The notes: generated by a model from the sequence alone, not told the origin. Positions 1 to 64,000 are shown, counted from the stretch's first letter. The stretch is 64,000 nucleotides of DNA from Candidatus Latescibacterota bacterium (GCA_965204725.1 OZ242005.1:5216001-5280000), one strand, 5' to 3'. Program-made: numbers and translations.

Positions 1-70
1 CGGGGGAACTACAGCCGAGGGCTAGGAGTGCCAACCCACTCACAATCCCGCGGAGCACCATTGTGTGCAT
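1..70 (-). CDS. 5' end of a probable lipoprotein (runs off the left edge)
   Basis: Reverse strand from ATG at 70 reads MHTMVLRGIVSGLALLALGCSSP, a hydrophobic stretch followed by a lipobox-like LALGC; it lies just downstream of the dnaE stop. Confidence 0.5.
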   Translation of the reverse strand, partial: MHTMVLRGIVSGLALLALGCSSP

Positions 71-83
71 AGTACGTCCTAAT

Positions 84-3000
84 TCAACTATTGGAATGGT
101 GGAAGCTCACGGGGGCTTGCACCTTGGGCGTCAGCCGGGTGGCTCGGGGGCCGATTAGTTCCTCAATGCCGCGCAGCAAATCGTCGCAGGGATCGACGCG
201 AATCGTCTTGGAGCGCACCATTTTGTCTTGCTCGTCGCCGTTTTTGAGCTGGAGCCACAGCTCGCAATCGCCCAAGTGGCTCTCGCAGAGGCGACGCAGC
301 CGGCCGAGCAGGGGGTCGCCTACTTTTTGGTAGGGCAGCGACAAGGTGACGGACTTGGTCAGTTCGGCCCGCGCCGATTTGAGGGGCAGGGCGCGGTCAG
401 CCTGTAGGTTCAGGCGTCCGTGGCGCTCGCAAACGCGGCCCTCTACGAGAATGGGTTCGCCCTCCACGAGCAGCGGTTGGTGGCTGGCGAAGGCTTCGGC
501 GAAAAACGCAATATCGCCCGTGCCGTTGAGGTCTTTGAGCGTGACGAAGGCAAAGGGATTGCCGCGGCGGTCGAAGAGCTGGCGCACCTCCTCGACTAGG
601 CCGCCAACTCGCAGCGGCACCCCGTTGCGCTGCTCTTCTATCTTGCTCAGGGGCTGAGCGAAGTTTTTTAGGTCGCGGGCGTAGGGCTCGAGCGGATGGC
701 TGGAGAGGTAGAACCCCAAGAGGTCGCGTTCCTTGGCCAGCTTTTCGCGCTCGGACCACTCCTCGATCTCGGGCAACTCCTGCACCAGCTCGGCCGAGCC
801 GCCGGCGTCGAAGAGGCTAATCTGCCCCCGCTCGCGGTTTTCTTGGGCCTTGCCGGCGGCCTTTAAGGCCGACTCTAGCCCCTCCATTTGCTGGGCGCGA
901 TGCCCTTCGAGGCCGTCCAATGCTCCCGCCGCAATCAAACTCTCGACTACGCGCCGGTTGACGGCCTGCAAGTCGATGCGCTCGCAGAATTCAAATAGGG
1001 TCGTAAAAGAGCCATCGGCAATCCGCGTATCGACCATGCTCTGCGCCGCGCCCTCGCCGACGTTTTTGATCGCCGCTAGGCCGTAGCGAATGCCCCCATC
1101 AGTCGGCGTAAAGTTGAGCGTGCTTTCGTTGACATCGGGGGACAGGACTGGGATGCCCATGCGGCGACATTCGTTCAGAAGCACGGTGAGGGTATCCGTG
1201 TTCTTGCGGGCGACGGTCAGGGAGGCCGCCATGTATTCCTTGGGATAGTGGGCCTTGAGGTACGCGTTTTTGTACGCGCCTTCGGCGTAGCAGGCCGCGT
1301 GCGACTTGTTGAAGGCGTAGCCGGCAAAAATCTCAATCTCCCCGAACAGCTTGTTGGCCAAGGCCCTTTCCACCTCGTGGGCGACGCAGCCGCCGACGAA
1401 GTCCTTTTTGACCTTCGCCATTTCCTCGGGCTTTTTCTTGCCCATGGCCTTCCGCAAGATGTCGGCTTGCCCGAGGGTGAAACCGGCCAGCTCTTGGGCG
1501 ATGCGCATGACCTGCTCCTGATAGACCATAATTCCATACGTTGGCTCCAAAATCGACTCCAACTTGGGGTGGTCGTAGGAGACGGCCTCTTCGCCGCGCT
1601 TGCGGGCGATGAAGGTCGGGATATTGTCCATCGGCCCCGGGCGATAGAGGGCGTTCATGGCGATGATGTCTTCGATGTCGTCCGGCTTGAGCTTGCTCAA
1701 GTATTCGCGCATCCCGGCGGACTCAAACTGGAAAACGCCGATTGTATGGCCGCGCCCAAACAGGTCGAAAGTGGCCCGGTCGTCCCAAGGGATGGCTTCC
1801 AAGTCAAAGGTCGGCTCCTTGAGCTGAATCAGGCGCACGGCTTCATCGACCAGCGAAAGCTCCTTCAAGCCCAAGATGTCCATCTTGAGCAAGCCGATGT
1901 CCATGCAGGTCTCGCCGACGAACTGGGTAGTTATGGTCCCGTCTTTCGGGGCGCGATAGAGCGGCACGTAGTTGATGAGCTCGCCCGGGGCGATGATCAC
2001 GGCGCAGGCGTGGACTGAAGCGTGGCGCGCCATGCCTTCCAACCGGCGGGCGTATTCGACCAGCTTGCTCTCGTCGCCGGACGCTTGGGCGAGCTGCTGT
2101 AGCTCAGGCACCCGCTCAATGGCCTTGTCGAGGGTAATTTTTAGTTCGGCCGGCACCTGCTTGGCAATGCGATCGACCTCGCCAAAGGGCAGGCCCAAGA
2201 CCCGCCCAACGTCGCGCACGACCGCTTTGGCGCCCATCGTCCCAAACGTGATGACCTGCGAGACGTTGTCCTTGCCGTACTTATCCACTACGTAGCGCAG
2301 CACCTCGTCGCGCCGGGTGTCGTCAAAGTCGATGTCGATATCGGGCGGCTCAATGCGCTCGGGATTGAGGAAGCGCTCGAAGATCAGGTCGTACTTGATG
2401 GGATCTACATTGGTAATGTTGAGGCAATACGAGGCCAAGCAGCCGGCGGCCGAGCCGCGCCCCGGCCCCACGGAGATGCCCTGCTGGCGGGCGTAGTTGA
2501 CCAAGTCCCAGACGATGAGGAAATAGCCGGAAAAATCTTGGCTGGTGATGACGCTTAGCTCGTAGTCGAGCCGCTCTTGCACGGCCGGATCGACCTTGCC
2601 GTAGCGCCGCTCCAAACCCTCCTGCGCCAGTTGCGTCAGATAGTCGTCGCTGGAGTCGTAGCCCGCCGGGATCGGAAAATCCGGCATGTAGGTCTTCCCG
2701 AATTCGAGCTCGACGTTGCACTTGTCGGCAATTTCGAGGGTCCGCTCCAGCGCGTCGGGCAAGTCTGCAAACAGGGACTGCATCTCGTCGGGACTCTTCA
2801 TGTAGAGGCCGTCGGGATAGCACAGGCGATTTTTCTCGCCCACCGTCTTGCCGGTCTGGATGCAGATTAGCGCGTCGTGGGCCGCGTGGTCTGTGGCGTG
2901 GAGGAAGTGGAAATCGTTGGTGGCGACCAGCGGCACCCCCAGCTTGCGATGCAGCTTGAGCAGGCCGTCGTTTACCTTGGCTTCGGGGTCGATGTCGTGG

Positions 3001-3539
3001 CGCTGGATCTCCAAGTAGTAATCCTCGCCAAAGATGTCCATGAATTCGCGGGCGACCTTTTCGGCCGCGGCCATCCCCTCGCGCTGAATGAGGTGCGGAA
3101 TCTCGCCGCCGATGCAGGCCGACATGCAGATTAGGCCCTCGGCGTGTTCGCGCAAAAGCTCCTTGTCGATGCGGGGATTGTAGTAGTAGCCTTCGAGATA
3201 GCCCTTGGAGACCAGCTTGGTTAGGTTGCGGTAGCCGGTGTCGTTTTTGGCCAGCAAAATTAGGTGGTTGGAGGCGTGCGTGAGGCCGCGGGCGGCTTGG
3301 CGCAAGTGGCGGCTATCAATCGCCACATAGACCTCGCAGCCGATGATGGGGTTAATGCCCGCGTCGCGGCAGGCCTTGTAGTGCTCGATGACGCCGAAAA
3401 GGTTGCCGTGATCGGTGAGAGCCAAGGCGGGCATGCCCTGCTCGGCCGCTAACTCGGCCATCTCGCCGATCCGACACGCGCCGTCGAGCAGGCTGTATTC
3501 GCTGTGACCGTGTAAATGGACGAAACCAGCCGAAGCCAT
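84..3539 (-). CDS. dnaE: DNA polymerase III alpha subunit
   Basis: PHP motif HLHGHSEYSLLDG, GPGRGSAAG, catalytic PDIDIDF, YAFNKSH, C-terminal OB fold; GGAGGT ribosome-binding site before ATG 3539. Confidence 0.97.
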   Translation of the reverse strand: MASAGFVHLHGHSEYSLLDGACRIGEMAELAAEQGMPALALTDHGNLFGVIEHYKACRDAGINPIIGCEVYVAIDSRHLRQAARGLTHASNHLILLAKNDTGYRNLTKLVSKGYLEGYYYNPRIDKELLREHAEGLICMSACIGGEIPHLIQREGMAAAEKVAREFMDIFGEDYYLEIQRHDIDPEAKVNDGLLKLHRKLGVPLVATNDFHFLHATDHAAHDALICIQTGKTVGEKNRLCYPDGLYMKSPDEMQSLFADLPDALERTLEIADKCNVELEFGKTYMPDFPIPAGYDSSDDYLTQLAQEGLERRYGKVDPAVQERLDYELSVITSQDFSGYFLIVWDLVNYARQQGISVGPGRGSAAGCLASYCLNITNVDPIKYDLIFERFLNPERIEPPDIDIDFDDTRRDEVLRYVVDKYGKDNVSQVITFGTMGAKAVVRDVGRVLGLPFGEVDRIAKQVPAELKITLDKAIERVPELQQLAQASGDESKLVEYARRLEGMARHASVHACAVIIAPGELINYVPLYRAPKDGTITTQFVGETCMDIGLLKMDILGLKELSLVDEAVRLIQLKEPTFDLEAIPWDDRATFDLFGRGHTIGVFQFESAGMREYLSKLKPDDIEDIIAMNALYRPGPMDNIPTFIARKRGEEAVSYDHPKLESILEPTYGIMVYQEQVMRIAQELAGFTLGQADILRKAMGKKKPEEMAKVKKDFVGGCVAHEVERALANKLFGEIEIFAGYAFNKSHAACYAEGAYKNAYLKAHYPKEYMAASLTVARKNTDTLTVLLNECRRMGIPVLSPDVNESTLNFTPTDGGIRYGLAAIKNVGEGAAQSMVDTRIADGSFTTLFEFCERIDLQAVNRRVVESLIAAGALDGLEGHRAQQMEGLESALKAAGKAQENRERGQISLFDAGGSAELVQELPEIEEWSEREKLAKERDLLGFYLSSHPLEPYARDLKNFAQPLSKIEEQRNGVPLRVGGLVEEVRQLFDRRGNPFAFVTLKDLNGTGDIAFFAEAFASHQPLLVEGEPILVEGRVCERHGRLNLQADRALPLKSARAELTKSVTLSLPYQKVGDPLLGRLRRLCESHLGDCELWLQLKNGDEQDKMVRSKTIRVDPCDDLLRGIEELIGPRATRLTPKVQAPVSFHHSNS

Positions 3540-3646
3540 GATCACCTCCGCTACCTGTATGCGTTAGAAAAAACTCTGGATATGTTAGAAAGCACGGCCG
3601 CACAACGGGCCAAACTGCCTTGGGGAAGGGCATCGCCTCTTGGTGA

Positions 3647-3675
3647 AACATAGCCAATTCAAAAGGGGCTGTCAA
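3647..3675 (-). promoter_or_regulatory. sigma70-type promoter for dnaE
   Basis: TTGACA-17 nt-TATGTT on the minus strand. Confidence 0.55.
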
Positions 3676-3818
3676 TGACCTACAGCAGGGGTTGTTATTT
3701 TTATAAAATACTGTTATTATTTGACTTAAATTATTGTCCGCCGCTGGCAGAACGGGCCGGAACTCGCCGGCCCCGCGAACTTGTCGCTGAGAATAACTTT
3801 TTGCCGAGGAGATATCGG

Positions 3819-4067
3819 ATGATCGACGAAGAACTATTGGCGATTCTCGCCTGTCCCGAGACCAAAGAGCCGGTCGCTCTCGCCGCGGACGAACTCATTG
3901 CCGCGCTCAACAGCCGCATTGTGCGCGGAGAAGTCAAGAACCGAGCTGGCAAGACCGTAGAAGGCAAACTCGATGGCGGCCTAGTCCGGGCAGACGGCGC
4001 GTACCTCTATCCGATCCAGGACGAAATCCCCATCTTGCTCCTCGACGAGGCCATTCCACTCCGCTAG
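3819..4067 (+). CDS. Trm112/YcaR-family small protein
   Basis: MIDEELLAILACPETK...YPIQDEIPILL pattern; GAGGAG ribosome-binding site before ATG 3819. Confidence 0.85.
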   Translation: MIDEELLAILACPETKEPVALAADELIAALNSRIVRGEVKNRAGKTVEGKLDGGLVRADGAYLYPIQDEIPILLLDEAIPLR

Positions 4068-4072
4068 CGTAT

Positions 4073-4106
4073 AAAAAAAGGGACTGTACGCTCGTACAGT
4101 CCCTTT
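4073..4106. terminator. Intrinsic terminator, probably bidirectional
   Basis: AAAAAAA-GGGACTGTAC-gctc-GTACAGTCCC-TTT hairpin between the convergent Trm112 gene and tRNA-Leu. Confidence 0.85.
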
Positions 4107-4120
4107 GCAACTTCTATTGA

Positions 4121-4205
4121 TGGTGCCGAAGCGGGGATTCGAACCCCGACGCCCGAAGGCACTGCCCCCTCAAGACAGCGTGTCTACCAATTTCACCACT
4201 TCGGC
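4121..4205 (-). tRNA. tRNA-Leu(GAG)
   Basis: GCCGAAGTGGTGAAATTGGTAGACACGCTGTCTTGAGGGGGCAG...GGTTCGAATCCCCGCTTCGGCACCA; long variable arm, CCA end, usual position after secG. Confidence 0.95.
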
Positions 4206-4223
4206 ACAAAAACCGGTCGGATA

Positions 4224-4598
4224 CTACGGAGCCTCGGCCGGCTCCTCAGCGGTCGCCTCTTCCTGCTCGCCCAGCAGATGCTCTGTTTCCGGGATGGCGG
4301 GCACCGCAGGTGCTTGCTGCTCGGCCATCGTGCGTTGCGTCGCCGTCGTCGGGGTGGTCTCGGCCGTCTGAAAGGCCACCGACTGCACCAAACAACTCAG
4401 CATAAAGGCCGTGGCCAGCACGGTCGTGGCCTTGGTCAGGAACGTGGCTGCGGTGCGGCCGCCCAACACCGAGGAAGAGGCTAAACCACCGCCGATCGAT
4501 CCGGCTAGGCCACCGCCCTTGCCCGCCTGCAAGAGCACGGTCACGACTAGGAACAAGCAAATCAGCACGTGAAAAATCGTAAATAGAATCTCAAACAT
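4224..4598 (-). CDS. secG: Preprotein translocase subunit SecG
   Basis: VLLQAGKGGGLAG...FLTKAT motif, two transmembrane segments, tpiA-secG-tRNA-Leu synteny. Confidence 0.95.
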   Translation of the reverse strand: MFEILFTIFHVLICLFLVVTVLLQAGKGGGLAGSIGGGLASSSVLGGRTAATFLTKATTVLATAFMLSCLVQSVAFQTAETTPTTATQRTMAEQQAPAVPAIPETEHLLGEQEEATAEEPAEAP

Positions 4599-4659
4599 GG
4601 TCTCGTGATGGTTCCCCAAGTCTAGGAGTTGCGAATTATCGCCGCTTTCTAAGACAAAT

Positions 4660-5418
4660 TTAAGGGTAAAGGGCGCTCTTCACAATAGCGGCAAACTGCT
4701 CGGCGTCCAGCGCGGCACCGCCGATTAAGCCCCCGTCGATGTTGTCTTGGGCAAAGAGTTCGGCTGCGTTTTCGGGCTTGACGCTGCCGCCGTACTGGAT
4801 GCGCACCTCGTCGTTGGCTGCTTGTCCCAAACGCCCCGCGAGGAAGTGGCGGATCATGGCATGGACCGCTTCGGCCTGCGCGGCCGTCGCCGTCATCCCG
4901 GTGCCAATCGCCCAAACCGGCTCGTACGCCCACAGCACCGCGCTCGCCGCGCTCGCCGCAATTCCGGCTAGCGCACCGCTCACTTGGCCGAGGACGACCT
5001 CCTCAATGCGGCCCTCTTCGCGCTCTTGCAGGGTCTCGCCGACGCAGACGATCGGGTGCAGGCCGGCTTGGAGGGCACGGGCTAGCTTGCGGTTGACCAG
5101 CAAGTCGTCCTCGCCGCAAAACTGCCTTCGCTCGGAGTGCCCTAGCAGCACATAAGAGCAACCGGCCGCCAAGAGCATGTCGGCGGATACTTCGCCGGTG
5201 AAAGCTCCCTGCCGCTCGGAGTGCATGTTCTGGGCCCCCAGCCCAATGGTGCTGTCGGCCAGAGCCGTGTGGACGGCTTGCAGACTCGTGAACGGTGGAC
5301 AGACGACTACTTCTACATCGAGCCCCGCGACGAGGGGGTCGATTGCTTCGACCAGCTCGACAGCCTCGGCAGCGGTCTTGTGCATCTTCCAGTTGCCAGT
5401 GACAATGGGTCGGCGCAT
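4660..5418 (-). CDS. tpiA: Triosephosphate isomerase
   Basis: GNWKM, GHSERR, AYEPVWAIGTG, YGGSV motifs. Confidence 0.97.
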   Translation of the reverse strand: MRRPIVTGNWKMHKTAAEAVELVEAIDPLVAGLDVEVVVCPPFTSLQAVHTALADSTIGLGAQNMHSERQGAFTGEVSADMLLAAGCSYVLLGHSERRQFCGEDDLLVNRKLARALQAGLHPIVCVGETLQEREEGRIEEVVLGQVSGALAGIAASAASAVLWAYEPVWAIGTGMTATAAQAEAVHAMIRHFLAGRLGQAANDEVRIQYGGSVKPENAAELFAQDNIDGGLIGGAALDAEQFAAIVKSALYP

Positions 5419-5419
5419 C

Positions 5420-6622
5420 TCAGCCCTCCTCGTCGTCCAAGGCCGCCACCCCGGGCAAGACCCGCCCGCTCATGCACTCCAGCGAAGCCCCGCCCCCAGT
5501 GGAAATGTGGGTCATCGCTTGCGCCAAGCCGGCTTGGGCGATAGCCGCGGCCGTATCCCCCCCGCCAATAATGCTCAACGCGCCCTCGCCGGTGGCGGCC
5601 GCTAGGGCTTGAGCCACCTGTTGGGTCCCCGCGGCAAAGGGCGTCATCTCGCACACTCCGAGGGGGCCGTTCCACACGATGGTGCCCCCGCGGGCGATCT
5701 GGTCGGCGTAGCGCTGCCGGGTCTGGGGGCCGATGTCCATGCCCTGCCAACCGCGCGGTATGGCGTCGCGGGCTACGACTCGCGCTTGGGCGTCGGCCGC
5801 AAAGCGGTCGGCGACCACGCAATCGACGGGAAGCCGGAGATCCAACCCCTCGTTTTCGACGTGGGTCAATAGCTGCCGGGCCGTGTCTATGCGGTCCGCT
5901 TCGAGCAGCGAATCCCCGATTGCGAGGCCCATGGCCTTGAAGAAGGTATAGGCCATGCCGCCGCCGATGAGCAGGGCATCCACTCGCTTGAGCAAGTGCT
6001 CGATCAGCTCGATCTTGCCCGAGATCTTGGCGCCGCCCAACACGGCGGTAAATGGCCGCTGCGGCTGGCGCAGAGCCTCGTCGAGATAGGAAATCTCCCG
6101 CTCCATCAGCAGGCCGCTGGCTCCCCCGCCCAGCCAGCGCGGCACCCCTTCGGTCGAAGCGTGTGCCCGGTGCGCCGCCCCAAAGGCGTCGTTGACGTAA
6201 GCATGGCCTAGCGCGGCCAAGTGCTGGGCAAAAGCCCGCTCGTTTTGCTCCTCTTGCGGGTGGAAGCGCACGTTTTCTAAGAGCAGGACCTGCCCCGGCT
6301 GCAAGGCCGCGGCTTGGGCCGCAACCTCGGCCCCGACGCAGTCTGGGGCCATGCCCACCGCACGGCCCAACAACCGGCTCAGGCACTCGGCTATCGGGGC
6401 CAGCGATAGTGCGGGCACTCGGCGGCCGCAGGGGCGGCCCAAGTGCGACACGAGAATGACGGCGGCCCCCCGCGCCAATAAGTGCTCGACCGTGGGCAGG
6501 GCTGCGCGAATCCGCGTGTCGTCAACAATCTGGCCGACCTCGTCGAGCGGCACGTTGAAATCCACGCGCACGAGCACCCGCTTGCCAGCGACCTCGAGGT
6601 TCCTGATGGTGCGCTTGGCCAT
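5420..6622 (-). CDS. pgk: Phosphoglycerate kinase
   Basis: RVDFNVP, SHLGRP, GGAKISGK, HISTGGGASLE motifs. Confidence 0.97.
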   Translation of the reverse strand: MAKRTIRNLEVAGKRVLVRVDFNVPLDEVGQIVDDTRIRAALPTVEHLLARGAAVILVSHLGRPCGRRVPALSLAPIAECLSRLLGRAVGMAPDCVGAEVAAQAAALQPGQVLLLENVRFHPQEEQNERAFAQHLAALGHAYVNDAFGAAHRAHASTEGVPRWLGGGASGLLMEREISYLDEALRQPQRPFTAVLGGAKISGKIELIEHLLKRVDALLIGGGMAYTFFKAMGLAIGDSLLEADRIDTARQLLTHVENEGLDLRLPVDCVVADRFAADAQARVVARDAIPRGWQGMDIGPQTRQRYADQIARGGTIVWNGPLGVCEMTPFAAGTQQVAQALAAATGEGALSIIGGGDTAAAIAQAGLAQAMTHISTGGGASLECMSGRVLPGVAALDDEEG

Positions 6623-6626
6623 GGGC

Positions 6627-7679
6627 TTAACCGAAGAATACCGTGGCTAGGTCGTATAGCTCTTGGTCAACCACCTTGAGCTGATCGACCGCATCGGCCA
6701 GTGGGATCGCCACGATTTCGTTGCCTTGCAGGCTGACCATCTTGCCGAAGTCGTTGGCGTGAACCAAGTCGATGGCGGCAATGCCAAAGCGCGTGCCCAA
6801 AACCCGGTCGAAGGCCGTGGGCGTCCCCCCGCGCTGCAAGTGGCCCAGCACCGTAACTCGCGTCTCGTAGCTCGTCGCCTCCTCAACGGCGTTGGCGACG
6901 AGTTGGCCGATGCCGCCCAACTTGACGTGGCCGAACTCGTCGCGCCCCCCCTCGGAGACCACGTATTCGTCCGCCCCGCCTTCCTCAGAAACAAGTTGCA
7001 CCCCCTCAGCCACGACCACGATCGAAAAGTCCTTGCCGCGCTCGTGTCGCTTGCGGATGGTGCTGACGACTTCCTCAACGGTGTATTTCTGCTCGGGGAT
7101 GAGAATCATGTCTGCGCCCCCGGCCAAGCCCGCGTGGAGGGCGATCCAACCGCTGTGCCGCCCCATGACCTCGACGACCATCACTCGATTGTGGGATTCG
7201 GCCGTGGTGTGGATGCGGTCGATGGCCTCGGTGACGATGTTGACCGCCGTGTCAAAGCCAAAGGTGTAGTCCGTGCCGCTCAGGTCGTTGTCGATGGTCT
7301 TGGGCACCCCCACGACCGGGACTCCTAGGAGCGCCAGCTTGTTGGCCACCCCCAGCGTGTCCTCGCCGCCGATAGCCACGAGCGCGTCCAGCTTCATCCG
7401 CCGCATGTTGTCGATGACGATTTCGCCGCCGTCTTCTTGTTTGAGCGGGTTAGTGCGCGACGTGCCGAGGATGGTGCCGCCCTTGGGCAAAATGCCGGAA
7501 ATCTCCCGCAGATCCAAGGGCTCCCAGTCGCATTCCATCATCCCTTTCCAGCCCTTGAGGATGCCGCGAAAGCGGTATCGATAGGCCGTAATGCCCTTGC
7601 GCACCACCGCGCGAATGACGGCGTTAAGGCCCGGACAATCGCCGCCGCCGGTCAATATGCCGATCGTCTTTTCGGCCAT
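6627..7679 (-). CDS. pfkA: 6-phosphofructokinase (group III / mixed-substrate type)
   Basis: TGGGDCPGLN, GGEDT, PKTIDND, EVMGR, LGHLQRGG motifs; GGAG ribosome-binding site before ATG 7679. Confidence 0.93.
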   Translation of the reverse strand: MAEKTIGILTGGGDCPGLNAVIRAVVRKGITAYRYRFRGILKGWKGMMECDWEPLDLREISGILPKGGTILGTSRTNPLKQEDGGEIVIDNMRRMKLDALVAIGGEDTLGVANKLALLGVPVVGVPKTIDNDLSGTDYTFGFDTAVNIVTEAIDRIHTTAESHNRVMVVEVMGRHSGWIALHAGLAGGADMILIPEQKYTVEEVVSTIRKRHERGKDFSIVVVAEGVQLVSEEGGADEYVVSEGGRDEFGHVKLGGIGQLVANAVEEATSYETRVTVLGHLQRGGTPTAFDRVLGTRFGIAAIDLVHANDFGKMVSLQGNEIVAIPLADAVDQLKVVDQELYDLATVFFG

Positions 7680-7768
7680 ATTCGGACTCCTTGGTTCGTG
7701 GTCAACTCTGATTGCAGCTTGCAATATGGGGGGTTTCAAAAAGGGCTAAATGTAGGTGATTATTGGAA

Positions 7769-8437
7769 TTAGGTCAATAGATCGTCGCCGCCCGAGCGCG
7801 CCAAGACAACGGCCCATAAGCGGTCGCCGCCCACGGCTTGGGCACAAGCGGCCATGGTCTCGCCGGTCGTCCACACGTCATCTACGATCCCGATGCGGGT
7901 GCTTGCGGGCGGCGCGGCGCGGCGGACAAAGGCACCGCAGAGGTTGGCGCGGCGTTCCTCGGCCGACAACAGGGCTTGCTGCCGAGTATTTCGCCGGCGG
8001 CGCACGAGCTGGTGGCATACGGGAATGCCGAGTGCGGCACTCAACCCAGCGGCGATTTCCGCGCTCTGATTGAACCCGCGCTCCCGCAACCGGGCCGGGT
8101 GCAAGGGCACGGGCAACAAGCAATCGACCGGAGCGAGCTGATCGGCCAAGCACTGCCCCATGCGCTCGCCCAATGCCCTCCCTAGCCGCGCTTGGTTGCG
8201 AAATTTAAGCGCGTAAATGGCCTGTTGCAGCACTCCGGTGAACGGCCCCAAGGCGACGACCTTTTCAAACGCCCGTCCGCCGGCCTCGGCCGGAGGATGC
8301 GGGTGGCGCGGCTCAATCGCCGCCCAGCACGATTGGCACAACAGGGCGGCGGCCTCAATGTCCGCTTCGCACACCGCGCAGTGCGGCGGATAGGCAAAGT
8401 CCAACAGGGCGCGGCCCCACGTCTGTAGTGTTTCCAT
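7769..8437 (-). CDS. comF: ComF-family phosphoribosyltransferase-like protein
   Basis: N-terminal CxxC...CxxC, PVPLH..R..ERGFNQS, VDDVWTTGET. Confidence 0.88.
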   Translation of the reverse strand: METLQTWGRALLDFAYPPHCAVCEADIEAAALLCQSCWAAIEPRHPHPPAEAGGRAFEKVVALGPFTGVLQQAIYALKFRNQARLGRALGERMGQCLADQLAPVDCLLPVPLHPARLRERGFNQSAEIAAGLSAALGIPVCHQLVRRRRNTRQQALLSAEERRANLCGAFVRRAAPPASTRIGIVDDVWTTGETMAACAQAVGGDRLWAVVLARSGGDDLLT

Positions 8438-8619
8438 TTTGTCCGCTTCGTTACCCAGAGCCTACATCAGGGACAGTTATACTGCGTTGCGTATAACCAA
8501 GAAAAAAACGTGCCAAGCCAACGTGCTACGCGCTGCGTTGCGGTTGCCACAGTCGATCCTTTTTTCGTATTTCCGATAGCGGCGGTAACACAACTCACCC
8601 TCCGGACAAAGGATCGGTT

Positions 8620-11508
8620 ATGCCCCTCCTATACGCGCTCTTCTTTCTCGCCTTGGCCGAGGCCCTGCCCGCACAATACAAACTGCTGCACGGCCCAGAC
8701 CCCAAAGACCCCATGCAGGCCCACATCTACCAGTTGGACAATGGCCTGACGGTCTATTTGACCCAAAACAAAGAGGAGCCGCGCTTTTACGCCGAAATCG
8801 CCGTGCGCGCTGGTTCCAAGCACGACCCCCAAGACGCCACCGGCATTGCCCACTATCTGGAGCACATGCTCTTCAAGGGCAGCCAAAAAATCGGCACCCT
8901 CGACTACGAAAAGGAGCAGGTTCACCTCGACCGGATCGAAGCACTCTACGAGCAGCACTTTGGCGAGACCGATCCAGAAAAAAGGGCCGCGATCTACGCC
9001 CAGATCAACGCCGAGAACCAACTTGCCGCGGCCTACGCCATTCCCAATGAACTCGACCGCCTCTACACCGCGATGGGCGAGCGCGGGCTCAACGCCCACA
9101 CTTGGGTCGAGGAAACCGTCTATAAGGTGGAACTGCCAGCCAATCGCCTAGCGCAATGGGCCAAGACCGAGGCCGAGCGCTTCCACGAGCCCGTTTTCCG
9201 CCTCTTCCAAACCGAGTTGGAAACCGTCTATGAAGAGAAAAACCGCTCCCTCGACAACAAAGGCCGCGTCATCCGCAAGGCCGTGCAGGAGCAGTTCTAC
9301 AAAGCCCATCCCTACCGCGTCCCCACGCTGGGCACCGTAGAGCACCTGAAAAACCCCTCGCTAAAGCGCATGTACGAGTTCTACCACTCGTACTACGTGC
9401 CCAACAACATGGCGATCTTCATCTCGGGCGACATCGATCTCGACGAGACCATCCAGCTTATCGAGCGCGAATTTTCTCTTTGGGAACGCAGGGAACTTCC
9501 GCCCTTTCCCGCCTACCCAGAGCCGGCACTCAATCAAGTGGAACGAGTCGAGGTGCAGTACCCGGGCGAGGAATACGTGCTTTTGGCCTTTCGCACCGCC
9601 CAGCGCATGCACGAGGACGCCGAGGCCCTGCAAATCCTCGATATGATCCTCGACAACGCCACGGCCGGGCTGATCAACCTCAATCTCAATCAGCAGCAGA
9701 AGGTGCGCGAAGCCGGCTCCTATCCTTACCTACTCAACGACTACGGCACCCAGTACTTGTGGGGCATTCCCAAACAGGGCCAGACCCTTGAGGAGGTCGA
9801 GGCCCTGCTGTTGGAGCAGATCGACCTGATCAAGGAGGGGCAATTCGACGATTGGATCATCCCGGCCATTGTCACCGATTTCACGAAGAGCGTAAAGCAA
9901 GGGCAGGAAAGCAACAGTTCTCGGGTCAGCTTTATGCGCGATTCGTATCTCGGGTTTGAGGAATGGAGCCACGCGGTGCGCGCCCTCGACCGCATGGGCA
10001 AAATCGACAAGCGACGTATTGTCGAAGTCGCCAACAGCTATTTCAACGGAGGGTATGTCGCTGGCTATCGCCGCGATGGCGAGCAGGACATACCCGAGAT
10101 TGCCAAGCCGCCGATCGACAAAATCGACATCGACGCCGCGCGCCAATCGGCCTTTTTCGCCGAGATCATGGCCATGCCCTTTGCGGAGATTGAGCCGACC
10201 TACCTCGTGCCCGAGCGCGACTTTACCACCCGTGAGCTAGCGGGCGGCAACAAGCTCTACTACGCCCGCAACCCGCTCAACGACCTCTTCGACTTTTCCA
10301 TCGCGATCGACATCGGCTCCCTAGCCGAAAATCGCCTCCCCATAGCCCGCGAGTTGCTCGACAAGTCGGGGACTGCGCGTTTTACCTCCGAAGTGCTGAA
10401 AAAGGAGTGGTACAAGTTGGGCACCAACTTTAGGATGAGCGTCGGCGACCAAGAGACCACGATTTCCATCGCGGGCCTCGACGACAACTTCGCCGCGTCG
10501 CTCGCCTTGTTGTCCGAACTGATGCGCGGCCCAACCACGGACGACGCCACGCTCGCCGAGCTTCAGGCCATCATCATCGATCGTCGCGACGACGCGCTCA
10601 AGGACCATCGCACCATTCACGAAGCACTCTACCGCTACCACCGCTTAGGCGACCGGGCGTACTACCGCCGAGTGTTGTCCAACGAGGAAGTCCGCGCTCT
10701 GGAGCGCCAAGAGCTTCTGGACCTACTCAGCGGCTTGCTCGCCTATCGCCAGACCCTCAGCTACACCGGGTCGCAAACCATCGAGGACGTACAAGCGATC
10801 CTCGCCCAGCACTATTCATTGCCGGCGTCGCCGGTCGAGCCGCCGCCCTATCAGGTCCTAGATTTTACCCAGCCCGAAAAAACCCAGATTTACTTCTTTG
10901 ACAAGGAAATGGCCCAAGCCCTAGTGCGGATCGAATACGTGGACGTACCCTACCAAGCGGCGCTGGAGCCAGCCATCGAGCTATTCAACGACTACTTCTA
11001 CGGCGGCATGGCTGGCATTGTATTCCAAGAAATCCGCGAAGCGCGCGCCCTTGCGTACTCGGTGGGTGCGCTCTACTTCAACGGCCGCGACCAAGCCGAC
11101 TACAACTACATGGTCGGCGGCATGGGCACTCAAGCCGACAAGACGCCCGAGGCGGTTGCGGCCTTCGTCGGCTTGCTCGACGACATGCCGGCCTCGCCCG
11201 AGCGCTTTGCCTCGGCCCAGCTTTCAGTGCTCAACAAGTACCGCACGGAACGGCTCGGGTTCCGCTCGGTGCTGGGGGCCGTGCGCGGCTGGGAGCGCAA
11301 GGGGCTGGCCGGCGACCCGCGCGCTGGGCGTTTTGTGCAGATCCAAGCCAGCCACCTCGACGAGGTGCTCGAATTTTACCGCCAGCACGTCGAGGGCCGC
11401 CCCAAGCTGATTTCGATCACGGGCGACAAGAGCAAAATGGACTTAGAGGCCCTAGCCGCGCAGGGCGAGCTCATCGAACTGGGCTTGGGGGACCTGTTCG
11501 CCTTCTGA
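8620..11508 (+). CDS. M16-family (insulinase/pitrilysin-like) zinc peptidase, exported
   Basis: Signal peptide, inverted zinc motif HYLEH (HxxEH), LNAHT, YYVPNNMAI, IREARALAYS. Confidence 0.92.
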   Translation: MPLLYALFFLALAEALPAQYKLLHGPDPKDPMQAHIYQLDNGLTVYLTQNKEEPRFYAEIAVRAGSKHDPQDATGIAHYLEHMLFKGSQKIGTLDYEKEQVHLDRIEALYEQHFGETDPEKRAAIYAQINAENQLAAAYAIPNELDRLYTAMGERGLNAHTWVEETVYKVELPANRLAQWAKTEAERFHEPVFRLFQTELETVYEEKNRSLDNKGRVIRKAVQEQFYKAHPYRVPTLGTVEHLKNPSLKRMYEFYHSYYVPNNMAIFISGDIDLDETIQLIEREFSLWERRELPPFPAYPEPALNQVERVEVQYPGEEYVLLAFRTAQRMHEDAEALQILDMILDNATAGLINLNLNQQQKVREAGSYPYLLNDYGTQYLWGIPKQGQTLEEVEALLLEQIDLIKEGQFDDWIIPAIVTDFTKSVKQGQESNSSRVSFMRDSYLGFEEWSHAVRALDRMGKIDKRRIVEVANSYFNGGYVAGYRRDGEQDIPEIAKPPIDKIDIDAARQSAFFAEIMAMPFAEIEPTYLVPERDFTTRELAGGNKLYYARNPLNDLFDFSIAIDIGSLAENRLPIARELLDKSGTARFTSEVLKKEWYKLGTNFRMSVGDQETTISIAGLDDNFAASLALLSELMRGPTTDDATLAELQAIIIDRRDDALKDHRTIHEALYRYHRLGDRAYYRRVLSNEEVRALERQELLDLLSGLLAYRQTLSYTGSQTIEDVQAILAQHYSLPASPVEPPPYQVLDFTQPEKTQIYFFDKEMAQALVRIEYVDVPYQAALEPAIELFNDYFYGGMAGIVFQEIREARALAYSVGALYFNGRDQADYNYMVGGMGTQADKTPEAVAAFVGLLDDMPASPERFASAQLSVLNKYRTERLGFRSVLGAVRGWERKGLAGDPRAGRFVQIQASHLDEVLEFYRQHVEGRPKLISITGDKSKMDLEALAAQGELIELGLGDLFAF

Positions 11509-11514
11509 GTCCTG

Positions 11515-11543
11515 TTGACAAAGCTCGCCCCACCGCCTAGCTT
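11515..11543 (+). promoter_or_regulatory. sigma70-type promoter for tRNA-Met
   Basis: TTGACA-17 nt-TAGCTT followed by a GC-rich discriminator. Confidence 0.65.
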
Positions 11544-11558
11544 GTACGGCGCGTTTTT

Positions 11559-11635
11559 GGCGGCGTAGCTCAGTTGGTTAGAGCAGTGGAATCATAATCC
11601 ATGGGTCGGGGGTTCGAGTCCCTTCGCCGCTACCA
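11559..11635 (+). tRNA. tRNA with CAT anticodon, probably elongator tRNA-Met
   Basis: GGCGGCGTAGCTCAGTTGGTTAGAGCAGTGGAATCATAATCCAT...GGTTCGAGTCCCTTCGCCGCTACCA; lacks the initiator C1:A72 mismatch; Ile2 not strictly excluded. Confidence 0.92.
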
Positions 11636-11644
11636 TTTTCACAC

Positions 11645-11689
11645 AGAAGGCACTTGCGAATGAATGCAATCGCAAGTGCCTTTTGCTTT
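11645..11689 (+). terminator. Intrinsic terminator after tRNA-Met
   Basis: AAGGCACTTGCGA...TCGCAAGTGCCTT stem followed by a T-rich tract. Confidence 0.8.
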
Positions 11690-11724
11690 GCGGGTACTCC
11701 CTTACTACACGACACGACACCAAA

Positions 11725-11771
11725 GGATCGAGGGCATCTTGCCCTCGTCGAGGGCGGGACGCCCTCGATCC
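11725..11771. repeat. Nested imperfect inverted repeat (REP-like or terminator)
   Basis: GGATCGAGGGCATCTTGCCCTC-gtc-GAGGGCGGGACGCCCTCGATCC. Confidence 0.6.
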
Positions 11772-11810
11772 CGGACGTAGCGGCATTTCTGCGCCGACGA
11801 TGACGACGGC

Positions 11811-14711
11811 TCAAAACTCCGTGAAAACCACCGCCTCAAGGCGCGAATCCCCTTCGTCAAAACGGTAGGCGTAGCGCATGCCCATATCGAGCGGAATCGG
11901 CAGCGAAAAAGGGTAGAAATTCGTCGTTAGCTCGGCCCCGGTTGATTGGTAGATTGCAGGGGGCTGGGCGTCGTCCTCGCCGCGGCCGTAGTCGTAAAAG
12001 AGATTGGCCTTGACGCGCTTGAAATACAACAACGCCCCCAAGTTCCAGTCCGGGTAAAACAGCGGCAGCGCGTAGCTGACTGCCCCTTGGTAGAAGCGGC
12101 GGTGAAACTCGTACCCGTAGCCGCGGACAAAGGGCTGTTCGCTTGCAAAGCGGTAGGGATGGGCATCGGCTTGGGCTGCGGCCGGCTCCTGTCGTTCGAA
12201 AGCACCCGCCAAGCGCAAGCTGTGGTGGGCCGCCAGACCGGGGACGAGAAACTCTAAGCGTCCCGACAGCAAAGTGCCGTCGTAGTCGCCGGCAAGGGGC
12301 GTGTGGCGGTAGATCAATCGCAGGCTCTGGCCCCACGCCGGGACCAGATCGCGCACCGCCGCCTGACGCCCCCGCCGAAAGGTTAGCTGGTACGTCAGCG
12401 GCGCGAAGCGTCCGTTGTGGTTTTTGGTCACCACATCTTTTACTTCTTGCTTCGCGCTGCTTGCATTGGGCCAGTAGAGGTCGTCCGCGGGCCGGTTGAG
12501 ATGGTTCCGTCCGGCGATATCGATCCATTCGGCCTGTGCGCTCAAACGGGCCACAGCCCAATAGGGGCCGCGAGAAAAATTTAACGGCAGTTCGACGCCG
12601 ATTCGCAGGCTTTTTTCCGTCCACTTATCGGTTATTTCTCGCTCTTGGACCGCGAAGCTGCCGTCTTTGGCTTCCCTCGTTTTGGTCGCGTAGTCTTCGG
12701 CCCGCTCGCCCCAACGCCCGCCCACCCTGAAAACGGGATACCACGCCGCCAAGCTGAAATCGCCTAAAGCACTGAAGGCGCGCTCGTTGCTGTTGTATTC
12801 GACCCCGCCGCTCAGGCTGCTGAGATCGAGCAAGTCGCTGGACAGGAGACTGAGGCCATAGCGCGGCGCAGAGGGTGAGAGTGACCAGCTGTGGATCTGG
12901 AGCAGATGGCCCAGCGGCCGATAGCGGCTCACCGGGTAAGCCCGCTGCGGAATATCCGCCAATACGGAGCCGCCCTGCTCTTGGTCAATCAGGGGTTCCC
13001 AATAGCGCACTTGGCGGTCCGCGCCCTGCTCGACCGGAGTCCAAGCCGCCGGGTCCAAAGCCATGACCGCGATGCGGTAGCCGTCAACTGTGTATTCCTC
13101 GAACCACAGTGAATCGCCGGCCACGGCCGCGTGGCTGGCCGCCAGCGGTCGAGCGGTCACCGCGTAGCGGGCCGCGCTGGGCAGGTGAACGGCGTGGATG
13201 TTGTCGATGCCAGCATGAGGAGCGTCGAACAGCAGGTAGGAACCCCAGAAGACCGGCCAGCCAATGTCGGCGCGGGTGTGCGGTAACACGATCGCCCCGT
13301 TGCCATCGGCCACGGCAATGCGTTCGAGCGCGTTGCCGCGGTCGTCCTGCCGTACCACGGCGATATGACGCCCGTCCTCGGACCATGCCGGCGTGCGCCA
13401 AAACACTCCGTCGGGGGCCGGAAAACGAGCCTGCTCCGCGCCGCTGGTGGCCGCCAACAACACCAAGTGGCAGTGCCGATCCGGTCCGAATTCTATCGCG
13501 GCGACGCGCTCGCCATCGGGGGAAAGAGCGGGGGCGAACAACTTGGCCTTGTGGGTGAGTTGGCGCGTCTGGCCGCTGTCTATATCCAACACCACCACAT
13601 CGGAATAGTCGCGATAGCCCCAGCGCGGGTCCGGGGTGTAGCGGTTCCAGACCAGTTTGCCGCCGGCCGAGCGGATGCCGCCGAGGGATTGGTAAAAGCG
13701 CACGCGCTCTTCGCGGCCGTCGGGGTGTAGCCGCACCAGCGTCGGCGGGTCGGCCAAGCCGTGCTTACTCGCGAGTACGCTGCCATCGGCTAGCGGGTGC
13801 GGATATTTGTAGTTGGTCCAGATGCCCGACCGGCTCTGCCCAGCGAGCACCCGCAACGGCGTCGTGGGCAGGTCTTGCTGCTGCGCTCGCCATAGCCCGG
13901 CCAACTCGTCCATGGTCCGCTCGTACGTCTGGGCGGCACTGTCGCCGGTGTATTTCTTGAGCGCCCGGCTGAAGGCAAAGGGGTGAAAGCCCCAGCGGGC
14001 GGTGCGCCCCATCACTTGGTCCCAGACCTCCGGTCCGTGGCGGCGCTTGACGTAGGTCGTCATAAAATATCCCAACTCGTAGTGGCTGGGGTACCAATCG
14101 CGGTACGATCTGTGGAGGGCCTTGTAGTAGGAATAGTGCCGTCCCGCCAGCAGCAGGGCACGGATGTCCAGCGTGAACCGGGGCATGCGTCCGCGCCCGG
14201 TCTGGCTCAGCGCGGTCTCGATCCCCACCGCATCCCCCTCCCAGAACCACGGCGGTACCAACAAAGCACTCGCCACGGCTTGGCCTTGTTCGCCGGACAA
14301 GACCCACGCCAAGCGGACGAGGCCCCGGCGCATGCGGTCGAACTGCACCACGTGGCGCGTCTCGTGGATCGCCAGCAGTTGGTACCACTCGCCGCTGGAC
14401 AGCCCCGCGTTCTGGGGCGGGGTGCTGAACCACACACTGCGCCGCGGCATCAAGGAGACAAAGCCGTTGGCTTGGGTCGATTGGTTGGCCAGCACGACCT
14501 TTAGCGGTTTTTGCGGCCCCCGTAGCGTTTTGGAGACCGGCGCGTAGATGTGTTCGAGTGTATTGGCCACCCGCTGGGCGTCGGTGGTGATCGCCGCCGG
14601 GAAAACAACCGTGAATCGCTCCGTTTGGATCTGCTGCCAGTCCAAACCGGGCGGGTTTTGCGCGACCGCCGGGCCGACGATCAACGCAACCAGCACGACT
14701 GCTTTTAGCAT
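11811..14711 (-). CDS. Exported protein with a metallopeptidase-like domain, TolB-like beta-propeller and probable C-terminal beta-barrel
   Basis: Signal peptide, HETRH (HExxH) plus WFWEG, repeats PALSPDG/PAWSEDG, aromatic beta-strand-rich C-terminus ending in Phe. Confidence 0.7.
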   Translation of the reverse strand: MLKAVVLVALIVGPAVAQNPPGLDWQQIQTERFTVVFPAAITTDAQRVANTLEHIYAPVSKTLRGPQKPLKVVLANQSTQANGFVSLMPRRSVWFSTPPQNAGLSSGEWYQLLAIHETRHVVQFDRMRRGLVRLAWVLSGEQGQAVASALLVPPWFWEGDAVGIETALSQTGRGRMPRFTLDIRALLLAGRHYSYYKALHRSYRDWYPSHYELGYFMTTYVKRRHGPEVWDQVMGRTARWGFHPFAFSRALKKYTGDSAAQTYERTMDELAGLWRAQQQDLPTTPLRVLAGQSRSGIWTNYKYPHPLADGSVLASKHGLADPPTLVRLHPDGREERVRFYQSLGGIRSAGGKLVWNRYTPDPRWGYRDYSDVVVLDIDSGQTRQLTHKAKLFAPALSPDGERVAAIEFGPDRHCHLVLLAATSGAEQARFPAPDGVFWRTPAWSEDGRHIAVVRQDDRGNALERIAVADGNGAIVLPHTRADIGWPVFWGSYLLFDAPHAGIDNIHAVHLPSAARYAVTARPLAASHAAVAGDSLWFEEYTVDGYRIAVMALDPAAWTPVEQGADRQVRYWEPLIDQEQGGSVLADIPQRAYPVSRYRPLGHLLQIHSWSLSPSAPRYGLSLLSSDLLDLSSLSGGVEYNSNERAFSALGDFSLAAWYPVFRVGGRWGERAEDYATKTREAKDGSFAVQEREITDKWTEKSLRIGVELPLNFSRGPYWAVARLSAQAEWIDIAGRNHLNRPADDLYWPNASSAKQEVKDVVTKNHNGRFAPLTYQLTFRRGRQAAVRDLVPAWGQSLRLIYRHTPLAGDYDGTLLSGRLEFLVPGLAAHHSLRLAGAFERQEPAAAQADAHPYRFASEQPFVRGYGYEFHRRFYQGAVSYALPLFYPDWNLGALLYFKRVKANLFYDYGRGEDDAQPPAIYQSTGAELTTNFYPFSLPIPLDMGMRYAYRFDEGDSRLEAVVFTEF

Positions 14712-14784
14712 CCGCAAGCGCCTTTTGCTCAAAGTGGTTTCACAACTTGCAAGAGGTATGCGTTTTTTTAACTTTTTCCCCGTC

Positions 14785-17118
14785 ATGTATATTTCTCCGC
14801 TTCTCGTGAAAATCTGTCTATCCTGTGCTGTAATTCTCCAACTTTATGCCATAGGCGAGGCCGCTACTCTTACTGTAACTACATTGGATTCCCTGACACA
14901 AGAGCCGGTCAATGGGGTGTTCGTGAATGTTGCAGGATCGCCGTATATGTCAATAACAGACACTGAAGGAAAGGCTCGCCTTGAACTAGCTCCGGGGCAT
15001 ATATTGGTGCAGTACTCCCATATTGCCTATTCCAGCGGTGTTATGCAAACACACCTAGACTCATTAGGTTCGACTCTCCTGATCCTGCTGCAAACCCATC
15101 CAGTTGAAATTCCCGAGGTGATAATAAGCACTTCGGCCAGTACGCCAGAGCAGGGCAAGACCGACATCTCACTAATTGAACTGCGAAGATACCCTACCCC
15201 GACCAATGACCCTTTACGATACCTGAAAGTATTGCCCGGAGTTACCTCGGGCAACGACTTCAGCGGATTATACAATGTTCAAGGTGGCAATTACGACCAA
15301 AACCTCGTGTACATCAACGGGATTGAAATGGAACCACCACTTCTGCTACGGCGGGGTTTGGCGCAGACTCTTTCCATGTTGAATCCTGCAATGATTGATA
15401 GCATGACGTTTCGGACCATCTCTTTTCCCGTGTCGTTCGGAGATAAACTCAGCAGTCTGCTCGATGCCAATTACAAGCTGAATGCGGAGGAAAATAGAGG
15501 AACTTTAGATTTATCAGCAACAACTCAGAGCCTCACACTCCAAGGATACCTCGCTCAATCTCTCAATTTTATTAGCGGCATACGCTATTCCAATCTGAGC
15601 CGAAATTCTCGCGGCCTTCAAATTTCCGGCCAATTCGATCGGCGGTTTTGGGATTGGCAGACTCAGATAAGAGTCAAGTACCCCCGAATCGGCCAACTAA
15701 CACTCTATATGGCAACGCTCAGAAGCACCTTTGGCATGCGGCCAGAGGAAATTTTACTTCGCTACAACTGTCATGCTTTTCGTCAAAAGAGAATATGCGA
15801 TGAGTACCACGGTTTCGCGAGCGGACATGAGAACTTCACTTACGAGGACAATCTTCTCGGAATCTCTATGGAGCGAACAGCAAAACATGGGAGACTCAGA
15901 GTATATACCAATATAGTACACAAGAGAGAAGACGAAGACACCAATGTACAGTACGAAATTGAACCTAATAGTATTCAAAGCACGGAGGCATTCACCAACC
16001 AACTAAAACAGATAAAGGTCGAATCTGCAATAGTCGCATCAAAGGACGTAGGGGGATCACATTTCATAGTAGGGGCCGGTGCGAGATTTCTAAAGATCAA
16101 TGGTAGTGTAAACTCTTTTGAGGAAATTACATACAACCGCGGAAAATTCTTCTCGGAAGGCGTCAACTCAGCATTACAACGCAACTACAATGACAGGTTC
16201 TTCTATCTTCAAAGCCGACGCCAAGCTGGCCGCTTACAGACCGTCTGCGGAGTGCGCATCGCTCAGTTTGGGGCAACCGATGAGACCATTGTAATGCCGC
16301 GAATTAGTGCCAACTATCGGCTCTTTCCTCGTGTATCATGGACACTTGCAGCCGGGCGGTACGCACAACCACCTATATACAAGGAGTTCTTACGAGGTGG
16401 AGCGTCAAGAGAGAGCCTTAAATCTCAACGATCCGAGCAAGTAGGCACTGGGCTTGCCTACGAAATCCAAGAGTCGTTGTATTGGAACACCGAAATTTTC
16501 TATAGGTTCCAGTGGAGAATGATCTCTTACCAAATTGACGATCTTCGAATACGCTATTCAGGTGAGAATGATTCAAAAGGACGAGTCTTTGGGGTGAATT
16601 CGCAACTTAGAGGAAAGCTGAACAGTCTGATTGGAATTGTGAGCTATAGCTACTTGGTAGCGCGAGAGAACATTATTGGAGACGACCACGCCTATCTTCC
16701 GAGAGCAAACGACCAGCGTCATACGTTATCTATGTATCTCGAAGATAGGATGTTCCTAGATGTTTCGCGGATACGTTTTCTAGGGTACTCTCGATTTCAC
16801 CTTCGCGTTTTGTATGGGACCGGCTTTCCACACACACCAAAGGTCGTAGCCGCATCGGAAGATGGCCGCCCACAATTAACTGACGGCCCACGCAACAGGG
16901 TACGAGATAGACCGTATTTTAGATTTGACGTCGGGATGACTCAATCGACTCGCTTGTGGCGGAAGACGCTTCATCTCCGGGAAGAAATAGCAAATGTGTT
17001 CGATCAGCATAACGTCTTAGGCTATTCTTACTTTCCATCGTCAAGTGGAAAGCCAATTGAACTCCGTAGATCGCTAGGGCGTCGGGTTTACAACGTTTCC
17101 GCGTCTATGGAATTTTAA
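14785..17118 (+). CDS. TonB-dependent receptor-like outer-membrane protein with an N-terminal carboxypeptidase-regulatory-like domain
   Basis: DPLRYLKVLPGV, YNVQGGNYDQNLVYINGIE plug motifs, GDKLSS, ANVFD, terminal Phe; visibly lower GC than its flanks. Confidence 0.85.
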   Translation: MYISPLLVKICLSCAVILQLYAIGEAATLTVTTLDSLTQEPVNGVFVNVAGSPYMSITDTEGKARLELAPGHILVQYSHIAYSSGVMQTHLDSLGSTLLILLQTHPVEIPEVIISTSASTPEQGKTDISLIELRRYPTPTNDPLRYLKVLPGVTSGNDFSGLYNVQGGNYDQNLVYINGIEMEPPLLLRRGLAQTLSMLNPAMIDSMTFRTISFPVSFGDKLSSLLDANYKLNAEENRGTLDLSATTQSLTLQGYLAQSLNFISGIRYSNLSRNSRGLQISGQFDRRFWDWQTQIRVKYPRIGQLTLYMATLRSTFGMRPEEILLRYNCHAFRQKRICDEYHGFASGHENFTYEDNLLGISMERTAKHGRLRVYTNIVHKREDEDTNVQYEIEPNSIQSTEAFTNQLKQIKVESAIVASKDVGGSHFIVGAGARFLKINGSVNSFEEITYNRGKFFSEGVNSALQRNYNDRFFYLQSRRQAGRLQTVCGVRIAQFGATDETIVMPRISANYRLFPRVSWTLAAGRYAQPPIYKEFLRGGASRESLKSQRSEQVGTGLAYEIQESLYWNTEIFYRFQWRMISYQIDDLRIRYSGENDSKGRVFGVNSQLRGKLNSLIGIVSYSYLVARENIIGDDHAYLPRANDQRHTLSMYLEDRMFLDVSRIRFLGYSRFHLRVLYGTGFPHTPKVVAASEDGRPQLTDGPRNRVRDRPYFRFDVGMTQSTRLWRKTLHLREEIANVFDQHNVLGYSYFPSSSGKPIELRRSLGRRVYNVSASMEF

Positions 17119-17516
17119 CTGCCGATGCGAATGCGGTTGACCGCCCGTGCGAGTGCCGCCTGTGCCCGCGCTACATCGACCTGCTCCTCCTGCACCCGTG
17201 CCAACCGTTCCTCAGCCCGCCGCCTCGCCGCCTCGGCCCGCTCGACGTCGATATCCTCAATGCGCTCGGCCGCCTCGGCTAGCACCGCAACCTGCGTGCG
17301 CCCAACCTCAACAAAACCGCCGCTAATAGCCATTTGGACCGTGCTGCCGTTCTCCTCGACACAGCGCAACCGCCCGACCTGCAATGCGGTCAAAAGCGGT
17401 ATGTGCCCGGCGAGGACGCCAAAGCTGCCCTCGCTACCGGGTGCTTGCAGGCTGGAAACCTGCCCCGAGTAAGCCACCCGCTCGGGCGTGACGACCTCTA
17501 AGGCGAAGGCGGGCAT
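17115..17516 (-). CDS. atpC: F1 ATP synthase epsilon subunit
   Basis: LEVVTPER, G.FGVLAGHIP, ISGGFVEV. Confidence 0.96.
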   Translation of the reverse strand: MPAFALEVVTPERVAYSGQVSSLQAPGSEGSFGVLAGHIPLLTALQVGRLRCVEENGSTVQMAISGGFVEVGRTQVAVLAEAAERIEDIDVERAEAARRRAEERLARVQEEQVDVARAQAALARAVNRIRIGS

Positions 17517-17519
17517 GAG

Positions 17520-19797
<2,278 letters not shown>

Positions 19798-19805
19798 AGC
19801 CCAGC

Positions 19806-21332
19806 CTATGCCTCGGAGGGACGGAAACGGCCCTTGAACTCCGCGATGGCGGCGTCTAGCTGGGCCTTGGTGTCGTCGCTCAGATCGCGGGTCTGCTCAA
19901 TTTTGGCCATGAGCGCGGGCTGGTGGTCGCGCAGGTGCGCTAGCAGTTCCTCCTCAAAGCGGCTCAAGTCGGCCGTAGGCAGGTCGAGCACGTGATCTAT
20001 GATGGATAGCGCGACGGTCAGTTCCGCGAGCGCGAGCGGCCGGTACTGCCCCTGCTTGAGCAGTTCCATCAGCTTCTCGCCGCGGTTGAGCAGATTGCGC
20101 GTGGCTTGGTCTAAATCCGAGGTGCCGAACTGGGCGAAGGCTTTGACTTCGTTGTACCGGGAAATGTCGCCCTTGATGGTCTTGGCCACCGCCTTCATGG
20201 CCTTGGTCTGCGCGGCCGACCCCACCCGCGACACCGAGGCCCCCACATCCATCGCCGGGCGGTTGCCCGAATAGAAGAGCTCGGGCTTGAGCAGAATTTG
20301 GCCATCGGTGATCGAGATGACATTAGTCGGCACAAAGGTCGATACGTCGCCTTCGAGAATTTCGATTACCGGCAGCGCGGTCAGCGACCCGCCGCCCTTT
20401 TCGTCGCTCATCTTGGCCGCACGCTCCAAAAGCCGCGAATGCAAGTAGAATACGTCGCCGGGATACGCTTCGCGCCCGGGCGGGCGGCGCAAAACCAAGG
20501 ACATCTCGCGGTACGCCCAAGCCTGCTTGGACAAGTCGTCGTAAATGATGAGCGCGTGTTGGCCGCGGTCGCGGAAAAACTCGCCCATCGAAGCTCCGGC
20601 GTAGGGCGCGAGAAACTGCAAGGGCGCCGGGTCGGACGCCGTGGCCGATACGACGATGGTGTAGTCGAGCGCACCGTTGGCCTCCAACTCGGCCACTACC
20701 TTCGCCACGGTCGAGGCCTTTTGGCCGATGGCCACATAGATGCACTGGACGTCTTGGTGGCGCTGGTTGATGATGGTATCAACGGCAATGGCTGTCTTGC
20801 CGGTCTGGCGGTCGCCGATGATTAGCTCGCGCTGGCCGCGGCCGATGGGGACGGTCGAGTCGATGATTTTAATGCCCGTCTGTAGGGCCTCGCTAACCGG
20901 CTGGCGGTCGATGACGCCCGGGGCTTTGCGCTCGACCGGCAAGCTCTCATCGGCCTCGATGTCGCCCTTGCCGTCAATGGGCCGGCCCAAGGGATTGACG
21001 ACCCGGCCCAAGAGCGCCTCGCCCACCGGCACCTCCACGATGCGGCCGGTGCGCTTTACTTGGTCGCCTTCGTTGATCAGGGTGTCCTCGCCGAAGAGCA
21101 CACAGCCGACGTTGTCTTCTTCGAGGTTGAGGGACATGCCCATAATGCCGTGGGGGAATTCGACCAATTCAGTGGCCCGCACGTTGCTCAGGCCGTGGAC
21201 GCGAGCCGTGCCATCCCCAACGTAGAGCACCGTGCCCGTCTCGTATATATCTACTTCTTTTTCAAAGCCCAGTAACTGTTGCTTGAGAATTTGGGAAATC
21301 TCATCGGGCTGAACGATCGTTTCGGTCGCCAT
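19806..21332 (-). CDS. atpA: F1 ATP synthase alpha subunit
   Basis: [23 protein letters not shown]. Confidence 0.98.
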
Positions 21333-21347
21333 AAACCCTCCTGCTGA

Positions 21348-21884
21348 CTAACCGGCTAGACGCGCTTGCAGGCGCGCTAGATAGGTGTTCACGCTGCCAT
21401 CGAATACTGTGTCGCCGAGGCGGACGACTGCGCCGCCCCGCAGGCTGGAATCGACTTGGACCGCCAAGCGCACTTTGCGACCGCTGTGGTGCTCTAGACG
21501 CGCTTGGAGGAGCTGGCATTGTTCTGTACTCAACGCCACGGCCGAGCGCACCTCTGCGCCGATTATGCCCTCGCGCTCGGCGAGTTGGTCGAGAAAACTT
21601 CCGAGGGCCGCGCCGATGATCGGGGCGCGGCCCCTAACCGCCATGAGCCGGAGAAAATTCAGGGTCAGCCCCTCAACTTTGCCGCTAAAAAGCTGCCGCA
21701 GGGCCTCGGCTTGCGCTTGACTATCTACCAGCGGGTTGGCCAAAAACTCGGTCAACTCGTCGGACTGGCCTACGGTCGCCAAAAGCCGCTCGACGTCGCG
21801 CTGCACGGCCGCGGTTGCGCCCGTTTCATCGGCGGCCTCCAACAGCGTGGCCGCATAGCGTCGCACTACTTCGGGGGCGTTCAA
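21348..21884 (-). CDS. atpH: ATP synthase delta subunit
   Basis: RRYAATL, NFL..., VDSSLRGG...DGSV; operon position. Confidence 0.93.
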   Translation of the reverse strand: MNAPEVVRRYAATLLEAADETGATAAVQRDVERLLATVGQSDELTEFLANPLVDSQAQAEALRQLFSGKVEGLTLNFLRLMAVRGRAPIIGAALGSFLDQLAEREGIIGAEVRSAVALSTEQCQLLQARLEHHSGRKVRLAVQVDSSLRGGAVVRLGDTVFDGSVNTYLARLQARLAG

Positions 21885-22372
21885 TTGGATTCGGGAATTT
21901 TGGCGATCAAGTCGTCGACGAGGGCGCGGTTTCTCTCATCGTCCAAATTGGCGTCGATCAGGACGCCCGCGGCTTGGACTGCAAGATTGGCCGTATCGCG
22001 GCGCAGCTCGGCGATGGCGGCGCGCTGCTCGCTTTTGATGCTGGTCCGCGCTTGGTCGATCATCCGCTCGGCCTCTTCCCGCGCTTGGGAGACGATGGTC
22101 TGCCGCACGTGGGCCCCCGCCGCACGGGCCTCGGCGACTATTCGCCGCGCCTCTTCATCGGCCGCGGCGAGCTGCTGCCGGTGCTTGTGCAAGACCTCTT
22201 CGGCCTCTTGGCGCGCCCGCTCGGCCTCGGCCAGCGCGTCGCTGATGCGTTGTTCGCGCTCGTCGAGCGCAGCCAAAAGCGGGGGCCAAGCGAATTTTCT
22301 GAGGACGAGGAGCACCACTAAGAAGGTGATGATCGTCCAAATGATGGTCCCTATATGGGGATCGAGTAGCAT
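21881..22372 (-). CDS. atpF: Fo subunit b
   Basis: N-terminal transmembrane helix, KFAWPPL..LDER, coiled coil. Confidence 0.95.
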   Translation of the reverse strand: MLLDPHIGTIIWTIITFLVVLLVLRKFAWPPLLAALDEREQRISDALAEAERARQEAEEVLHKHRQQLAAADEEARRIVAEARAAGAHVRQTIVSQAREEAERMIDQARTSIKSEQRAAIAELRRDTANLAVQAAGVLIDANLDDERNRALVDDLIAKIPESN

Positions 22373-22382
22373 AGGAGTACTG

Positions 22383-22610
22383 CTACTTGGTCAGCACGAT
22401 CAGCAGGCAAAACACCTCGCCGATCAGGGCCACGCCCTCAATCAGGGCGGCGGTCAAGATCATATTGGTGCGGATATCGCCTACGGCTTCGGGTTGACGG
22501 GCGATGCTCTCCATCGCCGCGCCGGCCAAGCGACCGATGCCCAACGCCGCGCCAATCGCGCAAAGCCCCATGCCAATTCCGGCTCCCATGTACGCCAACT
22601 GCATTTCCAT
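22383..22610 (-). CDS. atpE: Fo subunit c
   Basis: GxGxG helix, ARQPE loop, conserved Glu in LIEGVAL; GAGGGAG ribosome-binding site. Confidence 0.96.
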   Translation of the reverse strand: MEMQLAYMGAGIGMGLCAIGAALGIGRLAGAAMESIARQPEAVGDIRTNMILTAALIEGVALIGEVFCLLIVLTK

Positions 22611-22647
22611 ACCAAATACTCCCTCTTGTGAACAGTGTGAAACCCCG

Positions 22648-23478
22648 CTAGTGGTCCGGGTGAGCGGCCATACTAATAAAGACCGTTGATAACAGGGTAA
22701 AGACAAAGGCTTGCACAAATCCCACGAAAATTTCGAGCAGGTAAATCGCCGCTGCAAAGGGCACGGACCCCAAGGCGATCCACTCACTTTGCAGAATGGC
22801 GATCAAACCCAAGAAAACCAAAATCGCCACATGGCCGCCGGTCATATTGGCGAACAGGCGCACGCACAGGGCGAAGGGCTTGACGAATAAACCGATCAAT
22901 TCTACGGGAATTAAAATGATCAAAAGCACCGGCGGTACGCCGGAGGGGACTAAGCTCTTGCAGTAGCCGAGCAATCCATTGTTGGCAATGCCGGCTCCTA
23001 GCATGAGAAAAAAGGAACACAAGGCTAGGCCGGCCGTGACGTTAACATTGCTCGTGGCCGTAGCGCTGTAGGGAACTAGCCCCAGCAAGTTGCAAAATAG
23101 GATGAAAAAGAAGATCGTCAGCAAAAAAGGCAGGTACTTTTTGCCGCCTTCGCCCATGATGGGCAACACGACTTCGTCGCGGAGGAAGACGACGATGGCT
23201 TCAAAGAAATTGGCCAAGCCCGAAGGCACGGCACGCGGCTTGCGAAAGGCCCTGAGCATGAGCGCGATGAGCAGCAGGCTCGCCACCCACATAATTACTA
23301 TGTGCCGGGTGATGGAGAAGTCAATGCCGAAAAGCTCTAGCGAAGGAAGAGGAACTTTGCCGGCAAGCAGGTGATGCGGGTCGACAAAGGGCAATTCGAG
23401 ATGAGGACTATCTACAACATGCCCTATGATGTCCACTTGCCCATTTGCGGCATCTGCCGCCTGCGTATCGCCAGCCAT
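22648..23478 (-). CDS. atpB: Fo subunit a
   Basis: NLLGLVP, KPFALCVRLFANM, VQAFVFTLL. Confidence 0.96.
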   Translation of the reverse strand: MAGDTQAADAANGQVDIIGHVVDSPHLELPFVDPHHLLAGKVPLPSLELFGIDFSITRHIVIMWVASLLLIALMLRAFRKPRAVPSGLANFFEAIVVFLRDEVVLPIMGEGGKKYLPFLLTIFFFILFCNLLGLVPYSATATSNVNVTAGLALCSFFLMLGAGIANNGLLGYCKSLVPSGVPPVLLIILIPVELIGLFVKPFALCVRLFANMTGGHVAILVFLGLIAILQSEWIALGSVPFAAAIYLLEIFVGFVQAFVFTLLSTVFISMAAHPDH

Positions 23479-23542
23479 TTACTGCCTTGTGAAATATGTC
23501 AAATAGGAGGGAAAGGAAAACTGTAGCAGTAACCAACCGAAC

Positions 23543-23571
23543 AAATTAATTCGGCCGCAAATTTCTGTCAA
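23543..23571 (-). promoter_or_regulatory. Internal sigma70-type promoter upstream of atpB
   Basis: TTGACA-17 nt-TAATTT. Confidence 0.55.
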
Positions 23572-23585
23572 CACTTCGCCGGCTT

Positions 23586-23876
23586 TTAGCACTTTGCACG
23601 GCCTTGCAACTTGAGTACGTACAGGATTTCAAAAGCGAGAAAAAGCAAGTACGCGACCACTAATGCGGTAAAGTAACTCGCGGCGTGAACTCCGAGCCAT
23701 TTGAGCGCGAGGGCCGAGAGGACGACCACCACGAGCAACCGCGCGATCATCCCGCCGAAGAAGGCGGTCATAAAGACCTGCATCCCCTTGTTCCACCCCC
23801 AGTGAATCACCGCCAGCGCGAGGACGCCGTTGACCCCGGCAACCACCAAGCCAGCGACGATGCTGTCCCACCTCAC
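23586..23876 (-). CDS. atpI: ATP synthase protein I-like membrane protein
   Basis: Three hydrophobic segments, GGMIARL, position upstream of atpB. Confidence 0.65.
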   Translation of the reverse strand: MRWDSIVAGLVVAGVNGVLALAVIHWGWNKGMQVFMTAFFGGMIARLLVVVVLSALALKWLGVHAASYFTALVVAYLLFLAFEILYVLKLQGRAKC

Positions 23877-24115
23877 CGTCCATCCTCCCGTTTGCGCCGC
23901 TCATCTAAGTCCATCAGGGTCCGATAGAGTTTGTAAAACCCAGCCGCCGCGCCAAACAGGGTGCCCAACAAGAGAAAGAGCGGCGTAGTTGCAAACGTGT
24001 CGTCGAGCCACCACCCGATGGCCACAAAGACTAGGATCGTCGCCGCGAATTGAATCCCCAAGCTGGCGTAAGGGCCGATAGCCGCGTAGGCCCCGGTCTT
24101 TTTTTTGGCGACCAT
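23873..24115 (-). CDS. AtpZ/AtpI-family (ATPase gene 1) protein
   Basis: IGWWLD..F.T.PLFLLLG motif; first gene of the atp cluster. Confidence 0.85.
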   Translation of the reverse strand: MVAKKKTGAYAAIGPYASLGIQFAATILVFVAIGWWLDDTFATTPLFLLLGTLFGAAAGFYKLYRTLMDLDERRKREDGR

Positions 24116-24145
24116 GTTCTGCCCGGAAAAACCGCAAGGGAACGC

Positions 24146-24349
24146 TCAGTTCGTCTCCGCCTCGGCATCCCCGCACGACCCAGGAGCCTGACCACACTCG
24201 CAGAGGGGCTGACCGAGTGCATCGCGCATCGTGTTCAGCCCTCCGCACGAGCCTTGGAGGCGACGATTGCTGAAGATCACGCCGACGGCCATGGCGGCCA
24301 TGACCAAGCCAAAAGCGGCAAAAGCGGCAATAAGCGTACTCATAGTCAT
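24146..24349 (-). CDS. nqrM: Na+-NQR maturation factor NqrM
   Basis: Transmembrane helix, MAVGVIF...LQGSCGGL, additional Cys residues; directly after nqrF. Confidence 0.85.
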
Positions 24350-24376
24350 TCTGCCTTTCGCACCTGAAGCTCCGAC

Positions 24377-25615
24377 TTAAAACTCGTCGTAGCGGATCAT
24401 TTCCTCTTCAATACCTAAATCGTCGAGCATCGCGAGCACGGCTTGGAGCATTAGCGGTGGGCCGCACATGTAGTACTCGACGTCTTCGGGTGCTAAATGG
24501 TCTTTGAGGTAGTTTTCGTACACCACTTGGTGAATAAAGCCCACATAGCCGTCCCAGTTGTCTTCCGGCCGCGGCTCGGACATAGCGATGTGGAAGGTGA
24601 AGTTGGGAAACTCCGCTTCGATTTTGCGGAAGTGGTCCTCGTAGAAGACCTCGTTGGGATTGCGCGCGCCGTACCAGTAGGACACCTTGCGCCCTGTCCT
24701 GAGCGTGTGGAAAAGGTGGTATAGATGCGACCGCAAAGGCGCCATGCCCGCGCCCCCGCCGATATAGACCATCTCGCGGTCGGTCTCTTGGATGAAAAAT
24801 TCGCCGAAAGGCCCCGACACCGTCACCTTGTCGCCCGGCTTGCGACTGAACACATAAGAAGAGGCGATGCCGGGCGGCACATCCTCCCAGCCGCCCTTTG
24901 CGCGATTGGGCGGCGGGGTGGCGATGCGGATGTTGAGCATGATGATGTTGCCCTCGGCTGGGTGATTGGCCATTGAGTAGGCGCGGAAGACAGGCTCGGC
25001 ATTGACGGCTTTGAAGTCCCAGACCTTGAAGCGGTCCCAATCGGGATGAAAGCGGTCCTCAATCCCCGCAAAGTCCTTAAAGTCGCACTCAAAGGGCGGC
25101 ACTTCGATCTGGATATAGCCGCCGGGCTGAAAATCCAGCGTTTCGCCCTCGGGGAGCTTGACGATAAACTCCTTTATAAAGGTCGCCACGTTGTCGTTGG
25201 AGACGACTTCGCAGTCCCACCTTTTGACCGAGAACACCTCGGGCGGCACCGCTATCTTCAGGTCCTGCTTGACATTGACTTGGCAGGAGAGCCGGACGCC
25301 CTCGTGCGCCTCGCGCTTGGTAATGTGGCTGGTCTCGGTCTGCAAGATGTCGCCACCGCCCTCGTAGATGTGTACCTTGCACTGGGCGCAGGTGCCGCCG
25401 CCGCCGCAGGCCGAAGACACGAAGACTTTGTTGTCGGCCAGCACGTTGAGCAGCTTGCCCCCGGCCGGAACGGAGAGTGCCTTGCTCTCGTCGTCGTTGA
25501 TGAGGATGCGCACATTACCGCTAGGCACCAGCCGGGAGCGGGCCACCAAGATGATGGCCACCAAGGCCAGCACCACGCCAGTGAACATGCCAACACCGGA
25601 AATAACTTCAGTCAT
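24377..25615 (-). CDS. nqrF: Na+-translocating NADH:quinone reductase subunit F
   Basis: [12 protein letters not shown] 2Fe-2S motif, [21 protein letters not shown]. Confidence 0.97.
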
Positions 25616-25637
25616 CAGATGCTCTTTTCTTTATTTT

Positions 25638-26249
25638 TTAGAGCTGAATACCGGAAAAGGACATAAAGGCCAAAGACATCAGGCCCACCGTAATGAAGGT
25701 AATCCCGAGGCCGCGCAGCCCGGGGGGGACATCGCTGTACTTCATCTTCTCGCGGATGCCCGCCAGCGCGACGATAGCCAGCGCCCAGCCAAAGCCCGAG
25801 CCAAAGCCAAAGACCGCGCTCTCGCCCAAGTTGTAGTCGCGCTCAACCATGAACAGCGAACCGCCCAAAATCGCACAGTTGACGGTAATCAAGGGCAGGA
25901 AAATTCCCAGCGCATTGTAGAGCGCCGGCACGAACTTGTCGAGAAACATCTCGAGGATCTGTACCATGGCGGCGATGATGCCGATGTAGCTAATCAGCCC
26001 CACAAAGGTCAGATCGACCCCACTCAAGCCCGCCCACGCTAGGGCGTCTTCCTTGAGGAGGTGCTGGTAGATTAGGTTGTTGGCTGGGACGGTAACCGTC
26101 TGGACCACGATGACGGCGATCCCAAGCCCAAACGCCGTTTGCACCTCCTTGGATACCGCGAGAAAAGTACACATCCCCAAAAAGAACGCTAGTGCCATGT
26201 TCTCGACGAACACGGACTTCATAAATATGCTCAGATAGGCTTCGACCAT
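25638..26249 (-). CDS. nqrE: Na+-NQR subunit E
   Basis: [27 protein letters not shown]. Confidence 0.97.
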
Positions 26250-26255
26250 GTTTGG

Positions 26256-26879
26256 TTACTCCTCCTCGACCTGCTCGCTCTTCCAAGTCCTGAGTGCCCA
26301 TATAAATAGGCCAATGATGAAAAACGCGCTCGGCGGCAAGAGCATCAGGCCGTTGGGCGCGTACCAACCTCCCTCGGCCGCCAATGCGAACATTTGGACC
26401 CCCCAAAGCGAACCCGACCCGAACAGCTCGCGCAACACGCCGACGACCAGCAAGATGACGCTGTAGCCCAAGGCATTGCCCAAGCCATCGAGAAAGCTCA
26501 GCCCGGGGCCGTTCTGCGAGGCGAAAGCCTCGGCGCGCCCCATGATGATGCAGTTGGTGATAATCAGGCCGACGAAGACCGAGAGCTGTTTGCTGATCTC
26601 AAAGGCATAGGCTCGCAGGAACTGATCGACGATAATCACCAGCGAGGCGATGATGGTCATCTGCACGATGATGCGGATATTGGCTGGGATAAAGTTGCGG
26701 ATCACGCTGACGGCCATGTTGGAACAACAGAGCACAAAAATGACCGCCAAGCACATGGTGATGGTGGTCTCCAACTTGGTCGTCACCGCCAGCGCCGAGC
26801 ATATACCGAGGCTCAGCAGGGCAATGGGATTGGAGTCAAAGAGCGGCCTAAAGAGGACGTCTCTCGGTTTGTCAGCCAT
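26256..26879 (-). CDS. nqrD: Na+-NQR subunit D
   Basis: [26 protein letters not shown]. Confidence 0.97.
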
Positions 26880-27671
26880 TTAACGAACTCCTCGTTCTTT
26901 GAGCTTGGCCAGATACGGCCCAAAGGCTTGCGCCCCGAGCCAGTAGCGCAGCATGTCCCGGACGCCGCGCGAAGTAATAGTGGCACCCGACAGCCCATCG
27001 ACCTGATACTGGGCTTCGGGCCGTCCCGAGACGACTTTGCCGCGAATGACTTCAATGCGCACTGCGCCGCTTTCGTCGAAGGCCTTTTTGCCGTCCCAGA
27101 GGGCCTTCCAACTCGGGTTATCGACCTCGCCCCCCAAACCCGGGGTCTCGGCGTGCTCGTAGTACACCAGCCCGCGAATGGTATTGAGGTCTTTGGCATC
27201 GAGGGCCACAAATCCATAGAGCGTTGACCACAGCCCTAAGCCGTGGACGGGCAGGATGACTTTTTTGATCCGGTCCTTTTGCGAGACCAAGTAAACCGAA
27301 GCATGGAGAGCGCGGCGCTTGACGTTGGCAATATCTACATCGGCCGGCACCCGCTCGCTCTGCGCCGGGTCTTTGGCCGCCCGCCGCTGGTCGTAGGCGA
27401 TCGGGTCCACTCCATCGACGTATTCCCCGGTCGCCAGATCGACGACGCGGGGGTTTATGTTATCGTACAACTCCTCAATGCGCTCGCCATGGGCGGCCTC
27501 GCCAGACTTGAGCAGGCCGGCGGCCATTAGAATGTTGCGCTTCTTGTCGAGCGTCTTGTTGATTGCCTGAGTCGGCCGCAGCGACACGGCCGCCGCCGAT
27601 ACCAGCACTGAGCAGACGAGGCACACGCCGAGTGCCACGCCGAATGTTCTACCAACCGAATCGTTAGCCAC
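26880..27671 (-). CDS. nqrC: Na+-NQR subunit C
   Basis: GLGLWS, ETPGLGGE, FMN-attachment motif SGAT(I)T. Confidence 0.96.
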   Translation of the reverse strand: MANDSVGRTFGVALGVCLVCSVLVSAAAVSLRPTQAINKTLDKKRNILMAAGLLKSGEAAHGERIEELYDNINPRVVDLATGEYVDGVDPIAYDQRRAAKDPAQSERVPADVDIANVKRRALHASVYLVSQKDRIKKVILPVHGLGLWSTLYGFVALDAKDLNTIRGLVYYEHAETPGLGGEVDNPSWKALWDGKKAFDESGAVRIEVIRGKVVSGRPEAQYQVDGLSGATITSRGVRDMLRYWLGAQAFGPYLAKLKERGVR

Positions 27672-27685
27672 GTTGTCTATCTCTC

Positions 27686-28903
27686 CTAAGCGCGGACCGC
27701 TGTGCGGGCCAGCCGGCGCTTAATGTTGGCTTGCATTACCACGTGATCGATCGCCGGCGCAAAGACATTGCCAAAGAGAATGGCCAGCATTACGCCTTCG
27801 GGAAAAGCCGGATTGATCACGCGAATCAGCACGGTCATAAAGCCGATAAGGCCCCCGTACGCCCAACGGCCGGCCGGGGTCATGGACGCCGACACCGGGT
27901 CCGTGGCCATATAGACGCAGCCAAAGGCATATCCACCCAGCACCAAATGCCAACTCGCGTCCATCTCGAACATCGGGTTGGTGTCGCTGCCAATCGCGTG
28001 CAACAACTCGGCTCCGACGACGGTCGCCGCCGTCATGCTGACGATGATTTGCCAAGAGCCGACTCTAGTCGCGATGAGGATGGCTGCGCCGATTAAGCAG
28101 GCTAGCGTTGATGTTTCGCCCATGGACCCAGGGATCGCGCCCAAGAAGGCTTGCGTCCAAGTCACCGCGTCGGTAACGGCCGCCATGCCGTCGGCCGCCG
28201 CCGCCCCCAGCGGGGTAGCATGCGTAAAGCCGTCGGCCGCGACCCAGACCGCGTCGCCGGTGATTTCGACCGGATACGCAAAATAGAGGAAGGCCCGGCC
28301 GGTCAGCGCTGGATTGAGAAAGTTTTTGCCGGTGCCGCCGAAGACCTCTTTGCCCAACACCACGCCAAAACTAATGCCAATGGCCACCTGCCACAGTGGA
28401 ATGGTCGGCGGCAGGGTCAAGGGAAAGAGCATGCCCGTGACCAAGAAGCCCTCGTTGATCTCGTGCTTGCGAACCATCGCAAAAAGCCCCTCCCACAGAC
28501 CGCCGACCATGTTGCACACCAAAAAGACTGGAAAGAAATAGAGGAAGCCGTGGAAGATATTGGCCAGCGCGTTGCTCGGATTGTAGCCGATGCCGAGGAT
28601 GTCGATGATTATCCCGCGCCATTCGCCCGTCGTGGTGGCCCCCACCTGCTGCATGGCCAGATTGGTCTGATAACCCGTGTTCCACATGGCCATGAAGATA
28701 CAGGGTACGAGCGCGGCGACGACCGTGATCATGGTGCGCTTGAGGTCAATGCTGTCGCGCACGTGCGTCGGTCCTTCGGTGACGCGACCGGGCGTGTATA
28801 AAAATGTATCGGCGGCCTCGTAGAGAGCGTAGAATTTTTCCAGCCGCCCTCCCTTGTGGAAAAGAGGCTCGGCTTGGTCGAGCAGATCTCGCAACACCTT
28901 CAT
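27686..28903 (-). CDS. nqrB: Na+-NQR subunit B
   Basis: [37 protein letters not shown]. Confidence 0.97.
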
Positions 28904-28912
28904 TGAATGCGT

Positions 28913-30259
28913 CTATCCTTCTCTTTCAATGCGCGCCAAATTTCGCCGCAGTATGGGTCCGTATTCGTGCTTGCCGGGGCAGGCGAAAGTACACAGCCCC
29001 AAGTCCTCCTCGTCTAGCTCCAAGCAGCCGAGGGCTTGGGCGCGGTCCGTATCCTCGACGATGAGGGCGCGCAGGAGCAGGGTCGCGAGGATGTCCAACG
29101 GCATCACCTGCTCGTACGAGCCGATCGGCACCATGGCCCGGTCGCTGCCCTCGGTCGAGGTCGTGAAGCCGAAAAGCTGGCTGGGCAGCAGCTTGGAGGC
29201 AAAGACATTCTTGATGGAAAACTTATCGACGCCCGGTTTTTGCCACCCCAGAAACTCGCGCTCGCGGCCTTCGGCGAGCACCGAGACCTGCGCGTGATAG
29301 CGCCCGAGGAAGTCCAAGGGGCCAGCCGCGACGCGACCTGCTAGCACCGACCCGGCAATGACCCGATTCTCGCCCGGCTGGAGCTGTCCGGCGGTCAGCT
29401 CGCTCAGGCAGGCCCCTTGGCGGGTGCGCAACAAACGCGGCTGCTCCACTTGGGGGCCGCCCAAGGCCACGACGCGCTCGGTCCACAACGAGCCGGTGGC
29501 AAAGAGCTTGCCGCAGGCCACCACGTCTTGGTAGCCAATGTGCCAGACCGTTTTGGCCGCTCCGACCGGATCGAGAAAGTGGATGTGGGTGCCGGGCAAT
29601 CCCGCGGGATGCGGGCCGGCAAATTCGACGACTTGGGCCTCGGCGGCCGCGATGCTGACGCCGGGTGCCTTGCACACATAAACTGGCCCCTCGGTGAGCT
29701 TGCCCAGTAGGGTCAGCCCCCGAGCGAAGTCGTCTTCGCTTTCGCGGAGCACGGCTTGGGGGTCGGCCGCGAGGGGATTGGTGTCCATTGCGGTGACGAA
29801 GATCGAGTGCGGCGCGCTAGCGGGCATGGGCACTTTGCTGTAAGGCCGCGTGCGCAGCGCGGCCCAGAGGCCAGACTCAACCAAGGTGTCGCGCACCTGC
29901 TGGCGGCTCAGCTGGTCAGGGGCCGTGCCCACGTGCTGCTCAAAGCGCTCTTCCTCGTCGCCGGCGATCTCAATGACGACCGAGAGCAAGGCGCGTTTGG
30001 TGCCGCGATGGACGCCGATCACTTTGCCGCTCGCCGGCGACGTATAGCGCACGCCTGGGGTTTTCTTATCCTCAAAGAGCAACTGGCCCTTTTTGACCGA
30101 ATCGCCCTCGCTTACGGCCATCGTCGGCCGCAGGTCCATAGAGTCCACCCCCAAGACGGCCACCTTCCCAATCGCCGGACCGTCTTCAATCTCCTGCTTG
30201 GGCGCGCCCGCAATGGGCAGGTCCAAGCCTTTTTTTATGACAATTTTGCTACTGGTCAC
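28913..30259 (-). CDS. nqrA: Na+-NQR subunit A
   Basis: [28 protein letters not shown]; GTG start at 30259 after GGGAGGT. Confidence 0.96.
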
Positions 30260-30490
30260 GTTCACCTCCCGCAAACAGCCTCAAAATAAAAGCCAATGGG
30301 CGCGATGGAGCAAGCCATTTTGCGCGGCAATCGCGCTCCGGCCAAACTTGCCAACCCGGGCAAAACCTCGGACTTTAGACGAGCAGGCTGCCAGACGGAG
30401 CGAACACACGCCCCGCAGTTTGCGCCCCAAGCCGCAGCCGCTCTACCTATATCTTGCTGGTCTGCACCCTAAGCAACGGAGACGCGCCCC

Positions 30491-31489
30491 ATGAGCCTGA
30501 AGGCACCCGCCACGCGCGAGGAAATCGTCGCCCTCTACAAAAGCCCCGTACTCGACCTCGTGTACCACGCCGCGACCGTCCACCGGGCGCACCACGATCC
30601 CCGGCAAGTACAGGTCTGCACCCTGCTTTCGATCAAGACCGGCGGCTGTCCTGAAAATTGCAGCTATTGCTCGCAGTCGGCTCATTTCGATACGGGCCTC
30701 GAACGCCAAGAATTGCTGTCCTTAGCGACCGTGCGTGTGGCCGCCGAGCGCGCGGCCGCGGCCGGCAGTACGCGCTTCTGCATGGGCGCGGCTTGGCGTC
30801 AAGTCCGCGACGGCGCGGAGTTTGACCGCGTGTTGGACATGGTGCGGGCGGTCGCTGCCACCGGCATGGAAGTCTGCTGCACCTTGGGCATGCTCACCGC
30901 CGACCAAGCCCGCCGCTTGCGGGAAGCCGGCCTCCACGCGTACAACCACAACTTGGACACCGGGGAAAACTACTACCCCGAAATCGTCTCCACCCGCACC
31001 TATCGCGACCGCCTCGAAACCCTAGGCCACGTGGGCCGCGCCGGAATATCCGTCTGCTGCGGCGGCATCTTGGGCATGGGCGAGAGCGAAGAGGACCGCA
31101 TTGACTTACTCTGCGCGCTCTTGCAGTTACCCACGCCGCCGGAGTCCATACCGGTCAACTCCTTAGTACCCATCGCCGGTACGCCCCTAGGCGACCGCGA
31201 AAAAGTGTCCGTGTGGGAACTCATTCGCACAATCGCCTGCGCTCGCATCCTCTTTCCTCAAGCCATGGTGCGCCTCTCGGCTGGCCGCGACCAACTCTCA
31301 GTGGCCGAGCAAGCCCTGTGCTTTCTGGCTGGGGCCAATTCCATCTTCTCGGGCGACCGCCTTTTGACTACGCCCCACCCCGGCACCGACGCCGACCAAG
31401 CCCTCTTCGACCTCCTCGGCCTAGAAGCGCGGCCGCCGCAAGGCGCTTCAGAGCGCGTCGATCAGCTCGCAGAGGCAGTCGTAGATTGA
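30491..31489 (+). CDS. bioB: Biotin synthase
   Basis: CPENCSYC radical SAM motif, YNHNLDT, VRLSAGR. Confidence 0.97.
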   Translation: MSLKAPATREEIVALYKSPVLDLVYHAATVHRAHHDPRQVQVCTLLSIKTGGCPENCSYCSQSAHFDTGLERQELLSLATVRVAAERAAAAGSTRFCMGAAWRQVRDGAEFDRVLDMVRAVAATGMEVCCTLGMLTADQARRLREAGLHAYNHNLDTGENYYPEIVSTRTYRDRLETLGHVGRAGISVCCGGILGMGESEEDRIDLLCALLQLPTPPESIPVNSLVPIAGTPLGDREKVSVWELIRTIACARILFPQAMVRLSAGRDQLSVAEQALCFLAGANSIFSGDRLLTTPHPGTDADQALFDLLGLEARPPQGASERVDQLAEAVVD

Positions 31490-32734
31490 AGCTAGCTGAG
31501 GCCGCTCAATGCAGTAGGGCGGCAGCACGTACACGCTATTGCCCAAGGGCCGCAACAGAAATCCCCGCGCCAAAAATCGCTCCCGCAGCAGCGGTCCCAC
31601 CGCGTGCAGGTATCCTTCCTCGCCCTCGGCTACCACATCCGCCGCCACAATCGTACCGCACACCCGCACCCGCTTGAGCCGCTGGTGGCCGAGCAGACGC
31701 GCCGCTTCCTCGCGCTGCCAAGCCGCTAGACGGCGGAAAGGCCCGTTGGCGAGCAGGTCCAGCGAGGCCAGCGCGGCCGCGCATCCCAAGGGATTGGCCG
31801 TGTACGAGTGCCCGTGATAGAAGGCTTTAGCGGGATCGTCGTGATAGAAGGCCGAGAAAATCCGCTCGCTGCACACCGTGACCGCCATGGGCAAAAAGCC
31901 CCCGGTCAGCCCCTTGGCCAAGCAGATGATGTCGGGTTGGGTCGCGGCTTGCTCGCAGGCGAAAAGCGTCCCGGTGCGCCCAAACCCGGTCAGCACCTCG
32001 TCGTAGATGGCCAACACGTCGCCTTGGCGCAAAAGTGCCTGCACGGCCGCGAGAAAGTGCGGGCGGCACATCCGCATGCCCCCAGCGCCCTGTACCAGCG
32101 GCTCGAGTATCATGGCCGCGTACTGGCCGGGCCGGCGCACCAGCAGCTCCTCCAGCCGGGCCAGTGCCCGCTCCTCTTTGGCCTCCACCTCCTCATCGCC
32201 TTCCCAAGTGGCCGGAAAGGGCACGGCGTCTGTCGGAAAGAGCAAGTCGGAAAAAGGGCGCGTAAAAAGCGAGCGTTCCCCCACCGACATCGCCCCGAGC
32301 GTGTCGCCGTGATAGGCCCCCTCCAAGCGCAAAAAGCGCGTGCGCGTGTGCTCGCCTTGGTTGTGCCAAAACTGATAGGCCAGCTTGAGCGCAACCTCCA
32401 CGGCCGTCGAGCCATCGTCCGAGTAGAAAACCCACTTTAGCGGCGCGGGCAGGGCCTCGACCAGCCGCCGGGCTAGCGCTTCGGCCGGGCGATGGGTAAA
32501 TCCGGCCGCGATGACCTGTTCCAGCTCTTGGGCCTGCGCGGCCACGGCCGCGGCGATCTCGGGCTGACCGTGGCCGTGCAAGGTCACCCACCAGCTCGAA
32601 ATGCAGTCGAGGATCTGCCGCCCATCCTCTAGCACTAGCACCGCCCCGCGGCCCGTGCGTACCTGCGGCATCGGCCGTTCCGCCTTCATCTGGGTAAAAG
32701 GCGACCACACGTGGGTAGCAATGCGCTCAGCCAT
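31448..32734 (-). CDS. bioA: Adenosylmethionine-8-amino-7-oxononanoate aminotransferase
   Basis: VWSPFTQM, SSWWVTLHGH, YHGDT, AKGLTGG, HGHSYTANP. Confidence 0.95.
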   Translation of the reverse strand: MAERIATHVWSPFTQMKAERPMPQVRTGRGAVLVLEDGRQILDCISSWWVTLHGHGQPEIAAAVAAQAQELEQVIAAGFTHRPAEALARRLVEALPAPLKWVFYSDDGSTAVEVALKLAYQFWHNQGEHTRTRFLRLEGAYHGDTLGAMSVGERSLFTRPFSDLLFPTDAVPFPATWEGDEEVEAKEERALARLEELLVRRPGQYAAMILEPLVQGAGGMRMCRPHFLAAVQALLRQGDVLAIYDEVLTGFGRTGTLFACEQAATQPDIICLAKGLTGGFLPMAVTVCSERIFSAFYHDDPAKAFYHGHSYTANPLGCAAALASLDLLANGPFRRLAAWQREEAARLLGHQRLKRVRVCGTIVAADVVAEGEEGYLHAVGPLLRERFLARGFLLRPLGNSVYVLPPYCIERPQLASIYDCLCELIDAL

Positions 32735-33350
32735 GACGGCCAAAATAGCGAGCAAACAGCACCCGGATGTTGGGGGGCGACAGCGGTACTCGGCGATCGA
32801 TCTCGGCCAGCACCGACGCGTTTCCATAGTGGGCAATCGCGCGGCAATTGGCTGGGTTGGGGGGGCCGTTGACCACCACGCCCACGAGCGGACAACCGCC
32901 GCGGCGCAGTTGATCAAGCGTCAATAGCGTGTGATTGATGGTGCCCAATTCGCTGCGCGCCACCACCAGCACCGGCAGCCCCAGCGCGGCCATCAGATCG
33001 ATCATCAGGTGCCGGTCGTTGAGCGGGACCATCACGCCGCCCGCCCCTTCGACGATCAAACGCTTTCGCTCGGGCAGCGCGAAGCGGCTCATCTCAATCT
33101 GTACGCCCTCGCGCCGGGCGGCCTCGTGCGGCGACAGGGGGGCGCGCAAGCGATAGGTCTCCGGCAGGACGCGCTCGGCCGGCAGGTCGGTGACGCGCCG
33201 CACCCAATCGGCGTCGGCCTCACTCCCGCTTTGCACGGGCTTCCAATAGGCGGCTTCCAACCCCACAGCGAGCAAGGCCGCGACGTAGGATTTGCCGACG
33301 CCCGTGTCCGTACCGGTGACGAACAAGCGCGAGGGAAGCTCAGCCGCCAC
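32727..33350 (-). CDS. bioD: Dethiobiotin synthase
   Basis: GTDTGVGKS, KPVQSG, VEGAGG, LGTINHT. Confidence 0.96.
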   Translation of the reverse strand: MAAELPSRLFVTGTDTGVGKSYVAALLAVGLEAAYWKPVQSGSEADADWVRRVTDLPAERVLPETYRLRAPLSPHEAARREGVQIEMSRFALPERKRLIVEGAGGVMVPLNDRHLMIDLMAALGLPVLVVARSELGTINHTLLTLDQLRRGGCPLVGVVVNGPPNPANCRAIAHYGNASVLAEIDRRVPLSPPNIRVLFARYFGRHG

Positions 33351-34146
33351 GGTGCCCCGCTTTCTCGACCGCTAGGTAATGAATGGCGCACGTGATCTCC
33401 ACGCCGTTGGGACAATCGCGATCCCAGCCTCGCACGAGTCGGCGCAGTTGCGCCGGGCCGAGGGGGCTTAGCCGCATCGGCGCAGTTGCGCCCGTGCGCT
33501 TGAGGTGGCGCAAAAAGTCGTGCGCGGTTGGGAAGCGCAGCCGGACCACTTGTTCCCATTGGCGCACGGCGACCGGCTCGGCTGCGAAGGCGTGGGCGAC
33601 GGCCGCGAAGGCCGGCAAGGCGTTGGCGGTGCAGGGGACGCCTTGGCGCGCGCATTGGCGGTGCCATTCGGCGTATGAACCCATGCCCGGATAGGAGCAG
33701 AGCAAGTGTCCGCCGGGTTTGAGCGCGGCTAATAGTTGCTTTAGCCCAGCGTGCAAATCGGCGAACCACTGAACCACAAAGCTGGCGCAGATCAAGGCGT
33801 AGTCTCCCTCGCTTCTTAGTTGCTCCCCGTCCAAGACCCGATAGCGGATGTCTGGATGGACTACTTGGGCAGCCATGTTTTGCCGACAATGCGCGACCAT
33901 GGCCGGCGCGAGGTCGGTCAGTTCCAAGCGACGCTCTGGGAAGAGCGCGGCCAAGGACGCGCTCAAAAAGCCCGTGCCGCAGCCGATTTCGAGCACCGGG
34001 CCTTCTACTAGCTGGCCAGCGCACCCGGTGGCGCACTGGGCCAAAGTGGCGGCACCAACGCGCTGCTCCTCGGCGTGGCAATCGTACGTTGAGGAGCAGC
34101 GGGAGAAATTCTCAACGACGCGCGCCTTAAAACTCGCTGCCGTCAT
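33340..34146 (-). CDS. bioC: Malonyl-ACP O-methyltransferase
   Basis: F...YD.HA..Q, LEIGCGTG, QWF, LK.TGA; bio operon context. Confidence 0.88.
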   Translation of the reverse strand: MTAASFKARVVENFSRCSSTYDCHAEEQRVGAATLAQCATGCAGQLVEGPVLEIGCGTGFLSASLAALFPERRLELTDLAPAMVAHCRQNMAAQVVHPDIRYRVLDGEQLRSEGDYALICASFVVQWFADLHAGLKQLLAALKPGGHLLCSYPGMGSYAEWHRQCARQGVPCTANALPAFAAVAHAFAAEPVAVRQWEQVVRLRFPTAHDFLRHLKRTGATAPMRLSPLGPAQLRRLVRGWDRDCPNGVEITCAIHYLAVEKAGHRGG

Positions 34147-34802
34147 ACCGGGTGCATCCCGCGCCAAGCCCGTTCAACGTGCTCCCAACACGCCCTAGGA
34201 TGCGTCAGGGGCAGCGCGTGACCGGCCTCCGCGACGATGGTCAGCGCACTATTGGGCAGCAACGCGCTCAGCTCCTCGGCCCGCTCTACGGGCACCACGC
34301 GGTCGCGGCGACCGTGCAAAATGAGCACCCGCGTTGCGGCCGGTATCGCGGCTAGTTCCAGCACGCTCTCCTGCAACAGTTGCAAATCGCGGCGCAAGCT
34401 AGCCGCGTCAATGGCCTTGGGCCAGTGACGGTCTGGCGGGGCGTCACAACGGGCGTAAAAATCGGCCAATAAGGCCGCTGGCTCGCGTTCCAAGCGGGCG
34501 AGCATCTGCGCTACCGTGCGGCGCGAGCGTCGGGCCTGACGGGCGCACGGCGAGTGAAAGTGGTGAAAGCCGCTGAGGATCGCGATCACGTCCGCCGCCC
34601 ATAGCGACGGCGGCAACAGGTGCGAGCCGAGGGAGTGCGCCAAGACGATGCGGGGCCGGGCCGCGACCGTTGCGACCGGGCCAAAATACCCTCGGTCTGG
34701 GCAGTGCAGCGCGAAGCTGGCGGGCAAGACTTCCCGCCAGCGGTCCCAGCACCCCGCGCCAAAACCCCACCCGTGTTGGGCGACTACGTCAACGATGGCC
34801 AT
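34143..34802 (-). CDS. Pimeloyl-ACP methyl ester esterase-like alpha/beta hydrolase (BioH-like)
   Basis: HGWG, AHSLG nucleophile motif, HG..D.VVP, GH; between bioF and bioC. Confidence 0.8.
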   Translation of the reverse strand: MAIVDVVAQHGWGFGAGCWDRWREVLPASFALHCPDRGYFGPVATVAARPRIVLAHSLGSHLLPPSLWAADVIAILSGFHHFHSPCARQARRSRRTVAQMLARLEREPAALLADFYARCDAPPDRHWPKAIDAASLRRDLQLLQESVLELAAIPAATRVLILHGRRDRVVPVERAEELSALLPNSALTIVAEAGHALPLTHPRACWEHVERAWRGMHPV

Positions 34803-35952
34803 CGCGCCACCGCTGGAGCAGGTCCACCAGCATATCGAGGTCGCTCTGCTGGTGCAGGGCACTGAGCGCCAAGCGCAGCCGCGCCCGGCCCGGCTCGACC
34901 GTGGGCGGGCGAATGGCCGCGGCTAGGACGCCATTTTTTTCTAGATAGGCGTTCAGGGCCAACGCTACGCCCTCCGCGCCCACCATCAGCGGCACGATCT
35001 GCGCGGTCGCCGTCCCGGTATCCCAGCCTTGCGCCCGGAGTGCGCCGCGCAAATAGTTGGCGTGCGCGAGCAAGGTGCGGCGCTGGGCGTCCATTTGCGG
35101 CACCAACTCTAGCGCCGCATTGACCGCGCCCAAAACGGCCGGCGGCAGCGCGGTCGTATAGATAAACCCTGGGCAGCAGTTGACCAAGTACTCCCACACC
35201 TTCTCGCCGCAGGCCACGTATGCCCCAAACGACCCGAGGGCCTTGCCGAACGTGCCGATGGATAGGTCAACGGCCTTGCCGCATGTCAGCCCCATCCCCC
35301 GCTCGCCCAAAACGCCCGTGGCGTGCGCGTCGTCGATGACCAGCAGCGCGTCGAACTCTCCGGCCAATTCGACGAGCGCGTCGATGTCGCTGATGTCGCC
35401 GTCCATGCTAAACACCGATTCGGTGACGATCACCCGGCGCGAGGACGTCGCCGCGCTTTCAGCCAGCAGGGCGCGCAGGTGATCCAAGTCGCCGTGGCGA
35501 TAGCGCCGCAGCCGACCGCGCCCCAAGAGTGCCCCTTGAACCAAGCTGTTGTGGCAGAGCCGGTCGAGCAAGATGAGGGTGCGCCGATCGACCAACGCCG
35601 GCAGCAGCGAAACATTGGCCTGATAGCCCGAATTGAGTACCAGCGCCCGCTCGGTCTGCTTGAGCGCGGCCAAGGTCTGCTCCACTTGGGCAAAGCCCGG
35701 CTGAGAGCCACAAACCAAGCGCGCGGCCGTGGCCCCGGCCCCGTAGTGCTCGACGAATTCAATGGCCCGCGCCCGGACGAGCGGGTGCGACGCCAAGCCG
35801 AGATAATCGTTGGAGCTAAAATTGACCAACTCGCGGCCCTCGGCGCGCACACGCGCCCGGCCGCACGGCTCCCAAGTCCGCAACGACCGCAACTGCCCGG
35901 CCTGTTGCCGCCGCGCCAATTCGGCGCGCATAAAATCGAATTTTGCCGGCAT
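34789..35952 (-). CDS. bioF: 8-amino-7-oxononanoate synthase
   Basis: SSNDYLGL, ESVFSMDGD, DDAHATG, TFGKALG, IRPPTV. Confidence 0.95.
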   Translation of the reverse strand: MPAKFDFMRAELARRQQAGQLRSLRTWEPCGRARVRAEGRELVNFSSNDYLGLASHPLVRARAIEFVEHYGAGATAARLVCGSQPGFAQVEQTLAALKQTERALVLNSGYQANVSLLPALVDRRTLILLDRLCHNSLVQGALLGRGRLRRYRHGDLDHLRALLAESAATSSRRVIVTESVFSMDGDISDIDALVELAGEFDALLVIDDAHATGVLGERGMGLTCGKAVDLSIGTFGKALGSFGAYVACGEKVWEYLVNCCPGFIYTTALPPAVLGAVNAALELVPQMDAQRRTLLAHANYLRGALRAQGWDTGTATAQIVPLMVGAEGVALALNAYLEKNGVLAAAIRPPTVEPGRARLRLALSALHQQSDLDMLVDLLQRWRDGHR

Positions 35953-36063
35953 AAAGGGAAGCTGTGCCAAATGATTCGCCCTAGCAAGGCGAGCCGCCTA
36001 CAGGCTTGCCGCGCAAGGGGCGTTGCTCTATACTATCGCCTGTGAACGCGCTCCTCCGCTGCC

Positions 36064-36957
36064 ATGGCGACGACCAATAAAATCACTGTTTCTTCGCTCC
36101 AAGCCAAAAAGGAGCGGGGCCAGAAGATCTGCATGTTGACGGCCTACGACTATCCCACGGCTGCGCTCCAAGACGAAGCCGGCCTCGACGTGATCTTGGT
36201 CGGCGATTCTGTGGGGACCAACGTCTTGGGGTATCGCGGCCCGCAGCAGGTGACCATGGACGACATCCTCCACCACCTGCGGGCGGTGCGCCGGGCGGTG
36301 CGCCGGGCCTTTCTCCTCGCCGATCTGCCCTTTATGTCCTTTCAGCCGTCGGTCGAAGCCGCGGTCCAAAACGCCGGGCGCCTAGTCCAAGAAGGCGGGG
36401 CCGAAGGCGTCAAATTAGAGGGCGGTCTGCCGGTCTTGCCGCAGCTAAAGGCCATTGTTGACGCCGGCGTTCCGGTCGTCGGCCACCTCGGGTTTACCCC
36501 GCAGTCCCAAGCCCGCGAATTTTACTTGTTCAGCGACCGGCGCGGCACCGTGCCCAAGTTTCACGGCAAAGGGCCAAAGGGTGCCCAAGCCCTCGTCGAG
36601 CAAGCCCTGCGCCTAGAGGACGCTGGCGTGTTCTCCTTGGTCCTAGAGATGGTCACCGAAGAAGCCGCCCAAGCCGTGGCCGAGCGGCTCAAAATTCCGG
36701 TCGTCGGCATCGGCGCGGGCCGCTATTGCGACGGCCAAGTGCTAATCGTCCACGATCTCGTCGGCCTCAACGAAGAGGCCCTAATCCTGACCAAGGCCTA
36801 CGGCCAAACGCGCCAAGTTTGGGTCGAAATGTTCAAAACCTACTGCCGAGAAGTCGCGGCTGGCCTCTTTCCCACGGCCGAAAACACAGCGCACATGGCC
36901 CCGGAAAAACGCGCCCGACTAGACCAAATGCTCAGCGAGCGTGCCCCGAGTCCCTGA
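36064..36957 (+). CDS. panB: 3-methyl-2-oxobutanoate hydroxymethyltransferase
   Basis: LTAYDY, LVGDS, VKLEGG, GHLGFTPQ, GIGAG..CDGQVL. Confidence 0.95.
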   Translation: MATTNKITVSSLQAKKERGQKICMLTAYDYPTAALQDEAGLDVILVGDSVGTNVLGYRGPQQVTMDDILHHLRAVRRAVRRAFLLADLPFMSFQPSVEAAVQNAGRLVQEGGAEGVKLEGGLPVLPQLKAIVDAGVPVVGHLGFTPQSQAREFYLFSDRRGTVPKFHGKGPKGAQALVEQALRLEDAGVFSLVLEMVTEEAAQAVAERLKIPVVGIGAGRYCDGQVLIVHDLVGLNEEALILTKAYGQTRQVWVEMFKTYCREVAAGLFPTAENTAHMAPEKRARLDQMLSERAPSP

Positions 36958-36979
36958 GCCTTCGAGAGGAGAGTTTCCC

Positions 36980-38497
36980 ATGCGCCTATTCTACGCCGCC
37001 GCCCTGATTTTGTGGGCTGTTGCCCCGGCCTTGGCCCAAGACGCCGACCAAAGCTGGATCCGAGAAAGCATCGCCAGCTTGGATGCTGCGTTTGGGTCCA
37101 TCGTCGCGGCGATGGCCGCCGTTCTCTTCGCCGACCTAGGGACGAAAATTCCCCTCATTATATGGGCGCTCGTCCTAGGCGGCATCTACTATTCGTTCTA
37201 TTTTGGCTGGATTTCCCTGCGCGGCTTCCGCCATGCCATCGACGTCCTCCGAGGCCGCTACGACGACCCCAACGATCCCGGGGAAATCTCCCATTTCCAA
37301 GCCCTCACCAGCGCCCTGTCGGCCACCATTGGTCTCGGCAACATCGCCGGCGTCGCCATTGCCGTCAGCTTGGGCGGGCCGGGCGCGGTCTTTTGGATGC
37401 TCCTGACCGCCTTGTTCGGCATGTCCTCCAAGCTGGCCTCCTGCACCCTAGCCGTCATGTATCGCAAAATTCACCCCGACGGTCGCATCTCCGGTGGGCC
37501 GATGTACTACCTAGAGCACGGGCTGGCCAGTAAGGGGCTCAAGTCGTTGGGGCGCGTGTTCGCCATTCTGTTCGCCATCTTTACCATCGGCGGCTCCATC
37601 GGCGGCGGCAACATGTTCCAAGTCAACCAGACGGTCGAGATCCTCAGCACCGTATCGCCGGCTGTGGGGGACTACAACTGGGCCTTTGGCCTCCTCTTCG
37701 CCTTGCTGGTCTCCTTGGTCATCATCGGCGGCATCAAGCGGATTGGCCGCGTCACCTCGCGGATCGTGCCCTTCATGTGCCTGCTCTACGTGGCCGCCTC
37801 CCTCGTCATCATTCTGTCGCACCTCGGCGAGGTGCCCGCCATGATCGCGACCATCTTCCGCGAAGCCTTCTCGCCGCAAGCCCTGTACGGCGGCTTTTTG
37901 GGCGTCCTAATCGTCGGCGTCAAGCGCGCGGCCTTTTCCAACGAGGCCGGCCTCGGGTCTGCGGCCTTTGCCCACGCTGCGGCCCGCACCAACGAGCCGG
38001 CACGCGAGGGCATGGTCGCGATGATCGGCCCCTTCATAGACACGATCGTAATCTGCTTGATGACCGCCTTGGTCTGCATGATTACCGGGGTGTACACCGA
38101 TCCTCAGTTCCAAGCGAGCGAAGGCTTTATCGTGGGGGCCAAAATGACCGCGGCGGCCTTTGATTCGTTCCTGCCCGGTGCCCGCTATGTCCTCGCCATC
38201 GGCGTCATGCTCTTTGCGTTCTCAACGATGATTTCTTGGTCGTATTACGGAGAGCGCGCGTGGGAGTACCTCTTTGGCAGTCAATTCAACCTAATCTACC
38301 GGGTCCTTTTCGTCGTCTTCGTCGTCTTCGGCTCGGTCGTCACGCTTAAAAACGTGCTCGACTTTACCGATATGCTCATCTTGAGCATGGCCTTCCCCAA
38401 CATCATCGGCGGCGTCATCCTCAGCCCGCAGATCAAGGCGTGTCTGCAAGAGTACTGGGATCGGCTAAAAAGCGGTCAGATGACGCGCTACAAATAG
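36980..38497 (+). CDS. Alanine/glycine:cation symporter (AGCS family)
   Basis: SATIGLGNIAGVA, GGPGAVFWM, GGPMYY, FSNEAGLGS. Confidence 0.93.
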   Translation: MRLFYAAALILWAVAPALAQDADQSWIRESIASLDAAFGSIVAAMAAVLFADLGTKIPLIIWALVLGGIYYSFYFGWISLRGFRHAIDVLRGRYDDPNDPGEISHFQALTSALSATIGLGNIAGVAIAVSLGGPGAVFWMLLTALFGMSSKLASCTLAVMYRKIHPDGRISGGPMYYLEHGLASKGLKSLGRVFAILFAIFTIGGSIGGGNMFQVNQTVEILSTVSPAVGDYNWAFGLLFALLVSLVIIGGIKRIGRVTSRIVPFMCLLYVAASLVIILSHLGEVPAMIATIFREAFSPQALYGGFLGVLIVGVKRAAFSNEAGLGSAAFAHAAARTNEPAREGMVAMIGPFIDTIVICLMTALVCMITGVYTDPQFQASEGFIVGAKMTAAAFDSFLPGARYVLAIGVMLFAFSTMISWSYYGERAWEYLFGSQFNLIYRVLFVVFVVFGSVVTLKNVLDFTDMLILSMAFPNIIGGVILSPQIKACLQEYWDRLKSGQMTRYK

Positions 38498-38524
38498 CGG
38501 CTCGCGCTGCCCGCGTCCCATTTA

Positions 38525-39631
38525 CTATTGAGAAGCCTGCAACCGCCGCACCCGCGCCGGGGTGTGGTCTTGGCCAATCTCCGCGGAGAGAATGCCCAAC
38601 GAGCGGTCCGCTAGCGGCAGATCCACGCGGACCAACCCGTTGCGGTGCGATTGGCGCAAGGCAATGGCCACTTCGAGGGCGGCTCGACCATCGTCGCCCG
38701 AGCAGCGCGGCGGCGATCCCGTCTCAATGGCGTGAATCAGATCCTCTATAATGGTCAGGCCCATGCCTTGGATGTGCGTTGGATAGGGAAAGGGTACGGA
38801 CGCGGGCACTCCACGTCCCCGGTTGCCGCCCGGAGCCGTGCGGATGTACTCCATTTGGGTGCAATTGGCTAAAGAACGGATGCGGCCCTCGGAGCCAATG
38901 ACGTCGATTTCCCAAGCCGCGACCCCGGTGGGAGTGGCGCGGATAAAGGCGCGGACGCCATTGTCAAAGCAGAGGTAGCCGTTGCCCTGCGGATCGGTTT
39001 CGCCCGCGGCCGCGGCATCCGATTCCATTTCGCCAAAAACCCACTCAACCTGCCCCCCCGCCATGTAGCGCACAATGTCGATGAGGTGGCTGCCGTTGTG
39101 CGACAGGCCGCACTGGGCATAGCCGGTGACTTGGAGGATTTGCCCGAGTGCCCCTTTGTCAATGAGGGCGCGGGCCTCGCTAAAGAACGGGTTCCAGCGG
39201 CGGGCGCAGTTAATGGCCAAGGCCGTGCCGTGTTGGCGGCATACCTCTACCATGGCATCGGCTTCGGCCAAGGTCAGGGCGATGGGCTTTTCGGCCCATA
39301 TTGCCTTGACGCCTGCGCGGGCGCAGTCCTCGACGATCTGCGAGCGAATGCGGGCGGTAGTGCAGACGCTGACCAAGTCGAGGTTTTCTCGCTCCAACAT
39401 TTGGCGGTAGTCGCTGTAGAGATGGTCTCGCGCTAGGCCCCAGCGGTCGCCAAAAATGGCGCGTTGCTCGTCGTGCGGGTCGGCGCCGGCCACCAGTTCC
39501 GCATGGGGTGAAGCGCGGTACGAGGGGGCGTGGCAATAGGGCAGAAAAATGGACCCGCCTTCGCTCATTTCGTCGTCGAACGTGCTGCCCATGCGGCCCA
39601 AGCCGATAACGGCGGCGCGATGCGTAGTCAT
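38525..39631 (-). CDS. Gfo/Idh/MocA-family oxidoreductase
   Basis: GLGRMG Rossmann motif, AEKP, HNGSHLID. Confidence 0.9.
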   Translation of the reverse strand: MTTHRAAVIGLGRMGSTFDDEMSEGGSIFLPYCHAPSYRASPHAELVAGADPHDEQRAIFGDRWGLARDHLYSDYRQMLERENLDLVSVCTTARIRSQIVEDCARAGVKAIWAEKPIALTLAEADAMVEVCRQHGTALAINCARRWNPFFSEARALIDKGALGQILQVTGYAQCGLSHNGSHLIDIVRYMAGGQVEWVFGEMESDAAAAGETDPQGNGYLCFDNGVRAFIRATPTGVAAWEIDVIGSEGRIRSLANCTQMEYIRTAPGGNRGRGVPASVPFPYPTHIQGMGLTIIEDLIHAIETGSPPRCSGDDGRAALEVAIALRQSHRNGLVRVDLPLADRSLGILSAEIGQDHTPARVRRLQASQ

Positions 39632-39869
39632 GGTCTCCTCCGGCGTTTTGGGTGGGGCTATAAGGGGACTGCCGTCTGGCGACAGTGAATGGAGCATAAC
39701 TCGCAGCGATGGGTGACGCAACGCATTAGGGGTTGGGGGGGTAGCTCATTGACGGCTTCGATGTCAAAATGTTGATTAGGAAGTCGTCCAACAGGCCGCC
39801 GCGTTGCCTCCATCGCAGAGGTCCGAATGCTCAATACAACCCCTACCCATGTTGCCACCCCCGTTTGAT

Positions 39870-41786
39870 ATGCAGCGGCTGAAGAGCGTCTCCCTGCTGC
39901 CCTTTGTCGTCCTCGTCGCCGTGCTCGGCGCAGTGCATGTCTTGGTCCGCACTTCCACCTATGGCGCGACGATCACGCCGGACTCCGTGCTGTACCTGTC
40001 CGTTGCCGCCAATCTCAGTGCCGGAGAGGGCTTACACGATTTCACGGGCGCAGTGCCCCTGTATCATCCGCCTTTCTTTCCCATCCTCCTGTCTGCGGTT
40101 GGTCTGGCCGGTATCGAGCCGGCCGATGCCGGTCGGCTGGTCAACGCCGTTGCCTTTGGCCTGATCATTTTGCTGTCGGGCCTCTATCTGCGCCGAACCC
40201 TCGTCTCGCCCCTCCTTGCGGCCGGCGCGACGCTGGTTCTCGCGACCTCCTTTAACTTCACCCATTTCGCTTCCGGCATCCTGACCGAGCCTTGCTTCAT
40301 CCTGTTCGCGCTCCTCGCCCTGACCCAGATCGAGTCCTTCCTGACCCGAAGAGCCGCTTGGCGGTCCCTCGCGCTCGCGGCCGTGTTCAGCGCCTTGGCC
40401 GCGGCGACGAAGTTCGTGGGCGTAGCGGTGATATTCACGGGAATCCTCATGCTGCTTTTGCGCCGGGAGTGGCCGCTCGCCGCCCGCTTCAAGTCGGCGG
40501 CAAGCTATGGAGGGGTCGCGTCGGCTCCGCTGGCGGTGTTTTTGGTGTACAACTATATGAGCTTCGGGGCACTGGTCAGGGAGTGGCCAAACCCAAAAGA
40601 AGCCGCGTCCCTGTCCCATTCCCTAATTCGCACGGTCTATCTATGCTACCGGGAGATCGTCCCCCCAACCACGCCCGATTGGCTGGCGTATCTCCTCTGG
40701 GCGGCGGGCGGTCTGGTTGGCCTCGGCGCGGTCGTGGTTTGTATGCGGTATAGGAGCGAACTGGCCAAACCGTCCTCCGGCCTCGCGTGGCCGGCTCTCC
40801 CACTGGTCGCGTTTGCCTGCGTGTACTTGGTGTTGATCGTGGTAGTGGTGCCGTTCAAGTTCGGGGCTTCAATCATGCGGATTCGGTTCCTCATGCCATG
40901 CTATGTGCCGCTGGTGCTGTCGGCGGCGATCCTACTGGACCGATTCTTGGCGGTCCGAAGCGAAGGCTGGGCGGCGGCGGTCAAGTGGACTTCAGCCGCC
41001 CTCATACTGATTGGCTGCTGCGCGCTCGTCGGCCGCTCGACCATAAGCAGCCTCGACGCCACGGCGCAGGCTATAGAGTCCGGCTACTTTGGCGACAAGT
41101 ACAATACAGCGTACTGGGACGAGAGCGAGACAATCCGCTACCTGAAAGCCAATCCGACGGACGCGGTGATATACTCCAACCGCAATAGCCTGCTGCACAC
41201 GGTGCTCGCGCTGGATGCCGGGATCAACGTGCGCGGGAAGTATCCCACTTTCCACGACCGGAGCAAACCCCCTGTAATCCCGCAGGACGAAGGCGGCTGG
41301 AGCGGTACGCACTTCGTTTGGCTGCACCAATTCGCATCCTTCTATAAATTCGACGCCGCCGACTTGCGCGCCTTGCCCCAGCTAGAGCCGGGCGCCGAAC
41401 TCGCCGATGGTGCCGTATTCAAAGTCAACAAAGCCTATGACACAGCCGCGTCCCTACGAGCAACGTATAAAGCTGTCGTAGCTGGCGAACCGGCCATCCG
41501 CTCCACCTTTGATGTCTATCTCGGCGAAAGTAATACCCTGACCTACGTCAAACAGCCGTGTACCCGCGCCGATACGGCGGAGCCGTTCTTTCTGCACCTG
41601 TTTCCCGCCCACCGGGAGGACCGGCCCGACGTTGACCGCCTAACCTTTGAATTCGACTGGCGCGGCGTCCGGTTCGACGGCAAGTGCTGGACCGAGCGTG
41701 CGCTGCCCGAATATGCCATCGCCCGCATCCGTACCGGCCAAGGCAAGGCGTGGCAAGCCGAGTTCGACTTGGCCGACGAGAACTGA
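39870..41786 (+). CDS. GT-C/ArnT-like polytopic membrane protein with an unknown C-terminal soluble domain (copy 1)
   Basis: TPDS..Y, HPPFFP, LTEP, TKF.G pattern typical of PMT/ArnT-like glycosyltransferases; about 11-13 transmembrane segments; start could be 39849. Confidence 0.7.
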   Translation: MQRLKSVSLLPFVVLVAVLGAVHVLVRTSTYGATITPDSVLYLSVAANLSAGEGLHDFTGAVPLYHPPFFPILLSAVGLAGIEPADAGRLVNAVAFGLIILLSGLYLRRTLVSPLLAAGATLVLATSFNFTHFASGILTEPCFILFALLALTQIESFLTRRAAWRSLALAAVFSALAAATKFVGVAVIFTGILMLLLRREWPLAARFKSAASYGGVASAPLAVFLVYNYMSFGALVREWPNPKEAASLSHSLIRTVYLCYREIVPPTTPDWLAYLLWAAGGLVGLGAVVVCMRYRSELAKPSSGLAWPALPLVAFACVYLVLIVVVVPFKFGASIMRIRFLMPCYVPLVLSAAILLDRFLAVRSEGWAAAVKWTSAALILIGCCALVGRSTISSLDATAQAIESGYFGDKYNTAYWDESETIRYLKANPTDAVIYSNRNSLLHTVLALDAGINVRGKYPTFHDRSKPPVIPQDEGGWSGTHFVWLHQFASFYKFDAADLRALPQLEPGAELADGAVFKVNKAYDTAASLRATYKAVVAGEPAIRSTFDVYLGESNTLTYVKQPCTRADTAEPFFLHLFPAHREDRPDVDRLTFEFDWRGVRFDGKCWTERALPEYAIARIRTGQGKAWQAEFDLADEN

Positions 41787-41840
41787 ACTACCCTGCGCTA
41801 GGGCCTTGTGCCCCGGCCTACCTACGAAAGGGAACCAACC

Positions 41841-42116
41841 ATGCAGCAACCCCCCGAAGTCAACCCAGATCCCGTGCAAGTAGAGTTATCCAAGCGGTTA
41901 GACAGCTTTGAGCACCATCTCGACCGCATAGAGACCAATCAGCGCGAGGACAACGCCCAATTGCGGCAGGACAACGCCCAGTTGCGGCAGGACATGCGGC
42001 AGGACAACGCCGAGATTCACCGCCGCTTAGACGCGCTCAACGGCCGCATCTATTGGGTTATTGGAACGCAGATCGCGCTTATGGGCCTTTTGTTCGCCGC
42101 CCTGAAACTGACCTAA
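41841..42116 (+). CDS. Small coiled-coil protein with a C-terminal membrane anchor (Bdr/DUF1640-like)
   Basis: GAAAGGG ribosome-binding site, heptad repeats RQDNAQL, C-terminal WVIGTQIALMGLLFAAL. Confidence 0.7.
   Translation: MQQPPEVNPDPVQVELSKRLDSFEHHLDRIETNQREDNAQLRQDNAQLRQDMRQDNAEIHRRLDALNGRIYWVIGTQIALMGLLFAALKLT
41947..42014 (+). repeat. In-frame 21-nt tandem repeat (AGGACAACGCCCA(A/G)TTGCGGC) with one 12-nt short unit
   Basis: Directly visible; encodes DNAQLRQ x2, DMRQ, DNAE. Confidence 0.85.
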
Positions 42117-42134
42117 TTGACCCCCTCCGCTGAG

Positions 42135-44054
42135 ATGCAGCGGCTGAAGAGCGTCTCCCTGCTGACCTTCATCGTCCTCGTCGCCGTGCTCGGCGCGGTG
42201 CATGTCTTGGTCCGCACTTCCACCTATGGGGCGACGATCACGCCGGACTCTGTATATTACCTGTCCGTTGCCGCCAACCTCAGTGCCGGAGAGGGCCTGC
42301 AAAACTTCAGAGGCGAAGGGGTCTCGCACTGGCCGCCGTTCTTTCCCGTCCTCTTGGCCGCCCTCAATCGGGGCGGAATCGAGCTGGTGGATGCCGGTCG
42401 GCTGGTCAGCGTCGTTGCCTTTGGCCTGACCATTTTGCTGTCGGGCCTTCATCTGCGCCGAACCCTCATCTCGCCCCTCCTTGCGGTCGGCGCGACGCTG
42501 GTTCTCGCAACCTCCTTTAACCTCACCCATTTCGCTTCCAGCATCCTGAGCGAGGCTTGCTTCATCCTGTTTGTGCTCCTCGCCCTGACCCAGATCGAGT
42601 CCTTTCTGACCCGAAGAGCCGCTTGGCCATCCCTCGCGCTCGCGGCGGTGTTCAGCACCTTGGCCGCGGTGACGAGGTTCGCGGGCGTGACGGTGATATT
42701 CACGGGAATTGGCCTGCTGCTTTTGCGTCGGGAGTGGCCGCTCGCCGCTCGCCTCAAGTCGGCGGCCTGCTATGGCGCGGTCGCGTCGGTTCCGCTGGTC
42801 GCTGTGCTGACATACAACTGGATTGTCTTCGGGGAGCTAGTGCGATCCTTCGTTCACGAGGGAGAACCCTATTCCCTGTCCCATTGGCTGCGCCGCACAC
42901 TCTTTCTATGCTACCGGGAGGTCGTCCCCGCGACCACGACCGCCTTCGTCGAGTATCTTCTCTGGGCCGGAGGTAGCCTCGCGGTCATCGGAGTAGCCGT
43001 AGTCTGTATGCGGCACAGGAACGAACTTGCCCAAACGCCCTCCTCCACCCTGTGGTCGGTCCTTCCATTGGCCGCGTTTGCCTGCGTGTTCCTAGCCTTC
43101 ATCGCCGTAGTGGTGCCGCTCAGGTTCGGTGCTTCATACATGGTGGTCCGATTCCTCATGCCGCTCCATGTGCCGCTGGTGCTGGTGGCGGCGATCCTGC
43201 TGGACCGATTCTTGGCGATCCGAAGCGAAGGCTGGGTGTCGGCGGTCAAGTGGGCTTCAGCCGCCCTCATACTGATTGGCTGCTGTGCGCTCGCCGGCCG
43301 CTCGACCATAAGCAGCCTCACCGCCACGGCGCAGGCTATAGAGTCTGGCTACTATGGCGACAAGTACAATACAGCCCACTGGGACGAGAGCGAAACAATC
43401 CGCTACCTGAAAGCCAACCCGACGGACGCAGTGATATACTCCAACCGCGATGGCCTGCTGTACACGGTGCTCGCGCTGGATGCCGGGATCAACGTCCGCG
43501 GGAAGTATCCCACTTTCGACGACTTGGGCAAATCACCTGTAATCCCGCCGGGTGAAAGCGGCCCAAGCGGAACGCACTTCGTTTGGCTGCACCAATTCGC
43601 ACCCTTCTATAGATTCGACGCCGCCGACTTGCGTGCCTTGCCCCAGCTAGAGCCGGTCGCCGAATTCGCCGATGGCGTCGTATTCAAAGTCAACAAAGCC
43701 TATGACACCGCCGCGGCCCTGCGGACAACGTATAAAGCTGTCGTAGCTGGCGAACCGGCCATCCGATCCACCTTTGATGTCTATCTCGGCGAAAATAATA
43801 CCTTGACCTACGTCAAACAGCCGTGTACTCGTGCCGACACGGAGGAGCCGTTCTTTCTGCACCTGTTTCCCGCCCACCGGGCGGACCGGCCCGACGTTGA
43901 CCGCCTAACCTTTGAATTCGACTGGCGCGGCGTCCGGTTCGACGGCAAGTGCTGGACCGAGCACGCGCTGCCCGAATACGCCATCGCCCGCATCCGCACC
44001 GGCCAAGGCAAGGCGTGGCAAGCCGAGTTCGACCTAGCCGACGCGGAGCATTAG
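42135..44054 (+). CDS. GT-C/ArnT-like polytopic membrane protein (copy 2, tandem paralog)
   Basis: Colinear with 39870-41786 from MQRLKSVSLL to WQAEFDLAD. Confidence 0.7.
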   Translation: MQRLKSVSLLTFIVLVAVLGAVHVLVRTSTYGATITPDSVYYLSVAANLSAGEGLQNFRGEGVSHWPPFFPVLLAALNRGGIELVDAGRLVSVVAFGLTILLSGLHLRRTLISPLLAVGATLVLATSFNLTHFASSILSEACFILFVLLALTQIESFLTRRAAWPSLALAAVFSTLAAVTRFAGVTVIFTGIGLLLLRREWPLAARLKSAACYGAVASVPLVAVLTYNWIVFGELVRSFVHEGEPYSLSHWLRRTLFLCYREVVPATTTAFVEYLLWAGGSLAVIGVAVVCMRHRNELAQTPSSTLWSVLPLAAFACVFLAFIAVVVPLRFGASYMVVRFLMPLHVPLVLVAAILLDRFLAIRSEGWVSAVKWASAALILIGCCALAGRSTISSLTATAQAIESGYYGDKYNTAHWDESETIRYLKANPTDAVIYSNRDGLLYTVLALDAGINVRGKYPTFDDLGKSPVIPPGESGPSGTHFVWLHQFAPFYRFDAADLRALPQLEPVAEFADGVVFKVNKAYDTAAALRTTYKAVVAGEPAIRSTFDVYLGENNTLTYVKQPCTRADTEEPFFLHLFPAHRADRPDVDRLTFEFDWRGVRFDGKCWTEHALPEYAIARIRTGQGKAWQAEFDLADAEH

Positions 44055-44196
44055 TCCACCTCTATCCCATGCAAGTAGAATCGAGAACTCGGCCCTCTTT
44101 TGGCCCAACCCCTTCACTTGGCTTATTATTTGTAGGGAACCCCTGATCAAGTCGGTTTGCTAAAAAACCATCCTAATTGAAATTGAAGAGGAACCA

Positions 44197-45618
44197 ATGT
44201 CCCCCCGAAAGTTAATCTCCCTACAGCAGGCTTTTGCGACTCCGCTCGACGAGGCCAATCACTACTACCGTCGGCATGTAAACGACAAGCTGCTCACCCT
44301 CTATTCAATCCTCGGCACCGGCAATTTGGAGTACACAAGCGCGCGAGGGTCCGAGCTCAAACTGGCGGATGGGACGACCGTTCTCGACTTCACTTCAGCG
44401 ATGGGCAGCCTCTCGTTAGGCCACAACCATCCGCACATCGTGGCGGCCGAAAAAGCCTGCCACGATCGCGAACTGGTTGACATGATGAAAGTCGGGCCGA
44501 GCCGAATCCAAGGCGTTCTCGCCTACAACATTGCCCAAATTTTGGGACCGGCACTCGACACGACGATATTCTGCGTCACCGGGGCGGAAGCCGTTGAGGC
44601 GGCCATGAAACTTTGCGAGATCGCCCAAGGGCCTAAGCGACGCAAATTCCTCGTGGCCTCCGGGTCCTTCCACGGCAAATCGCATACCACGCTGTCGATA
44701 ACGAGGAGCGGCGACTACGGACGCGGCGTTCTGCACGGGCTGCCGCCCGAATGCATCCTCGAGGTGCCTTTTGGTGACGCGGACGCGGCCCGAGCGAAAG
44801 TCGCAACTCATGCCGACAGCATCGTTGCCGCGGTCCTCGAACCAATTCAGGGGCAGGCGGTGGTCGTGCCGCCGGACGGGTATCTCAACGAGGTGGGGAA
44901 AATCTGCAAAGACGCCGGCATTCTGCTGGTGCTCGATGAAACCAAGGTCGGGCTGTGCAGAACGGGCCGGATGTTCGCTTATGAGTGGGACGACGCCGCG
45001 CCGGACGCACTCGTGTTCGGCAAGGCTCTCGGGGGAGGCAAACGCGCAATGTCAGTCGTTGCGACCTCCCGTGAACTCTTCCGCCGGGCCTATGGCACGC
45101 GGCAGTCCTGCGCCTTGCAAACGACGACCTTCGGGGGCATCGGGGAGTCGTGCGCGGTGGCGATTGAAACGCTCAATTTCATGGTGGACCAAGATCTGGC
45201 CGCGCAAGCTGAGAGCAAGGGAGCGTACCTGTACGCCGGGTTGCAGCGGATCCAAGAAAAATTTCCCGCATTCGTGCGCGAGATCCGCGGCCGCGGCCTG
45301 TTTCAAGGCATCCACTTGAGGCTCCGGCCCCGCGTCACGGCTGCGTTTGGTGCCCTCGATACGAAAACCGTCAAATCCGCCGCGGCCGCAGCCTTCATAA
45401 ACTACATGCTACGCAAGCACCGCATACTCCTGCATTTCGTCGATAGCGACCCTGACGTGGTCCACATCATGCCGCCGCTGACCGCGTCAACCGAGGAACT
45501 AGACCGGCTCTTGGATGCCCTACAGGCCACTTTTGAAGCTGGCTTGGGGCGCATTGCGTCGAACTTCGCCCAGCATCTTGGCGATCAAGCAATGGCCTTG
45601 CTTAAGAGTCGAGAGTAA
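44197..45618 (+). CDS. Class III PLP-dependent aminotransferase
   Basis: LGHNHP, GAEAVEAAMK, SFHGK, EPIQG, FGKALGGG, TTFGG, RGRGL. Confidence 0.9.
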   Translation: MSPRKLISLQQAFATPLDEANHYYRRHVNDKLLTLYSILGTGNLEYTSARGSELKLADGTTVLDFTSAMGSLSLGHNHPHIVAAEKACHDRELVDMMKVGPSRIQGVLAYNIAQILGPALDTTIFCVTGAEAVEAAMKLCEIAQGPKRRKFLVASGSFHGKSHTTLSITRSGDYGRGVLHGLPPECILEVPFGDADAARAKVATHADSIVAAVLEPIQGQAVVVPPDGYLNEVGKICKDAGILLVLDETKVGLCRTGRMFAYEWDDAAPDALVFGKALGGGKRAMSVVATSRELFRRAYGTRQSCALQTTTFGGIGESCAVAIETLNFMVDQDLAAQAESKGAYLYAGLQRIQEKFPAFVREIRGRGLFQGIHLRLRPRVTAAFGALDTKTVKSAAAAAFINYMLRKHRILLHFVDSDPDVVHIMPPLTASTEELDRLLDALQATFEAGLGRIASNFAQHLGDQAMALLKSRE

Positions 45619-45624
45619 GTCCAA

Positions 45625-46227
45625 TCAGTCGAGTTGCTTCAACGAGACGATTCGCAGCCCATTGACTTCTTCCAACACCTCGGTTTTATAGGGTTTCGTC
45701 AAAGACATTTCCGGCGGGTACAAAGACATCATAACCACGCCTCCTTCCGCCAAATAGCGCGGTGCCTCTTCGAGAAAACGGCGCAGCAATTCCATCCTTT
45801 GTTTCTTGACCAAGAAGTACACGATGGCGATGACGACGCGGTTGTTGCGCGGCATCAGGGACTTTATGAACTCCAACGGTGCCGCAGGAGCCGAGGTGTG
45901 CCCCAGAGGAGGATTGAAAACAATCAGATCAAATAGACCGGAGACGCCGCTGAACAGGTCGCTGTACTTGAACTCCAGTTCTAGGTCGTTTGCACGAGCG
46001 TTGCCGTTTGCACACTGGAGCGCGGTGCTGTTGACATCGACCCCCATGCTCTGCCAGCCGCAAGACCTAAGATATAGCGCGATGAAGCCGGTTCCGGTGC
46101 CAATGTCGAGGGCTGTCTCGCCCGCTTGCCGCCCCGCGTGGTTCGCCATACTAAGCGTATCGGGGCCAACCCGGGAGACCCCGGGCGAGTTGTTGACGAG
46201 AATGTCGTTGAATTCCTTGTATTTCAT
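45625..46227 (-). CDS. Class I SAM-dependent methyltransferase (HemK2/MTQ2-like)
   Basis: LDIGTGTG, SDLF, FDLIVFNPP. Confidence 0.85.
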   Translation of the reverse strand: MKYKEFNDILVNNSPGVSRVGPDTLSMANHAGRQAGETALDIGTGTGFIALYLRSCGWQSMGVDVNSTALQCANGNARANDLELEFKYSDLFSGVSGLFDLIVFNPPLGHTSAPAAPLEFIKSLMPRNNRVVIAIVYFLVKKQRMELLRRFLEEAPRYLAEGGVVMMSLYPPEMSLTKPYKTEVLEEVNGLRIVSLKQLD

Positions 46228-46294
46228 AAGAGCCTTTCTTGGCGACTGCCGCTAGGCGGCCGAGGAGGTTTACCCGCGCCTGTATCCCAGCCCA

Positions 46295-48139
46295 TCACGG
46301 GCTGATTGACGCGGGCACGGGGGGTGTCGTCGTCTGCTGGGCCATGGACCCGCCCACCGGCTGTAGGCGGATGAAGGTCTTGAGCAACTCCCACTGCCAG
46401 GAGTGCGGAAAGCCGTAAGGGTCTTGCTGGCTCGGCCAGCCGGTCCAGTGGGTCGTGTTGCAAGGATAGCGGATGATGAGCTGCGCCAAGAAGATGTCGG
46501 GCAACTCCTCCACCCAGATCTCCATGGCCTCGACGAACAGCTCCAACAGCTCCTCATCGCCCACTTGCAGGGGCGCGATGCGCTCGACGATGCGGTCGAA
46601 CTCCTCGTTGCGCCAGCGCGAGGTGGTTGACCACAGCGGCGCCGGCTGGCCGGTGGGCCGGACGTATTGGGAGGTGTAGTAAGACAGCATCAGATAAGGA
46701 TCCATGCCCTGCACCCCGCTAGGCCCTTTGCAGCCGAGGGAGGCGGCCTGCTCCCCGGTCTGCACGAGCGAGGTCAGGCCCGGCGAGGTATCAAAGCTCG
46801 CATCGAACCCAGCATCGCGCAGTTGCTGCGTCAGGGGCGGACCGTACGCTCGCAGCCACTGCGGCACAAACAGGGCGATCTCGAGCCGCTCGCCCTCCGC
46901 GTCGGTCCACAAGCCCTCGTCGTCTTTGCGATAGCCTTTTGCCTCCATGATCCGGTTCACCTCTTGCGGGTGCGGGTCGGCGTCGTACCCGTGCCGAGCG
47001 AGAATCTCCTGTAGGGCCTCGTCAAAAGGCGCGAACCAGTCGTAGGGCGTGAAGGGATGCAACGCGACCACGCCCGCCCCGGACTCGGCGAGTTGGACGA
47101 GTTTTTTCCGGTCGATGGCCATGCTGATCGCCCGGCGAATCTGCGGGTCGTCAAAGGGCGGCTCCGAGCAGTTCATGTTGAGGTCAATGGGACACCAGTC
47201 GAGATAGCCGTAGGGCGGCTGCCGATCGGAGAAGGTCACGACCCGTGCGTTGCGTTCGAGGACGCTTTCGAGGGTGAGCACCTGCATGATGGGCGCCATG
47301 TCGAGCTGATCGGTCAGCAGCAGTTGCGCCGCTTGGCTCTCCTCCTGCTGCGGCACGTAGATGATCCGCTCGATCTTCGGCAGGGGTTTGAACCCGGTCT
47401 GGGCTGCCCACCAGTCTGGTCGCAGGTCGTAGATTTTCTGGTACGGCGAAGCGTACACAAGGCGGTAAGGCCCCGTGCCGAGGGGCAGGCCCTCCTCGAT
47501 GTCGTGGAAGGTGAACTCTAAGGGGTCTTGGTCCTTCCATATATGCTCGGGCAAGATGAAGACGCCGTGGTTGCTGCTCAGGGTGGTCGCCCAAAACGCA
47601 GGCCCCGCCTTTTTGAGCACCAGCCGCACCGTGTGGTCATTGATGACTTCGGTGGAGTCGAAAAACTCGGGCAGATCGGCCAGATGGACCATGGACTCGG
47701 CGTGGTCGCGCAGCATGTTGAAGGTGAAGGCCACGTCGCGGGCGGTGAAGGGCCGCCCGTCCGCCCATTCAATGCCCTCGCGGAGCTTTACGGTGATCAC
47801 GGTCGCGCTATCGTCGTACTCCCAGTGCTCGGCCAGCCAGTTTTCGTGATCCCCGGTGAGCACATTGTACATGATCAGCGGCTCAAACATCGCCGGTAGC
47901 GTACCCAGGTGGTATCCTTGGTCGGAGCCGGGGATATAGGGGTTTTGATTGTCGAACAGGGGATACTGGCTCGGGCCGCCGTTCATCACGATCAAGGTGC
48001 GGTCCCGAGGGACATCCTCCAGCACCACACCCGGCCCGCAGCCAGCCAGCACTGCGATCAGTAGGGGCAGCCCGCGCCCAAAGGACGCCTTGGCGAACAA
48101 AACTAGTTGGTACAGGTGCTTCCTCCTCATGCTCCACAT
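46295..48139 (-). CDS. Family 5 (peptide/nickel-type) ABC substrate-binding lipoprotein, copy 2
   Basis: Lipobox LAGC, LAEHWE, W.DG..FT..DV.FT, GTGPY, IRRAISMAIDR. Confidence 0.9.
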   Translation of the reverse strand: MWSMRRKHLYQLVLFAKASFGRGLPLLIAVLAGCGPGVVLEDVPRDRTLIVMNGGPSQYPLFDNQNPYIPGSDQGYHLGTLPAMFEPLIMYNVLTGDHENWLAEHWEYDDSATVITVKLREGIEWADGRPFTARDVAFTFNMLRDHAESMVHLADLPEFFDSTEVINDHTVRLVLKKAGPAFWATTLSSNHGVFILPEHIWKDQDPLEFTFHDIEEGLPLGTGPYRLVYASPYQKIYDLRPDWWAAQTGFKPLPKIERIIYVPQQEESQAAQLLLTDQLDMAPIMQVLTLESVLERNARVVTFSDRQPPYGYLDWCPIDLNMNCSEPPFDDPQIRRAISMAIDRKKLVQLAESGAGVVALHPFTPYDWFAPFDEALQEILARHGYDADPHPQEVNRIMEAKGYRKDDEGLWTDAEGERLEIALFVPQWLRAYGPPLTQQLRDAGFDASFDTSPGLTSLVQTGEQAASLGCKGPSGVQGMDPYLMLSYYTSQYVRPTGQPAPLWSTTSRWRNEEFDRIVERIAPLQVGDEELLELFVEAMEIWVEELPDIFLAQLIIRYPCNTTHWTGWPSQQDPYGFPHSWQWELLKTFIRLQPVGGSMAQQTTTPPVPASISP

Positions 48140-48142
48140 CGT

Positions 48143-49963
48143 TTATCTCTCTCCATAGGACAGGCCGGCGATCTGCTCTTTGCCCGTGCCTGTAACTGAC
48201 GCGGACACGGGGGGTGCCGTCGTCCGCTGGGGCTCCGATTCGCCCGCTGGCTTCAAGCGGATGAAGATCTTGAGCGTCTCCCACTGCAAGGGGTTCAGAA
48301 AGCTGTAAGGGTCTTGCTGGCTCGGCCAGCCGGTCCAGTAGGTCGTGTTGCAAGGATGGCGGATGATGAGCTGGCCCAAGAAGATGTCGGGCAACTCCCT
48401 CACCCAGATCTCCATGGCCTCGACGAACAGCCCCAACAGCTTCTCATCGCCCACTTGCAGGGGCGCGATGCGGTCGACGATGCGGTCGAACTCTTCGTTG
48501 CGCCAGCGCGGGGAGTTTGACCACGACACCGATCGGGAGGTATAGTAAGATAGCATCAGATAGGGATCCATGCCCTGCACCCCGCTGGGCCCCTTGCAGC
48601 CGAGGGAGACGGGCGGGGTCTGACCCGGCTCGGTACTCGCGTCGAAACCAGCGTCGCGCAGTTGCTCAATTAGGGGCGGAGTATAAGTTGATGCCCACCC
48701 CTGAATGGTGATCTCGAGCCGCTCGCCCTCCGCGTCGGTCCACAAGCCCTCGTCGTCTTTGCGATAGCCTTTTGCCTCCATGATCCGGCTCACCTCTTGC
48801 GGGTGTGGGTCGGCGTCGTACCCGTGCCGAGCGAGGATCTCCTGTAGGGCCTCGTCAAAAGGCGCGAACCAGTCGTAGGGCGTGAAGGGATGCAGCGCGA
48901 CCACGCCCGCCCCGGACTCGGCGAGTTGGACGAGTTTTTTTCGGTCAATGGCCATGCTGATCGCCCGGCGAATCTGCGGATCGTCAAAGGGCGGCTCCGA
49001 GCAGTTCATGTTGAGGTCAATGGGGCACCAGTCGAGATAGCCGTAGGGCGGCTGCCGATCGGAGAAGGTCACGACCTGTGCGCTGCGCTCCAAGACGCTT
49101 TCGATGCTAGGCACCTGCATGACGGATGCTATGTCGAGCTGATCGGTCAGCAGCAGTTGCGCCGCTTGACTCTCCTCCTGCTCCGGCACGTAGATGATGC
49201 GCTCGACCTTCGGCAGGGGTTTGAATCCGGTCTTGGCCGCCCACCAGTCTGGGCGCAGGTCGTAGATTTTCTGGTGCGGCGAAGCGTACACGAGCCGGTA
49301 GGGGCCCGTGCCGAGGGGCAGACCCGCCTTGATGTCGTGGAAGGTGAACTCTAAGGGGTCTTGATCCTTCCATATATGCTCAGGCAAGATGAAGACGCCG
49401 TGGTTGGTACTCAGGGTGGTCGCCCAAAACGCAGGCCCCGCTTTTTTGAGCACCAGCCGCACCGTGTGGTCGTCAATGACTTCGGTGGAGTCGAAAAACT
49501 CGGGCAGATCGGCCAGATGGCCCATGGACTCGGTGTGGTCGCGCAGCATGTTGAAGGTGAAGGCCACGTCGCGGGTGGTGAAGGGCTGTCCATCCGCCCA
49601 TTCGATGCCCTCGCGGAGCTTTACGGTGATCACGGTCGCGCTATCGTCGTACTCCCAGTGCTCGGCCAGCCAGTTTTCGTGCTCCCCGGTGAGCACATTG
49701 AACATGATCAGCGGCTCAAACATCGCCGGCAGCGTACCCAGATGGAAGGAGCCGGCGGTATAGGGGTTATGGTTGTCGAACAGGGGATACTGGCCCGAAC
49801 CGCCGTACATCACGATCAAGGTGCGGTCCCGGGGGACATCCTCCAGCACCACATCCGGCCCGCAGCTAGCCAGCACCGCGCCCAATAGGGGCAGCCCGTG
49901 CCCAAAGGACGCCTTGGCGAACAAAACTAGTTGGTATAGGTGCTTCCTGCCTATGCTCCACAT
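48143..49963 (-). CDS. Family 5 ABC substrate-binding lipoprotein, copy 1
   Basis: Lipobox LASC and the same motifs; long stretches nearly identical to copy 2. Confidence 0.88.
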   Translation of the reverse strand: MWSIGRKHLYQLVLFAKASFGHGLPLLGAVLASCGPDVVLEDVPRDRTLIVMYGGSGQYPLFDNHNPYTAGSFHLGTLPAMFEPLIMFNVLTGEHENWLAEHWEYDDSATVITVKLREGIEWADGQPFTTRDVAFTFNMLRDHTESMGHLADLPEFFDSTEVIDDHTVRLVLKKAGPAFWATTLSTNHGVFILPEHIWKDQDPLEFTFHDIKAGLPLGTGPYRLVYASPHQKIYDLRPDWWAAKTGFKPLPKVERIIYVPEQEESQAAQLLLTDQLDIASVMQVPSIESVLERSAQVVTFSDRQPPYGYLDWCPIDLNMNCSEPPFDDPQIRRAISMAIDRKKLVQLAESGAGVVALHPFTPYDWFAPFDEALQEILARHGYDADPHPQEVSRIMEAKGYRKDDEGLWTDAEGERLEITIQGWASTYTPPLIEQLRDAGFDASTEPGQTPPVSLGCKGPSGVQGMDPYLMLSYYTSRSVSWSNSPRWRNEEFDRIVDRIAPLQVGDEKLLGLFVEAMEIWVRELPDIFLGQLIIRHPCNTTYWTGWPSQQDPYSFLNPLQWETLKIFIRLKPAGESEPQRTTAPPVSASVTGTGKEQIAGLSYGER

Positions 49964-49966
49964 CGT

Positions 49967-51001
49967 TTACCTCTCTCCATAGGACAGGCCAGCGACCTGC
50001 TCTTCCGACAGGACGGGGGCGTCCTCGTAGAGATAACAGGCCGCGGCGCGGCCGGTATCGGTCTGCACTAGTGGCGGGTGCTGGCGGCGACAGCGGGGCA
50101 TGACCTGAGGGCAGCGCTCGGCAAAGGCACAGCCGCCGGTGGTGCTTGGAATTTTCGCGCCCTCTTCGCCGCCAAGCGCGACCTCAGGGGTGCCTTGTCC
50201 CCAGCGGCGTTTTGCGTCCGGCAAAGGGATGGAACGGACGAGCAACTGCGTATAGGGGTGTTTCGGGGCCTTGATGACCTGCTCCACGTCGCCTACCTCG
50301 ACCACGACTCCTTGGTACATGACGAGAATGGTGTGGCTCAACTGGTACGCCGTGGTTAGATCGTGGCTGATGTACACCAGACTGATGCCGCGCTCCCGGT
50401 GGATGCGGGCCAAGGTCTCCAAGATGGTAGCGCGCAACGAGGCATCCACCATGGACACCGGCTCGTCGGCCACGATCACGCGCGGGTCGAGCAGCAGCGC
50501 CCGCGCCACCATGACGCGCTGGCACTGACCGCCGCTCAGCTGGTGGGGATAGCGGCCAAGCGTCTCCTCTGGGCGCAGGCCGACCGCTTGCAGACCCTCC
50601 TCAATCCGCTGCCGCCGCTGGGGGCGCGACAGCGCCGGGAAGAACTTGGCGATCGGCACCGTTAGGGTATGGTTCACCCGGTAGAAGGGGTTGAACACCT
50701 CAAAAGGATCCTGAAACACGGCCTGCACCTGCCGGCGAAAGGTCTGGCGCGCCTTGGCGTTGAGTTGGCGCAGCTCCGCGCCCCGGTAGCGGACCGAACC
50801 GCCGGTGGGAGGCAGGATGCCCAGCAGCAGGCGCGCCAAGGTGGTCTTGCCGCTGCCACTCTCGCCGGCGATGGCGACCACCACGGGATCGTCGGCCGGG
50901 ATCACCAGCGAGGCGGCGGCGACGGCCGCGACTCGGGGGCCGAACAGGCCGCGGCCAAAGGTCCGGCTAGCGCCCCGCGCTTCAAGCAGTGGTGTGATCA
51001 T
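49967..51001 (-). CDS. Oligopeptide-type ABC ATP-binding subunit (OppF/DppF-like)
   Basis: GESGSGKT, LSGGQ, ADEP, HPYT, C.FA.RCP. Confidence 0.92.
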   Translation of the reverse strand: MITPLLEARGASRTFGRGLFGPRVAAVAAASLVIPADDPVVVAIAGESGSGKTTLARLLLGILPPTGGSVRYRGAELRQLNAKARQTFRRQVQAVFQDPFEVFNPFYRVNHTLTVPIAKFFPALSRPQRRQRIEEGLQAVGLRPEETLGRYPHQLSGGQCQRVMVARALLLDPRVIVADEPVSMVDASLRATILETLARIHRERGISLVYISHDLTTAYQLSHTILVMYQGVVVEVGDVEQVIKAPKHPYTQLLVRSIPLPDAKRRWGQGTPEVALGGEEGAKIPSTTGGCAFAERCPQVMPRCRRQHPPLVQTDTGRAAACYLYEDAPVLSEEQVAGLSYGER

Positions 51002-51981
51002 GAACCCTCCGTGTGCAGGTGACAGGCCACTCGATGCTCGGTCGCGACCACTTTCAGCCCCGGTACGCGGGTCGAGCAGCGATCCAGTGCCTGCGGACAG
51101 CGCGGGTGGAAGGGGCAACCCGGCGGCGGGTCCAGCAGCGAGGGGGGCAGTCCGGGGATGCCGCGGAATACGCCCTTGTGCTCCAGAGACGGCAGGCTTT
51201 CTACCAGCATGCGCGTGTACGGATGCAGCGGTGCTTCGAGTAGGCCCTGCACAGGCCCAAGCTCGGCCAACCGGCCGGCGTACATCACGCCGATGCGGTC
51301 CACGCACTGAGCCATTAGGCCCATGTCGTGGCCGACCAAAATCACGGCCGCGTCGAGTTCCTGTTGCAGGCGGAACAAGGTGTCCATCACCCGCTTTTGC
51401 ACGACCACGTCCAAGGCACTAGTTGGCTCGTCGGCAATGATCACCTCGGGACGCAAGGCTACTGCCATGGCCATGCCGATGCGCTGCTTCATGCCGCCGC
51501 TGAGCTCGTGGGGGTACATGCGCGCGGTCGCCGGGTCTAGCTCGACTAGGGCCAGCAGGCTTTTCACCCGCTCCTGCAGGGCCGCGCGGTCTGGTCGCTC
51601 CTCGTGCGCCGCAATCGTGTCGGCTATCTGCGCCCCCACCCGCATCACTGGATTGAGCGAGTTCATCACGCCTTGGGGGATCAGGGAAATGCGCGAAAAG
51701 CGCACGCCCCGCAGCTCCTCCTCGGATAGCGCGAGCAACTCCAGTTCGCCGAGATTGATCCGGCCTGCTTCGATCCGCCCGGGGGGCCGGATCAGCCGCA
51801 TCAGGGCCAGGGCCGTCGTGGATTTGCCCGAGCCCGATTCGCCGGCCAAGCCCAGCCGCTCGCCCGAGCGCAGCTCAAATTCGACGCCCTCCACGGCGCG
51901 CACCGGCCCCCTCGGCGTGTGGTAGTGGACGCGCAGGTCCTGCACCCGCAGCACGATTCGGCACTTGCGGCCGGCGTTCAC
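50998..51981 (-). CDS. Oligopeptide-type ABC ATP-binding subunit (OppD/DppD-like)
   Basis: GESGSGKS, LSGGM, DEPTSALD, GCPFHPRCP; GTG start overlaps the permease stop. Confidence 0.92.
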   Translation of the reverse strand: MNAGRKCRIVLRVQDLRVHYHTPRGPVRAVEGVEFELRSGERLGLAGESGSGKSTTALALMRLIRPPGRIEAGRINLGELELLALSEEELRGVRFSRISLIPQGVMNSLNPVMRVGAQIADTIAAHEERPDRAALQERVKSLLALVELDPATARMYPHELSGGMKQRIGMAMAVALRPEVIIADEPTSALDVVVQKRVMDTLFRLQQELDAAVILVGHDMGLMAQCVDRIGVMYAGRLAELGPVQGLLEAPLHPYTRMLVESLPSLEHKGVFRGIPGLPPSLLDPPPGCPFHPRCPQALDRCSTRVPGLKVVATEHRVACHLHTEGS

Positions 51982-52835
51982 GACGAGACCCGCCATATAC
52001 GCGGATTGGCGATGCGATCCAATCCCATAGAGACGAGGAACAAGCCGAGAAAAATCAGCACGATCATCGCGATCGGCGGTGCCCACCACCACCACATGCC
52101 CCGCAGCAGCGAGGTGTAGTACAAAGCCCAATAGATGGTCATCCCGAGCGTCGGCTCGTTTTGCGGCCCTAGCCCCAACGCTTCTAGCCCAATGGAAGCC
52201 AGCACGGCCGCGGCCACCGCGCTGACAAAGCTGGCCGCTAGATAGGGCAGCAGATTCGGCAGCAACTCGCGGGCGATGATTTCGAGGTCCCTCATGCCGG
52301 AGAGCCGCGCCACCTGCACGTAGGCGCGCTCGCGCATCGACAGCACCTGCGAGCGGATGGTGCGCGTCGGCAGCATCCACGCCAGCGAGGCCACCACGAG
52401 GGCCATCATATCGACGGTGACGGCCGTGCGCAGCGAAGTGGCCAGCACCACGAGAAACAGCAGGCCGGGCACGGTCAGCAGCACATCGGCGGCACCCCGG
52501 ATTAGGGTATCGACTAAGCCGCCGAAGTACCCGGCGAGGAAGCCGAGGACGATGCCAATCCCAAGCCCCACCGCGCCGGCGAGAAAGCCAACTCTGAGCG
52601 TGAGCGGCGTGCCGGTCACCATCACCGCGAGCAGGTCCCGCCCGGCCGCATCCGTGCCGAGCAGGTACTCCAGCGAAGGCGACAGGTTGGGTACGGCCGA
52701 GCCAACGTGCGCCAGATCCGTATCGACGAATAGGCCCCCCAGCGGGCCGAAGGCCAGCACTGCGAAAACGACGATTAAGCCGGCCGCAAGCTGGGGATGG
52801 CGGCGCGCTGCGGCCGCAATCGGCGAGAGGGTCAT
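51978..52835 (-). CDS. ABC permease (OppC/DppC-like)
   Basis: LGTD..GRD, R.IRSQVLS.RER.YV..AR, LLPN, GMWWWW. Confidence 0.92.
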   Translation of the reverse strand: MTLSPIAAAARRHPQLAAGLIVVFAVLAFGPLGGLFVDTDLAHVGSAVPNLSPSLEYLLGTDAAGRDLLAVMVTGTPLTLRVGFLAGAVGLGIGIVLGFLAGYFGGLVDTLIRGAADVLLTVPGLLFLVVLATSLRTAVTVDMMALVVASLAWMLPTRTIRSQVLSMRERAYVQVARLSGMRDLEIIARELLPNLLPYLAASFVSAVAAAVLASIGLEALGLGPQNEPTLGMTIYWALYYTSLLRGMWWWWAPPIAMIVLIFLGLFLVSMGLDRIANPRIWRVSS

Positions 52836-52936
52836 CAGGGGCAATCCACTTTTTTTGACTCCGCGTTAATTAAACCAGACAAAAAATTACCGATTATAAA
52901 TATAATTGGCAAAGTTGCTACCGAGTATCGGCCATG

Positions 52937-53938
52937 TCAGCGGCGGTAGGCAATGCGCGGGTCGAGGAGCGGGTAGATCAAGTCGAGGATCAGGGTGACC
53001 ACGGCGATGGCGAAGACGACCATGAGCACGACTCCATAGATGACGAAGTAGTCAAAAGTCTGCACGGCGCGGTACAGCACCGTGCCCACCCCTGGGTACG
53101 CGAACACCACCTCCACCAGCACGGCCCCAGACACGACGTAGCCCATGGCCAGCGCCAAGGCCGTGGTTTGCGGCAACAGAGCGTTGCGGAGAGCGTAGCG
53201 GAAGAAGATGGCGCGGCTCGTCAGCCCCCGAGCCTCGGCGTAGTTGACGTAGTCCTCGCCTTGGACGGTGACCATCATGCCGCGCATTGACAACGCCCAG
53301 AACCCCACCGACGACAGCGCGATCGACAAGGCGGGGACGATGGAGTGATAGAGCACGTCGAGGGTAAAGGCCCAGGTCGGCCCGGGCAGGGTTCCCAAGG
53401 TGAAGCCGCCGCCGAGGGGAAAGGCGCGCAGGGTGAACCCGAGGACAAAGACGAGCACTAGGCCGAGCAGGTAGTAGGGGATGGCCGATAGGGCGAGGAA
53501 GGGCGCGGCCCAGTAGTGCAGGGCATTCGGGGAGCGCGGCCAAGCGAGCAACGCGCCGAGCACTGTGCCGAGGGCAAAGGCAATCAGCGTTGCGGTGGTC
53601 AGCAGACCGAGCGTCCACGGCAGGGCGCGCAGGATAATATCGGAAGTGCGGCTGGGAAAGTTGGCGATGGAAATCCCAAAGTCGAGGCGGGCCACATCCC
53701 CGAGGTAGCGGAGGTACTGCTTCCATAGGGGCTGGTCGAGTCCAAAGCGGGCCTCGTACGTGGCGACTACTGCCTCCATGTCGGTCTTGCCCGCGCCGCC
53801 GAAGGAGACCGCTTGCAACAGCCGCTCGCGGATGGGGTTCACCGGGGCCAGCCGAGGCATTAGGAAGTTGATGGTGGCCCCCGCCCACACGATCAGGAAG
53901 AATACCCCGAGGCGGCGGAAGACGTAGTTGAGCGACAA
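52937..53938 (-). CDS. ABC permease (OppB/DppB-like)
   Basis: GLDQPL.KQY, DFG.S, RNALLP, VEVVFAYPG, LDPRI. Confidence 0.92.
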   Translation of the reverse strand: MSLNYVFRRLGVFFLIVWAGATINFLMPRLAPVNPIRERLLQAVSFGGAGKTDMEAVVATYEARFGLDQPLWKQYLRYLGDVARLDFGISIANFPSRTSDIILRALPWTLGLLTTATLIAFALGTVLGALLAWPRSPNALHYWAAPFLALSAIPYYLLGLVLVFVLGFTLRAFPLGGGFTLGTLPGPTWAFTLDVLYHSIVPALSIALSSVGFWALSMRGMMVTVQGEDYVNYAEARGLTSRAIFFRYALRNALLPQTTALALAMGYVVSGAVLVEVVFAYPGVGTVLYRAVQTFDYFVIYGVVLMVVFAIAVVTLILDLIYPLLDPRIAYRR

Positions 53939-53939
53939 G

Positions 53940-55082
53940 TCAGCGCGGCTCCAAGTCGAAGAAACCGAGGTCCTCGCGCACCGCGCCGCGGGCTACGTCC
54001 TCGTCGAGCGCGACGCCGAGACCGGGCGTTTGCGGCAAGGGAATCCGCCCGTTGGCGATTAGGTCGCGCTCCACCGTGAGGCTGTTCCACAGCTCGTTGT
54101 CGAGGTGGTGGAACTCCAGCACTTGAAAATTGGGGGAAGCCGCGCACGCATGGCACATAGCCACGGTGCCGATCGGGCTACAGATGTTGTGCGGCGAAAT
54201 CGGGATGTAGTAGATGTCGGCCAAGTCGGCGATGCGCCGCCCCTCGGACAGGCCGCCGGCCTTGGCCAGATCGGGAGCGATGATATCCGCGGCCTGCGTC
54301 TCGACCAACTCGCGGAACCCGTGGCGCGTGTACAGGTTTTCGCCCGTGCAGATCGGAGTGCGCGTCGCGGTCTTTACCTCCTTGAGCGCGGCGACGTTTT
54401 CGGCCGGAATTGGATCTTCCAACCACATCAAATTTAGCGCTTCAAAGGCATAGGCAACCTTGAGAATGTCGTGTGGCGCGTAGGCCCAGTGGGCGTCGAT
54501 GAGCAAATCCGTGTTGGGGTGCAACGCCTCGCGGATCGCCGTGACCACTTCGAGGTGGAAGGCGATGTCGCTGTTGCTCATGGTGCGGTTGTAGTGGTCG
54601 CGCCGGTCGGGCCGCGGATCAATGTCGAATTTGATGGCGTCAAAGCCGCGGGCTTCCACTTGCTTGGCCTTGGCGACCCAAGATTCGGGCTCGTCGAGCT
54701 CGTCGCCAGCGTGGCAGTCGTTGTACAGGCGAATCGAGTCGCGGTACGCGCCGCCCAGCAACTGCCAGATCGGCACGCCAATCGCCTGCCCGGCGATGTC
54801 CCACAGCGCCATCTCAATGCCGCTGATCGCGCTCATCACCGCCCCTTGGTAGTACCCCGATGCCGACATCGAGCTTTTCATGTCGCGGAAGAGTTTATCG
54901 ACGTTGCGCGGGTCTTGGCCGATGAGGGCGCGTTGGGTGAGGCGTTCATCCACGGCGATGTGGTGGACGCCCGCCCCGTGATAGGCTTCGCCGAGGCCGG
55001 TGATCCCCGCGTCGGTATGCACCCTGACCAGCACCCAAGGCATGGGTTGCAGTAGCACGGCACCCACCCCAACAATTTTCAT
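53940..55082 (-). CDS. Mandelate racemase/acid-sugar dehydratase-family enolase-superfamily enzyme
   Basis: TDAGITGLGE, ALWDIAG, KxD (IKFD), DAH, WLEDP, TGEN, PHN, PGLG. Confidence 0.9.
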   Translation of the reverse strand: MKIVGVGAVLLQPMPWVLVRVHTDAGITGLGEAYHGAGVHHIAVDERLTQRALIGQDPRNVDKLFRDMKSSMSASGYYQGAVMSAISGIEMALWDIAGQAIGVPIWQLLGGAYRDSIRLYNDCHAGDELDEPESWVAKAKQVEARGFDAIKFDIDPRPDRRDHYNRTMSNSDIAFHLEVVTAIREALHPNTDLLIDAHWAYAPHDILKVAYAFEALNLMWLEDPIPAENVAALKEVKTATRTPICTGENLYTRHGFRELVETQAADIIAPDLAKAGGLSEGRRIADLADIYYIPISPHNICSPIGTVAMCHACAASPNFQVLEFHHLDNELWNSLTVERDLIANGRIPLPQTPGLGVALDEDVARGAVREDLGFFDLEPR

Positions 55083-55252
55083 GCGCTAACCTCCCCGTCT
55101 GTCGGTAGCAAACCCCATCCTCAATACCAGCGCGCGACCTCGGTGCGCTGTTCGCAGCCATTGAATGAGGACGAGTGCCTTGTTACTATTGGACAAGGCC
55201 GCCAAAATATCGCCTCCCCTACTTTCCGTCAAGCGTTCTTAGGAGAACCGAC

Positions 55253-56086
55253 ATGATCCGACTCAACCAACAGCAACTCAACTTTTTCGACACCTTCGGC
55301 TACCTCGCGCTGCCGGGATTGATGGCCGACTGCATCGATGAGATCACCGCCGCCTTTGAGCAGGTTTGGGCCGAGCGCGGCGGGGGCCACGACGGCCAGC
55401 CGCACGACGGCCAACGGCGTTCCTGCATCGTGCCCTTTATCGATCAACACGAGCGCCTGTGCGCGTTGCTCGACGATCCGCGCATTGAGGGGTTGCTGGC
55501 CAGCCTGCTCGGCGACGACTTCAACTACAGCAGCTCCGACGGCAACTACTACGCCGGCGACACCCAATGGCATTCCGATGGCTACCAAAAGGAAGTGCGC
55601 CACGTCAAGATTGCCTTCTACCTCGACGACCTGACGCGCGACACCGGCTGCCTGCGCGTGATCCCGGGCAGCCATCGGCGCGGCGACCAATATGCCGAAG
55701 CACTCGAAGCGCATGCCCGCCAATCGCACACCCAGTGGGGCCTCGCCGGCGACCAAGTGCCGGCCGTCGCGCTCGAAATCGTCCGCGGCGACGTCGTCGT
55801 GTTTCAGCACAACCTCAAACACGCCGCCTTTGGAGGCGGCGGTCGGCGCCGCATGTTCACCATCAACTGCATGGTGCGCGTGCCCGACGAGCAGATCGAC
55901 CTCGTCAAACAAGACCTCGCCGGGCTGGCCCGCTTCTGGGCCGAGCGCGCGTACGGCGAAACCATGATCGCCACGGCGAGCGAACGCCGCATGGTGCATC
56001 TCGAACAGCGAATGGCCCACGACGGGCACCTCAAACAGCTAGCGGCGAAGGCGCGGTCGGAGATGGCCGAGCCTTCGCGGGGATAG
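55253..56086 (+). CDS. PhyH-family 2-oxoglutarate/Fe(II) dioxygenase
   Basis: FF.TFGYL, WHSD (HxD), G.LRVIPGSH, distal His in LKHAA; AGGAG ribosome-binding site. Confidence 0.9.
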   Translation: MIRLNQQQLNFFDTFGYLALPGLMADCIDEITAAFEQVWAERGGGHDGQPHDGQRRSCIVPFIDQHERLCALLDDPRIEGLLASLLGDDFNYSSSDGNYYAGDTQWHSDGYQKEVRHVKIAFYLDDLTRDTGCLRVIPGSHRRGDQYAEALEAHARQSHTQWGLAGDQVPAVALEIVRGDVVVFQHNLKHAAFGGGGRRRMFTINCMVRVPDEQIDLVKQDLAGLARFWAERAYGETMIATASERRMVHLEQRMAHDGHLKQLAAKARSEMAEPSRG

Positions 56087-56092
56087 GCCATT

Positions 56093-57019
56093 ATGAGCGA
56101 CCACTACGAATTCAAACTGGGGATTTACCTCGGCGAGCTACAACAGCCATTTGAGCAATCGCTGGCAACGGCGCGCGACCTCGGTGCGCGCTACGTCTGG
56201 TGCGGCACCCACTCGGCCAATCGCAGCCTGTACGAGCTTTCCGACGCCGAGATCGACCGATCCGCCGAGCAGGTGGCCGCGCACGGTCTCGAGTTTTTCC
56301 TGCTCGACAGCGCCGGGTTGTTCAAGACCGTGCACCTCGCCGAGCTCGAGCCGGGCAAAATGCTCGAACACGCCCAGTTCAAGGAGCACTTCGACAAACT
56401 AGACCGGTCAATGGAGGTCTCGGCTCGCTTGGGAATTGCCGCGGTCGGTTGCAGCAGCTTTGCGTGGCCGGCCGAGTACACCGGCGGCAAGCCGACTTGG
56501 CCGATGCGCTGGGCAACTCGGGGCGGCATCATCTCCGACGGCGACATGGAAAAGCTGGTCGAGGCGTTTTCGCGGTTCGCCGATCTCGCCGAGAAACGCG
56601 ACGTGGATATCGCCTTCCTGATGATGCAGTGGAACTACGGCAACACCAGCCGCAATTTCCGCCGCATCGTCGAGGCGGTCGGCTCGCGGCGGTTCAAGGT
56701 GCTGTGGTGCCCGGCGGACAACTACAACTGCGGCGAAATCGACAATGCCACCGCCGGGTTTGAAAACCTGCGCCCCTACTTGCACGGCGTCCACGCCAAA
56801 GACCTGCGCACCATAAACGGCTCAACGCTCGAATTCGAGTACGCGCCCATCGGCGAGGGCGACGTGGATTACCCGACGATCCTGCGCAACCTGCGCGACA
56901 ACCGCTGCGACGTCGTCTTGTCGATTGCAACCCATTTTCTGCCGGCAAGCGGCTCGCGCCTCGAAGCCATGCAGACGAACTACGCCAACATCCGCCGGCT
57001 AATCGGGGAGTTGTCCTAG
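56093..57019 (+). CDS. Sugar phosphate isomerase/epimerase-family TIM barrel protein
   Basis: HAKD, GEGDVDY; several acidic metal-ligand positions appear substituted (LMMQ, WCP, SIATH). Confidence 0.75.
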   Translation: MSDHYEFKLGIYLGELQQPFEQSLATARDLGARYVWCGTHSANRSLYELSDAEIDRSAEQVAAHGLEFFLLDSAGLFKTVHLAELEPGKMLEHAQFKEHFDKLDRSMEVSARLGIAAVGCSSFAWPAEYTGGKPTWPMRWATRGGIISDGDMEKLVEAFSRFADLAEKRDVDIAFLMMQWNYGNTSRNFRRIVEAVGSRRFKVLWCPADNYNCGEIDNATAGFENLRPYLHGVHAKDLRTINGSTLEFEYAPIGEGDVDYPTILRNLRDNRCDVVLSIATHFLPASGSRLEAMQTNYANIRRLIGELS

Positions 57020-57023
57020 TGGC

Positions 57024-57530
57024 CTAGTTTAAGTGCGCGAGAACCTCTGCCGGGGCGACTAAATCAAACTGATTCGAGCCAATATACATGTACTGGATCA
57101 CGCCGAGTTCATCGATGATAAACGTCGCGGGACGGGCAATGCTGTTGCGGAGGTTGCGGTCGGCCAAGCCGATGGAGTTGGACAACGAATAGCCGAGTTT
57201 GTCGGCGATGAACGTCGCCGGGCGGAAAATGTTGTACGCGAAATTGTGAACGGCTAGGCCAAACCAGTGATATACCCCATAGCTTTTGATGACGCTCTGG
57301 TCTGCGTCCAACAGAAGCGGATAGGTGATGCCGCCGCGCTCGGCATATTCGCGCAGTTCGCTGAGCGGCTGCCCGGCGGCGATGGCCATAGACGCTGCGT
57401 TGCGTTGGGTGCATGCGTCGAGGTGTTCTTGCACGGTCGCCAACTGACGACGGCTTCTCCTTCACCAAGTTCCCCGAAAAAACGTCAGGATGACGCGGCC
57501 TTTCCCTCTGCGCCCCGATCGTCTGGGCAT
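57024..57530 (-). CDS. AhpC/TSA peroxiredoxin-like protein with an in-frame UGA (putative selenocysteine), N-terminally truncated; possibly a pseudogene
   Basis: GKGRVILTFFRGTW-UGA(57464-57462)-RRSRRQL continues in frame into YPLLLDAD...YGV...RPATFIID..G.IQY. Confidence 0.7.
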
Positions 57531-57700
57531 GCTTGAGTATCGTCGAGGAAAAGTTGGTCGACGCCAGCGCTAAATGCGCGGCGCTGAGGGGCACCCCATA
57601 GACCGACTCGTCCCAGTTGCCCGAGGAGCGAATCAACCGCCTGACCTGTGTGTGGACCAGCCGGATGCGGACCGACTGCTTCCAACCGTCGGACTGCCGT
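57511..57700 (-). pseudogene. Internal fragment of an MpaB/DUF2236-type (rubber-oxygenase-like) protein
   Basis: Reads DGWKQSVRIRLVHTQVRRLIRSSGNWDESVYGVPLSAAHLALASTNFS; no intact N- or C-terminus. Confidence 0.55.
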
Positions 57701-57759
57701 GTAAATATAGCAATTCTACATCATTCAAGGTTAGCGGGAATCATTTAGGACTGCTATCG

Positions 57760-58436
57760 TCAGTTTAGATGGCGGCCGATGCGGCGGCTTATTGCGTCGT
57801 AGCTCAATCCCCGCTCGTGGATCTGGGCGATCTCGTGGACGATCTGCTTTTCCTTGAAGACGAGTATCCGGCCGGCCAAGCCGATGATCTCCGGCATGTC
57901 CGACGAGATCAAAATGATGGCCTTGCCTTCTTGGGCCGCCAAATCCCAGAGCAAGCGGTGAATTTGGGCCTTGGCTTGGATATCCACCCCAACAGTCGGC
58001 TCATCGACGATCAGGATATCGCAGCCGGCCGCCAGCCACTTGCCCAAGCTGACCTTCTGCTGATTGCCGCCGCTGAGGTGGCCTACTTCTTGGTCCAAGC
58101 CCGTCGTGCGAATATCCAGCGCGGCGACCATGGCCTGCGCGGCTTGGGTCTCGGCCCGGTCGTCAATCCGGCGCGTGAACTTGCCGACGATCCGCTCCCA
58201 TATTGTAATGCCGAGATTGGTGCGAACGGCTGAGTCCAGCAGCAGGCCCTCTTCTTTGCGGTTTTCGGTTACGTAGGCCATCCTGTGTTGGTACAGGCTG
58301 TCGGCCACCGAGCCGATCCGCGCTTTGACGCCGTGGATATAGACGGCACCCCGCTCGGCCGGCTCGGCCCCGACCAAGCCGTACAAGCCCAAAATCTCGC
58401 CCGCGTAGAGCGAAAAGCTCACGCCGTGCGCTCCCG
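57760..58436 (-). pseudogene. 3' half of a sugar (CUT2) ABC ATP-binding gene, truncated
   Basis: VSF....GEILG.YGLVGA, ENRKEEGL, LSGGNQQKV, DEPTVGVD, ISSDMPE; first NBD absent and GRTE segment missing after GLVGA. Confidence 0.8.
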
Positions 58437-59732
58437 TCAACAAGCGGTCATTAGGCCCGCCTGATACCCGCGCCTTACCTCGCGGCAGAACCTTTCGTAG
58501 TCGTTCAGAGATACGGGCCGGTAATGGGCTAAATCGTTGCGGATCTGCCGCGACCAACGCGCTAGGTGGGTCCACCGCCGTTCCCGCTCGAGCTTCGGGC
58601 AGTTCCACAGCAGCGATTCGAGATGGCCCCACTGACAGGCAAAGGGCGTATCTCGCACGGCCTGACGCTCGGTGTCAAGGTCCGGTTCTTGCCACTTATA
58701 GGGCCAATCTCGTCCATACAACCCGTTGAGGTGGGCGCATAACGCCAATCGCGCTTCGTCAATTTGGGGCAACAGCAGGCCAGCCTGACCGCGCCATAAG
58801 CGATGGTCTAAGGCTTCTTGTCGGTTGAGTTGGGCCAAGACCGCGCTGTGGCGTTGTAGGCCGTGTTCTAGCGTCCAATGCACCAGCCCCCGGGCCCAGA
58901 CTTGATACAAAGGAGCGGGCAAGGGCCAGCCCTCCTGCCGCGTCCCTTCTCGGGGCAGACCTTCCATGGACAACGCTTCTAACTCGGCCTTTGTCCAGCC
59001 GCGCTCCTCGGCAAAGGCCCGCAGCACGTCCGCCAATTCGGCACCCGTGCTGTACGCCTGAACCCATAAATAATCACCCAAGCCCAGATCCGACCCCGCA
59101 ATGGCTGGAATCACCCACTCTTTCCAACGGCTCAGGGGCGTAGAATCCTGCGCGGAGGCCAATTGACACAATAGCCGCATTTCCAAGGTCGTCGGGATGC
59201 CCCACCAGACGTGGACCGCCAACAATACATTGGTCGCGGGCGGCGGGGGCGGCACCTTCGACGCTGGGGCGAGGAGACACAGGGCCGGCAGCATTTTGGC
59301 CCGCTCTTCGTCGGTCGAGCGCCGGCCTTGGCACACTTCAGCCCACTGCACCATAAATTGCAGCCAACGCCTTCGGTCGTCTTCAGTTAGCTCGTCAAAA
59401 CCATCGAGAAACAGGACTTCGGGCAAGCCTGCTCGTCTCAGGAGATTCTCTACAGTGCGCGGCGCGGTGGAAGCACCCCAATCTATGCCCAGCGTTTGGG
59501 CCAGAGCCGCCGCAAGCATTTGCGCATCTAACTGGGGCGCGAAAACCTCATGGACCCGCAAATCCCGATATTCCAAACCGTTCAACAAATTCGACCGCAG
59601 CAGGCTGGGGTCCACTCCTTCGGGCAGCAGGCCCAACACGCTGCGACCCGACCGCAAGTCGTCCAATATCCGATCGAGCAGTTGCCGGACCGTGGGCATC
59701 TGTATGAGGGAGGTCGCCAGTCCCAAGCTCAT
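58437..59732 (-). CDS. Hypothetical protein: degenerate P-loop/STAND-like domain plus C-terminal HEPN-like motif
   Basis: GRSVLGLLPEG at the Walker A position, VLFLDGFDEL Walker B-like, RNDLAH at 58541-58524; ATGA overlap with the upstream gene. Confidence 0.7.
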   Translation of the reverse strand: MSLGLATSLIQMPTVRQLLDRILDDLRSGRSVLGLLPEGVDPSLLRSNLLNGLEYRDLRVHEVFAPQLDAQMLAAALAQTLGIDWGASTAPRTVENLLRRAGLPEVLFLDGFDELTEDDRRRWLQFMVQWAEVCQGRRSTDEERAKMLPALCLLAPASKVPPPPPATNVLLAVHVWWGIPTTLEMRLLCQLASAQDSTPLSRWKEWVIPAIAGSDLGLGDYLWVQAYSTGAELADVLRAFAEERGWTKAELEALSMEGLPREGTRQEGWPLPAPLYQVWARGLVHWTLEHGLQRHSAVLAQLNRQEALDHRLWRGQAGLLLPQIDEARLALCAHLNGLYGRDWPYKWQEPDLDTERQAVRDTPFACQWGHLESLLWNCPKLERERRWTHLARWSRQIRNDLAHYRPVSLNDYERFCREVRRGYQAGLMTAC

Positions 59733-62700
59733 AGCGCACCAACCACCCGTCCCAAAACGGACTCAACTTGGTACGCCCCGTCCCTTTTTTCCAAGCATCC
59801 CAAGCGGTACAAAAGCTCCACCGCCGCCTTGCAGTCCTCCAGCGAGAGCGGCGGGTCGCCTTTAACAAACTCGACCAGATCCGCTAAGTCCTCTTCGGCG
59901 ACCTTCGATTTGTACTCCACCAACGTCTGTAAGACTCGGAAAGGCTCCTCCTCCTCTAAAGAAGAGAAGCCAATCTGCTGTACCAACTTGAAGCCTAACT
60001 CCGACTTAGGAAGGTCCATCTCCTCGCCGAGCGTTTTCACGCAATCCCTAGGGTCGTTGTGGTCGCCGCACCGGCGCAAAAGTTCGTCTAGCAACAAAGA
60101 CCATCCCCCGGTCGCTTGCAGGACCGCCCCGCAACACTCGGGCAAATCCAGTTTCCCCGCTTGGTCCAACCGCTGCCGAATTCCCTCTTCATCCCAGCGT
60201 CGCAGAAAAATCAGGTCCACTTGGTCTTCCAAAGCGGTGCATTTAGGAGACTTCAGCCAAGCCCAAGAAGTGGCCGGCTCAAAAAGAAAAACCACCTGTC
60301 GAGGCCGTTGGCGTTTTTTGTTGTGGCTATTCAGGACGAGCCAAACAAATTGGGCCATATTGCCCCCAGTGCCGCGGACCAGACGATAGAACAACGGCTG
60401 CTGTCTGCGGGCGGACGCATCCAACCACGCGACATCCTGATTCGGCCATTCCATGCCACCCATGCGCTTTAAGGCTTGTTTTAATACCTCCAGCCCTAGG
60501 GCTTGGGAGCCAAAAATTAGGCTCACCCCCGATTGTTCGGCTTGCAGCAAACGGCCTTCCTGCACCAGCGTCAAGGGGCTGTACAGGCGTTTTGAGGCAT
60601 TCAATAATATATGCTGGCTATGGGGTATCGATTGGAGCGGCTGAAATGTATCGAGCTCCAGCAGGCGGTTCTCGATGTCCTCTTCAGTGCCCATCAGGCG
60701 GACCAAATTGGGGCTACGCAGCGAGTACTTGTTTTCTGAGTTGCACAACAAGATGCCTAAGCCGACCATTTCGCCGAGCAACCCCCGCAGGGCTTCGAGG
60801 TCAAGGTCGTTGAAGCCTTGCGGGCACCACTCTCGGGCCAATTTTTGCAGCTCGGCCACGCTAAACGACCGAGTATAGCTGTCCGGGGTCTCTTTTTGTT
60901 CGTGAATCATGGCCCAAGCAATGCACTGATAGCGGGAATCGAGCGCGAGCGTCCAATCGAGCCGTTCGCGGATGACCTCCCGCGTTTGCGGCAAGCGATA
61001 TACCGCATCTACATCGTCGAGTTGCACTTTATAGGGAGGGCTGTGCATTTGGTTTTGGGCTTGGAGGCGATGCAGCAGTTCTCGACAGAAATACTGAATC
61101 AAGCCCGGATGGTAGTTGGTGTACGACAGGACTTTGAGCACCGTAGTTTCGTCGGCAAAGCGATAGCCCAACGTCTTCAGGGGCTCGCGCACCAACTCCC
61201 GAGCCGGACGAGCTTCGAGGGGGCCGACCAGTAGGTTGTGGCCGAAATGGGCGAGGGGCTGATTGGCGATGTTCTTGAACCGCTGGACATCGTGCAGCCC
61301 GGCAAACACCACTCTGAAGCGCGACTTCGTGTCTTGGATCAAGGTTCGCAAGCGGTCGACTTCTGGGAAACCCTTTTTGGCATCGGCGTCGAGAAAGCGA
61401 TCGGCTTCGTCGAACAAGACCAGAACCTGCCGCTGCGGCGACTCCGCCATCGATCGCTCAATGCGTTTGATGATGTTGTCGGGTTGGTTCGCCGTTACGC
61501 TGCTTTTTATGAGTTGGTGTTTCTTAAAGCCCTCGCGCAACTTGCTCCACAACGAAGCGGGCTGTTCGCCTGTAAGGGGATCGCCCACCAGCTTGATGTC
61601 CTCGACCCAAGCGAATTGATCGCGGTCGGGCTGGTGAAATTCGCGCTCTACTTGGCGCAGCAAGGCGGACTTGCCCAACTGACGCCCGCCGAATGCGATC
61701 GCACCGCCCGCGCTTTGCAACTGCCGCACCATATCGCCGCGGCCATAGAACATCTCGGGCGGGACATTGCCCGCTTGGAACGGCGTGTAGGGATTGAGGG
61801 CCGCGTAGGGCAGGCTACAGCGCAGGAAGGCGGGAAGGCGCGTGTCGTCGAATCGGGCCAAAAATACCAGCAGGACTTCGTCGAGCACCACCAAAGCCAA
61901 GCCGCGTTCCCGCGCTCGCCGAGCTAAAGAGTCCCGGCGGTGCGAGGTCAAGCGTCCGAGGAAAAAAATCAGCACGGTCTTGGTATCCAGCCCCAGATCG
62001 CGCAAGAAAGCTCCGACCGTGTCGGCACCGGGCCGTTCCCACAAACATACCACGTTATACCGGCCATGCGCTTGCGAACCCAACTGCGGAATCGGTCGGG
62101 CCAAGTCGCCCGCCGAGGCTTCCACCGCGCAATAGACCCCATCTTGGCCCTGCTCTTCGACCCGGACCGCTGCCTCTCCTGCCGATACGTGAAAACCCAA
62201 GAACTCCAACAGGACCCGGACGGGCCGGTGGATTTCTTTGTCTCGTTCCGGTTGGCGTTTGAGCCGGTGCCAAACGCGCAGGGCTGCGACGGCCTCGTCT
62301 CGACGCACTCGCGGCAATTCGCCAAACTGTACGCCAGCCCAAGTTTGGCCTTGCTCGATCAACTCGGACAGTTGATCAACCCCCTTGTCGCTAAGCCCGG
62401 ATTCGATGCCGCGACAAGCGTCTTGAAACTCCTCAAAGACATCGCGCGTGTCGGTGGGGGTAAACCACTCGCTCTTCCATTCGCTTTCGCCTTGGGCAAC
62501 TCCCCGCAAGAGGGCCAAACTCTCTTCCACGACCCGGGTATCGCACTGCCGGATCGCCCGGCGAATAAAGGTGTTGGTGGCTTCGAGCCGCTCGGGTGGG
62601 ATGCGCTGCGCTAGGCCGCGCCGCATTTTTCGCCATTGCGCCGCTAACTCTTGTAGGCGGTCGTTGAGCTTTGCTGTCAAATCCCGTTCAATGTTCTCTA

Positions 62701-64000
62701 ATCGCTGGAATAGCGGTTGGATGTGGATGGAATTTTCAGCATCGGGCAATTCGGCATTGAGGCGGTCGCGTTCTTCTTCGGAAAGCAGGCCATCCACGAT
62801 TCCCTGCTCAATGGCCCCTTGCACTTTGGCGACTTGATCCGCGAGCGCTGCTTGGGCCCCTTTGAGATCTTCGTCGAGCCGATTTTCATATTCTCGGCGG
62901 GCCTCATCGCCCTCCAATGCCTCCAACGCATTCAGCGATGCGTCGGTGAAGCGAAAATCCAAGCCTTCAACTCGCAGCGTACAGGCCGCGCGCAGGGAGC
63001 GTTCCTCGGCTAGCGATTGGCACAACGCCTTCGCAATATCGGCTTCGCGGTCCGCTGCGGGATGGCCCTCGTTGGTCAGGGAGGCTTCGGGGATCCACAA
63101 CAAGCGGTGGGCCAAAGCTCCCTCTAGAGAATCGCTTTCCCGCTTCATCCATGCGTCGCCCTCAACATCGGGTTGTTCCTCTATGCCTAGCATCCCTAGT
63201 ACTTGGCCTACGGCCTGGTGCAAGACGCGACCCAAAGCGGCTTCTTCTTGGCGTGGGTCGGCCTGCATGCGGTCGAGTTCAGCCCGGACTCCGGGCAAGG
63301 CCCCCCGGACGCGATCGAGCAGGTCGTTCACGTGCTCGGACCACCAATTTCCCTTGCTGTCGAGGGCCTGCTGCTGCTCAATGAGGGAACACCAGCGGCC
63401 GGCCAGCCCCACGGCCTCTTCGACGCTGCGAACCAACTGATCAATGGGCCGGCCCATGATGGGTTTCGGGCGGCTATGTCCCAACTCTTGGTCCATCTGG
63501 TGGATCAGGGCTACAATCTGCCTGCGCTCCTTAAAATCGCGCATGTGCTGCCGGACCCGATTGACTTCGGCGGCCTTGTTTTCGATTACCGGCGTGAGTA
63601 GGAGGTGTAACGCCCCGTTCTGGCTCACCAAGTGGTGCAACACGCGGGTTGCCCCCTTAAACTTCAACCGGCTGTCCTTATTGGTCGCCAAGAAGCGACG
63701 GGCCTGCCCAACGGTATTTTCAATGATCTCTTTGTGGTTTTTCTCTCCTGTTACTTCCTGCAGATCAGCGTCCTGCAAAGCATGGCCCGCCGCTGCAAAG
63801 GTGCGGACCGCATCGGCTAGCCCACCCAGCGCGGGATTGATTTCATCCCTTTGCGGGAGCCAGCCGATCAAACCCGTGGTCTGCGGGGCAATCAAGCTGG
63901 GGCGCAGGGCCGCGGATAAGCCCAGCCACTGCTCGAAAGGGGTGTTTTGGGGCGCCCACTCTGAGGCAATTTCCAAAACATCTAGGACGAACTTATCGGT
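59729..64000 (-). CDS. Large STAND/AAA+-type ATPase (>1,420 aa, 5' end outside the window)
   Basis: NPY...PPEMFYGR, Walker A GGRQLGKS (61690-61667), Walker B VLFDEAD, VVFAG, NYHP helical motif, wHTH-like LLGEMVGLGIL; frame stays open to the window edge. Confidence 0.85.
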   Translation of the reverse strand, partial: TDKFVLDVLEIASEWAPQNTPFEQWLGLSAALRPSLIAPQTTGLIGWLPQRDEINPALGGLADAVRTFAAAGHALQDADLQEVTGEKNHKEIIENTVGQARRFLATNKDSRLKFKGATRVLHHLVSQNGALHLLLTPVIENKAAEVNRVRQHMRDFKERRQIVALIHQMDQELGHSRPKPIMGRPIDQLVRSVEEAVGLAGRWCSLIEQQQALDSKGNWWSEHVNDLLDRVRGALPGVRAELDRMQADPRQEEAALGRVLHQAVGQVLGMLGIEEQPDVEGDAWMKRESDSLEGALAHRLLWIPEASLTNEGHPAADREADIAKALCQSLAEERSLRAACTLRVEGLDFRFTDASLNALEALEGDEARREYENRLDEDLKGAQAALADQVAKVQGAIEQGIVDGLLSEEERDRLNAELPDAENSIHIQPLFQRLENIERDLTAKLNDRLQELAAQWRKMRRGLAQRIPPERLEATNTFIRRAIRQCDTRVVEESLALLRGVAQGESEWKSEWFTPTDTRDVFEEFQDACRGIESGLSDKGVDQLSELIEQGQTWAGVQFGELPRVRRDEAVAALRVWHRLKRQPERDKEIHRPVRVLLEFLGFHVSAGEAAVRVEEQGQDGVYCAVEASAGDLARPIPQLGSQAHGRYNVVCLWERPGADTVGAFLRDLGLDTKTVLIFFLGRLTSHRRDSLARRARERGLALVVLDEVLLVFLARFDDTRLPAFLRCSLPYAALNPYTPFQAGNVPPEMFYGRGDMVRQLQSAGGAIAFGGRQLGKSALLRQVEREFHQPDRDQFAWVEDIKLVGDPLTGEQPASLWSKLREGFKKHQLIKSSVTANQPDNIIKRIERSMAESPQRQVLVLFDEADRFLDADAKKGFPEVDRLRTLIQDTKSRFRVVFAGLHDVQRFKNIANQPLAHFGHNLLVGPLEARPARELVREPLKTLGYRFADETTVLKVLSYTNYHPGLIQYFCRELLHRLQAQNQMHSPPYKVQLDDVDAVYRLPQTREVIRERLDWTLALDSRYQCIAWAMIHEQKETPDSYTRSFSVAELQKLAREWCPQGFNDLDLEALRGLLGEMVGLGILLCNSENKYSLRSPNLVRLMGTEEDIENRLLELDTFQPLQSIPHSQHILLNASKRLYSPLTLVQEGRLLQAEQSGVSLIFGSQALGLEVLKQALKRMGGMEWPNQDVAWLDASARRQQPLFYRLVRGTGGNMAQFVWLVLNSHNKKRQRPRQVVFLFEPATSWAWLKSPKCTALEDQVDLIFLRRWDEEGIRQRLDQAGKLDLPECCGAVLQATGGWSLLLDELLRRCGDHNDPRDCVKTLGEEMDLPKSELGFKLVQQIGFSSLEEEEPFRVLQTLVEYKSKVAEEDLADLVEFVKGDPPLSLEDCKAAVELLYRLGCLEKRDGAYQVESVLGRVVGAL

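Follow-up and report, generated by a model that had tools for sequence, protein, structure and literature searches.

The two genes at one edge of the analysed DNA probably form a self-contained, horizontally mobile conflict system, most likely one directed against phages or plasmids, in which a giant STAND-like ATPase (BIG) would serve as the switch for a smaller partner (SMALL) that carries a predicted HEPN RNase. The pair is thus read as a probable anti-virus system of a kind that has so far been predicted only computationally. The analysis showed the folds of the domains, the conservation of the motifs, the linkage of the two genes, and the mobility and patchy distribution of the pair; the binding of BIG to SMALL, the RNase activity, the trigger and the role in defence are inferred. 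The DNA is a stretch of 64,000 nucleotides from Candidatus Latescibacterota bacterium (GCA_965204725.1 OZ242005.1:5216001-5280000), hereafter called the window.

Organization and composition of the gene pair

Both open reading frames are on the minus strand of the window. SMALL, the partner gene, encodes 431 residues (58437..59732, minus strand; ORF call and translation). The part of BIG, the STAND-like ATPase gene, that falls in the window (59729..64000, minus strand) encodes residues 292-1714 of 1714, and its reading frame runs off the window edge without a start. Extension of the contig past 64 kb in the genome sequence completed the frame as a 1714-aa ORF (window coordinates 59729-64873, minus strand), which reaches 873 nt beyond the window edge and has its true start at coordinate 64873, with AGGA about 7 nt upstream of the start. 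On the reverse complement, positions 59725-59736 have the sequence CGCTATGAGCTT; therefore, the ATG of SMALL overlaps the TGA of BIG at 59729-59732 (minus strand), as the initial annotation of this DNA had proposed for the ATGA shared by the two genes. The dN/dS values of 0.21-0.27 for BIG and SMALL indicate purifying selection on both.

The pair had also been described as more AT-rich than the core genes, a claim that proved weak. The GC content of the pair is 0.593, compared to 0.604±0.032 for genome windows of the same size (31st percentile), and the GC3 of its genes is 0.68-0.69 (16th-19th percentile among long ORFs). With a value at the 31st percentile only, we rejected GC content as a sign of foreign origin for the copy in the window.

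Domain architecture of BIG

The nucleotide-binding module of BIG comprises residues 1027-1410 (60644..61795, minus strand) and has the order P-loop core, helical lid and winged helix. Leipe et al. (2004) are reported to have defined the STAND class by this layout, in which a helical lid and then a winged helix come after the core, an order shared with the NLR and APAF-1 modules. All of the NTPase motifs named in the initial annotation were recovered from the translation, namely NPYTPF (1027-1032), FYGR (1042-1045), the two Walker motifs and NYHPGLIQ (1253-1260). The Walker A motif GGRQLGKS (residues 1062-1069, with K1068; 61667..61690, minus strand) is invariant in 41 of 41 aligned homologues, and its pattern was matched in all 120 homologues examined for it. 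The Walker B motif LVLFDEAD, which includes FDEAD (residues 1151-1158, with D1155 and E1156; 61400..61423, minus strand), is likewise invariant in 41/41, and the DEAD pattern occurs in 119/120. Arg1198, in the sequence VQRF, is near-invariant among the aligned homologues. The homologue search, limited to about 8000 candidates, yielded at least 568 proteins at E≤0.001.

A structure search with the model showed that the core resembles archaeal ATPase_2, plant NLR and ORC/Cdc6 folds. The Pfam family nSTAND1 scored 24.9 bits (E 2e-5) against the BIG of the window, just below the cut-off of 27.1; it was matched by 14 of 28 homologues at E≤0.01, and three homologues exceeded the cut-off (32.6-33.5 bits). 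Matches of the homologues to ATPase_2 remained below the cut-off (23.4 vs 33.2 bits). Taken together, fold, profile and conservation support the reading of BIG as an intact STAND-like NTPase.

The ATPase module is preceded by a further N-terminal region of about 1000 residues. A small alpha/beta domain ahead of the ATPase (residues about 878-1006; 61856..62242, minus strand) is suggested by the secondary structure of the model and by conservation, including a conserved W-x-R-P. We considered a PD-(D/E)xK nuclease for this domain and did not assign it, because none of the ≥90% conserved columns holds the expected acidic residues and the fold matches do not extend to that part. The C-terminal region (residues 1415-1714; 59732..60631, minus strand) combines, in the model, an alpha/beta part with helices and closes with a hairpin-helix; two-ring AAA proteins matched by Foldseek extend over it only loosely. 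BIG is broken into two or three ORFs in four related loci (L003, L011, L016 and L022), and in a fifth (L010) it carries a shift close to its end; these may be assembly errors or decay.

Domain architecture of SMALL

Residues 1-303 of SMALL (58824..59732, minus strand) form a pseudo-ATPase, with an AAA+/ORC/STAND-like core, a lid and a winged helix but without the Walker A lysine, and residues 305-425 (58458..58820, minus strand) form a helical module that the model, conservation and family matches mark as HEPN-like. The sequence LLPEGVD occupies the P-loop position (35-41), VLFLDGFDE lies at 106-114, and RNDLAH, an Rx4H motif (residues 398-403, with R398 and H403; 58524..58541, minus strand), stands at the end of the second-last helix. 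The lysine-less P-loop position, the Walker B-like strand and the terminal RNDLAH that had been pointed out in SMALL were thus all found. Arg398 and His403 are invariant in 40 of 40 aligned relatives. Among full-length family members (≥380 aa; two sets, n=67 and n=141), Rx4H is kept in 67/67 and 141/141, that is 208/208, and a canonical Walker A occurs in 0/67 and 1/141, that is 1/208. These counts, together with the Walker A of BIG in 120/120, place the motif features beyond chance.

The HEPN superfamily is marked by an Rx4-6H motif and by metal-independent RNase activity. In the model of SMALL, the Rx4H motif closes helix 379-402, which is followed by a loop and by helix 409-424; the position agrees with the description of the HEPN motif in PMC3710099, at the end of helix 3. 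The Pfam family PF18731 (HEPN_Swt1) was matched by 9 of the 40 relatives at E≤1 (best 0.009), and the Pfam scan gave no HEPN match for the SMALL of the window itself. An ESM Atlas neighbour cluster carries the name 'Swt1-like HEPN'. The structural matches listed for SMALL all cover residues 1-303, outside the HEPN-like module. This module also occurs alone or in a different fusion in two loci (L024 and L025), and in L024 a single Roseiflexaceae protein joins the N-terminal domain of BIG (residues 1-160) to it. The search for the SMALL family gave 1335 cluster representatives (50% identity) with a threshold of E≤0.001, and 404 with E≤1e-30.

The possibility that the pseudo-ATPase arose as a duplicate of the BIG core gained no support, as the profile-profile comparison of SMALL and BIG found no similarity (hhalign probability 0.9%). 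No arginine is conserved at ≥90% within residues 1-300 of SMALL in the 40-relative alignment, and a ring with shared arginine fingers is therefore unsupported from the side of SMALL. Overall, folds, profiles and conservation support the domain reading of the initial annotation, an active STAND-like ATPase beside a pseudo-ATPase with a HEPN-like C-terminus.

Linkage and genomic context

The association of the two genes is conserved. BIG lies immediately upstream of SMALL in 21 of the 23 loci found via SMALL, and ORF calls place a 4-nt overlap between them in 17 of these 21. By record title, the linked loci belong to Latescibacterota (nine), Chloroflexota (four), Binatia (three), Acidobacteriota (two) and, with one each, Armatimonadota, Entotheonella and Bacillota. 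Divergent BIG/SMALL pairs are carried by Salinibacter and Thiodictyon plasmids. A tblastn search of plasmids with SMALL gave no match; an HMM of the SMALL family detected divergent partners beside plasmid relatives of BIG in 3 of 11 loci, plus one marginal match, the 11 being a sample of 28 matching records. Neither BIG nor SMALL matched phage records by tblastn. The downstream partner varies, as effectors do in conflict systems: Azospirillum has a SMALL-like protein with a fused AAA_33 domain at this place, and Brasilonema has a PLD-SNF2 helicase.

Some of the loci are defence islands and others are housekeeping regions. In L012, the order PglZ-BrxL-[pair]-SIR2-HerA constitutes a BREX and SIR2-HerA defence island. 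A type I RM methylase lies downstream of the pair in L007, and its homologue (ORF cluster c7) is also present in L019 and L022; a MADS-like gene lies near the pair in L013. Many other neighbours of pair loci are housekeeping genes.

Insertion site and mobility

SMALL occurs in 13 of the 168 genomes examined from the phylum and in 8 of the 31 from the genus, this genome counted. The pair is located inside or beside a sugar ABC-transporter operon in the window and in six Latescibacterota loci; in the window and in L003, L004, L006, L008 and L009, genes of a single transporter operon lie on both sides of it, and three different positions in the operon are used. In five of five same-genus genomes without SMALL, the binding-protein and ATPase genes of this operon are adjacent, which represents the empty site, and the insert between the two genes contains only BIG and SMALL. 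In L003, L006, L008 and L009, the pair is bordered by direct repeats of 22-79 nt that duplicate the 3' end of the gene upstream; each of them outscores all 100 shuffles.

The right flank of the insert is a remnant of the sugar ABC-transporter ATPase gene (57760..58436, minus strand), as judged by comparison with an orthologue. The ORF at 57760-58632 matches only residues 268-502 of the intact 502-aa ABC ATPase (89% identity), so that about 267 codons are missing from the 5' end, and it has a 12-codon internal deletion. An AhpC fragment follows. The initial annotation was therefore correct in stating that the pair abuts gene debris.

A second copy in this genome encodes proteins of 2006 aa and 352 aa (RNNLAH; hhalign 97.7%), also with a 4-nt gene overlap, in a sharp two-gene island with a GC content of 0.44-0.52 between flanks of 0.58-0.65. 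The suggestion that upstream components might lie outside the window is largely answered by this island and by the insert, both of which hold just two genes. As judged from these sequence comparisons, the pair moves between bacteria as a unit.

Proposed mechanism

In the mechanism that we favor, BIG would act as an ATP-dependent STAND/NLR-like switch and would sense an invader cue through its N-terminal part of about 1000 residues, its C-terminal part, or both. SMALL would be co-produced with BIG through translational coupling, and its module of dead ATPase and winged helix would serve as the adaptor that joins the BIG assembly. Oligomerization would then gather the HEPN modules into an active RNase, and the cutting of RNA would stop growth or infection. 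A complex prediction for BIG 1027-1714 with SMALL 1-303 gave a score of 0.00, which speaks neither way on binding.

It is possible, if on balance doubtful, that the pair represents a widespread and unnamed bacterial immune design, in which a giant NLR-like ATPase without a weapon of its own recruits a separate pseudo-NLR adaptor with a HEPN RNase, as a bacterial counterpart of paired sensor/helper NLRs. The promoter-less cassette would slot between the genes of host operons by a recombination event in which the 3' end of the gene upstream becomes duplicated, and the fusion in L024 would mark the contact that restrains the RNase.

Plants, animals and bacteria all rely on STAND/NLR proteins as a central part of their immunity. 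To our knowledge, those studied so far in bacteria carry sensor, switch and effector all on one chain. An effector on a dead-ATPase partner, if true, would provide a bacterial model for the co-assembly of active and inactive NLR-like proteins, and the same family would be a model for how assembly activates a HEPN RNase. Insertion of the cassette into operons with duplicated gene ends offers a separate clue to the spread of defence genes among uncultured sponge-associated bacteria.

Alternative interpretations

The strongest alternative is that the pair belongs to the nSTAND2 two-gene system and is missed by the Pfam model through divergence; we regard this as unlikely. Kaur, Iyer, Burroughs and Aravind (eLife 2021; PMC8195603) described nSTAND2 as a mobile two-gene operon, by computational prediction only, and according to section 15 and the legend to Fig. 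6C one STAND protein is active and the other has eroded NTP motifs and is mostly fused to GT4 or HEPN. The present pair agrees with this design, with two adjacent genes, one active and one inactive STAND module, and an inactive module fused to a variable effector (HEPN-like here, AAA_33 in one relative). However, a search of this genome with the nSTAND2 model PF20702 gave no match at E≤10, although a positive control for PF20702 was also not found. The family is not among the Pfam matches of BIG or SMALL at E≤1, nor among all 12 families matched by 40 relatives of SMALL at E≤1, nor among all 11 matched by 28 relatives of BIG at E≤0.01. In five plasmid records with BIG relatives, PF20702 had no match and the controls were silent too, so that this result is uninformative. 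BIG scores on nSTAND1 rather than nSTAND2 and is nearest to nSTAND1 and ATPase_2, and it has the extra N-terminal region of about 1000 residues. BIG and SMALL are not detectably of one family. According to the nSTAND2 paper, each of the two proteins has an arginine finger; in the present pair, BIG has the near-invariant Arg1198, whereas no arginine is conserved at ≥90% in the ATPase-like part of SMALL. Finally, DAP3/mS29, which that paper gives as near kin of nSTAND2, is not within the 50 best structural matches.

A second alternative places the effector elsewhere: the HEPN module would be an RNA-binding sensor or regulator, and the harm would come from the N-terminal 1000 residues of BIG, from its alpha/beta domain or from a host factor. 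The large regions of BIG without assignment leave room for an effector, and relatives have other modules at the N-terminus, sigma-70 domains in Brasilonema and, in Azospirillum and Microvirga, a protein with the annotation 'RNaseH domain'; moreover, the authors of PMC8195603 propose in section 19 that inactive STAND modules are nucleic-acid receptors. Against this stand the Arg and His of Rx4H, whose conservation in all of the full-length relatives fits catalysis, and the passage of the HEPN module as a unit into other proteins, as is seen for effector modules. We consider it improbable and retain HEPN as the predicted effector of the two-gene conflict system.

It is very improbable that the pair is a selfish, toxin-antitoxin-like addiction cassette, which would secure its own retention without benefit against invaders. 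Such a role would suit a two-gene cassette that is mobile and poor in promoters, encodes a predicted RNase, has plasmid-borne relatives and is intact here while the neighbouring operon has decayed. However, its 1714-aa ATPase is far larger than any antitoxin known to us, the design resembles sensor-switch systems, and the pair lies in defence islands at some loci. The idea that the pair has a housekeeping role in regulating the sugar ABC-transporter operon is hardly credible: although the pair lies between genes of that operon in the window and five other loci, the operon is uninterrupted in the relatives without the pair, few genomes of the phylum carry it, the neighbours in other phyla are unrelated, and the transporter ATPase is a remnant here next to an intact pair.

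Comparison with known systems

The initial annotation did not recognize the pair as a named system, which stands in part. No model of a named defence system in PADLOC-DB 2.0.0 fits the pair, the best match being SspC for BIG (E 0.0013) with none for SMALL, and no PADLOC Avs or Brx model and no Pfam NACHT model matches either protein. NCBIfam searches gave nothing for BIG or SMALL, and no relative was retrieved from the PDB by sequence when BIG, SMALL or the profile of SMALL served as the query. On the other hand, the same design was already predicted by Kaur et al. (2021), and the pair is therefore less novel. By its profile matches, the pair appears to depart from the nSTAND2 family as modelled in Pfam, even though the design had been predicted. 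Because this design is absent from PADLOC 2.0 and predicted only by comparative genomics, defence annotation would overlook the pair.

The BREX proteins BrxC, BrxB and PglZ offer a second comparison. According to the treatment of BrxB in PMC8195603, it is an inactive STAND protein without the helical lid and with a beta-sheet cap. In contrast, SMALL keeps the lid and the winged helix and is fused to a HEPN-like module, and the BIG/SMALL unit contains no methylase or PglZ. The Hma or BREX-related type 1 systems (Ava_2192 type) combine a DUF499 ATPase with a Swt1-like HEPN, as tabulated in PMC3710099 (Table 1) and described in PMC12839542. They resemble the pair in joining a HEPN of the Swt1/Abi2 clade to an AAA+-type ATPase in a conflict system. 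However, the HEPN of Hma is N-terminal on an active ATPase and is accompanied by a helicase and a methylase, whereas the HEPN-like module here is C-terminal on a dead ATPase, and no DUF499 match was found.

The archaeal ATPase_2 proteins (PDB 2qen and 2fna) differ from BIG in being small single-module proteins. In Avs/AVAST and bNACHT systems, the effector is on the same chain as the STAND ATPase. The present pair differs from these in that the predicted effector is carried by a separate pseudo-ATPase.

Organization and distribution of the gene pair

BIG, encoding a giant STAND-like ATPase, and SMALL, encoding its partner with a pseudo-ATPase part and a predicted HEPN module, form a conserved, mobile two-gene module. 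Both lie on the minus strand, SMALL (window 58437–59732; 431 aa) downstream of BIG (59729–64873). The BIG frame is open at the window end, and its start lies beyond; the full 1714-aa ORF was recovered from the genome, where the window corresponds to G000:C1:5216001–5280000, and its ATG is preceded by AGGA about 7 nt upstream. The overlap of the two genes reported in the initial annotation is real: the ATG of SMALL lies over the stop codon of BIG in an ATGA at 59729–59732, and all motifs quoted there were found in place in both proteins.

Species-representative genomes were scanned for SMALL, which yielded 23 loci. BIG is immediately upstream of SMALL in 21 of them, a positive outcome for the proposed check on gene-pair conservation, and the overlap is 4 nt in 17 of these 21 by mechanical ORF calls. 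By record title, the paired loci comprise nine Latescibacterota, four Chloroflexota, three Binatia, two Acidobacteriota, and one each from Armatimonadota, Entotheonella and Bacillota; the remaining two of the 23 encode module-only proteins (254 aa in Spirochaetia, 616 aa in Roseiflexaceae).

Relatives of BIG also occur in 28 plasmid records, 11 of which were examined. A SMALL-like gene lies directly downstream in three (Salinibacter, hhalign 98.4%; Thiodictyon; Azospirillum), a further record has a marginal SMALL-like match, and no SMALL-like ORF was found in the other examined records. The SMALL-like protein of the Azospirillum plasmid (L027) is fused to an AAA_33 domain. On the Brasilonema plasmid pBOCT2 (L026 3744–14003), a PLD-SNF2 helicase takes the place of SMALL, and the BIG relative carries complete sigma-70 regions 1.2–4 at its N-terminus. 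Therefore, the BIG-type ATPase pairs with varying partners. The BIG relatives on the Azospirillum and Microvirga (L037) plasmids are 3000 aa or more in length and are annotated “RNaseH domain”.

Mobility and insertion sites

SMALL is present in 13 of 168 genomes of the phylum and in 8 of 31 of the genus, G000 included; several single-contig genomes of the genus lack it. Five of five such genomes have the periplasmic binding-protein and ABC ATPase genes about 6 nt apart, and the 6.5-kb pair sits exactly between these genes in G000 and its relative L003. Depending on lineage, the pair follows the binding-protein gene, the ATPase gene or a third gene, three intergenic positions of one sugar ABC-transporter operon. 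Direct repeats flank it in four Latescibacterota loci, with lengths of 36 nt in L003 (4690–4726 and 11325–11361), 79 nt in L006 (4493–4572 and 11354–11433), 51 nt in L008 (3707–3758 and 10587–10638) and 22 nt in L009 (4615–4637 and 11290–11312), each scoring above all 100 shuffles. In L003, L006 and L009 the left-hand repeat terminates at the upstream gene's stop codon, and in L008 it starts a few bases past that codon. The arrangement looks as if a cassette with no integrase gene had inserted by a Campbell-type or site-directed mechanism.

The right-hand repeat is absent in the window, where a deletion beginning a few bases past the SMALL stop codon removed the first ~267 codons of the ABC ATPase gene. 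The gene debris previously noted beside the pair was confirmed as two decayed genes downstream of it (57024–58632). One is an ABC ATPase remnant that covers residues 268–502 of the orthologue and has lost 12 residues over its second Walker A; the other is an AhpC/TSA fragment in which the first ~45 profile positions are missing and a repeat-like stretch occurs internally.

Outside the window, the same genome carries a second, divergent copy of the pair on the minus strand (G000:C1:2608149–2615224; L029 8149–15224), with proteins of 2006 and 352 aa, a 4-nt overlap and the motif RNNLAH (hhalign 97.7%; BIG identity 26%). This copy is a sharp low-GC island (0.44–0.52 vs 0.58–0.65 in the flanks) that spans just the two genes, which argues that they are the whole unit and speaks against the additional components once suspected beyond the window. 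The window's own copy had been thought more AT-rich, but its composition is not unusual. The dN/dS values of BIG and SMALL are 0.21–0.27, compared with 0.07 for the neighboring binding-protein gene, and both genes are under purifying selection. Some relatives have a split BIG, possibly through misassembly or decay.

Genomic context

The gene order at the Armatimonadota locus is PglZ, BrxL, BIG, SMALL, SIR2, HerA, and a MADS-like gene is found at the Entotheonella locus. A type I methylase lies downstream in L007, with homologues from the same ORF cluster downstream in L019 and L022. Among 40 other neighbor ORFs, PADLOC matched BrxA, Dsr2-like, type I specificity and MADS-like genes, and Pfam identified many housekeeping genes. 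The neighborhood is no more than suggestive of defense.

Elsewhere in the window, an 856-aa ORF occupies a low-GC stretch (14548–17118, plus strand; 0.47 vs about 0.61); by eye it looks like an outer-membrane beta-barrel receptor, and it may be another horizontally acquired gene. In L002 (10977–19486, from window 66977, outside the window), four tandem paralogues of 637–857 aa with F5/8 type C, FlgD-Ig and CHU_C (type IX secretion signal) domains lie just past the binding-protein gene. DNA near-identical to window 58300–64000 (at least half of sampled words) occurs in 14 public runs; several, from two studies, carry the label sponge metagenome and others the label marine metagenome, and no run is listed as RNA.

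BIG and SMALL proteins

The sole Pfam match of full-length BIG is AAA_22; its C-terminal 844 residues also match nSTAND1 at 24.9 bits, just below the 27.1 cut-off, which three further BIG homologues exceed. AAA_22 is matched by 27 of 28 homologues and nSTAND1 by 14 of 28 (E≤0.01). Residues 871–1714 were modeled with AlphaFold from 41 sequences (mean pLDDT 82.3). Below the top structural matches of this model rank plant NLRs (14.7, 13.8) and ORC/Cdc6 (about 14), followed by TnsC/MuB (12–13), BrxC (11.8), CED-4 (11.7) and Avs3 (11.0); a Foldseek search agreed with the other structural comparison. Walker A and B are invariant in the 41-sequence alignment and occur in 120 and 119 of 120 homologues, respectively. 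Because of these fold matches, profile matches and conserved motifs, BIG is predicted to be an active STAND-like switch ATPase. By itself, the modeled fold cannot tell STAND apart from ORC-like AAA+ proteins. No assignment was obtained for the N-terminal helical domain (residues 1–160), the proline-rich linker, a mostly helical stretch of about 650 residues, the small alpha/beta domain (878–1006) or the last 300 residues.

Nothing matched SMALL in Pfam, PADLOC, NCBIfam or PDB sequence searches. Its family comprises 75 proteins by word search, and a profile search retrieved 1335 representatives of 50%-identity clusters at E≤0.001 (404 at E≤1e-30). The P-loop position reads LLPEGVD, and only 1 of 208 full-length relatives has a canonical Walker A. 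Residues 305–431 are helical, and the RNDLAH motif runs from the end of the second-last helix into the loop preceding the last one, the position that a section of PMC3710099 gives for the HEPN Rx4-6H motif. Arg398 and His403 are invariant in 40 of 40 relatives and kept in 208 of 208. Pfam HEPN_Swt1 weakly matches 9 of 40 relatives (best E 0.009), and an ESM Atlas neighbor cluster bears the automatic name “Swt1-like HEPN”. This C-terminal module is probably a HEPN domain. Folds, profile matches and motif conservation uphold the initial domain reading of both proteins.

The HEPN-like module is a separable unit, since it is found alone in the 254-aa Spirochaetia protein (hhalign 99.9%) and in another fusion, the 616-aa protein of a Roseiflexaceae MAG (L024 8723–10573). 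The latter joins it, without an ATPase, to a homologue of the BIG N-terminal domain (residues 15–160; hhalign 100%; BLASTP 27% identity, E 7e-10), which may hint that the N-terminus of BIG contacts HEPN. It adjoins an NB-ARC/TPR STAND protein and a NurA-domain protein.

We lean toward a sensor switch in which BIG would sense a cue and assemble on ATP, SMALL would join the assembly via its pseudo-ATPase module, and the HEPN modules thus brought together would cut RNA. Its parts list, linkage and mobility are observed; from these we infer BIG–SMALL binding, activity, a trigger and a role in defense.

Comparison with known systems

Avs and bNACHT proteins are single-chain relatives. A Swt1-type HEPN on an ATPase is listed for the Hma/DUF499 systems in Table 1 of PMC3710099, and the relevant part of PMC12839542 describes a solved precedent in BREX, where an active ORC/STAND-like ATPase works with an inactive STAND partner; the BREX structures PDB 9zll/9zdx were among the structural matches. 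Our literature search found no experimental study of an ATPase/pseudo-ATPase-HEPN pair of this kind. The pair had been called unlike any named system, which stands with respect to the PADLOC 2.0 models. It does not stand for the design, which was already predicted in print, as a prediction only and never tested: a passage of Kaur et al. 2021 (PMC8195603) describes a mobile operon of two genes encoding a pair of “nSTAND2” NTPases, each with an arginine finger, one having eroded motifs and a fusion to GT4 or HEPN. Despite this shared design, membership of BIG and SMALL in that same family is unlikely. BIG leans to nSTAND1, the two proteins have no detectable kinship to each other, the ATPase-like part of SMALL has no conserved Arg, and the Pfam nSTAND2 model, run without a positive control, matched nothing in BIG, SMALL, the relatives scanned or the genome. 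As far as tested, these sequence comparisons indicate that the mobile BIG/SMALL pair is distinct at the family level from the published nSTAND2 example.
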